Assembly: GCA_963674965.2 (NCBI GenBank)
Contig: CAXXFL010000001.1
Span: 640,001 to 704,000, forward strand
Origin: a bacterium
Lineage (GTDB): Bacteria; RBG-13-61-14; DATKZS01
Direction of reading: 5' to 3'
DNA length: 64,000 nucleotides
A program made the position numbers and the translations under genes. Numbering within the stretch: position 1 is the stretch's first letter; each line of letters begins with the position of its first letter. Positions 1 through 64,000 of the stretch are shown piece by piece. The notes below the pieces were generated by a model. The model worked only from the letters and a program-made list of their open reading frames with translations, was not told the origin of the DNA and ran no database searches.

Positions 1-294
1 AAAAGGACGGCCGGAGGAAGAGCGTTGTCTTTGACTCTCGCGGCGGGGTCGGGAACGATCGAGATGGCGGCCAAGGATTTCAGGTCGAAAATAGGCTACT
101 CGAGGGTTTTCTCCACCGCCTTCGAGATCGAGGCGGAGCGGGAAGGTTTCGTTATCCGAGGGTCCGGCTCGGGACACGGGGCCGGCCTGTGCCAATGGGG
201 CGCGAGGGGCATGGCGGAAGCCGGAGCCAAGAGCAAGGAAATTCTCGATTTCTATTTCCCGGGAACCGGCGTCGAGCCTTGGGACCCGGCCTGA
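1..294 (+). CDS. SpoIID/LytB-domain protein, C-terminal part (5' end outside window)
   Basis: Frame open from base 1; [15 protein letters not shown]...EILDFYFPG matches the SpoIID C-terminal signature; lies upstream of queA. Confidence 0.85.
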
Positions 295-481
295 AAAAAT
301 TCCGGGCGGACTTTTTTCCCAAGGGAAAATAATATAGAATGCTACGAGTTGGCTCAAGAGAAAAGACGTTTTATCGCGAGAGCTTAGTCGGAGTTTAACC
401 CATAAGCCCGAAAGCGGGGCTAAAAAGCCTTGCCGCGTTTTGCCGCGACGAATAATCTAGGAAACACAGGGAGCTTTGGCC

Positions 482-1606
482 ATGGAACCCAGTCAAACGG
501 TTAAAGAATTGCAAGAAGAAATACAGGGCCTGCGCGAGGAGTACGACAAGCTGCTCGAGGCCAACCAGGTTCTGAACGAAAGGATTATCGAGGTCTATAC
601 GCTTTATAACGTGAGCAGGACCCTTTCCATGTCCCTCCAGTTAAACGAGCTGCTCGATCTCGTTATGAGCCTGATCGGCAAGTCCCTTAACATCAACCGC
701 TTCTCTCTCATGCTCCTGGACGAGCAAACAAGGAAGCTCTCCATAAGGGCCGCACACGGACTGGCGGACGAGATTCTTTTTCACGGCGAGTTCGATCCCG
801 AGGCGGGTCTCTCGGGCAAGGCCTTTTCCAAGGGCGAGCCCGTGATCGTCGAGGACCTGTCAAAGACCAACGATTTTATTTATTTCCAGGGCTCGGGCCT
901 TGACAAGGGAAGCTACCTGGGAGTGCCGCTTAAAAGGCCGGCCGGCACGGTAATAGGCGTGCTTAACGCCCACAAGTCCTCGTCCGGGGCTTTCAAGGAT
1001 TCCGACCTTCGCCTGTTCAAGGCCGTCTCCGAGCACGTGGCCGTGGCCATAGACCACGCCCTCGCCTTCCAGCAGACCCAGGAACTGATGAGCCGGGACG
1101 AACTGACCAACCTTTACAACCGCCGCTACTTCTTCGAGCGCTTCGAGAGGGAAGTTTACAGGGCCGAGCGCTACGGCCGTAGACTCTCGGTACTTATGAT
1201 AGACATCGATCATTTTAAAAATTATAACGATACTTATGGCCACCTGCGGGGCGACCAGGCCCTAAGGCGCATGGCCAGACTCCTCGAGGCCAACCTGAGA
1301 AGAGCGGACATCATCGCCAGGTACGGCGGCGAGGAATTTTTGGTCCTCCTGCCCGAGACCGAGAAAGACGACGCGGTGAAAGTCTGCGAAAAGCTCCGGA
1401 GCGAGGTCGAGAAAATCGATTTTAACGACGACGCCCCCAGGCTTGACAAGGCTGGGATGACCATCACCCTGGGCGTGGCCAGTATGCCCGACGACTCGGA
1501 GGAGGCCATCGAGCTTATCGACCTGGCCGACAAGGCCCTTTATTACGGCAAGGCCCAGGGCAGGAACCGCGTCTGTTGCGAGGTCCCGACCGCCTCGGGG
1601 AAATAG
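482..1606 (+). CDS. GAF-GGDEF diguanylate cyclase with N-terminal coiled coil
   Basis: DELTNLYNRRYF, RxxD I-site (RRAD), RYGGEEF active site; GAF-like region upstream; ATG 482 is better spaced from the RBS than TTG 476. Confidence 0.92.
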   Translation: MEPSQTVKELQEEIQGLREEYDKLLEANQVLNERIIEVYTLYNVSRTLSMSLQLNELLDLVMSLIGKSLNINRFSLMLLDEQTRKLSIRAAHGLADEILFHGEFDPEAGLSGKAFSKGEPVIVEDLSKTNDFIYFQGSGLDKGSYLGVPLKRPAGTVIGVLNAHKSSSGAFKDSDLRLFKAVSEHVAVAIDHALAFQQTQELMSRDELTNLYNRRYFFERFEREVYRAERYGRRLSVLMIDIDHFKNYNDTYGHLRGDQALRRMARLLEANLRRADIIARYGGEEFLVLLPETEKDDAVKVCEKLRSEVEKIDFNDDAPRLDKAGMTITLGVASMPDDSEEAIELIDLADKALYYGKAQGRNRVCCEVPTASGK

Positions 1607-1610
1607 GGGG

Positions 1611-3819
<2,209 letters not shown>

Positions 3820-4209
3820 ATGATAGACTGGACGGCCCTTATGGGCCTTATCGCCATGGCGCCGCCCGAGGGCGGAGAGGGCGGGGGCGCCCTCGGCAGT
3901 TTGCTTTTACCCATGGTGGCGGTATTTTTCGTGTTCTACCTTTTAATCATGCGTCCCGAAAAGAGGAAAAAGGAAGAGCGGGAAAGGATGCTGGGCGCCC
4001 TCGAGCGCGGCGACGAGGTAGTCACCGCGGGGGGCATCCTCGGCAAGATCACGGCCATAACCGACGCCACGGTGACCCTCGAGGTCGCCCCCGGCGTGAA
4101 AATAAAATTCAGCCGCCAGCATATCAGCGGTCCGGCCAACCCGGAGAACAAGGCGGCGGTTGACAAGGGAAAGGAAAACGGCAAAAAGGGAAAGGACAAA
4201 AACAAATAA
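3820..4209 (+). CDS. yajC: Preprotein translocase subunit YajC
   Basis: FYLLIMRP...GDEVVTAGGILG; between tgt and secD. Confidence 0.93.
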   Translation: MIDWTALMGLIAMAPPEGGEGGGALGSLLLPMVAVFFVFYLLIMRPEKRKKEERERMLGALERGDEVVTAGGILGKITAITDATVTLEVAPGVKIKFSRQHISGPANPENKAAVDKGKENGKKGKDKNK

Positions 4210-4254
4210 CGGGTCCTTTCAAATCCGCCGATAGCCGTTAAGGGGAAACAGGCA

Positions 4255-6033
4255 ATGGAAAAAAGTTTGAAGTACAGATTGGCGCTGGTGACGGTCATAC
4301 TGGTCGTCGCCTTTACCTCCCTGGTCCCGTCCGTCAAGTACGACTACGGGAACAACAAGTCCGAGCTGCCCGAGTGGTGGACCGATGGGTTCCTGTCGGG
4401 GGTCCTGCCCCAGAAGCACCTGACCCTGGGACTGGACCTGCAGGGAGGCATGGACGTGGTCCTGGGCGTGAACGCCGAACAGGCCGTGGTAAACGAGCTC
4501 AAATATATCACGGAAGTAATCGGCGACTATTTCAAGGACAGGGACGTAAAATATACCAGCCTCGAGCTTGACGCCAAGGCGCAGGCGATCAAGGTGGTTT
4601 TTCCCGACCGGGAGGTCATGGAAAAGGGCGCTCGGGTCATCTCCAAGAATTTCGCCTCCCTTGTCATCAAGGAGGGGGAAGACACGCTGAAGCAGACTTA
4701 TACTCTCAGGGAGTCGGAGAAGCGCCACGTTCTTTCCAAGTCCATCGATCAGGTGCGGGAGATTCTCGCGAGGCGCATAGACAACCTTGGTCTCACGGAG
4801 CCGGAAATAGCGGTTCAGGGAGACAATCAGATACGGGTCCAGCTTCCCGGCCGGCAGGACCCCGAGAGGATTAAAAAGATACTCCGGGAATCGGGCAAGC
4901 TCGAGTTCATGATCGTTTCCGGAGTGGGAAGGACCAGGGAATCGGTCGAGCAGCAGACGGGAGCAAAGCCGCAGGGCATGAACCTTGTCACCTGGCAGGA
5001 CCCGACCCGGCCGGACTTCAAGGTCGAGTGTTATTTCACCATGGACGTGGGAGTATCGGAAGGTCCCGTTCCTCCCCGCAGAAGGCTGGCCGAGGGCAAG
5101 GAGAGCATGGAGGACCAGGCCGGCGCGACCTGTTATCTTTTAACCGAGGAAATGATGGTCTCGGGCAAGGACTTAAAGGACGCCCGTCCCGGATACGACC
5201 CTAACAACACCTACGCCTCGGTGGTCAACTTTCAGCTCAACATGAAGGGCGCCCAGCGTTTTGGCAAGCTTACGGGCGAGAACGTCCAGGAGCGGCTGGC
5301 CATCGTGTTGGAGGACAAGGTGGTCACGGCGCCGGTCATCCAGAGCAAGATTTTCAACCGGGGCCAGATCACGGGCGGCTTTACTCAGGAGGAGGCCACC
5401 GACCTGGCCAACGTGCTCCGGTCCGGCGCCATGGACGTGAGCATCATCATCGAGGAGGAAAGGACCGTCGGCGCCACCCTGGGAGCCGACTCGATCCACA
5501 AGGGACAGGTGGCCATCTTCTGGGGCTTCATCGTCGTGATCTTATTCATGGGCGTTTATTACAGCATAGGCGGCTTGATCGCCGACTTCGCCCTGCTCAT
5601 GAACCTGGTGCTCATCATGTCCGCCCTCAGCTTTTTCGGCGCGACCCTCACCCTGCCCGGCATAGCGGGTCTGGTCCTTACCGTGGGCATGGCCGTGGAC
5701 GCCAACGTGCTTATATTCGAGAGGGTAAGGGAGGAGTTGAGGACCGGCAAGACGCCCCGGGCGTCCATCGAGGCCGGGTACGCCAAGGCCCTCTGGACCA
5801 TTCTCGACGCCAACATCACCACCATGATCGCGGCCCTGGTGTTGCTCCAGTGGGGAACCGGACCGATCAAGGGGTTCGCCGTGACCCTGGCGCTGGGCAT
5901 CGTAAGCAGCTTGTTCACGGCCATCGTCGTTACCCGAGTAGTGTATGACCTCATCTTCAGTACCCAAAAGGACGCCAAGCTAAGGATAGGCATCAGCCTC
6001 GAGCCCGCGGCGGACCTCGAGGGTAAAAGGTAG
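4255..6033 (+). CDS. secD: Protein translocase subunit SecD
   Basis: LGLDLQGG, RTVGATLG, TLTLPGIAG, GMAVDANVLIFER, ILDANITT. Confidence 0.96.
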   Translation: MEKSLKYRLALVTVILVVAFTSLVPSVKYDYGNNKSELPEWWTDGFLSGVLPQKHLTLGLDLQGGMDVVLGVNAEQAVVNELKYITEVIGDYFKDRDVKYTSLELDAKAQAIKVVFPDREVMEKGARVISKNFASLVIKEGEDTLKQTYTLRESEKRHVLSKSIDQVREILARRIDNLGLTEPEIAVQGDNQIRVQLPGRQDPERIKKILRESGKLEFMIVSGVGRTRESVEQQTGAKPQGMNLVTWQDPTRPDFKVECYFTMDVGVSEGPVPPRRRLAEGKESMEDQAGATCYLLTEEMMVSGKDLKDARPGYDPNNTYASVVNFQLNMKGAQRFGKLTGENVQERLAIVLEDKVVTAPVIQSKIFNRGQITGGFTQEEATDLANVLRSGAMDVSIIIEEERTVGATLGADSIHKGQVAIFWGFIVVILFMGVYYSIGGLIADFALLMNLVLIMSALSFFGATLTLPGIAGLVLTVGMAVDANVLIFERVREELRTGKTPRASIEAGYAKALWTILDANITTMIAALVLLQWGTGPIKGFAVTLALGIVSSLFTAIVVTRVVYDLIFSTQKDAKLRIGISLEPAADLEGKR

Positions 6034-6048
6034 AGGGGGAGTTGTAAA

Positions 6049-7047
6049 ATGGAATTTATCAAGCCTGATACCAATGTAAACTTCGTGGGCTACAGAAAAA
6101 TAGCCCTTGTCGTCTCGGGAGCTTTAATCCTGGCCAGCCTGGCCGCTCTAGTTATAAAAGGACCCAACTGGGGTATCGACTTCGCCGGCGGCGCCGAGAT
6201 GCAGATACAGTTCGAAAAGCCCCTCGGCATCGACGGCATGGCCAAGCTCAGGACCGCCATTGAGTCCCTCGGCCTGGGCGACGTCAAGGTGCAGGAAGTA
6301 AAGGACGTGGGACAGACCGAGACCTCGATATACCTTATACGGATGGAAAGCCTGAACGTGGAGGAGGAAAACCAGGCCGATCCCTCGGGGGAGGCGGGCG
6401 CCGAATCCGATGAGTCGGTTATGAAGGTCGAGGCCCAATTGACCAAGACCTTCGGCGAGGGCTCGTACGAGATTTTGAAAACCGACTTCGTCGGTCCCCG
6501 CGTGGGCGACGAGCTCAGGAACGCCGGCTACTTCTCCATCGGCTTCGCCATGATCCTTATCCTGATCTACGTGTCACTCCGCTTCGAGCTTCGGTTCGCC
6601 ATCGGCGCCGTGCTGGCCCTCATCCACGACGTGATAATCACCACGGGCGCCTTCGTGATCATGGACAAGGAATTCAACCTGGCCATCATCGCCGCGATCC
6701 TTACCATCATCGGTTACTCGCTTAACGACACCATCGTCGTTTTCGACCGGGTCAGGGAGAACGTCAGGCGTCTGAGGAGACTGAGCTTTCCCGACATGAT
6801 CAACGCCTCGGTCAACGAGACCCTGTCAAGGACCCTTTTGACCTCTTGCACTACCCTGGTCGTGGTCTTTTTCCTCTGGCTTTTAGGAGGCGGCGTTATT
6901 CACGACTTCGCCTTCGCCCTGCTTGTGGGAGTTATCGTGGGTACTTATTCGTCCATTTTCGTCGCCAGCTCTTTCATCATCGCCTGGGACGAATTCAAGG
7001 CGGCCAGGCGCTCGCCGGTCGCGCTCGACAAGAAGACGGCCGACTAG
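6049..7047 (+). CDS. secF: Protein translocase subunit SecF
   Basis: GIDFAGG, VGPRVG, GYSLNDTIVVFDRVRE, GTYSSIFVA. Confidence 0.96.
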   Translation: MEFIKPDTNVNFVGYRKIALVVSGALILASLAALVIKGPNWGIDFAGGAEMQIQFEKPLGIDGMAKLRTAIESLGLGDVKVQEVKDVGQTETSIYLIRMESLNVEEENQADPSGEAGAESDESVMKVEAQLTKTFGEGSYEILKTDFVGPRVGDELRNAGYFSIGFAMILILIYVSLRFELRFAIGAVLALIHDVIITTGAFVIMDKEFNLAIIAAILTIIGYSLNDTIVVFDRVRENVRRLRRLSFPDMINASVNETLSRTLLTSCTTLVVVFFLWLLGGGVIHDFAFALLVGVIVGTYSSIFVASSFIIAWDEFKAARRSPVALDKKTAD

Positions 7048-7137
7048 CGGCCCCATCGGCCCAATTGACAAAAGGGCGGGGCCTGGGCCGTCCCGCCCGG
7101 CCGGGCTTTTGGACAAGGCCCGAAAAGGACCGCCGCG

Positions 7138-7674
7138 ATGGATATTGCCATTATCGTTATCGCCTGGATCGGGTTGATCTTCTTTTTCGGGATCATGGCC
7201 CTGGCCCTTCTATCCCACCTTCTCGGCCTGCCCGGCAATTGGGTCATATTGGCCGAGACCCTCATTTATGGACTTATCACCTGGTGGGACAAGGGCATAG
7301 CCGGCTGGGACCTTTTGGCCCTGGCCCTTATGGCCGGCGCGGGAGAGCTGGGAGAATTCCTGGTCACGGCTTACGGCGCGCAAAAATTCGGGGCCGAGAA
7401 GAAGGCCATTTACGCCGCCCTGGCCGGAGGACTTCTAGGCGCCATCCTCGGGAACATGGTGATCGTAATCATCGGCGCCCTGATCGGGGCCTTTGCCGGC
7501 GTCTTTCTCGGAGCGGCCCTCCTGACCTACTACTACGAAAAGGACGCGGGTAAAGCCGCCAAGGCCGGAATAGGCGCCTTTATGGGACGGCTCGGCGCCG
7601 TTCTTCTAAAAGGGACCATGGGCGTGGCCATGGCCGCGGTCATCCTTACCCAGATCGTACCCTACCTGCTGTGA
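7138..7674 (+). CDS. DUF456-like membrane protein
   Basis: Gly/Ala-rich TM helices with LPG, GAQKFGA and GAFAGVFLG pattern. Confidence 0.75.
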   Translation: MDIAIIVIAWIGLIFFFGIMALALLSHLLGLPGNWVILAETLIYGLITWWDKGIAGWDLLALALMAGAGELGEFLVTAYGAQKFGAEKKAIYAALAGGLLGAILGNMVIVIIGALIGAFAGVFLGAALLTYYYEKDAGKAAKAGIGAFMGRLGAVLLKGTMGVAMAAVILTQIVPYLL

Positions 7675-7762
7675 AACTCTCCGCCAAAAAATTTATGGGC
7701 AACCCAACGTCCGGAGAAGCCGCTTCAAAGGGCGGCGGAAAATAATCGAGGACCCCGGCCCT

Positions 7763-9463
7763 ATGGAATGGCTCATTCGCGCGCAAGACAAGGCCAAAGT
7801 TTTCGAGCTGGCCGAGACCCTGTCCGTGCCCCCCCTTATAGCCTGGGTACTTCTTAACCGGAGGATAGGCGATCCCGAAATCGCCCGGGAATTTTTGGAG
7901 CCCAAGCTTTCTCATCTGGCGCCCAAGCTGGAAATGGCGGGAATGGCAAAGGCCGTTTCGCGGATAATCGCCGCCCTCGAGAATAGGGAGATTATTGGCG
8001 TCCATGGCGATTACGACGTTGACGGCATCACCGGCGCGGCCGTCTTTATAAAGTTTATCGAGGAACTTGGCGGTGGGGTTACATGGCGTTTGCCTCACCG
8101 GGCCCGGGAAGGATACGGCATGAAGCCGGAGGGTATCGATGACCTCCACCGGGAAGGGGCGAGCCTCATCGTCGCCGTCGATTGCGGGTCCAACGACTTC
8201 GCGGCGGTGGAGCGGGCCAACGAGCTGGGCCTCGACGTGATCGTGGCCGACCACCACCAGGTTACGGTCGGACTGCCGCCCGCGCTGGCGGTCATCAATC
8301 ACAACCGGGAAGATTGCCCCATGCGCGGATGCGAGCTTTCCGGAGCGGGCGTGGCTTTTTACCTGATCGCGGCGGTCCGGGCCAGGCTTAGGGAGACCGG
8401 CGTCCTCGATGCCGACGGCGGGCCCAACCTGCTGAATTACCTAGACCTTGTGGCCCTGGGCGCCGTGGCCGACGTCGTGCCCCTGACCGGGCTCAACCGG
8501 GCGCTGGTGTATTTCGGGCTCGAGAGGATCAATAAAGGAGGACGTCCGGGAATAATCCAGCTTCAAAGAGTGGCGGGGTCCATGGGCAAGATCGCCGGGA
8601 CCGGCCAGTTGGCCTTCCATCTCGCGCCCCGCCTGAACGCGGCGGGAAGGATGGACGACGCGTCCCTTGCCCTCCGGCTCCTCCTGGAGGAAAGCGAAAG
8701 GGAGGCGGGAATGATCGCGGACCAACTCGAGAAGATGAACCAGACGCGAAGAAGAGTTGAAGAGAATATTTTCCAGGAGGCCCAAAAACAACTGGAAGGA
8801 GAGGATGATGACCTTCCAGCTCTGGTGACCCACGGACAGGGATGGCACGTGGGCGTGATAGGTATCGTGGCGTCCCGCTTGGTCGAGAAGTACGGAAAAC
8901 CCGCGGCGGTCATCGGAGTTCACGACGGAGTGGGGAAAGGGTCGCTGCGAGGGGTCTCCGGCCTCAACCTGCACGAAGTATTAAAGTCCTGTTCTCATCT
9001 TTTCGAAAGGTTCGGCGGACATTCGGGCGCGGCGGGCATAACCATAAAAAATGAAAATATCTCGGCGTTTAGGAATGAATTTTCCCGTATTGTCGGCGAG
9101 TCGCTTGGGAAAAAAGTTTTTGGTCCGGCGCTGAAAGTCGACGCCGAGTGGCCCCTTAACCAGGTTGACCGCGATCTTATCAATGACCTGGAGAAGCTAA
9201 AGCCCCATGGGATGGGAAATCCCGAGCCCAGCTTTTGCGCCAGGGGTGTCCTGGTCCAGTGGTCCAGGGAGGCCCGCTCGAATACTCTGCTGATGGGACT
9301 CGAGGAAAAAGGCGCGTCCTTTACCTGCGTCGGCTTTCGGATGGCCGACAGGCGCCCCGAGCCGGGCGAAAGGATCGACGTGGTCTATACTCCCATCTTG
9401 GATTCATATCAGGGCGTAGAAAAAATCAAGTTAAGAATCAAAGACTTCCATGTCCTTTTATGA
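7763..9463 (+). CDS. recJ: ssDNA-specific exonuclease RecJ
   Basis: GDYDVDG, EGYG, VDCG, DHH, PRLNAAGR, FGGHSGAAG, PHGMGNPEP. Confidence 0.95.
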   Translation: MEWLIRAQDKAKVFELAETLSVPPLIAWVLLNRRIGDPEIAREFLEPKLSHLAPKLEMAGMAKAVSRIIAALENREIIGVHGDYDVDGITGAAVFIKFIEELGGGVTWRLPHRAREGYGMKPEGIDDLHREGASLIVAVDCGSNDFAAVERANELGLDVIVADHHQVTVGLPPALAVINHNREDCPMRGCELSGAGVAFYLIAAVRARLRETGVLDADGGPNLLNYLDLVALGAVADVVPLTGLNRALVYFGLERINKGGRPGIIQLQRVAGSMGKIAGTGQLAFHLAPRLNAAGRMDDASLALRLLLEESEREAGMIADQLEKMNQTRRRVEENIFQEAQKQLEGEDDDLPALVTHGQGWHVGVIGIVASRLVEKYGKPAAVIGVHDGVGKGSLRGVSGLNLHEVLKSCSHLFERFGGHSGAAGITIKNENISAFRNEFSRIVGESLGKKVFGPALKVDAEWPLNQVDRDLINDLEKLKPHGMGNPEPSFCARGVLVQWSREARSNTLLMGLEEKGASFTCVGFRMADRRPEPGERIDVVYTPILDSYQGVEKIKLRIKDFHVLL

Positions 9464-9557
9464 GAAACGGCCGGCGCGGGACAAGCGGGCGTAACCTTTT
9501 TATCGATCGGGCGTCACTAACCATTAAAGTATGAATTCGATAAAAGAAGGCCAAGAA

Positions 9558-9815
9558 ATGACGGAAGTAGACCAGAACCATTGTCCCAGACACCCCGACC
9601 AATCGGTCGTGGCCAGATGCGTCAGGTTTAATCGCAGGTTCTGCGAGTTGTGTTTCCAGGACCCTGACGATAAGCCCGAGTGCCTCTCCGAGGGCACCTA
9701 TTGCGAATACCGCTCCCAATGCACCCTCTACGAGCGAGTAAAGAGGAGAAGGAGGGAGGAGAGGCGAAAAGCCGCCGAATCGGCGTCCACGTCCGCCGAG
9801 GCTGGAGGAGCTTGA
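9558..9815 (+). CDS. Small Cys/His-rich putative zinc-binding protein (B-box-like)
   Basis: CPRHP...C...FCELC followed by C..C..C motif and a basic tail; start could be 9531 or 9558. Confidence 0.6.
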   Translation: MTEVDQNHCPRHPDQSVVARCVRFNRRFCELCFQDPDDKPECLSEGTYCEYRSQCTLYERVKRRRREERRKAAESASTSAEAGGA

Positions 9816-9861
9816 TAAGTTTTTCTTCTCTTTTTACAATCCCGTGCTATAATATGCCTTC

Positions 9862-10104
9862 ATGGCGCTTGCCCGACTGATAGCCGTATTTAACGGAGAC
9901 CTTGAGGAATCCACTGAAACCTATAAATTTCTGCAGGGCCACCTGGTGCCGGTTAAGATGATACCCGACGTTACTTCTCCTCCGCTTCCGGGCCAGGCGG
10001 CCGACGACGTCAGGACCCGCTACAGCCTTTACGTTCTTCTGGTCGGCGAGGAAGACGCCGAATGGGCCGAGGGCCTTATAAAGGCTTACGTGGCCGGACG
10101 CTGA
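9862..10104 (+). CDS. Hypothetical small protein (DUF2007-like)
   Basis: 80-aa ORF preceded by TGCTATAAT; LLVGEEDAEWAEGLI resembles the DUF2007 C-terminus. Confidence 0.5.
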   Translation: MALARLIAVFNGDLEESTETYKFLQGHLVPVKMIPDVTSPPLPGQAADDVRTRYSLYVLLVGEEDAEWAEGLIKAYVAGR

Positions 10105-10175
10105 TCCTCCATTATTGTCTTTGCCCGCTAAGTGAATACAAGATAATATCATCATAGTGCATGGCGAATGTTAGC

Positions 10176-10227
10176 CTCACGAAAAACTAACGAAATCTTA
10201 ATGCGAGTGGTTTAACCTTAAGCTTAG
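10176..10227 (+). promoter_or_regulatory. Putative Pho-box array upstream of phoB
   Basis: CTCAC/CTAAC/TTAAT at exact 11-bp period (10176, 10187, 10198), plus TTAAC/CTTAG (10212, 10223). Confidence 0.55.
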
Positions 10228-10251
10228 CTTGAACTTTTAAGGATTAATAAA

Positions 10252-10941
10252 ATGGCTAACGAACGTATACTGGTGGTGGACGACGAGGAGGATATCCTCG
10301 AGCTTGTCGATTACAATTTGACCAAGAACGGCTTTTCCGTTACGGGCGTAACGAGCGGGGAGGACGCCCTTGCCCGGGCTCGGGCCGATTTGCCCGACCT
10401 GGTGATCCTCGACCTTATGCTTCCCGGCGTGGACGGGCTGGACGTATGCAAGATATTGAAAAGCGACGGCAAGACTTCCCATATCCCCATCCTCATGCTC
10501 ACGGCCAAGGGTGAGGAGGCCGACGTGGTTACGGGACTCGAGTTGGGCGCCGACGACTACGTTACCAAGCCTTTCAGTCCCCGCGTTCTGGTGGCCAGGG
10601 TGAGGGCGGTCCTTCGCGCCCGGGCCAAGGCCTCGATCGAGGACGACAACGAGAAAGTCAAGATACACGGGCTGGTGATCGATCCCACCCGCTACGAGGC
10701 GCTGGTGGAAGGAGAGCCGGTCTATTTGACTCATTCCGAGTTTCGACTGCTTTTCCTGCTCGGCCGGAGGCCCGGAAGGGTGTTCACCCGAGAGCAGATA
10801 ATCGACAACGTCCATGGCTTCGACTACGCGGTGACCAACCGCTCGGTTGACGTCCTTATCGCCGGACTTCGTAAAAAACTGGGCGACCGGGGCGGCCTTA
10901 TCGAGACCGTGCGTGGCGTCGGCTACAGGATGAAGGATTAA
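10252..10941 (+). CDS. phoB: Phosphate regulon response regulator (OmpR/PhoB family)
   Basis: Receiver domain (DLMLPG, GADDYVTKPF) plus winged helix (IETVRGVGY); heads the pst cluster. Confidence 0.9.
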   Translation: MANERILVVDDEEDILELVDYNLTKNGFSVTGVTSGEDALARARADLPDLVILDLMLPGVDGLDVCKILKSDGKTSHIPILMLTAKGEEADVVTGLELGADDYVTKPFSPRVLVARVRAVLRARAKASIEDDNEKVKIHGLVIDPTRYEALVEGEPVYLTHSEFRLLFLLGRRPGRVFTREQIIDNVHGFDYAVTNRSVDVLIAGLRKKLGDRGGLIETVRGVGYRMKD

Positions 10942-10944
10942 TCC

Positions 10945-12708
10945 ATGCGGATCAGGCGGCTCCTGTGGCAGCTTTTCTTCTCCTATCTTTTTATCACGAT
11001 ATTTTCCCTGGCGGCGGCCCTGTTTTTCGCGTCCTGGGCGGTCCAGGGTTTTTACCAGGAAAAGATCGAGGAATCCCTCGAGACCCGGGCGCGGCTTCTG
11101 GAGAAAAACGTAACTCGGCGGCTTGTTAACGGCGAGCCCGGACTCGATCCTCTTATGGTCGAGCTTGGCAAGAGCGCGAAAACGCGTCTGACCGTAATCC
11201 TTCCCGACGGCAAGGTGGTGGCCGACTCGGAGAAGGACCCGGAACAAATGGACAACCACTCGGACCGCCCTGAAATAAAAAAGGCCTACTCGGGCGAGGT
11301 GGGCCGGAACTCGAGATATAGCCACACTCTCAAGACCGACATGGTCTACGTCGCCGTTCCCCTGATGGACAACTCGAAAGTAGTGGGCGTTCTTCGCGCC
11401 TCGACCCCCGTCGAGTCGGTCGGCGCCGCCCTGCATGACGTCCGGTCCATGCTTATCCTGGGCGGCCTTATCGCCGCTTTGGCCGCCGCCGTGACCAGCC
11501 TTTACGTGTCCAGGAAAATAACCAAGCCCCTGGAGGAGATGAAAAAAGTCGCCGAGCGCTTTTCCGCCGGCGAGCTCGATCTCCGCATGCCCGTGCCCGA
11601 CTCGGTGGAGGTGGCGGGCCTGGCCGAGGCCATGAACGAGATGGCCACCCAACTGGACGAGCGCATTCGAGTGATCAACGAGCAAAAGGGAAGGCAGGAG
11701 GCGATCCTCTCAAGCATGCAGGAGGGCGTCATCGCCGTGGACGGCGACGAAAGAATTATCAGCGTCAACGACTCGGCCGTTCAGATGCTGGGCATACGGG
11801 GCGAGGCCAAAGGCAGGACCGTAAGGGAGGTGGCAAGGAACGCGGACCTGCACGAGCTGGTTTCCCGCACTATCTCGAGCAAGGAAAAATCCGAGGCCGA
11901 GCTGACCATTAACGGCGAATCGGAGCGTTTCCTTCAGGCCCACGGGGCGGTGCTTCGCGACGCCAGGGGCTCGGCCATTGGAGCGGTCATAGTCCTTAAC
12001 GACGTCACCCGGATGAGGAAGCTCGAGGCGATAAGAAGGGACTTCGTGGGCAACGTGTCCCACGAGCTTCGGACCCCGGTGACATCGATCAAGGGTTTCG
12101 TCGAGACCCTTAACGACGGGGCCCTTGACAACCCCGAGGACGCCCGGCGGTTTCTTGGAATCATCTCCCGACAGGTGGACCAGCTTAACGCCCTCCTGGA
12201 GGACCTTTTATTATTGTCCAGGATCGAGAGCGGCCAGACCGAGAGCCCCATCAACTTCGCCGTGGAAAGGCTAAGGCCCGTTCTGGAGTCGGCCATCGAG
12301 GTCTCGAGCCTCAAGGCCGCGGCCAAGGACATAAATATTGGACTTAACTGTGATAAAGACCTCGAGGTCCGTATCAACTCTCCTCTTTTGACCCAGGCGA
12401 TCGTCAATCTAATAGATAACGCTGTCAACTATTCCAAGCCAGGCGGGGCGGTTATCGTCGAGGCGGAGACCACCGATCGAGGCGTCCGCATATCGGTCAA
12501 GGACAAGGGCAAGGGCATCGAGCCCGAGCATATCGGCCGTATTTTCGAGAGGTTCTACCGCGTGGACAAGGCCCGGAGCCGGAAGATGGGCGGCACCGGA
12601 TTGGGCCTGGCCATCGTCAAACATATTAGCCAGGCCCACGGCGGAAGCGTTGACGTAACCTCCAGGCCCGGCTCGGGCAGTACTTTCTTCATCGATTTGC
12701 CCTTATAA
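10945..12708 (+). CDS. phoR: Phosphate regulon sensor kinase (HAMP-PAS-HisKA-HATPase)
   Basis: NHSDRPE periplasmic motif, DFVGNVSHELRTP, FERFYRVDKARSR, GGTGLGLAIVKH. Confidence 0.92.
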   Translation: MRIRRLLWQLFFSYLFITIFSLAAALFFASWAVQGFYQEKIEESLETRARLLEKNVTRRLVNGEPGLDPLMVELGKSAKTRLTVILPDGKVVADSEKDPEQMDNHSDRPEIKKAYSGEVGRNSRYSHTLKTDMVYVAVPLMDNSKVVGVLRASTPVESVGAALHDVRSMLILGGLIAALAAAVTSLYVSRKITKPLEEMKKVAERFSAGELDLRMPVPDSVEVAGLAEAMNEMATQLDERIRVINEQKGRQEAILSSMQEGVIAVDGDERIISVNDSAVQMLGIRGEAKGRTVREVARNADLHELVSRTISSKEKSEAELTINGESERFLQAHGAVLRDARGSAIGAVIVLNDVTRMRKLEAIRRDFVGNVSHELRTPVTSIKGFVETLNDGALDNPEDARRFLGIISRQVDQLNALLEDLLLLSRIESGQTESPINFAVERLRPVLESAIEVSSLKAAAKDINIGLNCDKDLEVRINSPLLTQAIVNLIDNAVNYSKPGGAVIVEAETTDRGVRISVKDKGKGIEPEHIGRIFERFYRVDKARSRKMGGTGLGLAIVKHISQAHGGSVDVTSRPGSGSTFFIDLPL

Positions 12709-12725
12709 TCCGAAATGTTAGCGAT

Positions 12726-12763
12726 CTAACCAAAACCTTATATTCCTCGAACCAAAGCCTAAA
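12726..12763 (+). promoter_or_regulatory. Putative Pho-box array upstream of porin-pst operon
   Basis: CTAAC/CTTAT/CGAAC/CTAAA at exact 11-bp period (12726, 12737, 12748, 12759). Confidence 0.6.
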
Positions 12764-12837
12764 GCTACCCTGCTATCTTCTTCCAAAATTTTTGGCAAGG
12801 AGATTTTTGTATGTTGTTCAACCAGAAAGAGGCAATC

Positions 12838-14103
12838 ATGAAACGGTACAAGTCAATAGGAAAAGTGGCGGCCCTCGCGGCCGTCTTGTTCGCGATGCTT
12901 TTCGCCACCGGCGCCAAAGCCGATGACGAGGCGTCGCTCGATCTGGACAAGTCGCTGTCGGGACTGAAGATCGAGGTCCTGGCCTACATCGACTACTCGG
13001 CGGGTTCCACTCCCCTGGCGGACGAAAAGGAAGAGTACTATAACCGCTTCGCGCTTACCAGAGGATACTTCACCATCAAGAAAAGCCTGAACGACTGGCT
13101 CGGGTTCCGCTTCACCTCGGACCTCGCCCAGGAGACCAAGGCTGAAGGCACCAAGCTGAACGAGAGCTACGTTGTGCGCATCAAGTACTTCTACGCCGAA
13201 CTTAAACCTCAGGACCTTTGGATTCTGACTAACATGAAAGCCGAGATCGGACTGGGCCACACGCCCTGGCTGGACTTCGAGGAACACAACATGAACCCCT
13301 ACCGCTGCCAGGGAACCATGCCCATCGAGCGGGCCCACGTGTTCAACTCCGCGGACACGGGCGTCAGCATCAGGGGTAACTTCGGCGGCAAGCTCGAGGA
13401 CGCCAAGGCCAAGACCGGCAACTCCCATTACGACGGCCGTTACGGAAGCTGGCATATAGGCGTTTACAACGGCGGCGGCTATCACGAGGTTGAGAACAAC
13501 CAGAACAAGCTGGTCGAGGGCCGCGTTACTCTCCGTCCCCTCCCCGATATCCTGCCCGGCCTCCAGTTCAGCTACCTTGGAATCTACGGCGACGCCAACG
13601 TGGCCGTCGATGACGTGGTCGCTGGAGTCACCCTCGAGGAAATCCCCGAATATCAGGTCAATATGTTTATGGTCAGCTTCGAGCATCCGTCCTTTTTATT
13701 CAACGGCCAGTATTTCACCACCAAGAACAAGGCCGGCGGCGGCTGGATCGATCCCATGGGCGAGTCCCTGGAAACGGTCGGCTATTCCGGGTTCGTCAAC
13801 GTGAAAATCCCCGGAACCGACAATAAACTCAACGTGTTCGGCAGGTATGACTGGTTCGACATCGACCCGGACGACAAGTACGCGGCGATCGATCCTATCA
13901 CCAATGAAGCCATGAAGGATTCGGCTTTCTCGACCATCATTGCGGGAATAGCTTACGACGTGTACAAAAACAACCTCCTCCTCGTCGCCTGGGAGAACAC
14001 GGACTATGAAGAGGACGCCAACGTGAAAGACAAGCTGCCCGTGGCCGACAACAGGCTGGGCAAAGAGGATAAAATCCAGGTCGTGTGGCAGATTAAAATG
14101 TAG
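12838..14103 (+). CDS. Outer-membrane porin, probably phosphate-selective
   Basis: Signal peptide, alternating beta-strand pattern, C-terminal VVWQIKM strand; between phoR and pstS. Confidence 0.75.
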   Translation: MKRYKSIGKVAALAAVLFAMLFATGAKADDEASLDLDKSLSGLKIEVLAYIDYSAGSTPLADEKEEYYNRFALTRGYFTIKKSLNDWLGFRFTSDLAQETKAEGTKLNESYVVRIKYFYAELKPQDLWILTNMKAEIGLGHTPWLDFEEHNMNPYRCQGTMPIERAHVFNSADTGVSIRGNFGGKLEDAKAKTGNSHYDGRYGSWHIGVYNGGGYHEVENNQNKLVEGRVTLRPLPDILPGLQFSYLGIYGDANVAVDDVVAGVTLEEIPEYQVNMFMVSFEHPSFLFNGQYFTTKNKAGGGWIDPMGESLETVGYSGFVNVKIPGTDNKLNVFGRYDWFDIDPDDKYAAIDPITNEAMKDSAFSTIIAGIAYDVYKNNLLLVAWENTDYEEDANVKDKLPVADNRLGKEDKIQVVWQIKM

Positions 14104-14161
14104 CGCTATTGATAGACTAACTATCTAATTTATTATGCAATTACTACAAAGGAGATCAAAA

Positions 14162-15202
14162 ATGAAAAAACTGCTAATAGCTCTTATGGCCATCGGCCTA
14201 GTCCTGGCCTCGGGCGCCGGCATGGCTGAAGACAAGATGATTAACGGCGCGGGCGCGAGCTTCCCTTACCCGATCTACTCGAAGTGGGCGTACGAGTACA
14301 AGACCCTCACCGACGTGGCCCTCAACTACCAGTCCATTGGCTCCGGCGGCGGCATCAAGCAGATCAAGGCCAAGACCGTCGATTTCGGCGCCTCGGACGC
14401 TCCTCTCAAGCCCGAGGAGCTTAATGAATCCGGGCTCCTCCAGTTCCCCATGATCATCGGCGGCGTGGTCCCGGTCGTCAACGTGAAGGGAATCAAGGCG
14501 GGCGAGCTTAAGCTTACCCCCCAGGCCCTGGCCGACATTTTTCTTGGCAAGATCAAGAAATGGAACGACAAGGCCATCAAGGACGCCAATCCCGGGCTCA
14601 ATCTTCCCGACACCGACATAACCGTCGTGCATCGCGCCGACGGCTCCGGGACTACCTGGATTTACACCAACTACCTCGATAAAGTCAGCAAGGAATGGCA
14701 CGAGCAGGTCGGGACCGACAAGGCCGTCGAGTGGCCCACCGGCGTGGGTGGAAAAGGCAACGAGGGCGTGGCCACCTACGTGCAGAAGGTCGGCGGCTCC
14801 ATCGGTTACGTCGAGTACGCTTACGCCATCCAGAACAAGCTGACCCACGTTCTGCTCCAGAACAAGGCCGGCAAATTCGTGGCCCCCGACATCAAGACCT
14901 TCCAGGCCGCCGCGGCCAACGCCGACTGGAAAAACGCGCCCGGCTACTACCTGGTGCTGACCGACCAGCCCGGCGACGATAGCTGGCCCATTACCGGCGC
15001 GTCTTTCATCCTCGTTTACAAAAACCAGGACAACGCCGAGAAGGCCAAGATGGTCCTCGATTTCTTCGAATGGTGTTATAAGCACGGAGCCGAGCCCGCC
15101 GAGGAGCTCCATTACGTGCCCATCCCCATGAACGTGGTGGAAATGGTCGAGGATACCTGGTCCAAGGAAATAAAGAGCGGAGGTTCTACGGTCTGGAAAT
15201 GA
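14162..15202 (+). CDS. pstS: Phosphate ABC transporter substrate-binding protein
   Basis: GAGASFPYP, YQSIGSGGG, DFGASD, HRADGSGTT, GGKGNEGV. Confidence 0.96.
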   Translation: MKKLLIALMAIGLVLASGAGMAEDKMINGAGASFPYPIYSKWAYEYKTLTDVALNYQSIGSGGGIKQIKAKTVDFGASDAPLKPEELNESGLLQFPMIIGGVVPVVNVKGIKAGELKLTPQALADIFLGKIKKWNDKAIKDANPGLNLPDTDITVVHRADGSGTTWIYTNYLDKVSKEWHEQVGTDKAVEWPTGVGGKGNEGVATYVQKVGGSIGYVEYAYAIQNKLTHVLLQNKAGKFVAPDIKTFQAAAANADWKNAPGYYLVLTDQPGDDSWPITGASFILVYKNQDNAEKAKMVLDFFEWCYKHGAEPAEELHYVPIPMNVVEMVEDTWSKEIKSGGSTVWK

Positions 15203-15258
15203 CTATACCACTGAAATTTAAAGCAAATTTAATTATCTTCCGAATGGAAGGAGATTAA

Positions 15259-16212
15259 ATGTCTCAAAGTCAAAAAAAGCAAGACGGGTCGGCCCTGAAG
15301 TCCGGGGCCGATTCCGTTTTTCAATGGGCCTCTGCGGCCTGCGCCGCTTTCCTTCTTATCATTATTGCCGGCATATTTCTCGAGCTCGTCTGGAACTCGA
15401 GGCTGAGCATGAAAGAGTTCGGCTTCGGGTTCCTTATCTCCGACTCCTGGAACCCGGTCACGGACAAATTCGGGGCCCTTACCAGCGTGTACGGCACGCT
15501 CGTGTCCACGGCCATCGCCATGGTTATCGCCGTGCCCATCTCCCTCGTGACAGCGCTTTTCCTGGTCGAGCTGGCCCATCCGGTCCTCAGCAAGATCGTG
15601 GGCGGGGGCATCGAGCTTTTGGCCGCCGTGCCCAGCATCATCTACGGCATGTGGGGCCTTTTCGTTTTCGCCCCTTTCATGCAGGACCACATCCAGCCGT
15701 TTATCAAGGACCACCTGGGTTTCCTGCCTCTTTTCAGCGGCCCGCCCATGGGCATCGGCATGCTGACGGCCGGCATCATACTTGCCCTCATGATCCTGCC
15801 CTTTATCTCGGCCGTCTCGAGGGACGTTTTTCAGATGGTTCCCTCAGTGGTCAAGGAGTCGGCCTACGGCATGGGCTCGACCACCTGGGAGGCCACCAGA
15901 AAGGTCACCCTCCGCTACGGCATCAAAGGCATCGTGGGCGCCTGTTTCCTCGGGCTGGGAAGGGCCATCGGCGAGACCATGGCCGTGACCTTCGTGATCG
16001 GCAACAACCACAAGGTCAGCCCCTCTTTATTCAGCGCGGGCAACTCGATCGCCTCGACCCTGGCCAACGAGTTCACCGAGGCCTCGGAGCCTTTATACCT
16101 CAGCGTCCTGGTCGAGCTGGGCCTGGTATTGTTCGGCATCACCATTATCGTGCAGATACTGGCTCGGCTGTGGCTGGGCAGGATGGAAAAATCCATGGGG
16201 GCCGGACTATGA
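15259..16212 (+). CDS. pstC: Phosphate ABC transporter permease
   Basis: ELLAAVPSIIYGMWG, GRAIGETMAV, SIASTLANEF. Confidence 0.95.
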   Translation: MSQSQKKQDGSALKSGADSVFQWASAACAAFLLIIIAGIFLELVWNSRLSMKEFGFGFLISDSWNPVTDKFGALTSVYGTLVSTAIAMVIAVPISLVTALFLVELAHPVLSKIVGGGIELLAAVPSIIYGMWGLFVFAPFMQDHIQPFIKDHLGFLPLFSGPPMGIGMLTAGIILALMILPFISAVSRDVFQMVPSVVKESAYGMGSTTWEATRKVTLRYGIKGIVGACFLGLGRAIGETMAVTFVIGNNHKVSPSLFSAGNSIASTLANEFTEASEPLYLSVLVELGLVLFGITIIVQILARLWLGRMEKSMGAGL

Positions 16213-17057
16213 AAAGGCGGGGAGTCGCGCTTCGCCGGGCAACCGACAAGGCGGTCAAGGTCATCTCGGCCGTGTCGTCCCTTATCGGCGTGTTCTTTTT
16301 GGGCTGGATACTCTACGTGGTGCTCGACCGAGGCTTCGACGCCTTTAACCTGGCCTTTTTCACCCAGCTTCCCCGTCCTCCCATGGTCGAGGGAGGCGGC
16401 ATGGCCAACGCCATGCTCGGCACTTTGATGATAACCGCTCTGGCCACGGTTATTGGCGTTCCCATCGGGATCATGGGCGGCATCTATTTGTCCGAGTTCG
16501 GGCTCGAGAACCGTTTGGCCTCGTCGGTAAGGTTCTATTCCAACGTGCTCATGGGCACGCCCTCGATCATCATCGGAGTGTTCGTTTACGGCATTCTGGT
16601 CGAGCCCATGCGTCGCTTCTCGGGATACGCGGGCGCCGCGGCCTTGGCCATCATCATGCTCCCGGTGATCGCCCGGACCACGGAGGACATGCTGAACCTG
16701 GTCCCCAATTCCCTTCGCGAGTCGGCCCTGGCCCTGGGCGCGCCCAGGTGGAGGGTCACCCTGGGAGTGGTCATCAAGTCGGCGCGGACGGGCATGATTA
16801 CGGGGGTCCTGCTCGCCATCGCCCGGGTGGGAGGCGAGACGGCGCCTCTTTTATTCACCGCCTTCAACAACAACCTCATGTGGCCGACCAACTTCAACCA
16901 GCCCACGGCCAATTTGACGGTCACGATCTTCAACTACGCCATGAGCCCTTACGAAGACTGGAAACGCCAGGCATGGGGGGCATCTCTGTTAATCATGGTG
17001 GGCGTCCTGGCCGTAACCATTGCCTCCCGAATGATCTTTCGGGCGAACAAGGAATGA
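16209..17057 (+). CDS. pstA: Phosphate ABC transporter permease
   Basis: ATGA overlap with pstC stop; [33 protein letters not shown]. Confidence 0.95.
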
Positions 17058-17061
17058 CTTG

Positions 17062-17907
17062 ATGGAAGTAACGACCATGGAATCGAATATAAATACGGAC
17101 GAAAAACAAGCGGGAGAAAAGGGGCCGGTAAAATTGGTGTCAGACAATCCACATCCACTCAAGATCGAGACCAGGGGCCTGAACTTTTTCTACGGCGACC
17201 ACCAGGCTCTTTTCGACAACGACCTCCAGATCGAGGCGAACAAGGTCACCGCCGTTATCGGTCCCTCCGGCTGCGGGAAGTCCACTCACATCCGGGTTTA
17301 CAACCGCATATACGAGCTCTACCGGGGACATCGGGCCGCGGGCGAGATCATCATGGACGGGGAGAACATACTGGCGCCCGGATGCGACCTGCTCGAGCTT
17401 CGGCGGCGGGTGGGAATGATCTTCCAGAAGCCAACGCCCTTCCCCATGAGCGTCTACGAGAACGTGGCCTACGGGCTCAAGCTCCATTACAAGCTGAGCA
17501 AGGAAAAGACGGCCGAGAAGGTCGAGAAGTCTCTCAAGCTGGCGGCCCTGTGGGACGAGGTCAAGGACAAGCTCAATCGTCCGGCCACCGCCTTGTCCGG
17601 CGGCCAGCAACAAAGGCTTTGTATCGCCCGGGCCGTCGCGGTCGAGCCCGAGGTCATGCTGATGGACGAGCCGACCTCCGCCATCGACCCCGTGGCCACG
17701 GCCAGGATCGAGGAACTAATCGAGAAGCTAAAAGAGGATTATACTATCGTCATCGTAACCCATAACATGCAGCAGGCCGCCAGGGTTTCGGACTATACGG
17801 CCTTTTTCTACCAGGGAAAGATAATCGAGTTCGGCGCCACGAAAAAGATTTTCACTAACCCGGAAAAGAAACAAACCGAGGATTACGTGACCGGAAGATT
17901 CGGATAG
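17062..17907 (+). CDS. pstB: Phosphate ABC transporter ATP-binding protein
   Basis: [43 protein letters not shown]. Confidence 0.96.
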
Positions 17908-17918
17908 GAGCTTACAGC

Positions 17919-18587
17919 ATGTCGAGCCATCTGCAAAAAGAAATCGAGAACCTCAAGAAGAAACTCCTCTACCTGGGCGCCATGGTGGAGGAAAGCCTCA
18001 GAATATCCATCAAGTCCCTTCGCGACCTCAACCAGCGCATGGCCAGGGGAGTGATCGACAACGACTTCGAGGTGGACAGGATGGAGGTCGAGCTGGAGGA
18101 GGAGTGCCTCAAGGTCCTGGCCCTTCATCAGCCCGTGGCCGTGGACCTGCGCTTTATCGTGGCCATTCTGAAAATTAACGCCGACCTCGAGAGGATCGGC
18201 GACCTGGCCGTCAACATCGCCGAGCGGACCATGTACCTGGCCCAGAGGCCCCGCGTCGAGATAGAGTTCGACTACCGCGAGATGGCACGCAAGGCCGAGA
18301 AGATGGTCGAGAAGAGCCTGGACGCCCTGGTCAACATGGACGCGGACCTGGCCCGCGAGGTTTGCGGCTCGGACGACGCCGTCGACGACCTTAACCGTGA
18401 GATGTTCAACTTCGGCATGGACTATATAAGGACCCATCCGGACAGGGCCGACTGCATCATCCGCTACATGCTGGTGGCCCGACACCTCGAGCGCGTGGCC
18501 GACCACGCCACCAACATCGCCGAGGACGTCATCTACATGGTGGACGGTGAGATCGTCAGACACCGCTGGGACCTGAACGAGTCGTGA
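17919..18587 (+). CDS. phoU: Phosphate signalling protein PhoU
   Basis: QPVAVDLR, DLERIGD, LERVADHATNIAE. Confidence 0.96.
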   Translation: MSSHLQKEIENLKKKLLYLGAMVEESLRISIKSLRDLNQRMARGVIDNDFEVDRMEVELEEECLKVLALHQPVAVDLRFIVAILKINADLERIGDLAVNIAERTMYLAQRPRVEIEFDYREMARKAEKMVEKSLDALVNMDADLAREVCGSDDAVDDLNREMFNFGMDYIRTHPDRADCIIRYMLVARHLERVADHATNIAEDVIYMVDGEIVRHRWDLNES

Positions 18588-18658
18588 TCCATTACCGCCT
18601 CCCGACCTCCATGCGGACCCCCAACGCGGGATGACCCTTACGGTTAGAAAAAACCTAT

Positions 18659-18680
18659 GAGGGGTTCATCAGAACCCCTC
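18659..18680 (+). terminator. Hairpin after phoU at the island boundary
   Basis: GAGGGGTTC-ATCA-GAACCCCTC, perfect 9-bp stem. Confidence 0.5.
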
Positions 18681-19128
18681 AACTTTATTACAGTCTTAGC
18701 ATATTCCTGTTTATTTGTCCAGAGTTATAGCTTCACAGCACTTCACAAAAACACCACCCATTTAGCAACATTTCAGGCAGTATTGACAAGCTATGGACAC
18801 TAGATGGACACAAAAATAGAGGTTTTCCCAAACTCTGCTTGACTACAACGGAACCTGAAGTTTCTTTCACATTATAGACCGATACGAGTCACCGATTAAT
18901 CATTTTATTTTTGCCTGGACGGTTCCTCAAGCCTGTCTCACCAAATCAACCAGCCCAGCCCGCAAACGAAATAGTCCTAGGGAACCGTGTTCTTATTAAC
19001 GGCGTCGTAAAAGCTCCTCTGCTTATTCTCCGGCTTGTACATACAAAACCTCCAGCTTGATATCGTAGCGGTGGATGATCTCTATCATCACAAGTAAATG
19101 AGGACGTTTTACAACTGTCTGTATATAT

Positions 19129-19596
19129 CTATTTAGATTTAGTTGAGATGTATCTATAACCTTTTTCACATTGCATGTCGTCAGAAATATGATATATTTC
19201 TCCTTTTTCATTAATAGCCCAAATTTCAAGACAATCGTCTTTATCTAGATTGGTTATTGTATAAATCCAATACTCATTATTTGTTGCCTTCTTTTCGAGA
19301 AAATCAGGTATATTTAAATCAATACGTGGCGTCTGATGTTTGAAATAATATTTCTCATCGCCAAGGAAATATATATAAGAAGGAGAAGGGTATATCATGT
19401 CTTTTTCGAAGTCAAATTCATCGAAAGAAGTGGCATATCTACCGTACTTATTAAAATATGCTTTTTGTCGTTTATACAAACCTTCTAATGTCTCTTTTCC
19501 ATAATTTTGCAAAGACAACTTATGGACAATATCGGTCACACAAGAATATTGATAGAGTATAAATAAGACAATTATGAATACAAATCTACTTTTCAT
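19129..19596 (-). CDS. AT-rich exported protein with a type IV pilin-like globular domain; putative immunity partner
   Basis: GGAGGTG RBS; hydrophobic N-terminus ending YSC; KETLEGLYKRQKAYFNKYGRYATSFDEFDF and TNLDKDDCLEIWAINE resemble deltaproteobacterial pilins; no GFTLIE motif. Confidence 0.6.
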   Translation of the reverse strand: MKSRFVFIIVLFILYQYSCVTDIVHKLSLQNYGKETLEGLYKRQKAYFNKYGRYATSFDEFDFEKDMIYPSPSYIYFLGDEKYYFKHQTPRIDLNIPDFLEKKATNNEYWIYTITNLDKDDCLEIWAINEKGEIYHISDDMQCEKGYRYISTKSK

Positions 19597-19793
19597 ATTT
19601 CACCTCCAATTGTATCATTTATGTATATGCGTTATTTGCTCCTATTACCACAAGCTCACATGTAATCGTCCAATATTATTTTCTTTAGCATTTAGCGCTC
19701 AGATATTAAGGCTCATATCTTACGGTTTCAGTCCTTCCATATTTCATAAAAGGCGGAATGTGTCAAGCAAAATGAGACACGCCTTTCCTGAAT

Positions 19794-20810
19794 TTAGTGT
19801 GGCAAACTGTTTATTTCCTCCGGTTTCGCCGGTGGGTTGATCCACGCTTTGCCGGGCAACTCCGGCGCCGTCGGCGGTCTTTTCACGAAGCGCTCCGGTT
19901 TTTTTTCATAGGCGTGGTCGAGCGTTTTTTGCCGGGCGGCCACGATCTCGCTCGCCATTCCGTAATGGACCATCTCGGGCGTCATCAGGCCGATCCCGGT
20001 GTGCCGATGCTCGCGGTTGTACCAATCGAAAAACTTCACGCAAAAGGCCCTGGCGTCCTCGATGGAGCCGAACCGGCTCGGGAACTCGGGCCGGTACTTC
20101 ATGGTCTTGAACTGGCTTTCCGAGTAGGGGTTGTCGTCGGACACGTGGGGCCGCGAGTGGCTCTTGGTCACGCCCAGGTCGGCCATCAAGAAGGCCACCG
20201 GCTTTGATTTCATCGAACTCCCCCGGTCGGCGTGGATGGTGAGTTGTCCCGGCTCGATCCCCTGTTTTCGGATGCTGTCCCCGATCAGGCGGCGGGCCAG
20301 CTCCGCGCTTTCGCGTCCGGCGATCATCCATCCCACCACGCAGCGGCTGAAGATGTCCATGATCACGTAGAGTTGGTAGCAGGTCCATTTGGCCGGTCCC
20401 TTGAGTTTGGTGACGTCCCAGGACCAGACCTGGTTGGGGGCCTCGGCCAGCAACTCGGGTTTTTTGTATCGGGGACGCCGGAGTTGGTTGCGCCGCTCCC
20501 GGACTTCCTTTTCCGAGTCGAGGACGCGGTACATGGTGCGGACCGAGCACAGCCATGTCCCCTCGTCCAGGAGCGTTGCCCAGACCTCGCGGGGGGCCTT
20601 GTCGGCAAAGCGCTCGGAGTGGAGTTCGTCCAGCACCCGGCGCCGCTCGTCCTCGCTCAACGACCTTGCCGGCTTGGCCGCGCGCCTCGGCGGCGGAGGC
20701 CCGAAGGGAATTTTAGCGCGACGATTAAACGTTGCTCGCGACAGGCCCAGGGCCTCGCAGGCGGCCTTGGCGCCGACCCGGGGAGCGGCCGTGCTTGCCG
20801 ATTCCATCAT
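19794..20810 (-). CDS. IS3-family transposase OrfB (rve/DDE)
   Basis: PNQVWSWDVT, IHADRGS, DDNPYSESQFKT, WYNREHRH. Confidence 0.92.
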   Translation of the reverse strand: MMESASTAAPRVGAKAACEALGLSRATFNRRAKIPFGPPPPRRAAKPARSLSEDERRRVLDELHSERFADKAPREVWATLLDEGTWLCSVRTMYRVLDSEKEVRERRNQLRRPRYKKPELLAEAPNQVWSWDVTKLKGPAKWTCYQLYVIMDIFSRCVVGWMIAGRESAELARRLIGDSIRKQGIEPGQLTIHADRGSSMKSKPVAFLMADLGVTKSHSRPHVSDDNPYSESQFKTMKYRPEFPSRFGSIEDARAFCVKFFDWYNREHRHTGIGLMTPEMVHYGMASEIVAARQKTLDHAYEKKPERFVKRPPTAPELPGKAWINPPAKPEEINSLPH

Positions 20811-21346
20811 TCGCTCTCTTCGCCGGGCGGCTTGGCCAGGGGTATCCCCAGCAGATCGGCAACTTTTTTTTGGAAGTCGATTATCATCTCGGCCTGTTCG
20901 AGCCGCTTTTGGAGCTTCCCGTTCTCGCGCTCGAGGCGGGCCACTTCATCGGCCAGCGGGTTTTTGGCCTTGGGCTTGCGGCCCCGCTTTACGGGCGAAA
21001 GCGCTTTCAAGGCCCCCTCGTCCCGCTGCTTGCGCCAGGCCGTCAGGTGCGACGAATAAAGGCCCTCCCGGCGCAGCAGGGCGCCGACCTCGCCATGCCC
21101 CGAGCAGGCGTCGGCCTTCCCGAGGATTGCGAGCTTGTAAGCCGCGGTGAAGCGCCGCCGGGCGGGCTTTTCCGGGACCTCCGGCTCGGGAAGAATGATC
21201 GGCGCCCCCACCCGCTCGGGCCGCTTGGCAGGAGTGTCCTCCGGCTCGGCCGTCCCGGTTGGGGAGACTCCGGTCGCCCTACGGGCTCCCTCCGTCTCCC
21301 CAACAATCCCTGCCTTCTTCCTGTCTTCATCCATCTCTCTATACAT
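20807..21346 (-). CDS. IS3-family transposase OrfA (HTH + leucine zipper)
   Basis: RRRFTAAYKLAIL, LLRREGLYSSHLTAWRKQ; A8G slippery run near 20863-20871; start uncertain. Confidence 0.85.
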   Translation of the reverse strand: MYREMDEDRKKAGIVGETEGARRATGVSPTGTAEPEDTPAKRPERVGAPIILPEPEVPEKPARRRFTAAYKLAILGKADACSGHGEVGALLRREGLYSSHLTAWRKQRDEGALKALSPVKRGRKPKAKNPLADEVARLERENGKLQKRLEQAEMIIDFQKKVADLLGIPLAKPPGEESE

Positions 21347-21710
21347 CCTAATACCTCCCCCGCCCTACAGTAATTTAACATAGGGGAAGTGTCTCATCTA
21401 CGTTGGCACAGAGGGAGGAGTCCTGGGAATTCTACTCCATGGATCGAATTGCCAAGACGTATCCTTATAAGTAATTTGAACCTTGAAATGATGGCCATTA
21501 ATCTGGTCATCAACATTACATATCTCCGCATACATTCCTGGGTACATTGACTGCCATTCTCTAGTTGCAAATACTTTATTTAAATGATTAGTTAAAGCTT
21601 TTGCGTAACCAAAGCAACAAAGGTTTGTATTGTTTTCTGGACTTATAAGTTGTATGGAATCAATATAAACCGGCCGTCTCCCAATGGCCGTCCGAAACGC
21701 GCAGCGGAGA

Positions 21711-23114
21711 TTACTTTGTTTGCCGGGGGACTCCTTTAATATTTTTTACGTCCTTCCAGGCCTCGGGAAGAGGCGGTGAGTCGGCGGGAGTGAGGTTCGC
21801 TCCGCCGGCGCCGGGCACGAAGATCGGAGAGCCGTGGCCGTTGCGTTCGGCTTCCTCAGCCAGTCTTACTATCTCCTGGTAAGTCTGCTTGCAGTCGTAA
21901 AAACCGTGCCACCAGGCGTAATCGGGCCCCATCATCATGGCGCCCATCCTGGCTCGCCGGCCCTCGTGGTGCCAGTACTCGTAGAACTTCCACTCGATTT
22001 CCTCGTCGAACACGGGCCACTTTGTCAATATTCCCTTTTCGTAAAGGTCGTCCATAATGGCCTTGGCGGGTTTATAATATTCCTCGTTATAGTGCTCGAT
22101 GGCCAGGTCGTAGCGGTCGAGATAGTTCCTGGCCCACCTCGGGGAATGGCACTGGGTGCAGGCCGCGATCATTTTCAGTCTGGCGCCCTGGGCCTCGTGG
22201 TCCTTGTTGAGCACGGAGAGGGGGGCCTGGGACTCCCACTTGAGCCTCTCGCCCACGTCGTGGGTGGTCGAGAGGGGCCCTATCCCCGACATGTGGCAGG
22301 CGGCGCAAGTGGGGGCCGTGAAGTCGGTGGCCGGCTCCCAGGCGTCGGGCGCGGCCTCGAAGTTCCACTCGTCGGCGCCGGCGAGGTATTTTTTCCCGTG
22401 TTTGGACTCGAAGTAAATCTCGTCCTGGGGATGGTCGGGACCGAGATGGCACTGGCCGCAGTTCTCCGGTTTCCTGGCCTCGGCTATATCGAAGCGGTGG
22501 GCCGTGTGACAAATGGCGCAGCTTCCGTTCTTGCCGTCGGGATTGAGTCTTCCGCATCCCACGTTTGGCCAGTTCTCGGGAGTGAGTGTACCCGAGGCAA
22601 GGTCCGAGCCGTGACAGGCCCAGCACCCGACGGCCCGCTCGATCTCGCTGGTCATGCCCCGCAAAAAGGGGTCCTTCAACTCGGCCGTCTGAATCTCGTA
22701 GGTCCGGGCGTGCTTGCTGGACAGGAACTGTTTGGACTCGCGGGGATGGCAACGGCCGCAGTCCCCCGGCGTCACCACCGGAGATATCTTGACGTCCGAG
22801 AGAGACGCCGTGCCCGGGCAGTCCATGGCGTCCTTGTCCGTCTTCTCGGCCCGGTGGCAGTCGACGCAGGTCACGTTCGACCTGGCCATCACGCTCCGCG
22901 ACCAGTCAAGGACCTGGCCGGGCGTATTCCTCGAGTGGCACTCGATGCAGGACTTCTCGAGCTGGGTCAGTCCCCTTTCCACGGCCAGGGTCTTGACCGG
23001 GGCCGCGGGAGCAAGGTCGCGGCCGCCCGGTTCGTCCGTCTGGGCCGAGATATAGTAAGAAGCGCCCATGGCCAGCGCCAGCGCCGCGGCCAGTATAGTC
23101 AAAGCCCTTTTCAT
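21711..23114 (-). CDS. Periplasmic octaheme cytochrome c, hydroxylamine oxidoreductase-like
   Basis: Signal peptide; 8 CxxCH motifs; GPDHPQDEIYFESKHG and GPDYAWWHG; ATG overlaps the upstream stop. Confidence 0.88.
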   Translation of the reverse strand: MKRALTILAAALALAMGASYYISAQTDEPGGRDLAPAAPVKTLAVERGLTQLEKSCIECHSRNTPGQVLDWSRSVMARSNVTCVDCHRAEKTDKDAMDCPGTASLSDVKISPVVTPGDCGRCHPRESKQFLSSKHARTYEIQTAELKDPFLRGMTSEIERAVGCWACHGSDLASGTLTPENWPNVGCGRLNPDGKNGSCAICHTAHRFDIAEARKPENCGQCHLGPDHPQDEIYFESKHGKKYLAGADEWNFEAAPDAWEPATDFTAPTCAACHMSGIGPLSTTHDVGERLKWESQAPLSVLNKDHEAQGARLKMIAACTQCHSPRWARNYLDRYDLAIEHYNEEYYKPAKAIMDDLYEKGILTKWPVFDEEIEWKFYEYWHHEGRRARMGAMMMGPDYAWWHGFYDCKQTYQEIVRLAEEAERNGHGSPIFVPGAGGANLTPADSPPLPEAWKDVKNIKGVPRQTK

Positions 23115-23695
23115 TTTGCATCCTCCTCGGTTTTGGCCGGCGTTCGCAAGGATATGAACTCCAGGAACCCGCCGTGGAACATTTGCCGATGGCACTCGAG
23201 ACAACCGGGGGCCTCGGCCATCCGCTGGAACTCGCGATGGGCCACTATCATCTTGATGGAGGCCCCTCCCGGCGTTAAGTTGGCGTGGCACCTCAGGCAG
23301 GACTCGTTCTTGACCTTGGACCTGGCCATGGCCTCGAGATGGGCCCAGTCCATTTTCTCCGGGTCCGACTCGCCCAGGAAATGAGCGTATACGTCCTTGG
23401 AACCGTCCCGCGTCTTGACCCAAAGGGTGTTTGCCAGGCCCGGCGGAACGTGGCAATCGGAGCAGTCCGCCCTTACCCCTTTATCGTTGGCGTAATGGGG
23501 GGACTTCATCCAGCCCTGCTCGGCCACTACCTTCATCTCGTGACATGACGAGCAGAACTCGCTGGTACCGGAAAAATGGACCGCCTCGAAGGATACCAGG
23601 ACAAAGGCCAGGCCGGCGAGAAAACCCATTCCCATGAACGCGGCCTGAGTGGTCCATAATTTTTCCAGAAGTGCTTTGGTTATAGCCGCCATCAT
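23111..23695 (-). CDS. NapC/NirT/NrfH-family membrane tetraheme cytochrome c
   Basis: N-terminal TM helix; FCSSCHEM, CSDCHVP, CLRCH, CLECH. Confidence 0.9.
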   Translation of the reverse strand: MMAAITKALLEKLWTTQAAFMGMGFLAGLAFVLVSFEAVHFSGTSEFCSSCHEMKVVAEQGWMKSPHYANDKGVRADCSDCHVPPGLANTLWVKTRDGSKDVYAHFLGESDPEKMDWAHLEAMARSKVKNESCLRCHANLTPGGASIKMIVAHREFQRMAEAPGCLECHRQMFHGGFLEFISLRTPAKTEEDAK

Positions 23696-24001
23696 GTTGC
23701 CCTTTTGTATAGCCCGCCAGGAAAAAGATTACAAGGCGTATAGCTCCCGCGCCAGGAAGGCTATCAGGTATCAGCATACCACAATAGGCGCGGACGGCAA
23801 ATAGTAAAGATTTCTGGGCGTATATATAGGGTCCATGGCCCTTTTGCCTGGTTTCTTTACCTGGGCTTCATCAGCGTATTTTTCGACGCGCCCCGAACAA
23901 ACCATTGCCTTCCGGGTTTCCATATTATAGAATCAAGACTTAAAGTACCGAACCGCTTTTTGCGCCCGTATTCCAAAGTTCGCGTCACCGGGGGAATTGC
24001 C

Positions 24002-25576
24002 ATGAGAAAATCTCGCTTTATCTTGCTCTTAGCCCTTTTGTCCTTGGCCATTTGTTTTTCCGGAAAGGCGTCTGGCCCGGGAGGCGAGATAATACCCGAT
24101 GATTATCCGGCCCTTTCCGACGATGAGATGGCCCAGCTTAGATGGATACTCGATATAGCGGACCAGCCTCTCGAGGACTTTTCCAACATGGACGCCCTCG
24201 ACCAGGAGGGAATGACCTCTTACAGGTATTGCCTGGCCTTCATGACCTACTTCATGGCCCTCGAGCAATACCACAAATTGCCGGCCGCGCCCGGAATCAT
24301 CCAGCCGAGGATGGACAGGTTCATCCAGAAGATGATCCAGAAGCCGGTATGGGAATTCTGGGCCGAGACGAGCAAGGGCCTTCCCACGCTCGAGCCGAAA
24401 ATGGACCGGCCCTATCCGGAGGACCGCGACCCGGTGCACAAGCGCAATATCATGTACTCGGGACACGTGGGCCATATGATCGGCCTTTACGAGACCCTCT
24501 ACCGCGACATGAAATGGGAGCAGCCCGGATCGATCACCTTCGAGTGGGACCCGGACGAGCGCTACGTCTACGATTACCACATGCTGAACCGGGTCATGAA
24601 CGACCAGATGCGGCACAACCCGGCCCACTGCGTCGAGTGCGAGCCCAACGCCTGTTTCCCCGAGTGCAACCAGCACCCCATCATGAGCTTCATGCTCTAC
24701 GATTCCTTGCACGGGTCCACCACCTTCGAGGCCGCCGGTTATTTCATGGACTTCTTCCTCGAGAAGGAAATGATCGATCCCCGCTCGCATGAGACGGCCA
24801 TGCTTTACCTCGTCAAGCAGGACTTGACCCTGTCCACTAAAAACCCCCACTATAAAAACGCCCTGGACCTCGTTATCACCCCCGCCGTCTCCCTCGGATT
24901 CGTCGGGCTCGACTCGGCCTCGGCCGACGGCTGGACCGGGACCTTCATGCACGTATGGCAGCCCGAGTACATCGAGCGCCATTACGAGTACCAGAAAAAG
25001 TACAGCCTGAGGGACGTCGAGGCGGACAAGGCCCGGCTGGCCATGACCGTATGGGAGCCCCAGCTCAAGTACGGATTCTTCGCCATGCTGGCGGCCGAGG
25101 TGGGAGACCTCGAGACCCGGGACAAGTTAATCAAGTTCGCCGACGAGAAATACAGGCCCCTCCGCGAAGGACCCTATCTATACTATCCGTTCAACCTCTC
25201 GAGGGGATGCACGGCCCTGACGGGAAAACTCCTCGCCTGCGCCCGGGCCATGGAAAAGGACTCCATGCGCAAGATGCACGTCTCGCCTTTTTCCGACGAG
25301 CACTTCCGGGGCCCGGCCCTCGACGACGTGGACTTTCCCCGGGTGGTCCTGAGAAGGGCCTTGTACGACGCCGAGAAAAAGGCGCTTATCCTGACGGCCG
25401 AGCCCGGGGAGAAATCGATAGGAGAGACCTCATTTGCCGCCGTCCGGCTCGATCCGGCCAAGACCTACCTTCTCAGCGTGGACGGCGCGCCCGACCGAGA
25501 AATTACAGGCGTCGATTCCGCCAATATCACCGTCCCCCTAAGCGGAAGGATAAACGTCATCCTGGCTGAAAAGTGA
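24002..25576 (+). CDS. Linalool dehydratase/isomerase-like secreted protein (paralog 1)
   Basis: Signal peptide; NIMYSGH and CEPNACFPECNQ match the LDI NIMYKGH / CEPDNYFVQCN motifs. Confidence 0.78.
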   Translation: MRKSRFILLLALLSLAICFSGKASGPGGEIIPDDYPALSDDEMAQLRWILDIADQPLEDFSNMDALDQEGMTSYRYCLAFMTYFMALEQYHKLPAAPGIIQPRMDRFIQKMIQKPVWEFWAETSKGLPTLEPKMDRPYPEDRDPVHKRNIMYSGHVGHMIGLYETLYRDMKWEQPGSITFEWDPDERYVYDYHMLNRVMNDQMRHNPAHCVECEPNACFPECNQHPIMSFMLYDSLHGSTTFEAAGYFMDFFLEKEMIDPRSHETAMLYLVKQDLTLSTKNPHYKNALDLVITPAVSLGFVGLDSASADGWTGTFMHVWQPEYIERHYEYQKKYSLRDVEADKARLAMTVWEPQLKYGFFAMLAAEVGDLETRDKLIKFADEKYRPLREGPYLYYPFNLSRGCTALTGKLLACARAMEKDSMRKMHVSPFSDEHFRGPALDDVDFPRVVLRRALYDAEKKALILTAEPGEKSIGETSFAAVRLDPAKTYLLSVDGAPDREITGVDSANITVPLSGRINVILAEK

Positions 25577-25693
25577 GGCGGGAAATTCTTTATACCATTT
25601 GAAATCGTCTCGTGGTATCATCGCTCGCGTAAGCCGCCGTCTCCGCGAGGGAGGCTGATAATGCCTTGGTTTAGCTTTTAATGGAGGCTTTCG

Positions 25694-27298
25694 ATGAGGA
25701 ACAAGACCCGTTTTATCTTGTCGGTTGTTTTAATAATTCCCATGGCCGCCGCCTTTTTTCTCGGCTCGGGACCGGCCAACTCGGGAGGCCCCGCGTCTCC
25801 CGGCGGCATCGATCTTTCATCTTATCCGGAGATAGGCGACGAGGAGATGGGCCAGCTTCTGTGGGCCTTGAAGATAGCGGACCAGCCCCTGGACGACTTC
25901 TCGAACATGGAGGCCATGAACCAGGAGGGCATGACCGCATATCGCTACTTCATCGCCTTCTCGACCTACTTTCTGGCCACCGAGCAGTATCACAAGCTGC
26001 CGGCCTGCTCCGAGATCATCCAGCCCCGGATTGACGGGTTTATCCAGAAGATGATCCAGAAGCCGGTATGGGAGTTCTGGGCTGAGGTCAGCAAGGGAGT
26101 TCGCAACCTCGAGCCCTATTTAAACAAGCCCTATCCTTCGAATCGGGATCCCGTGATCAAGGAAAACATCATGTACTCGGGACACGTGGGGCATATGATC
26201 GGACTTTACGAGACGCTCTACCGTGACATGAAGTGGGACGAGCCCGGCTCGATCGTTTTCAAATGGGACGAGAACGAAAAGTACGTATACGACAACCATT
26301 CGCTTCAGAAGGTGATGTACGACCAGATGAAGTACAGTAAGGACCACTGCGTTCCCTGCGAGCCCAATGCCTGTTTCCCCGAGTGCAACCAGCACCCGGT
26401 GCTTTCCTTTATCCTTTACGACCACGCCCACGGCGCCAGCCTCTCCGAGGTCAAGGAGGATTTCCTCGACTTTTTCCTGAAGAATAATATGATCGATCCC
26501 CGGAACCACGAGACGGCCGCCCTGTTTCTCGTCAAGCAGGAGATAACCCTGCGCCAGAACGACCCGCGCTTCGGAAACCTTATCGACGTTCTTACCGTCC
26601 CGGCGGTCAAGCTCCGTCTTCTCAGCCTGACCTCGGCCTCGGCCAACGGATGGACCGGCTCCATGATGCACGCCTGGCAGCCCGAATACATCGAGCGCCA
26701 TTACCCCTTCCAAAAGGAGCACCATTACAAGATCATGCAGGACGGGGAGGCCGAACTGAAGCGGGACTTTTTCGAGCCCCGGCTCTATTACGGCTTCTTC
26801 TCCATTTTAGCGAGCGAGGTTGGCGACCTCGAGGTTCGGGACACGCTGATAAAAAAGGCCGACGAAATGTACGGCCCCTCCTGGAACGGCGGCTATTTCT
26901 CCTATCCTTTCGACCGGGACATAAAATGCGTTCCTCTTACGGGGCAGCTGTTGGCCCTGGCGCGGGCCAACCCCAAGTACGGACTGTGGAAGATGCACAA
27001 TGAGCCCTTCTCGGACGAGCACTTCAATAGCCCCAAGGTCACGGGACTTCACTTCCCGGCGGTCCTTTTAAAAAGGGCCATATACGATCCCGAGAAAAAG
27101 GCCCTCATCATTACTGCGACGCCAGGAGAGCAAAAGAGCGGCAAGACCACGTTTTCCATCGATAACCTGAATCCGAAATCGAGCTACGCCCTTTACGTGG
27201 ACGACGGACCGGCCATGGAGTACAGCGGCGATCGAAGCGTAATCGTTACCATAGACATTGGCGAGCGCCGGGACATAGTGCTTATCGAGAAAGGATAA
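25694..27298 (+). CDS. Linalool dehydratase/isomerase-like secreted protein (paralog 2)
   Basis: ENIMYSGH, CEPNACFPECNQ; colinear with paralog 1. Confidence 0.78.
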   Translation: MRNKTRFILSVVLIIPMAAAFFLGSGPANSGGPASPGGIDLSSYPEIGDEEMGQLLWALKIADQPLDDFSNMEAMNQEGMTAYRYFIAFSTYFLATEQYHKLPACSEIIQPRIDGFIQKMIQKPVWEFWAEVSKGVRNLEPYLNKPYPSNRDPVIKENIMYSGHVGHMIGLYETLYRDMKWDEPGSIVFKWDENEKYVYDNHSLQKVMYDQMKYSKDHCVPCEPNACFPECNQHPVLSFILYDHAHGASLSEVKEDFLDFFLKNNMIDPRNHETAALFLVKQEITLRQNDPRFGNLIDVLTVPAVKLRLLSLTSASANGWTGSMMHAWQPEYIERHYPFQKEHHYKIMQDGEAELKRDFFEPRLYYGFFSILASEVGDLEVRDTLIKKADEMYGPSWNGGYFSYPFDRDIKCVPLTGQLLALARANPKYGLWKMHNEPFSDEHFNSPKVTGLHFPAVLLKRAIYDPEKKALIITATPGEQKSGKTTFSIDNLNPKSSYALYVDDGPAMEYSGDRSVIVTIDIGERRDIVLIEKG

Positions 27299-27303
27299 AC
27301 GCC

Positions 27304-27765
27304 ATGCCCGTCTATCTTGTCCAGCACGGAAAGGCCCTGGCCAAGGACATCGACCCCGACCAGGGTCTGAGCGAGGAGGGGGCAAGGCAGGTCAAGGCCG
27401 TGGCGGATATAGCTCTTCTCCGCGGACTTGCCGTCGCCAGGATCGAGCACAGCCCCAAGACAAGGGCCAGGTCAACCGCGGAAATACTGGCCTCGGTCCT
27501 GAAACCAAGGGAAGGCGCGCACCAGAGGGAGGGACTGAAACCCATGGACGACGTCGAGGCCCTGGCGAGCGGACTGAATTCCGCCTCGGGCCTCATGTTG
27601 GTCGGCCATCTGCCCTTCCTGGAAAAGCTGGCTTCACTTCTGATTACGGGATCGAGCGACGCCAAGACGATCAAGTTCCAAAACGGTGGCATCGTATGCC
27701 TGGACAAGGAAGTGGGAAAAGATCGCTGGCATATTAAGTGGGCGATTACCCCCGATCTCACCTGA
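27304..27765 (+). CDS. sixA: Phosphohistidine phosphatase SixA
   Basis: YLVQHG, HSPKTRARSTAE, MLVGHLP. Confidence 0.85.
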   Translation: MPVYLVQHGKALAKDIDPDQGLSEEGARQVKAVADIALLRGLAVARIEHSPKTRARSTAEILASVLKPREGAHQREGLKPMDDVEALASGLNSASGLMLVGHLPFLEKLASLLITGSSDAKTIKFQNGGIVCLDKEVGKDRWHIKWAITPDLT

Positions 27766-27848
27766 CGCTTTCGCCGCCCGGCCTGGGCCGCCGCGGCTTC
27801 ATTCCTGACTTTGTTGAAGCAAGCGGCCTTTTTGACTAGCCTATTCGT

Positions 27849-29066
27849 ATGAAACCTTTTCAGCTTCTGGTCAAACCCGCCGCGGGCGACTGCAACCTCG
27901 CCTGCGAATACTGTTTTTACCGGCGGACCATGCCGGAGGTATATCCTGAGGCGAGGCGTCCGCGCATGGACCTGGAGACAATGGAGATAGTGGTAAGGGA
28001 CCTTCTTTCCTACCGCTTTCCGGAGACGGTCTTTTGCTGGCAAGGCGGCGAGCCGACCCTCATGGGCCTGGACTTCTTCGAGAAGGTCGTGAAGACCCAG
28101 ATGGAAAACGGCAAAGGCGGCCAGGTAGTGGGAAACGCCTTCCAGACCAACGGCGTACTTATCGACGGCGACTGGGCGGACTTTCTCGCCAGGTACAGGT
28201 TCGTGGTGGGACTCTCGCTTGACGGCCCTCGCGATGTTCACGACCATTATCGAAAAAACCTCGCCGGGGCCGGCACTTTCGACAAGGTCATGGACGCGGC
28301 CGAGCTTATGCGCTCGCGCGGAGTGGCCTTCAATATCCTTTCCGTGGTAAACCGCGTTAACCAGGACCAGGGACGGAAGGTCTACAGGTTCCTCCGGTCC
28401 CAGGGCTTCGATTTTATCCAGTTCATTCCCTGCCTCGAGACCGACCCGGACACGGGCGAGGTTACCGAGTTTTCGGCCACGCCCGGCGGGCTCGGGCGTT
28501 TCTTCGAGGAGATTTTTGACGAGTATAAAAGGGACGGTTTCCCCCGCGTGTCGGAAAGGAACCTGGACGCCCTTATGAACCTTCACATTTGCGGACGGCC
28601 TCAGATGTGTACTTTCGACCAGCAATGCGGCGGCTACCTGGTCATCGAGCACAACGGCGACGTCTATCCGTGCGATTTTTTCGTCGAGTCGCGCTACCGG
28701 CTGGGAAACGCTCGCAAGCGCAAACTGGCCGAGTTCTTCGATCATCCGGTGATGAAGAAGTTCGCCGCCGGCAAAAAAAAGGTTCCTCCCGATTGCGGCG
28801 CCTGCCCATGGTTTTCCTGGTGCGTGGGCGGTTGCCAGAAAGACCGGCTGCCGGACCGGGCCGAGGGGGTTGGCAGGACGTATTTTTGCGAGTCATATAA
28901 GAGACTTTTCGACTCGACCTATAAAGACATGGAGAAATGGACGGCCCCCCTCAAGGAGGAGGCCGAGCGACAAGCACCGCCCCGAACCTCCGGAAAAATC
29001 GGACGAAACGATCCCTGTCCGTGCGGAAGCGGAAAAAAATACAAGAAATGCTGCGGCGCCGGATGA
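27849..29066 (+). CDS. Anaerobic sulfatase-maturating radical SAM/SPASM enzyme with C-terminal SEC-C motif
   Basis: [35 protein letters not shown] cysteines, [18 protein letters not shown]. Confidence 0.9.
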
Positions 29067-29098
29067 GAGCCTTTCCCGCGCCGCCCAAGGAGTCAATA

Positions 29099-30361
29099 AT
29101 GAAAAGAAACGCCTTAGCCTCACTGGTCCTGGCCTTGGTTATGCTCGCCATAACCTCGGGCGCTTTCGCCGCGCCTCTTCGGGCCGGGGCCGGCAAGGTC
29201 GAGATATCTTTAGGACCCGGCATGGCCCTGGCCGGATACGGCACGCGAATTAACAAGCCCCATCAGGGCGTGCACGACCCCGTGTTCGCCAGGGCCGTCA
29301 TCTTCGAGTCCGGCGGCAAAAGGGCGGCCGTGGTCAGCGCCGATATCCTGCTCGTGACCCGCGAGCTTCATGAGGAGGTCGCCCAGCGGGTGGCCGATCT
29401 CCATCTGGACCTTCTCGCCATCTGCGCCACCCATACCCATTACAGCGTTGGCTCGTACGTGGACAACCGCCTGGCCGAGATCGCCGTCATGGGTAAATAC
29501 GATCCCCAAGCCTTCGAGCTGGTTGCCTCCGCCATAACCCAGGCGCTGGAAGAGGCCGCATCGAGCGAGAGGCCGGCCCGGGCTGGAGGGGCCTGGGCCC
29601 CCGCGCCCGGCGTCGCGTATAACAGAAGACACAAGGGCGGGCCCACCGACCCGAGGGTCAGGGTGCTGGGCGTGTTCGACGAGGAGGGAGAGCTGCTGGC
29701 GCTTTTCGTGAACCACGCCGTCCATCCCACCTCCATGCCCGACCAGACCAGAATGGTGTCGGGAGACATGGTCGGAAGCGCCATGGCCGCCATCGAGGAA
29801 AAATTCCCCGGCGCCGTCGCCCTTTTCCTCAACGCCGGGGAGGGAGACCAGGCCCCCGACTCGAGCTGGCAAAAGGCAAGCTGGGACAACGTTGACAAGC
29901 TGGGACTGGCCATGGCCGAGAGCGCATTTTCAGCCTTCAAAGAAATAAGGCACGAGCAAGATATCGAGATAACCCTTTATAAAAAGGAGTTCGACATGCC
30001 TGAGGTGCAGCCTCGACGTTGGCCGCCATGTTTTCTGGGACTGAACGCCCTCTTCCCCTACCTGGGCAAGGGCATGATCAGGGAAAAGGGAGAGATCATG
30101 GCCATCAAGATCGGCGATACGGCCATGGTGTTCTCGCCAGCCGAGATAAGCTACGAGATTCAGCATGATATCGAAATGATGCTTCCCGACTCGAACGTTC
30201 TGGTCACGGCCCAGGCCAACGACTATTACGGGTACGTGGTCACGCCCAAGGATTACAGGTCCGGCGGCTACGAGACCTGCATGAGCTTTTACGGACCGGA
30301 TTTCGGAGATTACCTGACCGGGCAATACGAGATTATGCTTAAAGATAATCCGGCAAAATAA
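29099..30361 (+). CDS. Neutral/alkaline ceramidase-family secreted hydrolase
   Basis: Signal peptide; GVHDPVFARA, ATHTH, HAVHPT, ANDYYGY, GGYET. Confidence 0.8.
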   Translation: MKRNALASLVLALVMLAITSGAFAAPLRAGAGKVEISLGPGMALAGYGTRINKPHQGVHDPVFARAVIFESGGKRAAVVSADILLVTRELHEEVAQRVADLHLDLLAICATHTHYSVGSYVDNRLAEIAVMGKYDPQAFELVASAITQALEEAASSERPARAGGAWAPAPGVAYNRRHKGGPTDPRVRVLGVFDEEGELLALFVNHAVHPTSMPDQTRMVSGDMVGSAMAAIEEKFPGAVALFLNAGEGDQAPDSSWQKASWDNVDKLGLAMAESAFSAFKEIRHEQDIEITLYKKEFDMPEVQPRRWPPCFLGLNALFPYLGKGMIREKGEIMAIKIGDTAMVFSPAEISYEIQHDIEMMLPDSNVLVTAQANDYYGYVVTPKDYRSGGYETCMSFYGPDFGDYLTGQYEIMLKDNPAK

Positions 30362-30560
30362 TTTTCGCTTGAATAAAAAAGGTGGAAGGGCGTCTAAGGA
30401 CTGGCCAAAAACGCTAAGGCGGGAATTTTCCCTCCCTTTTAAGGAAGATAAAATTTCCGGAAAAAGTCTTTGCGCGGCTCCCACTTATGAGGGAAACCGT
30501 TTGCGGCAAAAGCCGGTATGCCCGGCTTTTACCAGGTTAACGAGAATAACCTGATATCGA

Positions 30561-30767
30561 TCAAGCGGCGGCCTCGCCTTTTAACTGAGCCGGATAATTG
30601 AAGTAAATCGTCCTGCCCTGCCGCTTCAGCGTGTCGCCCAGCATTATCATCACGAGAGCATTCTTGGCCGCGTCAGAAAGTGGAAGCCCCTGAACCTCTC
30701 CGAAAAGAGATTCTATCAGGTCGCCTATTGTTGTCACCGCTTCTCGATTCTGATCGTAGCTTTCCAT
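30561..30767 (-). CDS. Small hypothetical protein
   Basis: GAGGAGG RBS 9 nt before ATG 30767; preceded by a sigma54 promoter. Confidence 0.6.
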   Translation of the reverse strand: MESYDQNREAVTTIGDLIESLFGEVQGLPLSDAAKNALVMIMLGDTLKRQGRTIYFNYPAQLKGEAAA

Positions 30768-30797
30768 GACCATGTCCTCCTCTATGACCACATTACA

Positions 30798-30813
30798 AGC
30801 AAGCCGCGTGCCA
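30798..30813 (-). promoter_or_regulatory. Sigma54 (-24/-12) promoter
   Basis: TGGCACGCGGCTTGCT on the minus strand matches TGGCAC-N5-TTGC. Confidence 0.8.
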
Positions 30814-31143
30814 GAATCGGATAATAAGTTAAAAAATTAAATTGTCCTATGCTTTCAGGCTATAATAACCTGGCCGTGAATCAATGTTCACGATTTGGAA
30901 AACAAATGATAGTAGAATTTACCGGAATCGGCTAACAAAAATTGCACTACAGCGCATTTTGTCATTGCCTTTTGCCGCCAAAGGGCCAATATGCCGCATC
31001 TTTTGCCAATGGAGATCGGATTCATTAAAATGGAATAAAATATTTCAATATTTGCCGATTTCGAGAAATTAATTCCCGTAAATGACACTGAAAACAAAAA
31101 ATCATGGGGATCCCCATGTCATCTGATCTTCCGGCTGATCTGA

Positions 31144-31638
31144 TCAATGGGCCGTATCGAGGAGGTTGTGGCCGGGGCCGAAGCTGCCGTCGTCGTTCTG
31201 GAGGGTGAAGAGATAGTCCCTGGCGCCCGGGGCAGGCCGGCCCGAGCGGGAAAGGGCCAGGAGGGAGAGGGCCGTCACCCGGATGGAGCCGTAGGAGCCG
31301 TCGGGGAGCTGGAAAGAAAGGAGGTGGGCGGCATTAGTCGGTTCGGGCGCGGCAAGGAGGCGAAAGGAAGCCTCCTCAGCGTTGGCGGGCGAAATCGAGG
31401 CAAGGGAAGAGACGGCGTCCGTGACGTCGTGCCCATGGGCGCCGAGGGCGGCCGCGGCCAGCCCCGACCTCCGCGCGTCCACCACCGCCCCGAACCCGCC
31501 GTTCGGACCCGCCGCGCCCCGAAGCCACTCAATCCCAGCGGTAACCGCCGGGTCCTCCTCGGCCAGGCCCGGGAAAATCGGGAGCAAGATTAGCGCCTCG
31601 CAAGTGATCAAAAGCCATAATAACGATTTCAGTTTCAT
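31144..31638 (-). pseudogene. 3'-truncated secreted protein with prenyltransferase/squalene-cyclase-type repeats (copy 1)
   Basis: Signal peptide; PNGGFG, QLPDGSYG, QNDDGSFG repeats; ends abruptly at the island edge. Confidence 0.65.
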
Positions 31639-31666
31639 TCTTCAGCCCCTAATGTTTTTGCTCTAA
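31286..31666 (-). repeat. 381-bp dispersed repeat, inverted relative to 51261-51641
   Basis: Runs from TTAGAGCAAAAACATTAGGGGCT to GACGGCTCCTACGGCTC; same length as the other copy; 7 amino-acid differences in about 118 codons. Confidence 0.93.
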
Positions 31667-32160
31667 TTATTCTTTACTTTTTTTATTGCGTATATCATAT
31701 TTACAAGAAATATAATTCCAAGGAAATAACTTACTATTAATACGATGTTTTCATTAATGCCTATTTTACTTGTATAAATAGCTTTTGGGTTAATTTCACG
31801 TAATGTATTTATTGATGCTACAGGTGGATAATAATAAAACGTAAATAGCATTGTTGTATATAGCACGATATGACTCATGGTCATAAATAGCATTGTGTGA
31901 AATATTTTTTTTGAATATGAGTAATGTAAAATAAATATGCTAGTCCAGCAAAGAAGCATAGAATGAATCAGAAATGATATTGGAGAATAATTGCTATTCG
32001 CGATTAATATAAGAAATATATGTTGTAAATAATATGATGGTATCCATTCCTTCTCAGAAATAATTTGTATAGCTATCGATTGGAATACTTCAAAAGACAT
32101 TTTTAAAATGAACATATTATAAATACTGATAATTATAATGTTTGATATTATCTTTCTCAT
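31663..32160 (-). CDS. AT-rich multi-pass membrane protein; putative immunity partner
   Basis: AGGAG RBS; several hydrophobic segments; starts about 35 bp after the reconstructed toxin stop. Confidence 0.65.
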   Translation of the reverse strand: MRKIISNIIIISIYNMFILKMSFEVFQSIAIQIISEKEWIPSYYLQHIFLILIANSNYSPISFLIHSMLLCWTSIFILHYSYSKKIFHTMLFMTMSHIVLYTTMLFTFYYYPPVASINTLREINPKAIYTSKIGINENIVLIVSYFLGIIFLVNMIYAIKKVKNN

Positions 32161-32559
32161 AGCGTAATTCTCCTAATGATAGTTGAATGGTACTTCATTC
32201 AACCCAAAGCCTCTCATCTTCCCAGGCTCGATTATAACAATCTAGTGTCCCCCAAATGCATTTATTTACAGAGGCGCCGCCTGAGCATTTTTTTCTTTCA
32301 AGACCAAGTTTGTCCTGGTTCAGCGGGAAATGGAGTACCCCCGCTTTTGCTAAGTGAGTACGGCCTTCGCACTCACCCTCAAGATTCCGCCCTTCGGGCG
32401 GGAGTTTTAAGAAGGCATTGGGGGTCTATCGTTTGATGAGTTTAGGCCGGGCGCTGAGGGTGTTCCCCAACGCCCTCTCATCAACGCGATGAGCCCCGCC
32501 GGGCTATCCCTCGGCGGGTTGCTCTCCAGCAGTGCCCGCCTCTGTTTCACCCGGCAAGC

Positions 32560-33516
32560 TCAGGCTACTCCAACCGCCAACGCCATGTCAAGCCCGCCGC
32601 GTTCGACCATCCGCCGCCGCTTCCGCTCTTCCCGCGCCGCTTCCAGCTTCAGGTCCCGAGCCGCCCAAATCTCCGCCTCCCGGCCAGCCAGTTTGTCCGC
32701 CGGCGCAATGTAACCGATCGCGCTGTGCAACCGCACGTTGTTGTAATGCTCCACATACTCGCCCACGATCCGTTTGGCCTCATCCAAACTAAGCGGCGTC
32801 TTCGGACGGATGCATTCCTTCTTCAGCGTTTGATACCACCGCTCCTTCTTGCCGTTGCTTTGCGGATAGTACGGCGAGGTCCGAACGTGCGTCATCCCGC
32901 TCACTCGGATGAACTCCTTGAAATCCCGGGCGATGAACTGCGGCCCATTGTCCGAGATGATGCGAGGCCGAGCAGCCGGATACTTCTCCTTCGCCCGCTC
33001 CAGGATCACTTCAACCTCCCACTCCTTCATGCTCTCTCGAATGTCCCAGTGGACCAGGTAGCGGCTTTGGCCGTCAATCACGCTGAACAGGTAATAAAAC
33101 GTCCCGCAAATATTGATGTGGCTCACGTCAATGTGCCAGTGTTCATGCGGCCTTTCGGGCTGCTCGAAACCCGTGCCCTTCAGCGACGGCTGGCCCGAAA
33201 ACCGACCCAGCAAACCCGCTTCCGACAGCACCCGGTAAACGCTCGCCGGAGACACGCATACCAGATTCTCATCAAGCATCATGAACGCCAGCCGGCGGTA
33301 ACCCTCCAGCGGGTGATCGAAATGATAGCGGATGATCGCCTGCTTCTCCCAATCCAAAAGCCAATGGTCCCGAGGGACCTTGCCGTTGTGCTCGTTGGCC
33401 AGGCCGTAGCGCTTCTTCCAGTCGTAGTACTTCGAGCTCGATATCCCCAGCCAATCGATCAGACGGGCCGCCGGAAGCTCCGCGCGGGAAAGCCAGTAGC
33501 CGACGTAGTCAACCAC
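32560..33516 (-). CDS. IS3-family transposase OrfB
   Basis: HWHIDVS, ISDNGPQF, YPQSNGKKER, YNNVRLHSAIGY. Confidence 0.92.
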   Translation of the reverse strand: MVDYVGYWLSRAELPAARLIDWLGISSSKYYDWKKRYGLANEHNGKVPRDHWLLDWEKQAIIRYHFDHPLEGYRRLAFMMLDENLVCVSPASVYRVLSEAGLLGRFSGQPSLKGTGFEQPERPHEHWHIDVSHINICGTFYYLFSVIDGQSRYLVHWDIRESMKEWEVEVILERAKEKYPAARPRIISDNGPQFIARDFKEFIRVSGMTHVRTSPYYPQSNGKKERWYQTLKKECIRPKTPLSLDEAKRIVGEYVEHYNNVRLHSAIGYIAPADKLAGREAEIWAARDLKLEAAREERKRRRMVERGGLDMALAVGVA

Positions 33517-33551
33517 CTCGTCCCGCGTGTCGGGGGGGACCCATGCGGCCC

Positions 33552-33860
33552 TCAGAGGTCCCCAAGCTCTTTTTTTAACTTGACGTGGTCCTCCATCAGC
33601 TCTGAAATCACCTCGTCCTTCTTCCGAAGCTTGGCTTCCAGCGCCTCGATCCGCTCTGCCTCGCGCCGCTCCGGCCGGGAGGGCTGCCGTTCGAAGGCCG
33701 CCGCGCCGTTTTCAAAGAACTGCTTCTGCCAGTTGTAGAACTGGGTCGGCTGAATCCGCTCCTGCTCGCAAAGCTCCGACACTGCCACCTTGTCAACCAG
33801 GTGCCGCCTCAGCACCCGAACCTTCTCCTCCGCCGTAAATCTTCTTCGTCTCCCTTCCAT
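33552..33860 (-). CDS. IS3-family transposase OrfA
   Basis: RRRFTAEEKVRVL HTH; A7G -1 frameshift motif at 33569-33576. Confidence 0.9.
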   Translation of the reverse strand: MEGRRRRFTAEEKVRVLRRHLVDKVAVSELCEQERIQPTQFYNWQKQFFENGAAAFERQPSRPERREAERIEALEAKLRKKDEVISELMEDHVKLKKELGDL

Positions 33861-34119
33861 CGTCCCGCCTCCTTCTCGATATAACTATCCTCGCGGAGGC
33901 GTTCTCCATTTTCAACTGAGGCAGGACAAGTTGAATGATTGTATTATTAACGGCATCAGTGAAATCTGTTCCATCAGTCAGCATTGGCGCTATAATTGAA
34001 CCAAATAAAATTGTATCAGCCACCTGTAATTTTCGGGACCACGTCATTAGATGAAAATCATTAGTGAATTTATCTAGCACATGTGCCATAGCACTTGTAT
34101 TGCATGCTAATAAAATAAT

Positions 34120-35468
34120 GGGTCTTCCCAAGAATCTGTGGGTGTTCTTTGACATAGTTTAGTTGAAAAGCACGGTCGTTTCAGGCTAATAGGGTTATGC
34201 GAAAACAATCCTGAAGCCTGAAGGAGTCGACCGTGCTTGTAGAGAGTCTTGTACGAGAAACGCTTGGCGTCAAGGATCACAAGGTTAAGAGCGTCAGCGG
34301 AGACGCGGCGGGGCTTACGGTTCTTATGGATCGCAAGAAGCTTCGGAAGCTCACCTGCTCTTGTTGCGGCTCTCGATCTTGGGTTTACGACACGCTTGCC
34401 GAGAGGACCTGGCGTCATGTTCCGTTGTGGGGCATCCCCGTGACCATCGTTTACAGCCCGCGCCGGGTGAACTGCCCAAATTGCGGCGTCAAGGTCGAGC
34501 AGGTCCCGTGGGGAATGGGCAAAAGTCGGCTCTCCCTGCCGCTGATCATCGTGCTCGCCGCCTGGGCCAGGCTCCTGGCCGTCGGCGTCGTGGCCGACCT
34601 TTTCGGCTTGAGTTGGTCCACGGTGGGGGCGGCGGTCAAGCACGCGGTGGCTTACGGCCTCGAACACCGCGACGTTTCCGGCGTGCTTTACATCGGGATC
34701 GACGAGGTCTCTCGCAAAAAAGGCCACGTCTATCACACCCAGGTTTACGAGATCGGCAAGAGGCGGCGTCTTTTGTGGTCCGGAGAGGGGCGCAAGAAAG
34801 AGACGCTGGAACGTTTTTTCGATGAACTTGGCGAGGAGGGGGTTGCCGCCATCCAGGGCGTCTGTTGCGACATGTGGGCGCCTTACGTGGACGTCATCAA
34901 GGAGAAGGCGCCCAAGGCGGTCCTTGTTTTTGACAAATTCCACCTTGTCCGCCACTTGAACGACGCCGTGGACAAGGTGAGAAAAAAGGAAGCCGAGAAG
35001 CTCAAGGAAAAGGACCCGGAGCTTTTGAAGGGCACGAAATACATCTGGCTCAAAAACCCCTGGAACCTGACGCCCAAACAGAAACAGCGGCTTGGTTACC
35101 TGGAGAGCATGAACCTTAAGATCAACCGCGCTTACCTTCTCAAGGAGAGCTTCCGTGAATTGTGGTCCTATCAGAGCAAGGGTTGGGCCAAGCGTTATTT
35201 GAACAAGTGGTTCTGGTGGGCGACCCACTCTCGCCTGGAACCGATGCGTGATTTTGCCTGGCTTCTTCGCCGTCATGAGGAAGACGTCCTTAATTGGTTC
35301 AACGTTCCGATCGATAATGGGGCGGTGGAGGCAATGAACAACAACGCCAAGGCCATCAGTCACCGAGCCAGAGGTTACAGGAGCGAAAAATGGTTCACCC
35401 TGATACAATTACATTGCCTGGGTCAAATGCCCATGCCGGAATCCACCCACAGATTTGCGTAAGGAGCC
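34120..35468 (+). mobile_element. ISL3-family insertion sequence
   Basis: IRs GGGTCTTCCCAAGAATCTGTGGGTG / GGCTCCTTACGCAAATCTGTGGGTG; flanks do not form a target duplication. Confidence 0.9.
34233..35462 (+). CDS. ISL3-family transposase
   Basis: Zinc finger (CSCCG, CPNCG), IGIDE, CDMWAPY, FDKFH, NGAVEAMN, ARGYR. Confidence 0.93.
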   Translation: MLVESLVRETLGVKDHKVKSVSGDAAGLTVLMDRKKLRKLTCSCCGSRSWVYDTLAERTWRHVPLWGIPVTIVYSPRRVNCPNCGVKVEQVPWGMGKSRLSLPLIIVLAAWARLLAVGVVADLFGLSWSTVGAAVKHAVAYGLEHRDVSGVLYIGIDEVSRKKGHVYHTQVYEIGKRRRLLWSGEGRKKETLERFFDELGEEGVAAIQGVCCDMWAPYVDVIKEKAPKAVLVFDKFHLVRHLNDAVDKVRKKEAEKLKEKDPELLKGTKYIWLKNPWNLTPKQKQRLGYLESMNLKINRAYLLKESFRELWSYQSKGWAKRYLNKWFWWATHSRLEPMRDFAWLLRRHEEDVLNWFNVPIDNGAVEAMNNNAKAISHRARGYRSEKWFTLIQLHCLGQMPMPESTHRFA

Positions 35469-35596
35469 AGATTTTTTTCTCCAGCCAATAATGCCCCTAA
35501 TCAAAATCTAACGTTTTTTTGACTCCTTACGGCTTGACAAGTGAAAAAGCGGCCTTAAACTCTTGGTATATTCAAAAAAGAAAGGAGAAAGAAAAG

Positions 35597-35776
35597 ATGG
35601 CGGACGAAAAATCATTCAAGGGAAGCAAGACGAATTTTGTTTGGGTCAAGGACAGGGCTGGAAACGAGTTCCTCTGCCCGGCCGGTTCTCTAAAGGATCC
35701 CAAGGACGCTACTGAGGCCGAGTTGGCCAACTGCGTTGACGACGCTACGGCGAGCGTGAACCCCAGAGGCGGATAA
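35597..35776 (+). CDS. Small hypothetical protein (59 aa)
   Basis: TTGACA-16-TAAACT promoter (35534-35561), AAGGAG RBS, downstream hairpin; FVWVKDRAGNEFLCP. Confidence 0.7.
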   Translation: MADEKSFKGSKTNFVWVKDRAGNEFLCPAGSLKDPKDATEAELANCVDDATASVNPRGG

Positions 35777-35798
35777 TACAAAAGAGAGATAACCCGGC

Positions 35799-35829
35799 CG
35801 AGTCTTGGAGAACTTGTTTCCAAGACTCG
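35799..35829 (+). terminator. Stem-loop after the small ORF
   Basis: CGAGTCTTGG...CCAAGACTCG stem of at least 10 bp. Confidence 0.55.
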
Positions 35830-36378
35830 TATTAATATTCCGGGAAAACCAGTCCGAAAAATCTCGAGTAGTCGGCTGAGTGCCCGGTTGCACGGGGTGG
35901 ACAATGCAATATTGTCCCCAATATTGCGTGGGCGGCGAAGCCCCGGGCTGATCGCTTCCGACGCCAATCGTATTGAAAGGCCTTTTTCAAGTGGAGGAGC
36001 TAAAAACAATCCGTACACATTATTTTAGAAATAGCAATACTCAGCCCTTGGCTACGCCACCAATGCATTTTGTAAAAATGCATGATGGGCCACCCTCGAT
36101 CGATTGTTTATGGTATATCTCACAATCTAATCTCTATAACAACGGATACTCAAGCGCCCGATGACCTGTTTCCCCAAGCGGGACGCCCGCGGTTTTTTCA
36201 AAACCTTGTGCGCCACCCGCCAAATGAAGATGGAAGATTCTCTAAACCTTTCCAGTGGAAAAGTCGCGCGCACCATCCACGGCTTGACCGGTTCGACTTG
36301 AACGTATATACAAGGTGGGAGAGGATGGATCAGCGTTCGTGATTTGACTTTAGCCGGCTTAAGGAAGGAGAGGAGAAG

Positions 36379-37566
36379 ATGAGACCTATATCCAGACGAG
36401 ACGCGATGAAGATGGGAGGGGCCGTAGCGGGAGCCGCCGCGATTTCTCCGCGGGTGGCGGCGGCGAGAAAAGAGCTTGACGCGGACCTTTACATTTTTCC
36501 GCCCGAGGGGCAGGACGGGAAGCGGGTGATCGAGCCGCCCCCTCCGTCCATCGTCGAGGACGGCAAAATACGGCTCGGCCATTTCACCGAGCCCTGCCGA
36601 GACATGAACCTTCTCGAGGCAAAGCTTTTCAAGGGAGGCGAGTTGACCGTCTCGGGCCGTCCCCGGCTGCAGGAATGGGTCGGCTTCGGCATGGTCCATG
36701 ACGAATGGTACTTCGGCTCCATCATCATGGACTTCAAGCTCCTTACCATCGCCAGCGTCTACGCTATAAACCGCAAGACCGGCGACTACTTCTCCCATGG
36801 CGGCTACGACGGCGGCGGCGACTCGCGCGTGGCCAAAACCACCTGGAACGACTCGACCTATATGCGCAAGAAGAACTTTTATCTCGAGTACCAGCACGAC
36901 CTAGGCCGCGGCCGCCACCTGATCATGATCGATATCAAGGGATCGGGCAAGAAGCCGGCCCTCAAGGGCGAACTGACCTTGAGCGAGGACCTCGATCACT
37001 TTCAGCCCCAGGTCATCAGCATGCCGTCGCCTCCAAAAAATTACATGTACACCCACAAGGCCAAGATGCCAACCGAGGGATACGTGACGGTGGGCGACCA
37101 AAGGCTTGAATATGCGCCCGAGCGCAACTTCTGCAATATGGACGAGCATAAGAGCTTCCCTCCCATGCCCGCGAGTTGGACTTGGGGCACGGCCGGCGGC
37201 AAAAGCGACGACGGGACCTTCATGGCCCTGAACGTATCCGACAACTCGATGATGGACGCCGAAAAGTGGAACGAGAACTGCGTCTGGGTGGACGGCAAGA
37301 TTTCCCTTCTCGGTCCGGTCGAGTGGGAGCACGACCCTAAAAATACCATGAAGCCCTGGCGGGTCCGGGAAAGGACCGGCAGGATGGAGGCGGAGTTTAT
37401 ACCAGAGGGGGGCAAGACCTTGAACCTCAGCCCCATCGGGATCAAGTATTACCAGAAATGCGGCGTTTTCTCGGGCTTCCTGATTGGTGACGACGGGGTA
37501 AAGAGGACGTTCAAGGATTTCTACGGCCCGGCCGAGAACGGGGCCTTCTTCAAGAAGAACGGATGA
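36379..37566 (+). CDS. Tat-exported DUF2804-like protein
   Basis: SRRDAMK twin-arginine signal; YTHK, WTWG, NENCVWVDG, PWRV pattern. Confidence 0.7.
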   Translation: MRPISRRDAMKMGGAVAGAAAISPRVAAARKELDADLYIFPPEGQDGKRVIEPPPPSIVEDGKIRLGHFTEPCRDMNLLEAKLFKGGELTVSGRPRLQEWVGFGMVHDEWYFGSIIMDFKLLTIASVYAINRKTGDYFSHGGYDGGGDSRVAKTTWNDSTYMRKKNFYLEYQHDLGRGRHLIMIDIKGSGKKPALKGELTLSEDLDHFQPQVISMPSPPKNYMYTHKAKMPTEGYVTVGDQRLEYAPERNFCNMDEHKSFPPMPASWTWGTAGGKSDDGTFMALNVSDNSMMDAEKWNENCVWVDGKISLLGPVEWEHDPKNTMKPWRVRERTGRMEAEFIPEGGKTLNLSPIGIKYYQKCGVFSGFLIGDDGVKRTFKDFYGPAENGAFFKKNG

Positions 37567-37577
37567 GGGGGGCCGGC

Positions 37578-37910
37578 TCAGCCCGCGATGGGGGATGAGT
37601 ACTCGGTCCCGTCCTCCTCGAAGGCGGTCACGCGGTTGAAGAGCTTAAGGCGGCCGCAGTCATAGGAGCAGTAAAAGGCCAGGGCCTCGCCCGGCTCGAT
37701 GGTCTGGACTCCGTGGGGGAAGAGGTAATCGATCATCTCTTTTCCGTGGGGTCCCTCGAGGAGGACCATGCTTTGCAGCCTGACCCTTTCGTCGCCCGAG
37801 TTACGGGCCGTGACCTCGAGGTTCATGCCGTTCATGGAACAGCACTTCATCTCCAGCACGTCCTCCACGAGGGAGTCCCGGTATAGTACTATCTGGACCG
37901 ACTTGGCCAT
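37578..37910 (-). CDS. Hypothetical protein
   Basis: 110-aa ORF directly downstream of the acyl-CoA dehydrogenase, same strand. Confidence 0.55.
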   Translation of the reverse strand: MAKSVQIVLYRDSLVEDVLEMKCCSMNGMNLEVTARNSGDERVRLQSMVLLEGPHGKEMIDYLFPHGVQTIEPGEALAFYCSYDCGRLKLFNRVTAFEEDGTEYSSPIAG

Positions 37911-37966
37911 TGGGGTAGGTAAAGATGGGAACGCCCCGAAGGCCGAGGCGTTCCCTCTCGATCGGA

Positions 37967-39112
37967 TCAGGCCAGCTTGGTGCGGCTGATGATTTCCTTC
38001 ATGATCTCGTTGGTGCCGGCGAAAATGGCCTGGACCCGGCAGTCGCGGTAAGCGCGGGCAATGGGATATTCCTCCATGTATCCGTAGCCGCCGAAGAACT
38101 GGAGGCACTCGTCCACGATCCTCTTAAGCTGGTCCGTGGTCCAGTACTTGGCCATGGCCGTCTCGACGTCCACGTTCTTGTGTTCCATATGGGCCTTCAC
38201 GAGCTGGTCCACGAAGACCTGGCTCATCTCGGCGATGGTGTACATCTCCGCCATTTTGAATCGAGTGTTCTGGAAACGACCGATGGGACGGCCGAAAGCC
38301 TTGCGCTCGTTGATATATTCCTTGGTTAGCGAAAGGGCGCGCCATATTCCCGCGATGCATCCCACCGAGCAGACCAGCCTCTCCTGCTGTAGTTCCATCA
38401 TGAGTTGGAGGAACCCCTGGCCCTCCTGCCCGAGCAGGTTGGACTTGGGCACGCGGCAGTCCTCGAAGCTGAGCTCGGCCGTGTCCTGCGAGTGCCAGCC
38501 GATCTTCTCCAGGTTCTGGCCCTTTTTATAGCCGGGCGTCCCGGCCTCGATGACCAGAAGCGACAAGCCCTTGTAGGCGGGCTCGGCCTTGGTATCGGTT
38601 TTGACGGCCACGACCACCAGGTCGTTAAGGATGCCGTTACTGATAAAGGTCTTCTGTCCGTTGACGATGTAATGGTCGCCGTCGGACTCGGCGGTGGCGC
38701 GGATGGCCTGAAGGTCCGAGCCGGCGTCGGGCTCGGTCATGGCCACGGCGGTGATGATCTCGCCGGTGCAACAGCCGGGGAGCCATTTCTTCTTTTGTTC
38801 CTCGTTGCCGAAGTTCGAGATGTAGGGCACGACCACGTCGGAATGAAGATTGAGAGCGAAACCCGTTACTCCGTAATTGGCCAACTCCTCGATCTGGATG
38901 ACGGAATAAAGGAAGTCCACGCCCAGGCCCCCGTATTCCTCGGGCAGCCAGGGACAGACGAACCCGTTCTCGCCCGCCTTGGTCCAGATGTCGCGGTCTA
39001 CTATCCCCTTCTTTTCCCACTCCTCGTACTTGGGAACGATTTCCCTCTCGATGAACTTCCTGAACTGTTCGCGGAACATCTCATGTTCTTGCGTGAATAG
39101 GCCCCTTTCCAT
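37967..39112 (-). CDS. Acyl-CoA dehydrogenase (long-chain type)
   Basis: AMTEPDAGSD, NGQKTFISNG, ERKAFG, GGYGYMEEYPIARAYRD, GTNEIM. Confidence 0.95.
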   Translation of the reverse strand: MERGLFTQEHEMFREQFRKFIEREIVPKYEEWEKKGIVDRDIWTKAGENGFVCPWLPEEYGGLGVDFLYSVIQIEELANYGVTGFALNLHSDVVVPYISNFGNEEQKKKWLPGCCTGEIITAVAMTEPDAGSDLQAIRATAESDGDHYIVNGQKTFISNGILNDLVVVAVKTDTKAEPAYKGLSLLVIEAGTPGYKKGQNLEKIGWHSQDTAELSFEDCRVPKSNLLGQEGQGFLQLMMELQQERLVCSVGCIAGIWRALSLTKEYINERKAFGRPIGRFQNTRFKMAEMYTIAEMSQVFVDQLVKAHMEHKNVDVETAMAKYWTTDQLKRIVDECLQFFGGYGYMEEYPIARAYRDCRVQAIFAGTNEIMKEIISRTKLA

Positions 39113-39614
39113 ATTGCACCTCCTAATGAATTGCCGTTCAGTTTCAAATAACGAACGTTACATATACCACGCCAAAAGGACCGTTTCAAATGAAAAATGA
39201 AGGCAACGCTGAAAAAACCAAGATTTGAGAGATAGAGGAAAGAAAGCCGTTCTGAGTCCAGATAATTGGCCCCAATGAAGAGTCACTCAGAAAATTTTAC
39301 GCTTGCCTCTTTATCCAAATGCCAAGATAGGCTACATTGAAGCGTATTGATCTCGATCGGCGGATGAACCGATAAAGAAATTTACGGAAGACTACGTTAG
39401 CGGAAAATTGCGAGGATGAGAGAGCAATAAACGATTTGAAGTTTTCTTTTGACGTCCGGGTTAAAGTTTTTAACCTGGCCTCGGGTTTGGCAAAGGATAA
39501 GGCCTTTTCCTTTACTAAACAAACCGTTTGTTTACAGGATTTTAAAATAAGTCCTGTGGCCGAAAAACGGCGCGAGGCAATGCCCCGCGCCGCCTGATTG
39601 ACTTGGATTGGTCC

Positions 39615-42143
39615 CTAGCCCGCTTTGGTCTCCTTCTTCGCGGCCCCTTTTCTCACCAGCGTCAGGGCCAGAATGACGATGAAAAACACCGCCGCGTTGC
39701 CGAAGAAGTCCCTGGCGCTCCAGCTCGATGCGTCGCTCATCATGCAACTGAGGTTAACGCTTCCGCCGGGGGAGTACCTCGAGCCGACCGCGAAAAGGGA
39801 AGCCTTGTCCGTCACGCCCGCCACCAGGTTGCCGTCACCGTCCTTGTTCGTGATGAGCTGGACCCAGTCCTGGGAGTCCTCGTCGTAGCGGTAAACGACC
39901 AGGTTGTCCTCGGCGGCCGTCGTGCCGTCAACAACGCCGTCGTCGTCCTCGTCCTTGTAAGAGATGACGATCGTCCCGTTGACCCCGCCAAGGTCGGTCT
40001 GGCCGTTCGTGAGAAGGACCTTTTTGAACTCCCCGAAATAGCCCGGCGTGGGGGAGGGAAGGTCCGAGTACTTCTCGGCGAGGCCAGCCGTGAGAACCAC
40101 CGCCGCGTCGCCGGAGATGGCCGCGCCGGAAATCTCGATCGAGGCGTACCCGTCGAAATTAAGCTCGGCGAAGACGGTGGAGGAATCCAGGGCGCGGCTC
40201 CCCGCCTGGTTGGCCGTCGAGACCTCGTATTCGTCCATGGAGTTCCGCGCAACGCCGGGCGCCGCCTCGGCCGGGATGAACTCGACCAGGAGGACCAGGT
40301 CATCGAAGTCCCAGTCCGACTGGCCCACGGGAAGGTCCTCGAAGCCGATGGTGTAGGTAAAGGCGTCCTGGCGCGACACGCGGGCGTACATCGAGTCCGA
40401 GTAGTGGTCGTAAACGCCAAGGCCCCAGGACTCGGCGTGGACCCGGATGAAGAAGTTCACCGTCTCGCCCGAGAGCACGGTGGTGGTCACCACCTTGCCC
40501 ACGTGCTTCAAGCTGTTTTTGATAAGGCGCTCCTCGATGGGCTCGGAAATCCAGACCTCGGAGGAGAGGGCGGCCGAGGCCTCGAGCAGGGTGGCCTTGA
40601 TCTTCCACTCGCCGCTGGGGGTGACTATTTGCCGGCAGCCTTCCTGGTCGGAGGGGTCGAGCGGGTCGGCCCCCGAGCAGACCTCCTCCCCGTCGAAAAC
40701 GCAGTCCCCGTCCGTGTCGGGATTAAGCGGGTCGGTGTAATAAATCCCCGTCTCCTCGCCGTCGGTCAGTCCGTCCCTGTCCGTGTCGCCCGTGGCCTCG
40801 AGCCGGCAGATGGACGAGCACCCGTCGCCGTCCGCCGTGTTCCCGTCGTCGCAGTTCTCGCCCCGCCCGATGCGGAAGTCGCCGCAGACGGGGAACTGGT
40901 AGTAGTTGTGGTTGAAGGTGGGAACGAGGCAATTGTCCTCCATAACCGAGCTTAACACGTCCGGCATGCCATCCAGGTTAAGGTCGATGACCAGACCCAT
41001 GCCGGGTTCCTCGTTTCCGGACACCGTGTAATACTTGACGTCCTTGAACCATCCGGCGCCGTCGCCGAGCAGGACCCGCATCTGGCTATAGTAGCGCGAG
41101 CGCACGGTGACGTCCTCGTTGCCGTCGTTATCGAGGTCGCCCTGGTCCATTCTGTAGCCGTAGTGTCCCGTGTCCTCGGCGGTGGAAAGAACGAAGATTC
41201 CGTTCCCCTGGTTTTTATAGGCGCGAACGAGGCTTCCGCCTGAGGTTACCACGTCCTTGTGGCCGTCATGGTCGAGGTCGATCACGCTAATGCCCGAAAT
41301 ATAGCGGTCGGAGTCCAGGGTCTGACTTAAAGAGGGGCCGGCTGACGTTCCGAAGTAGATTTTCAGGGACGGGCTGCCATAGGTTTGTGAGCTCGATCCC
41401 AGGATAAGGTCGTTGTAGCCGTCATTGTTTAAATCCGCAATGGCCGAGACCATGGTGTCTCCACCCGTGCTGATCGAGGAGTCCTGGGTAAAGTTGCCCG
41501 TCCCGTCACCGTGGTAAATCACGAAAACGTGAGTGTAGCGCGTGCCCACCACTATGTCCTCGAAGCCGTCATTATTGACGTCTCCCACTGAAACGGACCA
41601 GGGCCGGTCGCCGGGAATGAAGATATTGGCCAGAGTAAGAGTTCCGTCGCCGTTTCCGAAAAAGATATGCATCTGGTCGGAGTTGGCGTCCACCGTCACT
41701 ATATCGGCGAAATGATCGCCGTTGAGATTGCCCGAGGCCATCCAATACAAGTAACTGCCCATGGTATGCTGGTAGGTTGGGACAAGTACCCCGCCGGCGC
41801 TCATCAGGTAGACGTTAAGGTAAGCCGAAGAAGCCGTGCCCACCACCAGGTCTTCCAGTCCGTCGTTGTTTAGATCGACCGCCAACATTGGCCTTGGTTC
41901 TTGTCCAGAGTAGGTGATAATCGGACCCTCGACGACCATGTCGAAGGATTCCGTGCAGTCACCGGCGCAGCCGTCTCCGGGCAAGAGGTTGCCGTCGTCG
42001 CACTCCTCCCCCGGATCGAGTATGCCGTCGCCGCAAGCGTTGACGCCGCAGGTCGATGCCCTGGCCGAGGGAATCGAGAAGAAAAACACTATCGCCATAA
42101 CCATGGCGATTACCGAGAAAGGAAGAAATCTTTGCATTTTCAT
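39615..42143 (-). CDS. Secreted/surface protein: Myxococcus Cys-rich repeats, FG-GAP propeller, Ca-binding repeats, DUF4114-like motif, C-terminal anchor
   Basis: CGDG..DPGEECDDGN...GDGC twice; DLNNDGxxD repeats; DTDRDGLTDGEE; GFEDL...DWDFDD; Cys-TM-basic C-terminus. Confidence 0.82.
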   Translation of the reverse strand: MKMQRFLPFSVIAMVMAIVFFFSIPSARASTCGVNACGDGILDPGEECDDGNLLPGDGCAGDCTESFDMVVEGPIITYSGQEPRPMLAVDLNNDGLEDLVVGTASSAYLNVYLMSAGGVLVPTYQHTMGSYLYWMASGNLNGDHFADIVTVDANSDQMHIFFGNGDGTLTLANIFIPGDRPWSVSVGDVNNDGFEDIVVGTRYTHVFVIYHGDGTGNFTQDSSISTGGDTMVSAIADLNNDGYNDLILGSSSQTYGSPSLKIYFGTSAGPSLSQTLDSDRYISGISVIDLDHDGHKDVVTSGGSLVRAYKNQGNGIFVLSTAEDTGHYGYRMDQGDLDNDGNEDVTVRSRYYSQMRVLLGDGAGWFKDVKYYTVSGNEEPGMGLVIDLNLDGMPDVLSSVMEDNCLVPTFNHNYYQFPVCGDFRIGRGENCDDGNTADGDGCSSICRLEATGDTDRDGLTDGEETGIYYTDPLNPDTDGDCVFDGEEVCSGADPLDPSDQEGCRQIVTPSGEWKIKATLLEASAALSSEVWISEPIEERLIKNSLKHVGKVVTTTVLSGETVNFFIRVHAESWGLGVYDHYSDSMYARVSRQDAFTYTIGFEDLPVGQSDWDFDDLVLLVEFIPAEAAPGVARNSMDEYEVSTANQAGSRALDSSTVFAELNFDGYASIEISGAAISGDAAVVLTAGLAEKYSDLPSPTPGYFGEFKKVLLTNGQTDLGGVNGTIVISYKDEDDDGVVDGTTAAEDNLVVYRYDEDSQDWVQLITNKDGDGNLVAGVTDKASLFAVGSRYSPGGSVNLSCMMSDASSWSARDFFGNAAVFFIVILALTLVRKGAAKKETKAG

Positions 42144-42325
42144 TTTTCTCTCCTTGCATTCAGCCTTGCCCTTTGGCTTTGATTAAAGAAAACTTTGGAT
42201 GAAAATTACTAGCCTGAAAATACCATCGTGATTTGCCTTTGTCAATTCTTTTTTCATAACGTCTTTTTTCACGATAATCGCGTCGCCTTGATTTTAATGG
42301 CCCATTAAAACTATGATTAACTCTC

Positions 42326-44371
42326 ATGGGCGAGCAAAACGGAAAAATCGTGAAAAATGGCGCGCGTCCCGAGATGACCCTTAAAGCCATACTGGTGGGC
42401 GTGGTAATCGGGATACTTTTCGGGGCGGCCAACGCCTACCTGGGACTGAAAGTGGGATTGACCGTCTCGGCCTCGATACCGGCCGCCGTGATGGGAGTGG
42501 CCGTCTTCGGCGCCTTGAGGCGCATGAGGCTGATGGGGCCTCCCACCATCCTCGAGAACAACATGGTCCAGACCGTGGGATCGGCCGGGGAGTCCCTCGC
42601 CGCTGGCGTCATCTTTACCGTGCCCGCCCTCATGCTCCTCGGGTTCAAGCCCCAGGTGCTCGAGATATTCGTGCTCGGGGCCGTGGGCGGCGTTATGGGC
42701 GTCCTTTTAATGGTCCCCCTCAGGAGCTATCTCATCGAGAAGGAACGGGGCAATCTGATTTACCCGGAGGGCACGGCCTGCGCCTCGGTTCTGGTCGCCG
42801 GGTCGGAGGGCGGGACCAAGGGCCGCCTGGTTTTCGCCGGTCTCGGGCTGGGCGCGCTTTTCGAGACCCTGGTAAGCGGGTTTAAGCTCCTCAAAGGCAC
42901 GGCCACCTTCCGGGTCCCCGGCTTTGCCAACGCCGAGGCGGGGGCCGACTCCTCGACCGCCCTGTTGGGAGTGGGCTTCGTGCTGGGTCCTCGGATCGCC
43001 GCCATCATGTTCGGAGGAGGGGCCCTGGCCTGGCTGGTGTTCATTCCCGCCATCAAACTCTTCGCCGGGGATTCGCCTCATCCGGTCTTTCCCGCCCAGG
43101 TCCCCATTTCCGAGCTCACGCCCCACCAGGTATGGCATAATTACATGCGCTACATCGGCGCGGGGGCCGTGGCCTTCGGAGGAGTGGTCACGCTGATAAG
43201 GTCCCTTCCCGTAATCTTTCAGAGCGCCTGGGCGGTCATCTCAAACCTTACTTCACCAAAGAACGAGGCCAGAAGGGAGCAAGGAGGAAAGAAGACGATC
43301 CGGGACCTTCCCGGCTGGGCCATAGGCTCGGGACTTATCGTCTGCGTCCTGGTCATGTGGCTGGCGCCCAGGTCCATGGCGCCGGGGGATATCATTTCCG
43401 CCTTCATGGCCGCTCTTTTCGGTTTCTTCTTCGTGGCCGTCAGCGCCCGGATAGTTGGACTTATCGGCTCCAGCTCGAACCCTATCTCGGGCATGACCAT
43501 CGCCGCCCTTCTGGCGACCTCGATTATCTTCAAGCTCCTGGGCTGGACGGGGGAGGAAGGACAGGCGGCGGCCCTGGCCGTGGGCGCCATCGTGTGCATA
43601 TCCGCCGCCATCGCGGGCGACACGAGCCAGGACCTCAAGACGGGTTTCCTCGTGGGCGCCACTCCCTGGCGTCAGCAACTTGGAGAGTTGGTCGGCGTCC
43701 TCACCTCGGCCGCCGTGATCGGCTTCGTGGTGCTGAAGCTCGACGAGGGAGTGGGTATCGGCTCGGCCGAGCTGTCCGCCCCTCAGGCCACGCTCATGTC
43801 CATGGTGGTAAAGGGCGTCTTAAGCGGAGACCTGCCATACTCGCTCGTCCTGATCGGGGTGGCCGCGGCAGCGGTGGTCGAGATTCTGGGCATCCCCTCA
43901 CTTCCCTTCGCCGTGGGCCTTTACCTTCCTTTCTCCCTTACGACCCCCATCATGCTCGGCGGCGCCGTCAGGTGGTCGATCGATCGGTCAAAGGCCAAGT
44001 CCGGGGCCGAGACTCCCAAAGAAACGGAAGATTGCGCCGATGAGGAGGTCTCCCAGTCGGGCGTACTTTTCGCCTCGGGTCTGATCGCGGGGTCGGCCTT
44101 CATCGGCATGGCCCTGGGGCTGGTCAAGTCCATTACCATTACTCCCGCCTTCGAGGAATGCCGGGCCGCCGGCGGCCTTGTCGGATGTATGCTCAAGTTC
44201 CCGGCGGAGTCCCTTCGCTCGGCCATCGAGGCCATGGCCGTCGGTCCCGAGTGGGCGGGGTCCATGGCGGACGCGGCCGCGGTCCTGGCGGTGCTCCTGG
44301 TGGGGGCCGCGCTTTATTTCGTCGCCTCCCGGCCGGGCCGAGGCGGCTCGCCGATGGGGCTTAAGGATTGA
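42326..44371 (+). CDS. OPT-family oligopeptide transporter
   Basis: YLGLKVGLTVSASIPAAV, ENNMVQT, YPEGTAC, SSSNPISG, QDLKTG, APQATLM. Confidence 0.93.
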   Translation: MGEQNGKIVKNGARPEMTLKAILVGVVIGILFGAANAYLGLKVGLTVSASIPAAVMGVAVFGALRRMRLMGPPTILENNMVQTVGSAGESLAAGVIFTVPALMLLGFKPQVLEIFVLGAVGGVMGVLLMVPLRSYLIEKERGNLIYPEGTACASVLVAGSEGGTKGRLVFAGLGLGALFETLVSGFKLLKGTATFRVPGFANAEAGADSSTALLGVGFVLGPRIAAIMFGGGALAWLVFIPAIKLFAGDSPHPVFPAQVPISELTPHQVWHNYMRYIGAGAVAFGGVVTLIRSLPVIFQSAWAVISNLTSPKNEARREQGGKKTIRDLPGWAIGSGLIVCVLVMWLAPRSMAPGDIISAFMAALFGFFFVAVSARIVGLIGSSSNPISGMTIAALLATSIIFKLLGWTGEEGQAAALAVGAIVCISAAIAGDTSQDLKTGFLVGATPWRQQLGELVGVLTSAAVIGFVVLKLDEGVGIGSAELSAPQATLMSMVVKGVLSGDLPYSLVLIGVAAAAVVEILGIPSLPFAVGLYLPFSLTTPIMLGGAVRWSIDRSKAKSGAETPKETEDCADEEVSQSGVLFASGLIAGSAFIGMALGLVKSITITPAFEECRAAGGLVGCMLKFPAESLRSAIEAMAVGPEWAGSMADAAAVLAVLLVGAALYFVASRPGRGGSPMGLKD

Positions 44372-44396
44372 CGCGGGCGCGATATGGTAGTATAAA
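44368..44396 (+). promoter_or_regulatory. Sigma70-type promoter for the response regulator
   Basis: TTGACG-17 bp-TATAAA. Confidence 0.6.
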
Positions 44397-44444
44397 TTTA
44401 ACGGATTATCGATCATCTTTTGCAAGGACAAGGAGTTCCATTCG

Positions 44445-44819
44445 ATGAAGCGGGTCATGCTGGTAGACGACAGCCCGACCATCATCCACGCGGCCTACGA
44501 CGAGCTCGAGGACCAGGGCTACGTCGTGGAGGTCGCCTATGACGGCAAGGAGGCCATCGATTACCTCAAGGACAACCCTGAGGACATGCCGGACCTGATC
44601 GTAATGGATATCGAGATGCCCAAGATGAGGGGAGACGAGGCCAGCAAGGTCATCAAGGCCAACCCCGCCTGGAACCACATCCCCATCGTGGCCCTTACCA
44701 GCGTCGACCCCGACAACGTGGCCGAAAGCCTTACCTATTTCGACAACTACATGATCAAACCCTTCGGCTTCGAACAGATGCTCTCCCTCGTGCAAAAAAT
44801 GATTGGCCCCGCCGATTAA
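44445..44819 (+). CDS. Single-domain response regulator (CheY-like)
   Basis: LVDDS, PDLIVMDIEMP, ALTS, KPF. Confidence 0.9.
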   Translation: MKRVMLVDDSPTIIHAAYDELEDQGYVVEVAYDGKEAIDYLKDNPEDMPDLIVMDIEMPKMRGDEASKVIKANPAWNHIPIVALTSVDPDNVAESLTYFDNYMIKPFGFEQMLSLVQKMIGPAD

Positions 44820-46091
44820 TAAATTTCTCGCGCTATTAAAAATCTTTGGCTCCGCCCTATAGTTGCATTGGACAATTAAAGACCTTGAAATTCAACTAAT
44901 TTAATTACGAATCCTCGGGGGCGGGGGTTACGTCTTATAATTGGGACAATAATGGCAACATGGCGGGGAAGGCGGGCCCCGAGGGGAGTTGGGTTTACGA
45001 GTGGACATGTGATAATAAGATGGAGAGGGCCGAGAAGGACGGCGCCCTCGAGGCGGAGTACGCCTACGATTACAGGGGCGAGCGGATAAGGAAAACGACT
45101 CCGGGGGAGAGCGTGAATTACCTGGTGGACAACAACAACCGCGCGGGATACTCGCAGGTGGCCCGCGAGACGGACGGCTCCGGCGCGGAGCTTGCCGCCT
45201 ACGCCTTCGGCGACGACCTCATCAGCCAGACCCGCGCCGGGGCGGTCTCCTTCTTCCACTACGACGGCCTCGGCTCCACCCGCGCCCTCACCTCCATCGC
45301 CGGAGACGTCACCGACGCCGTCACCTACCTCGCCTTCGGCCAAATCCTCGCCAGGACCGGCACGACCGAATTCTCACATCTCTTCACCGGCGAGGCCTAC
45401 GATTTCAATATAGGGCATTATTATCTGAGGGCGAGGTTGTATGATCCGGTGAACGGGATATTCGCTTCTCTCGATCCTTTCGAAGGCGCCTATTCAATTC
45501 CACAGTCCCTGCAAAAATATCTATACGCTTTTGGCAATTCTGTGAATTTATCAGACCCAAGTGGAAATATGCCAAGCTTAATATCTCTAATCGTTGCTCT
45601 TTCAATAATTACTATACTCGCGACTTCATGTACGGGCACTAACTCGAAAATGTTATCCTCGCTGGGAATTGCATATATTCATGGCCAGAGAAATAGTAAA
45701 GAAGATCTATTAAAAGCTTTACAAGATGATAAAATAAAATATGTTATTTATGTTGGGCACGCGCATCCAGGTGATGCAGCTACTGGTACAGCATGGCTCG
45801 TTATGGGTACTTCAACGCCAGGGGAACGTGTTACACGTGCGGATATAAAAAGTGCATTGTCAAGAAGAACGTCAAAAATAAAAGGGTTTGCCATATTTGC
45901 ATGCGGATGTTATTGGGTAGTAAAACATCTTGAAAATTTTACTGACCCTTCCAACAATTTATTGACATGGCGAGCATATATTCATATTAGCTTTGGAAAA
46001 AAAGGGTCTGGATATTTCAGAGATCAACTTGTTAGTCTAAGCAAGAACGAGCAGCAAGACCCATTCAGAACTGCATCGAATAATTTGATTA

Positions 46092-47086
46092 GAGCACTTA
46101 ACGATTGACATGACGTATTGATTGTGGTATTCTCTTGTCATGGGAATATCATCTTCAGAGATTCGCGAGCGGGCGCTTGCCGCCTATCAGACCGGCGATT
46201 ACACGCAATTGGAGGTCGCCGCCATCTTTCGGGTCAGTACGCGCACCTTTCAACGCTGGCTCAAGCAGTACCGGGAACATGGCTCGACCGAGCCGGGTAA
46301 ACGTGGCCACCGCGCCGCCGTTTATCGCGGCGCCGACCTTAAGCGTTTGGACGGCCTTATTGCTCGCCACCCGGACGCGACTCTTGATGAGTTGCGCGAA
46401 CTCACGGGCAAGTCGTGTTCCCTCATGGCGGTGCAGCGCGCCGTTGCGCGCTTGGGGTACAGCCTAAAAAAAAACGCTTTCGGCCAGCGAACAAAACCGG
46501 CCTGACGTGATCCATTCCCGCCTGGAGTGGAGCGCGGGTCCGATGCTCGGCGATGCTCGGCGGCTGGTATTCATCGACGAGTCTGGCGCCAAGACCAACA
46601 TGACCCGCCACCGCGGGCGGGGCCGCCGGGGCCAGAGAGTCCGTGATCACGCCCCCCATGGTCATTGGCATACCACGACGATGATCGGCTCGATTCGTTT
46701 TGACGGGCAGGTGAGTTGCATGGCGATCGAGGGTTCCGCGAACCGTGAGGTTTTTCGGTCTTACGTCAGGCACATCCTTGGCCCGACCTTGCGGCCGGGC
46801 GACGTGGTGGTCGCCGATAATCTCTCGGTGCACAAGGACGCCCAAAGTCGGGAGATTATCGAGGCCCTCGGCGCCCGCTTGGTGTTCCTGCCTCCGTACA
46901 GTCCCGATTTCAATCCGATCGAAAAGATGTGGAGCAAGGTGAAGAATCATTTACGCTCCGCCAAGGCGCGAACGCATCCTCGATTAATCGCGGCAATAAG
47001 CGAGGCATTATCTTCCATTACGGCCAGCGATGCTAAGGGCTATTTTTTTTCGTGCGGTTATACGACATTACAAACGTGAAGTGCTC
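46092..47086 (+). mobile_element. IS630-family insertion sequence
   Basis: IRs GAGCACTTAACGATTG / GAGCACTTCACGTTTG; TA duplication (46090-46091, 47087-47088). Confidence 0.92.
46140..47079 (+). CDS. IS630 transposase split into two frames at an A9 run
   Basis: HTH ORF (46140-46505) and DDE ORF (FIDESG, DNLSVHK, LPPYSPDFNPIE); A9 at 46466-46474. Confidence 0.85.
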
Positions 47087-47206
47087 TAGCCATTTTAGCG
47101 AATTAAGCGAAAATGAGTGCCCAATTAACATCAATGATAACATTGCTCGTGATTATTGCTATGTTAGACACTGGGTTGATTACAGGCCCTGACCAAAGGA
47201 GGAGCG

Positions 47207-47791
47207 ATGATGGCGAAGGAAAAGAAAATAAGTTTACTTGATATATACTTTTCATTGAAGTTCATAATAATTATATACGCTATTATAGAAATATTTAAGA
47301 CAATTGCAATATCACTATCATATGCGACATGGCCAAAAGCTTCTAGCCATATAGGTTCATTATTTATTTGGCTACTGGCAAATATGGATTTTTTTACATT
47401 GTTTCCTTTAAATAGGATAGGGGTATTAATATCATTAAAACATCAATTATTTCTATCACTCATAATAATATTTATATTTTATTATCGTTATTATTTATTG
47501 GAATTGGAAGTTGAAATTAAAAAAATAAAGTATAACTCAATGATAATTAATATTTTTTATTTATCAATAATGGTCATTTTTATTATATATTATAACCAGG
47601 GTCTATTTACATACTTTCCTTTTAAAGACAATAGCTTTGGAAGTTATTTGCGAAAATACACTGAGATTATTACAGAAGGAAAGCCTCATTATGATAATAT
47701 TTTCCTTTCAGTATCGCTTATATTATTTACAACAATGGTATCTTCAGCACTCTATTATGTAAATAAAATATTAAAAACTAAAAAGCCGTAA
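47207..47791 (+). CDS. AT-rich multi-pass membrane protein; putative immunity partner
   Basis: AGGAGG RBS; starts about 15 bp after the reconstructed toxin stop; 4-5 hydrophobic segments. Confidence 0.7.
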   Translation: MMAKEKKISLLDIYFSLKFIIIIYAIIEIFKTIAISLSYATWPKASSHIGSLFIWLLANMDFFTLFPLNRIGVLISLKHQLFLSLIIIFIFYYRYYLLELEVEIKKIKYNSMIINIFYLSIMVIFIIYYNQGLFTYFPFKDNSFGSYLRKYTEIITEGKPHYDNIFLSVSLILFTTMVSSALYYVNKILKTKKP

Positions 47792-47879
47792 AACAGCAAA
47801 TTGTAATGCATTGCTCATTATAAATAATGATTAAAATAAACAATAAATAGTAGAATGTTAAATAAGATATCAATTCCAT

Positions 47880-50291
47880 AACGAGTTGGGGAGGAAGGTG
47901 GCCGAGGTGGACCAGGCGGGCGTGAGGACCGAGTTCCTTTACGACGAGGCGGGTAGCCTCATCGGCGTGGACGACGCCGAGGGGGGAGAGACCCGCTATG
48001 TATATGACGCGGGCGGGGACCTGCTCTCGATCGTCGATCCCAACGGGCACGTTACCTCCTTTACTTACGACGAGCTTGGCCGCAAGACCTCGCGGACCCT
48101 GCCCGAGGGCATGGCCGAGACGTGGGAATACCGGGACTGCTGCATGGCCTCGTCCCATACCGACTTCAACGGCCGGACCGTCATTTACGAGTTCGACGAG
48201 ATGAAGCGCGAGACCCTCCGGACCTATCCGGACGGCAAGACCATCGGCCGCCAATACAACGGCCGGGGCCAGCTCGTCCGCGTGATTTATATTGGCTACG
48301 AGTTCGGCGCGGGCGAGCCGTATCGGGACCGCGTCTTCACCTACGACGACGTCACCGGGCAGCTCCTCCGCGACGACAAGGAGGACGGGCAGTATATCGC
48401 CTATAAGTACGATATCGCCGGGGCCCTTATCGAGACGGCCTACTCGGGCGGGCACGTGGTGACCTACGCCCACGACGCGCTCGGCCGCCTCGCGACCGTG
48501 ACCGACGACAACGGAATCACGCAGTATGCCTACGACGCGGTGGGCAACCGAAAGAGCATGGCCTATCCGAACGGGACGCTGGCCACATACGAGTTCGACG
48601 AGTTGAACCGCCTGACCTACCTCGAGAACTCGGGGCCGGGCGGGCTGATATCGAGCTACGAGTACACGCTTGGCCCGGCGGGGAACCGGACGGGGATCAT
48701 CGAGCGCTACCGCGAGCCGAAGGAGGCGGAGGGCGACACGGCCGAGCGGCCGGTGATCGAGGACGAGTGCGCCTACGAGTATGACGACCTGTATCGGCTC
48801 ACCCGCGAGGCGCGGACCTCCCCCGAGCCCGACCGCACCTACTGGATCGAGTATGACTACGACGCCTTCGGGAACCGCCTCGAGATGAACGCGGGCGGCC
48901 TGGTCACTGCCTACGACTACGACGCGAACGACAGGCTCCTCACCGAGTCAGCGGCCTCGGGAGTCACGTCGTACGCGTGGGACGATAACGGCAACATGGC
49001 CGGCAAGACCGGCCCATCGGAAACCTGGGCCTACGAATGGGACCTCGAGAACAAGATGGCCCGCGCCGACAAGGACGCCGCCCTCGCCGCCGCCTACGCC
49101 TACGACTTCCGCGGCGAGCGCATATACAAGCGGACGCCCGACGGCGCCACCCGCTTCCTCATCGACAACAACAACCAGACCGGCTACTCCCAAGCCCTCC
49201 GCGAAACCGACTCGGAGCAAGTTGAAGAAGTGGCTTATACATTTGGAGACGATCTGATCAGTCAGGAAAAGGCCGCGGTCTCGTTCTTCCATTACGACGG
49301 CCTGGGGTCATCACGGGCGCTTTCCTCCAATTCGGGTACTACCACAAACGCGTTCTCCTATCTTGCTTTCGGGTCGGTTTTATCCGCTACCGACCAGACA
49401 ATTACTTCTCATCTTTTCACGGGAGACGCCTATGACTTTAATCTTAGATATTATTATCTAAGAGCCAGGCTTTACGACCCCGTTTCGGGAAGATTTGTAT
49501 CACACGATAAATATGGTGGCAGAGTATTCGAGCCAAAAAGCATACATAAATATATTTATACATATAACAGCCCAGAGAATTACACGGACCCATCAGGATA
49601 TTTTACTATATATGAAATAATGATTGCTATTGCGGTGATAACTATTTTAATTATAAGCGCCGTTTCATTGTTTTTTGGTGGGGAAGATTACGATTGTCCA
49701 TCTGGTCTTTGGGCAGGTGTAGATGCACATGTTGATGCCACGTTTCAATTAGGACCTATGGGGTTGCCTCTTGGAGCGGTTGGCGGTGCCATTATCAGTT
49801 GTGTAGGCATGCGGGCTTATTCAATTCATAAAGAAAGGCCCATATGCCCATTACTCATTGCCTGTGGCAATACTCCTGTAGGAATAGGAGCGGAAATAGG
49901 GATGAATTTAGTTGGTGCTTACATAGTCGGCGCTCATGATATTGATGAATTATCTGGATTATCAGCAAATCTCAGTTTTTCCGCAAGCCCTGGTGTAGCG
50001 GGGCCGGGACCATCCTTAAGCGCTTCCTGGGGCGAAGGCTGTAATGTTGTCATCACGGCGGGGCTTTCAGTTAGCGCGGGTGATATGCTAGCTCTCCAAG
50101 GCTGCTCTGCCTATGTTGATGAGAGGCTATGCAGATGGGAACCTTCATTAATGGGCAAAGCCTATGACAGGATGGCTGATTTCGTTTCATGTGCCACAAG
50201 TTCATGCCTTTTTGATAAGCTTTCATTTTATTCTTCAGGCGGGATGTATAGCCACTGTGACTATCATCCTGATCTTTGTGGTACGCATTAA
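47880..50291 (+). pseudogene. 5'-truncated RHS/YD-repeat protein with an intact Gly/Cys-rich C-terminal tip
   Basis: Begins mid-repeat (ELGRK) with no RBS; many YD repeats; core YYLRARLYDP...PENYTDPSG; GC content drops into the tip. Confidence 0.88.
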
Positions 50292-50307
50292 AGAGGGAGA
50301 GTATAAG

Positions 50308-51180
50308 ATGATAAAAAAAATTGCCGCCATTTGCTTTCTATTTCTTTTTGTTATTGGTTGCAAAACAAATATCAACAAGCCCAAAAAGGAGCCAGAGATG
50401 GTTGAAATTCCAGCCGGAGAATACCATGTTGGCGCGTCCTTAATATCAATAATGAAAAATTGCAATGATGGCATGGATAATATATTAAAAATGAAAAGTG
50501 GATACTTAAATAAGCTTGTTTGTCGCCCAGATATATTTAAGATCGATTCTCCCGAAATAAAAGTAGACGCCGAATGTTATTTTATCGATAAGTATGAAGT
50601 TACAAGGAAGCAATATAAAGAATGTATTAGTGATGGTAAATGTGAATTTAATGGTGATAGCACGGAATTAGATTCAGATTTGCCTATGACGAATATCGAT
50701 TGGAAGCAGGCAAATACATATTGCATTTGGAGAGGAGCAAGACTGCCGACTGAGATTGAATGGGAAATTGCAGCAAGAGGGAAGACAAAGACTTTTTATC
50801 CGTGGGGAGATGATTTTTCTTGTGAAAAGGCGAGGTCTATGTATTGCCATGAAGAGATCGAACCAGGAAAAAGGGTTGCCCAAAAAGGTGGCTCCAACGT
50901 TTTTGATGAAAGTGAATTTGGAGTGATGGACATGTCAGGTAACGTGCAGGAATTTACTTCTAATAGATATTGTAAAAGAGATGAAAAAGAGAGAGAATCA
51001 GGATATTTCTGTCAATCATATGGATCTTATGTATCTATTAGAGGCTCATTTTATAACGGATTGCCTCATCAATCACTTGTGAGAAGAAGCATCGTTAAAA
51101 TTAAAAGTAATAATTCATTCACAGGATTCAGATGCGCAAGAAGCTGTGATGAAAAAGATAATGTGAAAAATAAAAATTGA
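50308..51180 (+). CDS. FGE-sulfatase (formylglycine-generating enzyme-like) domain lipoprotein; putative immunity
   Basis: Lipobox VIGC; IDKYEVT, RLPTEIEWEIAARG, YPWG, DMSGNVQE, GFRCAR; about 17 bp after the RHS stop; AT-rich. Confidence 0.85.
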   Translation: MIKKIAAICFLFLFVIGCKTNINKPKKEPEMVEIPAGEYHVGASLISIMKNCNDGMDNILKMKSGYLNKLVCRPDIFKIDSPEIKVDAECYFIDKYEVTRKQYKECISDGKCEFNGDSTELDSDLPMTNIDWKQANTYCIWRGARLPTEIEWEIAARGKTKTFYPWGDDFSCEKARSMYCHEEIEPGKRVAQKGGSNVFDESEFGVMDMSGNVQEFTSNRYCKRDEKERESGYFCQSYGSYVSIRGSFYNGLPHQSLVRRSIVKIKSNNSFTGFRCARSCDEKDNVKNKN

Positions 51181-51260
51181 TGGTCAGATATATATAAACA
51201 ACGGGTAACTCACACATAGTCGAACTACACGATACGGGTCGCCGAAGACCGAGGATTAAT

Positions 51261-51641
51261 TTAGAGCAAAAACATTAGGGGCTAAGGAATGAAACTGAAA
51301 TCGTATTTATGGCTTTTGATCACTTGCGAGGCGCTAATCTTGCTCCCGATTTTCCCGGGCCTGGCCGAGGAGGACCCGGCGGTTACGGCGGGGGTCGAAT
51401 GGCTTCGGGGCGCGGCGGGTCCGGACGGCGGGTTCGGGGCGGTGGTTGACGCGCGGGGGTCGGGGCTGGCCGCGGCCGCCCTCGGCGCCCATGGGCACGA
51501 CGTCACGGACGCCGTCTCTTCCCTTGCCTCGATTTCGCCCGCCAACGCTGAAAAGGCGTCCTTTCTCCTCCTTGCCGCTCCCGAACCGACAAATGCCGCC
51601 CACCTCCTTTCTCTCCAACTCCCCGACGGCTCCTACGGCTC
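51261..51641 (+). repeat. 381-bp dispersed repeat, inverted relative to 31286-31666
   Basis: Near-identical to the reverse complement of 31286-31666. Confidence 0.93.
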
Positions 51642-51699
51642 AGGGATCTTGGGAGCATACTTATCTCGCCTTTGTTTAAGGGCAGAGATGTGTTTATAA
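51289..51699 (+). pseudogene. 3'-truncated secreted prenyltransferase-repeat protein (copy 2)
   Basis: Matches copy 1 up to DGSYGS, then runs into unrelated sequence. Confidence 0.65.
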
Positions 51700-51716
51700 A
51701 AAAATCATCCGTTTCT

Positions 51717-52007
51717 TCAGGCGATGACCTCATAGGCCTCGATGCCGAGTCCGCCCTCGAGGAGGTCTTTTAGCTTGCCGGCGGCCGCCTGGAAATGGGC
51801 CGAGCCGGCGTGGGCCTGAAACGCGTCGCCGTCCTTGTACTTCTCGTAGACCATGAAAAGGGAAGGGTCCTTTTTCGAGCGATGGAAGGTATACTCGAGA
51901 GCGCCTTCCTCGTTTTGCTTGACCGCCTCGACCAGTTCCTTCATGACCGAAATAAGCTCGTCTTCTTTGCCGGACTTGGCCACGAGGTTTGCCGATATTA
52001 CTATCAT
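51717..52007 (-). CDS. Antibiotic-biosynthesis monooxygenase (ABM) domain protein
   Basis: EEGALEY, FMVYEKY, AHAGSAHF. Confidence 0.85.
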   Translation of the reverse strand: MIVISANLVAKSGKEDELISVMKELVEAVKQNEEGALEYTFHRSKKDPSLFMVYEKYKDGDAFQAHAGSAHFQAAAGKLKDLLEGGLGIEAYEVIA

Positions 52008-52238
52008 GATTCCTTCTCCAAATGTTTTTTTTCCGCTACGCGGCTGTTATTATTTTGGTACGATAGCGCGCCTCATGCAAGCGGGAGCGCCGAGGCCGCC
52101 ATTTCAGGTGAGTTCTTTTTCCGGGTAATGCGATATGGTCGGTGAGGAATTCGAGTTTTCGACTGGTCCCGCCTGGCGGGAACGTTTCCTCCCCCTCGGG
52201 TCCCGCGGTAGGGATCCGCGCCTGGGGAGGAGGATCGA

Positions 52239-52484
52239 TCAGCCGCCCAGGTCTATTCTCGCGGGCGGTTTCCTGAAATGCCTTTTGTCTTTTAATACGC
52301 GCGGCAATTTTCCAAAACCTCGGAGTCCGGGTTTTCCCTGGTACTCCTTGCGATGGCAAAGGTGGTCGCCAGGGCATTTTTTCCCATCAATTCCGCATTT
52401 CCCAAGGTCCTCGTCCCTTGGCTGCAAATACTGGACAAAGCTGTCAAGCATCCAGAATTCGCAGTGGCTGCATCTTCTTTCCAT
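52239..52484 (-). CDS. Small Cys-rich hypothetical protein
   Basis: AGGAG RBS; CSHCEFW...GKC...C...C. Confidence 0.5.
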   Translation of the reverse strand: MERRCSHCEFWMLDSFVQYLQPRDEDLGKCGIDGKKCPGDHLCHRKEYQGKPGLRGFGKLPRVLKDKRHFRKPPARIDLGG

Positions 52485-52624
52485 ATTTTTCTCCTTCTTA
52501 GACGTCAGCTTCATGAGGATTTATCTCCATATCGCCGATAGTAGGCGGTCCTTTCCCGAGAGGCCTGGGCCGCCTCTAATTTCCTATCGGCTCCCTTTGC
52601 ATTTTTCTTTAGTCTCCTTCCCGG

Positions 52625-55219
52625 TCACGCCGCCTGGCTGAAGACTATTCTGTTTTCAGCCTCGGGCGAGTCCACCAAGATCGAGTCGCCTTCCTTGAAA
52701 CGGCCCTCCAATATGGACCGAGCCAGAGGGTCCTGGATTTCACGTTGGATCGCCCGCTTTAAAGGCCGGGCCCCGTAAAGAGGATCGAACCCGACCCTGG
52801 CGATATAATCCTTGGCCCGATCGGTAATATCTATGGTCAAACCGCGCTCGGCCAGTCTCTTTGCCAGCCTGGCCACCTGGATATCGACGATGCTCTTGAT
52901 CTGGTCGAAGCCAAGGCTCGAGAAGACGATCACGTCGTCCACCCTGTTCAAGAACTCGGGCTTGAAGTGGTCCCGAAGTTCGTCCATGACCCGGTCGCGG
53001 ACTTTGTCCACCCCGCCCTCAGCCGCCTGGATAAGCCGGGTACCGATGTTGGAAGTCATTATTATCACGGTGTTTTTAAAATCCACGGTCCGGCCCTTGC
53101 CGTCGGTCAGCCGGCCGTCGTCAAGAATCTGGAGAAGGGCGCTCCACACGTCGGGGTGGGCCTTCTCAATCTCGTCGAACAGGACCACCGAGTAGGGTTT
53201 GCGGCGGACCGCCTCGGTCAGGTAGCCGCCCTCCTCGTAACCCACGTATCCGGGGGGCGCTCCGATCAGCCTGGCCACCGAGTGTTTTTCCATGAACTCG
53301 GACATGTCTATGCGGATCATGTTCTTCTCGTCGTCGAAAAGGAACTCGGCCAGGGCCCGTCCCGTTTCCGTCTTACCCACGCCGGTGGGTCCCAAAAAGA
53401 TAAACGATCCGATGGGCCTGTCAGGGTCCGACAGGCCGGAACGCGCCCTTCTTACGGCGTTGGATAACGCCAGCAGGGCCTCGTCTTGTCCAATAACGCG
53501 CATCCCCAGCCTCTCCTCCATTTTAAGGAGCTTCTGGAGCTCGCCCTCGAGCATCTTCGTAACGGGTATGCCGGTCCACTTGGAGACTATTTTCGCCACA
53601 TCCTCCGAGTCGACCTCCTCCTTGAGCATGGCCCGCTCGCTCTGTATACTCTTTAGATGCTCCTGCGCCGCGTTCAGGTTCCGCTCTTCCTCAGGAATTT
53701 TTCCATGCCTTATCTCGGCCACGCGGTTGTAATCGCCCACCCGCTCGGCTTTTTGTTCCTCGATCTGAAGCTCGTCGATATTGGCTTTAGCCTCCCGTAT
53801 GGCCTGGATCACCTCTTTTTCCTGCTTCCACGTGGCCTTGAGGCCGTCGCTCTCGGCGGTTATGTCGGCGATTTCCTTCTCGATTTTTTTAAGCCGCTCC
53901 CGGCACGCCTCGTCTTTTTCCTTTTTCATGGCTTCCCGCTCGATCTCGAGCTGGATTCTTCTCCTCTCGAGCTGGTCGATCTCGGCGGGCATGGAATCGA
54001 TTTCGATTCTAAGGACGGAGGCCGCCTCATCGATCAGGTCGATGGCCTTGTCGGGCAGGAACCGGTCGGTTATGTAGCGATGGGACAAGGTGGCCGCGCT
54101 GACAATGGCCCCGTCCATAATCCGGACGCCGTGGTGGACCTCGTATTTTTCTTTGAGCCCGCGCAGGATGGAGATGGTTTCCTCCACCGTGGGCTCGTCA
54201 ACCAGCACGGGCTGGAAACGACGCTCGAGGGCCGCGTCCTTTTCGACGTGTTTTCGGTACTCGTCCAGGGTGGTGGCGCCGATAGTGCGAAGCTCACCAC
54301 GAGCCAGGGCCGGCTTGAGCATATTCGAGGCGTCAATGGCCCCCTCCGCCGCTCCCGCGCCCACGATGGTGTGCATCTCGTCGATAAAAAGGATGATCTG
54401 CCCCTCGCTCTCGATGATCTCGTTGATCACGGCCTTGAGCCGGTCCTCGAATTCTCCCCGGTACTTGGCGCCCGCCACCAGGGCCCCCATGTCAAGGGCC
54501 ACCAGCCGCTTGTTCTTAAGGCCCTCGGGCACGTCGCCCGCGACTATACGCTGGGCCAGACCCTCGGCTATGGCCGTCTTGCCCACGCCGGGCTCGCCTA
54601 TCAGCACCGGGTTATTCTTGGTGCGGCGGGAAAGGACCTGCATGACCCGGCGGATTTCCTCGTCCCTTCCTATAACGGGGTCCATCTTGCCGCGCGAGGC
54701 TATGTCCGTCAGGTCCTTGGCGTACTGCTTGAGGGCGTCGTAGGTGTTCTCGGGGTTCTGGTCCGTCACCTTTTGGCCGCCCCTAAGCTGCTGAAGGGAC
54801 TTGTATATTTCGTCTTTAGTTACGCCGAGGCCTCGAAGTATCTCTCCGGCCGGTCCCTTGTCCTCAACGGAGGCGATCAAAACGTGCTCGGTGGAAACGT
54901 ACTTGTCGGAAAGCCGGTCGGCTTCTTTCTGGGCCGACTCGAACACCTGGTTAACGCGGGGCGAGATGTATACCTGGTCCGAGCTAACGCCCTGGACCTT
55001 GGGCATTTTGGCCAGCTTGCCGGCCAGTTCCTGACCCAGTTGGTTGATATTCACGCCCAGCTTCTGAAGAATGGGTATGACTATGTTCTTCTCCTGGCCA
55101 AGCATGGCCAGCATCAGGTGCTCGAGGTCAATCTGCTGGTGATCGTTCTCGCTCGCCAGGTTTTGCGCCTTTTGCAGGGCCTCCTGAGTCATAAGCGTCA
55201 TTTTGTCCATTCTTATCAT
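52625..55219 (-). CDS. clpB: ATP-dependent chaperone ClpB
   Basis: Two AAA+ modules ([16 protein letters not shown]), long middle coiled coil, GARPLKR. Confidence 0.97.
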
Positions 55220-55534
55220 TTTACTTGTCCTCCTAGACTATACGTTCTTTATTTTCAATCAGTTATGCTTTTATTAAGTTTTCGTTCGCCCTCGGCTCCA
55301 GATAAGGCAAAAGGGCTGAAAGGCCCCTTTTTCGTTCGAGCGTTAGTTTTGTAATTCCCATTAAGATAAGGGTTTTAATAGTTCCACCGCGCGCGCGGCC
55401 CTTATTAGCCATGTTGTTTTTCAAATTGCCTCTTCGCCCTTTTGCCTCATCCGTTATTCTCGCTAAAAATATAATCATGAAATACCGTCTTTCAAGCTTT
55501 ACCGTCTTCTTCGGAGCATGGCCAGGTCCTTCAA

Positions 55535-56452
55535 TCATCGAAAGTGTCTAGCCAGCTCGGAGGCGTATTTTGTGCCCAGCTCCAGCCGGTTTGCCTTGAT
55601 CCAATCGCTAAGCCGGGTCGGGCAAAGAGGAGGGCGTTCAGAAACCAGCAGGTCATCCATCAGCCCGTCGATCTCATCTTTGGTAATGATCTTGTCACCG
55701 ACCATGGCCCCCGCTATCCAGGCGAAAGGAAGCGCCGCGTACCTGGGAAGGGGAACCAGCCTTGCCCCGCTTCCCACCGCTCTTTGAATGAGCCTTACCA
55801 TGTCCGCGTAGGCGTAGACTTCAGGACCAACCGCGTCGACCGTAACGTTGTCCCTGGATTCTCCAAGTTCGACCATTAGTCTAGCCAGGTCCTCGACGTA
55901 TACGGGCTGGAGGCGGTAATCGCCGCGTCCGAAAATCCCGAATAGGGGCAGCCGGCGCAAAAGATATGCGATGTTGTTGATCAGAATGTCCTCCTTCCCG
56001 AAGAGGACCGTGGGCCGGACAATGGCGTAGGAAAGGCCCGATCGCTCCAAAGTCCTCTCCAGGATGGCCTTGCCCCGGAAATAGGGCAATCGAGAATCGA
56101 GGGATGGATTGGAGATGCTGACGTGAACGAAGCGGGAAACCCCCGCCTCTTGGGCCGCCCATATCATATTCTGCGTATTGGCCACGGCCTGGCCGTAAGT
56201 GGTCGATCCATGATTGAACCTTACCCAGTAGGTATTGTACACGACGTCGATCCCCTCGAGGTCCTTGACCATCCTTTTCGGGTCATCAAAGGAATAGGGC
56301 CTGATGTCGATTTTTCCCTCGAAGGGGTCCCTTCTTTGTGGATGACCCGTGAAGGTTCGGACCTTTTCGTTTTTCTCGAGCAGTATTTTTGTGATGTATT
56401 TTCCGGAATAGCTTAGGGCGCCGGTTACGATGTTATGTTTTTTCTTATTCAT
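55535..56452 (-). CDS. NAD(P)-dependent epimerase/atypical SDR
   Basis: VTGALSYSG, YFRGK, IVRPTVLFG, QPVYVEDLA. Confidence 0.85.
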   Translation of the reverse strand: MNKKKHNIVTGALSYSGKYITKILLEKNEKVRTFTGHPQRRDPFEGKIDIRPYSFDDPKRMVKDLEGIDVVYNTYWVRFNHGSTTYGQAVANTQNMIWAAQEAGVSRFVHVSISNPSLDSRLPYFRGKAILERTLERSGLSYAIVRPTVLFGKEDILINNIAYLLRRLPLFGIFGRGDYRLQPVYVEDLARLMVELGESRDNVTVDAVGPEVYAYADMVRLIQRAVGSGARLVPLPRYAALPFAWIAGAMVGDKIITKDEIDGLMDDLLVSERPPLCPTRLSDWIKANRLELGTKYASELARHFR

Positions 56453-56670
56453 TTTTTTCCTCCTTGTCACTCCATAAACGTCAGAAGTTATGGAACATTC
56501 AAAATTTATTGAAATATCCCGCCAAAAAAATGCCCCACGTCCAAAGCCATGAAATTTCATGAATGCTTTTACATATATAGGAGCCAAGGCGGAGGACATT
56601 GCCCCGGCGGTCACGCTTTGGGAGCGTGCTTCTCTTGGTTGTTTCGTCTGAGGTCAACTTTGGCCCCCTT

Positions 56671-57165
56671 TCAGCTTGCCCCGGCCAGGGACTCGAAAAC
56701 GCGCTTGGCCGTTTCCTCGTCGGCCAGTAGTTTCTCCGCGATGGCGTCCATGGTCGAGAGGAGCTTTTCCATTTCCTTTAATCTTTCAGTGACTTCCCCT
56801 CCTTCCGTTTCCCTGGACCTCAGCATTTCCTTGAGGGATTTCAAAAGGGGGTCCATCTCGCGGCGCTTCCTTTCCCGGGCGATGGCGAAGAACATGCTCC
56901 AGATATCGGGCGGGGCCTCGTAATAATCGCGCCTGTCCCCGGCCACGCGGACCCTGTGGACGACTCCCCAATTCCTCAATTCTTTAAGGCACATGCTGGC
57001 GTTGCCCCGGCTGATATTAAGGGTCTTGGCGATGTGGTCGAGGCTGATTGCCCCTTCCGAGGCGATAAGAAGGGCATGGACCCTGGCCATGGAGTTATTA
57101 AGTCCCCACAGGCTCCCCATATTTCCCCAGGACTCGATGAATTTTTCTTTAAGTTTTTGTTCCAT
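56671..57165 (-). CDS. GbsR/MarR-family transcriptional regulator
   Basis: FIESWGNMGSLWG, ISRGNASMCLKELRNWG, GDRRDYY. Confidence 0.88.
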   Translation of the reverse strand: MEQKLKEKFIESWGNMGSLWGLNNSMARVHALLIASEGAISLDHIAKTLNISRGNASMCLKELRNWGVVHRVRVAGDRRDYYEAPPDIWSMFFAIARERKRREMDPLLKSLKEMLRSRETEGGEVTERLKEMEKLLSTMDAIAEKLLADEETAKRVFESLAGAS

Positions 57166-57178
57166 ATCATTTTCTAAT

Positions 57179-57223
57179 TATTCTGTATATTCTGAATATA
57201 CACTATTGTCAGGCCCGCGTCAA
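57179..57223 (-). promoter_or_regulatory. Sigma70 promoter with overlapping palindromic operator (likely autoregulation)
   Basis: TTGACG-17-TATATT on the minus strand; imperfect palindrome TATTCTGTATATTCTGAATA at 57179-57198. Confidence 0.6.
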
Positions 57224-58048
57224 GTACCCCCAGCAAACATTTCCACCAGTGAAAAGTACCACCGGTAATCTGGCCGCAACCATTTGGCCAGGCCATCGCG
57301 CCATTAAGGCGTAAACGCGGCGATACGGAAAACATGCCGTCATTCAAGAGAGCGATTTTTTCCAGAAAAGGGGCCATTGAAGTGGCTGGCTTTGGCCGGC
57401 TGATCTTCTCCCCACCATGGGCGGCTACGGCGGCGAAAGCAAACGACGGGATGGGCAACAAAGCGCCACCGTTAATTTCCTCAAGAAGAATTCCCGTGCT
57501 TCCAAGGATTGAAAGCCGCCGCGCGTTTTTCCGTCTTATGGTCCCGCATGGGGATTGACGTTCTGTTTTTACTTCCCATAACGATATTTTTGACCGTTCT
57601 TTTCCGGCTTGCCAGTCCATGTTCTTGATCTGATTGAAATTCTTTCTTCATTGGACATTTTTCGTTGGGTAATAGTCATTCTCATGGAACCCGTCTTTTA
57701 AGCCGGCCATTCGAATAACCAACGGCTTTTCCGAAAGCAGAGTTTGGCTTCTTCATTCAGCAAATGTCTCTCCACATCACTATTGTATTTCATGTGGCCA
57801 TGACAATGCATGTATATTATTCTCAAGTATGGAGATCGCCCCTTTCGCCCATTTACGTCAATTCCCCGCCTCATGGTCCTTGCCGAGTCCGCCTGGACCC
57901 CGGAGAGTAGAAAAGACTGGACCGACTTTAGATCGAGACTGGAATCGACCAGCGAAAAATATGAAGAAACGGGGACAGTCTTCGGCTGGTATTGAGGAAA
58001 AGGATTTTCATCCAAGGAATAAGCCGGTTGCGGCCGGCGAAAAAAAAG

Positions 58049-58291
58049 TCAGCCTTGTTTTTTCATGCAGGCCTTGAGCCTGTCCTTGACGTCATCGGGC
58101 AGGTACGGTCCGGAGAGGGAACCCATCAGCCCGCGAGTGGCCTTTAAAGTCTCGACGCAGTTTTTACAGCAACCGCATTCCTCGAGATGACGGGCGACGA
58201 TCTCGGCCTCCTTCTTGTCCAGCTCGCCGTCAAGATATTCGGACATCTTCTCGAAGAGCTCTTTACAGTCGCGATGGTCGTGAGTGGCCAT
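58049..58291 (-). CDS. Zinc-finger (zf-HC2/ZAS) anti-sigma factor
   Basis: C...MSEYLDGEL...HLEECGCC. Confidence 0.85.
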   Translation of the reverse strand: MATHDHRDCKELFEKMSEYLDGELDKKEAEIVARHLEECGCCKNCVETLKATRGLMGSLSGPYLPDDVKDRLKACMKKQG

Positions 58292-58878
58292 TATTTAGCC
58301 TCGAAATAATCTTTCAATTGGTTCCGGACGAAGGCCCGGGCACGGTGCAGTCTTATTTTTACGGCCTCCTCCGAGATGTCCAGGGCGTCGGCCGTCTCCC
58401 GAGTGGAAAGCCCCTCCACGTCGCGCATTATCAGCACGCCCCGGTTGGTGAGCGGCACCTCGGCGATGGCGCCCTCCAGGCGCGCCTTGAGTTCCTCGTT
58501 AAGAAGACGGTCCGCGGGATTGAATTCCCATTTCGAGGGAGTGACCTCCAGCATTTCCTCGTGGGTCGTCATGACGTCCTCGAGCCGAAGCTCACGCTGG
58601 CTGCCGCCGGCTTTACGATGCCGCTGGCGACAGGCGTTGCCGGCTATGCTGAACAGCCAGTTGCGAAGCTTCCCGTCCCCCCTGAATTGATGTATCTTTT
58701 CCTTGGCCGTTAAAAAGGTGTCCTGCAGGATGTCCTCGGCGTCCGGGTCCGAGCCGCACATGCGGCGGGCGTAACGGAAAAGCATGGGCGCGAAGGTCTC
58801 GACCATAACGTCGAAACCCTCGTCGTCCTCCTCGGAGATCAGGGTCAGTATACGTTTCTCGGCGTCAATTTCATTCAT
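58291..58878 (-). CDS. ECF RNA polymerase sigma factor
   Basis: DAEDILQDTF, WLFSIAGN, EGLSTRETADAL, VKIRLHRAR. Confidence 0.92.
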   Translation of the reverse strand: MNEIDAEKRILTLISEEDDEGFDVMVETFAPMLFRYARRMCGSDPDAEDILQDTFLTAKEKIHQFRGDGKLRNWLFSIAGNACRQRHRKAGGSQRELRLEDVMTTHEEMLEVTPSKWEFNPADRLLNEELKARLEGAIAEVPLTNRGVLIMRDVEGLSTRETADALDISEEAVKIRLHRARAFVRNQLKDYFEAK

Positions 58879-59050
58879 GTCCGCGTCCTAATAAGGATAT
58901 GGCCTGTTCCGGTTCATGTCAAGAATTGGAGTACATTGGAGCGCTCAGCGGCGATGAACCCGTAACGGCTATGAAAAAATTCGGACCGCCTATTCCGCCG
59001 GCGCTTTAAAGGAACCCCAATCTTCGGTTCATGTCAAAGATAAAGTAAGG

Positions 59051-59770
59051 TTGGGAAAGAAAAAACAAAAATATGTTAGCCGGTTAATTCTGGCGCTTCT
59101 GGGTTTGGCCTTATTATCCCCTCCCGTCGGATATTACGCTTTTCTTTGCCATAGCCATAATAATAGCATGGAGTGGGTTGTTTCCGACCGTGACAATGAC
59201 GGCCTAACTTTACTGGAGGATCTGGACGCGGATGGCGACGGGAAAGATTTTCTCCATGACAAAGACTCGGACAACGACGGCATAAAAGACGCCGAAGAAG
59301 CGGCTATTCACGGAAAAAGCATGGAGGGAATCCCCACTGATTATTTAATGGGCAAATATTTCAATGTATTAGGCCGGATCGGTCGCGTCGTCTGCGTTGA
59401 CGTGCCCATTCAATCCTATCTTATGGCGGGTGCAAGTTTTCCAGCTCTATTAAAAAGAAGCGCGGCCTCTCATCCCGACTGGTTCGAAATCGATGAATCG
59501 AATAAGCCGGAAAATGAGTTTTTCTATCGGCGCGTCCGCAATTATTACGACCTGTTCACCCATCATCCCGGTTTGGAAATAGACCATAGCCCCCGAGTCG
59601 GAGATTGGGCATTTTATGGCCGCGGCCACGTCGCCCTTGTAGTATGGGTCGGAGAAGCGGGGAAATATTTCGCCATGGAGGCTTATTGGGAGGAGACCGA
59701 ACTCGCCGAGGACATAGCCATCGAGAATATCTGGGGACCTCCCGATTTCTTCGGAAGAGTAAAACGATAG
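59051..59770 (+). CDS. Membrane-anchored DUF1287-like (NlpC/P60-like) protein with Asp-rich Ca-binding repeats
   Basis: N-terminal TM; DNDG/DGDG repeats; VCVDV, RRVRN, GD...HVALV. Confidence 0.6.
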   Translation: MGKKKQKYVSRLILALLGLALLSPPVGYYAFLCHSHNNSMEWVVSDRDNDGLTLLEDLDADGDGKDFLHDKDSDNDGIKDAEEAAIHGKSMEGIPTDYLMGKYFNVLGRIGRVVCVDVPIQSYLMAGASFPALLKRSAASHPDWFEIDESNKPENEFFYRRVRNYYDLFTHHPGLEIDHSPRVGDWAFYGRGHVALVVWVGEAGKYFAMEAYWEETELAEDIAIENIWGPPDFFGRVKR

Positions 59771-59934
59771 GAAGGGTCCTTGCGCGAGCAAATAACGAAG
59801 GAGTTGATATTGCAAAATAGTATGTTAATAACTTTGACGATGCTCGCTACCGGTTGCCGTTTAAAGGGACGTTTAAAGTTGTAAAACATTCTTCCTTATG
59901 TTACAGTTATTTAGCGCGTAGTTGAGGGTCCAGG

Positions 59935-61212
59935 ATGGCTGAAGACAACCTGCAATTCATCATTGATAAACTTGGCCAGGCATGCCGGGAGCTTGGGTTC
60001 CTCGATTATATGCCCTCCCAAATGATCGGGCATTTCGTCAAGCAGGCCGTGACCTCGGCCTTTCATGAAAACGAGGTAAAGCTCGATCAGTTCTACCACT
60101 GGGTCAGAATGGAATACTCCGTTCCCGACCACGTCTTTTCCCGCGTCTTTACAACCCTGTCCGAGACGGCCCATAGAGTGGGCATTTCCGTTACCATGCC
60201 TCGTTCCTTCAAGCCCCGGTTCGACGAGAAGGTCAAGGAATGGCTCCGTTACGACGTGGGCGTGGAAGGCGAGCCCGACGCTCCGGCCCCCGCGCCGCCG
60301 CCCGCGGCCAGGGAGGACCGCGTGGGAATCGAGGACCTTATCGACTACGACGAGACGGGAGAGCTGGTGGTGGACCCGGGCGAGCTTATCGTGGGCGAGA
60401 TTATAGACGACGACGAAATCTCGGCTGAGGGCTATTCCGAGGAGGTGGTGCTCATTCCTCTCGAGGCCGAGGTGGTGGCCTACGACGACCTGGTCCCGGA
60501 GGAATACCCCGCGGAAAAGGGGCAACCGCCCCCCGCCCAAGCGCAAAGGGAGGAGGACCAATTGAAACTCGAGCTTCGGGAGTCGGTTCGTCAGGAGTTG
60601 CGCCGCGAGTTGTGGGACGAGGTAAGGCGGGAGGTGAAAGCCGATCTTTCCTCCGTGCTCCAGGCCGAGGCCGATCAAAAAGAAAAGGAAGAGGCGCCCA
60701 AAGGGACCGGGATGGTGGATCAACTCGCCATTATCAAGGCCCTGCGCGAGAGGCTCTCCCCCTCAATCCGGGAAAAAGTCATAAGCGAGTTCACCGCCCT
60801 GGCCAGGGCCCGCGAGGAAGAGGATAGAAAAAGACAACTCGAGGAAATGCTCGACGACCGTGACTTCTGCCTCGATCAAATCCGGGCCTTCCTCTTTCCC
60901 GACCAGCCCGCTTTATGGAAAAAGATCGAGCCCCTGGTCGATTTCGCCCAATGGCGCGACGTGATCAGGCTGCTGTCCGAGAACGAGAAGGCGGACGAAC
61001 TGGATTGGCTTACAAGGCAGCGCTCGATCATGCGGGAGGCCCTGCGTCTCAAGGCCGAGATAGGAGCGGAACTTGGCATCGAGCCCAACCGGCAAGGTCC
61101 CCGCCCCGCCATGAGCAACGCCCTGACCGGCGCCGACGAGATGCTCGACTTCGTCTTGAAAAACGTCTCCGATATTATTAGCGATAACGTGAATTCCCCT
61201 TTCGGCTCGTGA
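59935..61212 (+). CDS. Hypothetical protein with acidic linker and coiled coils
   Basis: 425-aa ORF with host-like codon usage; no family recognised. Confidence 0.65.
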   Translation: MAEDNLQFIIDKLGQACRELGFLDYMPSQMIGHFVKQAVTSAFHENEVKLDQFYHWVRMEYSVPDHVFSRVFTTLSETAHRVGISVTMPRSFKPRFDEKVKEWLRYDVGVEGEPDAPAPAPPPAAREDRVGIEDLIDYDETGELVVDPGELIVGEIIDDDEISAEGYSEEVVLIPLEAEVVAYDDLVPEEYPAEKGQPPPAQAQREEDQLKLELRESVRQELRRELWDEVRREVKADLSSVLQAEADQKEKEEAPKGTGMVDQLAIIKALRERLSPSIREKVISEFTALARAREEEDRKRQLEEMLDDRDFCLDQIRAFLFPDQPALWKKIEPLVDFAQWRDVIRLLSENEKADELDWLTRQRSIMREALRLKAEIGAELGIEPNRQGPRPAMSNALTGADEMLDFVLKNVSDIISDNVNSPFGS

Positions 61213-61280
61213 CCGTTCGACTCGAATCCCGGGCGTCCGCGTCATGGCCGCCCCCATTGACGTCTAACGTCGTAGCCGTA

Positions 61281-61907
61281 TTATCCGCAGCCGCCGGCTT
61301 TCTTGGCGGCCGGTCCAATTGACTTGACCTTTTTTTCGTACTCGCGGTGGGGGGCCTCGTGAGGGTCAGGGTCGGCCTCGGGCCGGCGCTGGCCCAGGGC
61401 GGAGGAAAACTCGTGCCTCATCGTATCGTCCCCCTCGGGCCTGGGCTTCGCGGCCGGGTCATTGTCCTGCCCGTAAACGTCGAGCCAGTAATTGATCCCG
61501 CCCTCGAGGATGTACAGGTTGGCCACGCCCCTGGCGGAAAGCAGCCTCCAGGCCAGGGTCGCCCTTTTCTCGTCGTTCGAGGTCAACACCAGGACCGTGT
61601 TCGGCGGCAGGCTTTTTGCCCACTTATAATCGCGCGCCTGGTCCATGGTCACGCGCTCGGCGTCGATGATATGGAACAGGTTAAAGTCTGCCTCGTCCCG
61701 AACGTCCAGGATTTTCACCGCCGCGTTGTCATTGTAGATAAGGTCGAGAAGCTCGCCCGGGTCGATCTGGACCTCACGCGATTTCAGCCTGGCCTCGAGA
61801 TCGGGCGCCATCCTGGCCGCCAGCTCGTCCGGCGTGGGCTGGCCGAGAAAAAACACCCCAATCCCCACGAGGACCGCGAAAACCGCCCCGCCTATTTTCC
61901 ATTTCAT
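61281..61907 (-). CDS. Membrane-anchored rhodanese-like protein with C-terminal GGCG
   Basis: ILDVRDEADFNLFHI, LEGGINYW; ends KKAGGCG. Confidence 0.8.
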   Translation of the reverse strand: MKWKIGGAVFAVLVGIGVFFLGQPTPDELAARMAPDLEARLKSREVQIDPGELLDLIYNDNAAVKILDVRDEADFNLFHIIDAERVTMDQARDYKWAKSLPPNTVLVLTSNDEKRATLAWRLLSARGVANLYILEGGINYWLDVYGQDNDPAAKPRPEGDDTMRHEFSSALGQRRPEADPDPHEAPHREYEKKVKSIGPAAKKAGGCG

Positions 61908-62509
61908 GACGCCCGCCCTCCCTCGCGCTCGGCGAAATAGGCCTCGATCTTTTCCGCGCCCACGAACATGGCAAGGGCCATGATCACCACGCCCACCACC
62001 ACCACGCCCGGGTCAACGCCGAAAAGGCCGTAAAGAGTCACCTCGCCGTAAGCGCCCGAGGTCTCCCAGAAGACGCGGTAGGCGTCAATGGTTTCCCCGA
62101 ACGCTATCATGCCCAGGCCGAGACCCAGGACGAAGAAGAGGCCGTCCAGCTTGAGGGTCGCCGCCGACACCAGGGCCGTGCCCGGACAATAGCCGCCGAT
62201 GACGAACCCGACCCCGAAGATAATGCCTCCCACTATTCCCGGCCAAAGATAGGTGGGGTTGACGAAAATCTTGCTCACGTTCATTAACCCCAGGGCGCCG
62301 GACAGGAAGATTAACAGCATGGCCGTGATGATGGCCGTGAACATGACCTTGAGGACCCGCATGTCCCGAAGATAAAACTGGGCGGCCAGGTTCCTCGAGT
62401 TGCCGAACCCGGCCCTCTCGAGGGCGAACCCGAAGCCTATTCCCGTGACCACGTACATGACGTTCTTCAGAACGTGTCCGATAAGTTCGTTCAGATCGAG
62501 GGGCGCCAT
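61904..62509 (-). CDS. YeeE/YedE-family sulfur-compound transporter half
   Basis: GFGFALERAGF, GGIIFGVGF...GYCPGT. Confidence 0.88.
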   Translation of the reverse strand: MAPLDLNELIGHVLKNVMYVVTGIGFGFALERAGFGNSRNLAAQFYLRDMRVLKVMFTAIITAMLLIFLSGALGLMNVSKIFVNPTYLWPGIVGGIIFGVGFVIGGYCPGTALVSAATLKLDGLFFVLGLGLGMIAFGETIDAYRVFWETSGAYGEVTLYGLFGVDPGVVVVGVVIMALAMFVGAEKIEAYFAEREGGRAS

Positions 62510-62519
62510 GGCTTCCTCC

Positions 62520-63059
62520 TTATCTCCAGAGCCTGCGGACGAAGTAGGCCATCATGTAGGCCCCCCCGAACACGGAGAACATGAAGGCCCAACTGCCGGC
62601 GGACAGGACCGCGCCTCCCGACAGGGCCTGGCTCGAGGTGCATCCTCTCGCGATCCGGACGCCGTAGCCCGCGATGGTCCCCCCGATGAGCGCCGCGACC
62701 CACCTGGTATGAACGCTTATATGGGGGCCCTTGAAGGTCTCGGGCTTGACCCGGCCCGCCAGCATTCCCGAGGCGAAGCCGCCGATCATGACCCCAATTA
62801 TCTCGAAGACCAGCCACGTGTCCAGGGGGTTGTCGCTTCCGCGCAGGAGTCCCACCAAATAGGCGTTCCTGTCCGTGTGGCCCGGCGCCACCAGGTCCAC
62901 GGCGGCGCTCACCAGTTTGGCTATCCCGCCCGAGGCCCCTAGACCGTGCCCGAACAAGAGATAGGAAAGGAAAAGCACCACGCCCAGCAAGACCCCCGCC
63001 GCGTAGGGGTTCATGTATTCCGATCGAGACCGCTCCACGTCAGCCCTCCTTCCCGTCAT
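62520..63059 (-). CDS. YeeE/YedE-family sulfur-compound transporter half
   Basis: NPYAAG, GLGASG, GVRIARGCTSSQALSGG; start may be 63014. Confidence 0.85.
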   Translation of the reverse strand: MTGRRADVERSRSEYMNPYAAGVLLGVVLFLSYLLFGHGLGASGGIAKLVSAAVDLVAPGHTDRNAYLVGLLRGSDNPLDTWLVFEIIGVMIGGFASGMLAGRVKPETFKGPHISVHTRWVAALIGGTIAGYGVRIARGCTSSQALSGGAVLSAGSWAFMFSVFGGAYMMAYFVRRLWR

Positions 63060-63675
63060 CGAGGTGGACTTCCTCGTAACCCAGGACCATGGCCTTGAGG
63101 TTCGAGAAAATCGTATGGCCCGTGGTTATCATGTACACGTGCACGATTAAAAAGGCCGCGAACATCCAGGCGCCGAAGCGGTGGATGGGACCGAGAAGCT
63201 TCAATCCGCCAAAGTACTCGACCCAGGCTGGATTGACCTCCGCGCTCAGCTTGAGAGCCCCGGTCACGATCATGAGGGGCAAGAGGACGTTCAGTATCAT
63301 GAAGTAGGTAATTTTCTGCAGGGGCAAGAGTCTTTTTTCCGGCGTCTTGTCGAAGGGATGGGGAGCGCCCACGAAGATGCCCCAGATATAATAGGTGGCG
63401 TGCCTTATGCCGAGAGTGAAAAAATCCTCCAGCCCGGGCACGTACCTTTTTAGAAGTCCGCCCGCCAGGTTGTAGAAAAGGGCCAGAAAGGCGTTGACCA
63501 CCAATATAACGCCCGCAAGATTGTGGAGGGTGACGGCCACCTTGAAGCCCGTTACCGAGAAGTTTCCCGCGTAGCTGATCTCGAAGCCGCTCATAATCAG
63601 GACGAGGACCGCTATGGCCTGGACCCAGTGCCAAATTCTTTCGTAGAACGAGTAAAACCAGACTTTCTTTTCCAT
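63040..63675 (-). CDS. Di-heme cytochrome b (hydrogenase/thiosulfate-reductase b-subunit type)
   Basis: ERIWHWVQA, LHNLAG, PLQKITY, IHRFGAW...IVHVYM. Confidence 0.88.
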   Translation of the reverse strand: MEKKVWFYSFYERIWHWVQAIAVLVLIMSGFEISYAGNFSVTGFKVAVTLHNLAGVILVVNAFLALFYNLAGGLLKRYVPGLEDFFTLGIRHATYYIWGIFVGAPHPFDKTPEKRLLPLQKITYFMILNVLLPLMIVTGALKLSAEVNPAWVEYFGGLKLLGPIHRFGAWMFAAFLIVHVYMITTGHTIFSNLKAMVLGYEEVHLDDGKEG

Positions 63676-63679
63676 GGCG

Positions 63680-64000: not shown

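Follow-up and report, generated by a model that had tools for sequence, protein, structure and literature searches.

An RHS gene fragment in the 64,000-nucleotide stretch of DNA analysed here (the window) carries, immediately behind its core, a hydrophobic helix that begins at the residue predicted as P1′ for the RHS autoprotease and that resembles the N-terminus of a mature type IV pilin. In a moderately probable explanation, considered as a whole, this helix is a pre-toxin element for membrane insertion that precedes a Cys/Gly-rich toxin, by analogy with SGS1 and Tse5, and it belongs to the tip of an orphan, 5′-truncated, horizontally acquired, low-GC RHS toxin cassette. The initial annotation had proposed a pilin mimic. 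The register between the predicted cut and the pilin-like start stands, whereas F1 and E5 are not supported as a mark of mimicry, because the motif that contains them is common in RHS tips that have no membrane helix and the pilin HMMs remain below threshold. The initial annotation also knew of no described system of this kind, and a literature search indeed found no published description of a pilin-like RHS tip.

Two RHS toxin cassettes in a low-GC island

A low-GC island of the window carries two orphan RHS toxin cassettes, of which one is interrupted by an insertion sequence (Table 1). The fragment with the pilin-like helix (fragment 2) consists largely of YD (RHS) repeats (PF05593, E = 9e-41, 10 stretches; TIGR01643, E = 2.2e-33) and a core that matches TIGR03696 with 49.1 bits (cutoff 32.5) at aa 492–571, the match ending at the G of DPSG. 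It aligns to aa 2154–2830 of a full-length RHS protein of 2900 aa encoded in the same genome (66% identity), and is 89% identical to a 581-aa orphan (C6). The 2900-aa protein belongs to the same subfamily; it lacks PAAR and contains a signal-anchor as well as transglutaminase and Ig domains. Three domains of this paralogue, DUF6531, Big_7 and transglutaminase, are missing from fragment 2, where a Pfam search of the ORF found no N-terminal plug (DUF6531); the fragment also has no secretion domain and no convincing ribosome-binding site. Because fragment 2 is equivalent to aa 2154–2830 and lacks the N-terminal domains, it is an orphan cassette and not a complete RHS gene. Upstream of the ORF the frame is open for 8 codons only, an abrupt switch from AT to GC occurs at ~47880 on the start side of the fragment, and contigs of sequencing run X1 diverge upstream of it at 47881/47890. 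The ORF itself is intact over 801 codons, as is the tip, and the downstream gene lies in the same island. Possibly this genome does not express the cassette at all. A contig of 181 bases from a metatranscriptome library is identical to 49657–49837, which is only a weak hint of expression because DNA carry-over is possible. The stretch is present in two DNA sequencing runs of one sample, and these runs are probably its source; parts of it that lack cover in runs X3 and X4 are not informative.

Table 1. Features of the low-GC island, in window coordinates.
Feature	Position	Strand	Description
Orphan RHS fragment 1	44960..46108	+	382 aa: last part of RHS core and 180-aa tip
Tip 1 hydrophobic helix	45569..45631	+	After DPSG-N, starts MPSLIS; without F1 or E5
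IS630-type transposase, two ORFs	46122..47079	+	Between tip 1 and the next gene
Very AT-rich ORF, polytopic membrane protein	47207..47791	+	194 aa; GC 0.17–0.31
Orphan RHS fragment 2	47886..50291	+	801 aa, TTG start; YD repeats and core (~570 aa) followed by 229-aa tip; 5′-truncated
RHS repeat-associated core (aspartyl autoprotease plug)	49359..49601	+	Ends DPSG-Y; predicted cut between 49601 and 49602
Pilin-like pre-toxin helix	49602..49676	+	F1 to F25: F1, T2, E5, then ~20 hydrophobic residues
Cys- and Gly-rich toxin domain	49677..50288	+	12 Cys; starts C-P-x-G-x-W-x-G; no assigned family
Lipoprotein with FGE-sulfatase (SUMF1-like) domain	50308..51180	+	PF03781, E = 3e-35; lipobox-like V-I-G-C near N-terminus

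The junction in fragment 2 reads PENYTDPSG-Y, followed by FTIYEI and hydrophobic residues up to F25, just as the initial annotation described it, with D at 49587, G at 49596–49598, Y at 49599–49601 and F1 at 49602. The core ends in a P-x4-D-P-x-G-hydrophobic motif (P-ENYT-DPSG-Y), and two Asp residues are invariant across six paralogues (D50 and D77 of alignment A1). We infer that fragment 2 would be cut one residue after the G, so that F1 would occupy the P1′ position of the autoprotease, with F1 and E5 in pilin register. This prediction is based on the experimentally mapped sites in Tse5, Rhs1 and SGS1. Tse5 is cut between L1168 and I1169 with D1164 as the catalytic residue, the CT of Rhs1 starts at A1343 after DPLGL (D1338), and mosquito SGS1 is cut between 2733 and 2734 (D2729).

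The domain behind the helix has no Pfam or NCBIfam match and no usable match in the ESM Atlas. A HMMER search of 1.84 billion representatives returned a single homologue, P0002 (E = 9.4e-20), and this protein is an RHS tip too. The C-P-x-G-x-W-x-G start recurs in the helix-less RHS tips L180 and L186, from two genomes of the same phylum.

The core of fragment 1 gives 54.9 bits with TIGR03696 on aa 123–202, the fragment is 56% identical to aa 2491–2724 of the full-length 2900-aa RHS protein, and its GC content drops from 0.69–0.73 to 0.31–0.40 across the core/tip junction. The related helix that the initial annotation had seen in this second tip is present, and it can be aligned to the five remaining paralogous helices when a one-residue insertion is allowed; with the N_methyl profile only its hydrophobic part is matched (13 bits). 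The transposase behind fragment 1 has HTH_23/HTH_Tnp_IS630 domains on 46122–46505 and DDE_3 (E = 1.6e-36) on 46507–47079. Beyond it lies the AT-rich ORF, for which Pfam and NCBIfam gave no family match and which may be the immunity gene belonging to tip 1, from which the insertion sequence now separates it. The lipoprotein gene behind fragment 2, with a GC content of 0.30–0.43 that rises above 0.65 from 51300, may be an immunity or accessory gene of the same low-GC island. Synteny is not conserved: the gene that follows the homologous tip of L190 encodes a polytopic membrane protein unrelated to both candidates, and the immunity assignment therefore stays a guess. The remaining neighbours are presumably an OPT-like transporter ORF, a response regulator and ClpB.

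Helices and junction motif in other RHS tips

The genome holds 32 RHS cores, and six paralogous cores have a helix at the same place. Three of these six tips read F-T-[LI]-x-E-[LI], so that the pattern goes beyond chance; these residues have been retained although the remainder of the helix diverged, which suggests selection on them. The other 26 cores of the genome lack the motif.

The subfamily to which the window's core belongs comprises 11 tips. All 11 have a helix after the junction, which is clearly TM-like in nine. F1 and E5 occur together in three of the 11; position 5 is K in two (including P0002, the only homologue of the window's toxin domain) and D in one, an acidic residue stands one position earlier in two, and the remaining three have none at position 4 or 5. 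Among the closest relatives, E5 is thus replaced by K5, D5 or S, or the register is shifted. The conservation of F1 and E5 among homologous tips that would be expected of a mimic was thus not found, and this weakens the mimic reading. Behind the helices of the subfamily lie at least four toxin domains that are unrelated to one another, PT-TG+EndoU among them. The hydrophobic helix is a modular pre-toxin element, and the Cys-rich domain in turn is found without it in L180 and L186. Word-index searches with the core, covering near and shorter lengths, returned three proteins of near length and one shorter protein, two of them from this genome. A metagenome scan with the core alignment gave four loci, all from one sample and so not independent, and among the 13 genomes of the phylum in the collection the subfamily core was not found outside this genome.

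A wider distribution was seen for the six residues after the cut. A scan of genome contigs with the pattern P-x4-D-P-x-G-x-F-T-h-x-E-h gave at least 119 loci (at least 123 matches), compared with about 35 matches expected by chance over the whole collection according to our own arithmetic. The matches listed include 73 RHS junctions recognised by regular expression and nine by eye, hence at least 82, from many phyla. A strongly hydrophobic helix (mean Kyte–Doolittle value ≥ 2.2 for residues 6–22) follows in 6 of the 73 junctions among the matches listed, and a mean below 1.0 was obtained for 56 of the 73. At the same loci, E occupies position 5 in 12 of 24 junctions that were not selected on the motif; in a sample of Verrucomicrobiota picked by the core pattern only, E5 is found in 4 of 17 tips. 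In a generic RHS sample the motif did not occur (0 of 122 rows). It goes with cores of the S-[LI]-H-[KR]-Y type, and the window's core shares the S-[LI]-H-K-Y type. With the H-[KR]-Y core pattern, a scan of viral contigs gave no match and 151 cyanobacterial genomes gave a single one, whose tip starts VAAAEY, too few to use. The motif (hydrophobic or F, T or S, L or I, any residue, often E, L or I) is therefore typical of one widespread RHS core lineage.

Some RHS tips elsewhere have nearly canonical pilin starts. The RHS tip of L152 (a Deltaproteobacteria MAG) scores 26 bits with N_methyl, above the cutoff and in the same register, L069 (Verrucomicrobiota) has a near-canonical pilin helix in the same register, and L094 (Verrucomicrobiota) has a pilin-like continuation that is 73% identical in a second RHS tip, P0006. 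L094 and L152(iii) remain pilin-like beyond residue 25. At its C-terminus L094 carries a toxin module that is found in P0007 and P0008 as well, there without the helix.

Known systems and a proposed role for the helix

The best PDB sequence matches to the window's core and helix are the mosquito proteins SGS1 (8fjp) and SGS4 (9on3), Tc-toxin-like RHS/YD shells whose C-termini have predicted TM helices; the matches span the core and merely the first residues of the helix. SGS1 is similar in that its core ends IDPDG-Q and is cut one residue after the G, and its predicted TM helices start right after the cut and are stored inside a shell whose hydrophobic patches hold them. SGS1 and SGS4 differ in being eukaryotic proteins (horizontally acquired) with six predicted TM helices, a Tox-SGS domain and no F1/E5 start, whereas the window has a gene fragment only, with a single helix followed by the Cys/Gly-rich domain. 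Tse5 of Pseudomonas aeruginosa shares the RHS shell and the DPxG autoprotease with its cut one residue after the G, and Tse5-CT is a pore-forming toxin that partitions into membranes once freed and depolarises cells. It differs in being delivered by a T6SS through VgrG. Searches of Pfam, NCBIfam and PDB detected no homology of the window's tip to Tse5-CT or Tox-SGS. Like these membrane-inserting RHS tips, the window sequence has a hydrophobic helix that starts at the predicted P1′ residue.

[quoted passage not shown] The functional logic is the same as that proposed for the window's helix. The prePAAR/TMD helices, however, are the N-terminus of the whole protein, lie outside the shell and need Eag chaperones, whereas the window's helix is the first element of an encapsulated tip. 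In a survey of T6SS Rhs proteins, TM predictors often called the C-terminal cleavage region a TMD.

These comparisons lead us to propose the following scheme as the most likely mechanism. A full-length RHS gene would gain the cassette by recombination. The aspartyl autoprotease would then free the tip from F1 onwards, and the tip would be stored inside the RHS shell. After delivery, the N-terminal helix may enter the cytoplasmic membrane of the target, where it would anchor the Cys/Gly-rich toxin domain or aid its translocation. A role of this kind has been proposed for the TM helices of SGS1 and for Tse5-CT, which is membrane-active. The resemblance to pilins would in that case combine a motif of the RHS lineage with a membrane helix and would not reflect use of the pilus machinery.

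Pilin resemblance, alternative readings and implications

The likeness to type IV pilins and pseudopilins comprises F1, T2, E5, about 20 hydrophobic residues and an HMM alignment that begins at the F. All top sub-threshold HMM matches of the helix are pilin or pseudopilin models in exact register from this position. With N_methyl (PF07963) the helix scores 11.5–11.8 bits (F at profile position 7; cutoff 21.2) and with TIGR02532 12.1–12.2 bits (cutoff 16.3), compared with N_methyl values of 19.5–26.9 bits for 9 of 10 of the genome's own pilins scored likewise without their leaders; the two profiles, which the initial annotation had suggested for scoring RHS tips, thus leave the tip below their cutoffs. 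Paralogous helices gave 15.9 and 17.6 bits with N_methyl, and one paralogue gave no match. A genome-wide search with TIGR02532 (E ≤ 0.1) hit 11 places, among which there is neither an RHS tip nor any place on contig C1, which contains the window. An AF2 model built on a five-sequence alignment has low confidence (mean pLDDT 35.2, pTM 0.29); the same low-confidence model has a helix at residues 3–24. The parts of a T4P/T2SS in the genome include one prepilin peptidase and 11 N_methyl proteins, with the only PF01478 peptidase on a different contig (C2), no pilus gene near the window's tip, and no pilin head domain in any tip in Pfam and NCBIfam searches. The tip also differs from a prepilin in having no short basic leader with G at −1: upstream is the RHS core, with G at −2 and Y at −1. 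Because of this G at −2, and because the “leader” would be the RHS shell, we rejected prepilin peptidase as the enzyme that cuts the junction. A Sec or lipoprotein signal belonging to a separate downstream gene was rejected as well, as the reading frame runs on from the core without an intervening start or stop codon.

Whether the pilin likeness is functional can be weighed on this evidence. Autoproteolysis could yield a pilin-like N-terminus with which the tip docks into, jams or rides a T4P/T2SS platform, in the target or in the producer. The exact registration of F1, T2, E5 and the hydrophobic run with the predicted cut is in line with such mimicry, and so are the weak matches to pilin models only, always from the F, the F-T-[LI]-x-E-[LI] start kept in half of the six paralogues, the T4P/T2SS parts of the genome, and the near-canonical helices of L152, L069 and L094/P0006. 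E5 is nearly invariant in assembling pilins, and its absence from most tips of the subfamily (with K5 in P0002) and from 13 of the 17 Verrucomicrobiota tips argues against the idea. So do the non-membrane helices that follow the motif in most RHS tips bearing it among the matches listed, the low N_methyl score, the G at −2 with neither a leader nor a route to methylation, the lack of a pilin gene on the window's contig at E ≤ 0.1, and the paralogous helix in front of an EndoU nuclease, which requires the cytoplasm rather than a pilus. We consider mimicry very unlikely. Similarly little credence is given to a broader scenario for one RHS lineage, in which the position of the autoprotease would let cleavage expose a class-III-signal-like N-terminus (F1, T2, L3, E5, helix) and so yield pilin-like membrane proteins independently of prepilin peptidase, and the hydrophobic variants (the window's subfamily, L152, L069, L094/P0006) would insert into the inner membrane with the topology of a pilin and engage the T4P/T2SS platform in target cells, which would serve them either as a way in or as the structure attacked.

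It is also conceivable, if quite unlikely, that recombination at F-T-L-x-E-L microhomology brought in the helix, or an ancestor of it, from a pilin or pseudopilin gene and that the helix now acts only as a generic membrane anchor, so that the likeness would reflect homology and no common function. The motif of the RHS lineage is almost identical to the starting hexapeptide of pilins and would thereby offer a recombination site; tips are exchanged at the end of the core, and the lowest GC content (0.32) covers the core end and the helix. Verrucomicrobiota, Lentisphaerota/Victivallales and Brocadiia are rich in prepilin-type proteins, and five of the eight most hydrophobic F-T-h-x-E-h RHS tips among the matches listed come from these groups, the other three being from an Acidobacteriota MAG, a Deltaproteobacteria MAG and another Lentisphaeria MAG. 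The resemblance of L094 and L152(iii) to pilins past residue 25 is consistent with capture as well. A hydrophobic helix of 20–25 residues, however, holds too little signal for proving homology, the window's helix scores below true pilins, in none of the tips was a pilin globular domain detected, and the toxin module of L094 is found without the helix too. An unlikely reading of another kind gives the helix no function in a target: the gene would be a silent relic, or the helix would act in the producer only, for example by packing against hydrophobic patches inside the shell, which would keep the cleaved tip in place, or as part of the P′ substrate of the protease. Residues 1–6, conserved before unrelated toxins, would fit a role as a protease site, the hydrophobic patches of the SGS1 shell would fit retention, and a gene that is 5′-truncated, without plug, secretion domain or convincing ribosome-binding site, and flanked by an insertion sequence may well be a relic. 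Against this stand the intact ORF and tip with a downstream gene in the same island, the helix kept in every tip of the subfamily, and, as a weak hint, the metatranscriptome contig; moreover, orphan RHS cassettes get reactivated by recombination.

RHS tips are usually treated as unrelated toxin sequence from the cut site on. Throughout the lineage of RHS cores considered here, which extends across many phyla, a motif of six residues is kept after the cut, to which a minority of members add a membrane helix resembling that of pilins. [quoted passage not shown] If, instead, the likeness to pilins is functional, it would represent a new route by which toxins exploit the type IV filament machinery.

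Anatomy and predicted cleavage of the tip

The core of the RHS ORF at 47886–50291 ends in P-ENYT-DPSG-Y, and the next residue is the phenylalanine (F1) that opens FTIYEI, with glutamate at position 5 (E5). The coordinates and residues of the initial annotation match this ORF exactly, and the second RHS tip with a related helix that it described is likewise present, lacking both F1 and E5. According to excerpts of the respective papers, the mapped cut lies one residue past the glycine of the last DPxG in Tse5 (between L1168 and I1169, catalytic D1164; PMC10684867), in Rhs1, where the Rhs1-CT begins at A1343 after DPLGL (D1338; PMC8636562), and in SGS1 (2733/2734, D2729; PMC9935623). An alignment of the six paralogous cores of the genome shows two invariant Asp and the final D-x-S-G common to all of them. 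From these mapped cuts and shared residues we infer, with good reason, that F1 is the predicted new N-terminus after autocleavage. A 181-base contig from a metatranscriptome library that belongs to another study (run X4) matches 49657–49837 without a difference, from the last part of the helix into the toxin domain, although DNA carry-over could account for it.

Features of the RHS tips discussed in the text (window coordinates unless a locus is named)
Feature	Position	Strand	Details
RHS fragment 1	44960–46108		382 aa; ends DPSG-N, then related helix without F1 or E5 (tip 1); from sequence
IS630-type transposase, split	46122–47079		HTH ORF and DDE_3 ORF; between orphan tip 1 and AT-rich membrane-protein ORF
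RHS fragment 2	47886–50291	+	801 residues; YD repeats PF05593, E=9e-41
RHS repeat-associated core of fragment 2	aa 492–571	+	TIGR03696, 49.1 bits vs cutoff 32.5
Helix of fragment 2	F1 49602 to F25 49676	+	uncharged and mostly hydrophobic after FTIYEI; from sequence
Toxin domain of fragment 2	49677–50288	+	204 residues, 12 Cys, Gly-rich; opens C-P-S-G-L-W-A-G; from sequence
L094 tip (Verrucomicrobia MAG)	827–1579	-	pilin-like helix and basic segment

An orphan cassette and its relatives

The window gene is an orphan RHS cassette. It has none of the N-terminal parts of a full-length RHS protein, its frame is open for just 8 codons before the TTG, at a sharp AT-to-GC switch, and contigs from a DNA sequencing run depart from the window sequence on the upstream side at exactly 47881/47890. 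The ORF aligns with aa 2154–2830 of a 2900-aa RHS protein on contig 6 (66% identity) and with the 581-aa orphan adjoining that protein (89% identity), in the latter case across the junction into the helix. The 2900-aa protein carries an N-terminal membrane anchor, a transglutaminase core, Ig-like domains, a DUF6531 plug, RHS repeats and a PT-TG and EndoU tip; no PAAR was found in the domain annotation of its full length. GC content is 0.60–0.72 in the repeats of the window ORF, 0.32 in the core end and helix, and 0.43–0.54 in the toxin domain; downstream it is 0.30–0.43 in a lipoprotein gene and back above 0.65 at 51300.

Across its 7 contigs (6.5 Mb) the genome has 32 matches to the RHS core, most of which belong to arrays where short fragments follow full-length genes. 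Two long arrays (C2:79–100 kb and C6:735–750 kb; L002–L021) each combine an RHS protein of ~3300 aa with up to ~9 orphan fragments, and several tips occur in both. In the window, the very AT-rich membrane-protein ORF past the IS630 element may be a former immunity gene of tip 1. The minus strand at 39615–42143 encodes a secreted protein of 842 aa that has a hydrophobic anchor at its C-terminus and contains Cys-rich 'CGDG..DxGEECDDGN' modules, together with repeats that by eye resemble FG-GAP/VCBS.

Copies of the subfamily core are rare: six lie in the genome, one in P0004 from another metagenome, and the others found are on four contigs of a single sediment sample. A helix follows the cut in all 11 subfamily tips and is clearly membrane-like in nine; the helices of the two PT-TG/EndoU tips are broken by Arg. 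The conservation of F1 and E5 looked for in the initial annotation is not borne out by residue counts made by hand: F1 and E5 occur together in 3 of the 11, position 5 is acidic in 4 (the preceding position in 2 more), K5 is found in 2, and the remaining 3 have none of these. The P0004 tip opens WTVIDT (W1, D5). Among 1.84 billion representative proteins the window toxin domain has only one homologue, P0002 (E=9.4e-20, 39% identity). It too is an RHS fragment, with a tip that opens VSLMKL (V1 and one of the two K5).

The domains behind the subfamily helices are mutually unrelated, and in L180 and L186, from two other genomes of the phylum, the same Cys-rich C-P-x-G-x-W domain as in the window tip stands right at the cut without a helix. 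Judged from these comparisons, the helix is thus a separable pre-toxin module. The Cys/Gly-rich tips of this small phylum (window, L180, L186, L189 and L190) share C-(x2)-C-P-x-G-x-W-x-G, and no Pfam or NCBIfam model represents this family.

The opening hexapeptide in RHS proteins

A DNA-level scan of 185,579 species genomes for P-x4-D-P-x-G-x-F-T-h-x-E-h (h, hydrophobic) gave at least 119 loci with at least 123 matches, against ~35 chance matches expected for the whole collection by our own arithmetic. Among the matches listed, 73 were RHS junctions by an upstream-context regular expression and 9 by eye, 2 were genuine prepilins, and the remainder were unrelated families; the RHS matches listed came from cyanobacteria, Verrucomicrobiota, Planctomycetota, Acidobacteriota, Lachnospiraceae and relatives, tubeworm symbionts and others. 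The sequence after the motif is polar or amphipathic in 56 of the 73 RHS junctions listed (mean Kyte–Doolittle <1.0, residues 6–22) and reaches a mean of at least 2.2 over the same residues in six.

The 73 junctions carry the motif by construction of the scan, for which three checks were made. The F-T-h-x-E-h start appeared in none of 122 IMG/VR rows matching a generic RHS junction pattern and in none of the other 26 RHS cores of the genome. E was at position 5, typically as h-T/S-L-x-E-h, in 12 of 24 extra junctions that lay in the loci retrieved by the scan but were not picked on the motif, although as neighbours of scan seeds they are not independent. A core-end-only pattern (H-[KR]-Y-x-Y-x4-P-x4-D-P-x-G) run on 301 Verrucomicrobiota genomes returned 18 junctions in 7 genomes, or 17 distinct tips, with T/S at position 2 in 11, E5 in 4 and F1 with E5 in 2. 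Inspection of five whole genomes shows the motif with S-L-H-[KR]-Y and E-P-E-S-x-N-P-Y-Q-F cores and not with others. Since K-S-I-H-K-Y places the window core in the S-L-H-[KR]-Y type, its F1, T2 and E5 are frequent features of this RHS lineage, membrane helix or not. E5 is frequent there and far from invariant. We speculate that the three residues may be kept because the autoprotease contacts them on the P' side of its substrate, or that E5 may form a pair with the freed N-terminus. An F-T-L-S-E-I tip on an Argonema antarcticum contig (L091, 331–1014, minus strand) carries a Scabin-like ADP-ribosyltransferase domain (PF22596, E=1.3e-15), and the motif thus precedes cytoplasm-acting enzymes too.

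Pilin likeness and likely function

The window peptide of 30–32 residues scores 11.5–11.8 bits with N_methyl (PF07963; cutoff 21.2) and 12.1–12.2 bits with TIGR02532 (cutoff 16.3), aligned in exact register with F on the profile's F position. Tip 1 reaches 13 bits from its hydrophobic part alone, which indicates that most of the pilin-HMM score is generic hydrophobicity. For calibration, the ten real pilins of the genome, each cut to its first 32 residues in the mature form, leader removed, gave 26.9, 26.6, 25.0, 24.9, 24.1, 23.4, 21.6, 21.2, 19.5 and 9.8 bits; RHS helices scored in the same way gave 11.5 (window), 15.9 and 17.6 bits, and a fourth had no match. The profiles thus place the window helix below both cutoffs and below most genome pilins. 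In a genome-wide TIGR02532 search (E ≤0.1), none of the 11 places listed was an RHS tip or lay on the window's contig. Two real prepilin-type genes (C6:465,002–465,768 and C6:473–480 kb) lie ~8–10 kb from the RHS orphan cluster with two of the pilin-like tips, L025 and L026, probably by coincidence.

The initial annotation proposed that autocleavage frees a pilin mimic that joins, jams or hitchhikes on type IV pilus or type II secretion assembly. Its register stands, with F1 at the predicted cut and the in-register HMM alignment, but an action on the pilin machinery is not supported. We regard such mimicry by the window tip as quite improbable: its helix falls short of the 19.5–26.9 bits of nine of the ten genome pilins, the motif is common in RHS tips without a membrane helix, and E5 varies among relatives. 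What speaks for mimicry is that F-T-[LI]-x-E-[LI] persists in three of the six paralogues despite divergence elsewhere in the helix, and that a minority of RHS tips outside the subfamily are strongly pilin-like in the same register. L152, from a Deltaproteobacteria MAG, has three consecutive orphan tips (junctions near nt 1912, 3857 and 5676), each opening with a hydrophobic helix like that of a pilin; one reaches 26 bits with N_methyl, above the cutoff, its frame stopping after 38 residues, and the array includes one tip with Q at position 5 and one with an H-E-x-x-H metalloprotease-like motif. Two Verrucomicrobiota tips, L069 and L094, resemble local pseudopilins. The L094 helix and following basic segment are 73% identical to a second RHS tip, P0006, and the C-terminal module of the pair (~130 aa), which recurs without the helix in P0007 and P0008, thus behaves as a mobile toxin module. 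With these near-canonical tips two candidate readings remain: such tips may have captured a helix from pilin genes at the hexapeptide common to both, or they may put pilin-like properties to actual use.

We consider it rather likely that the window holds an orphan RHS cassette whose tip combines a lineage-typical post-cleavage motif, a modular membrane-insertion helix and an uncharacterised Cys/Gly-rich toxin. The best PDB sequence matches to its core and helix are mosquito SGS4 and SGS1. In SGS1, by the excerpt consulted, predicted TM helices begin at the residue that follows the autocleavage site and are stored, in part folded, within the shell, and their release into a membrane is proposed (PMC9935623); for bacterial Tse5, an excerpt describes a freed tip that inserts into membranes and forms pores (PMC10684867). 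The window tip would work like SGS1 or Tse5 cargo. According to a preprint on T6SS Rhs, the C-terminal cleavage region is frequently labelled a TMD by TM predictors.

The statement that no such system had been described agrees with the full-text literature on Rhs with pilin-like, prepilin or N-terminal methylation (supplements excluded), in which we found no pilin-like RHS tip; alignments or logos in RHS-paper supplements, outside this search, could bear on the motif. The nearest published case is a Bdellovibrio YD-repeat protein, whose proposed pilin-like fold is at the N-terminus, a different arrangement. A lineage-wide motif that grades into near-canonical pilin helices, not found in the full-text literature searched, merits a census.
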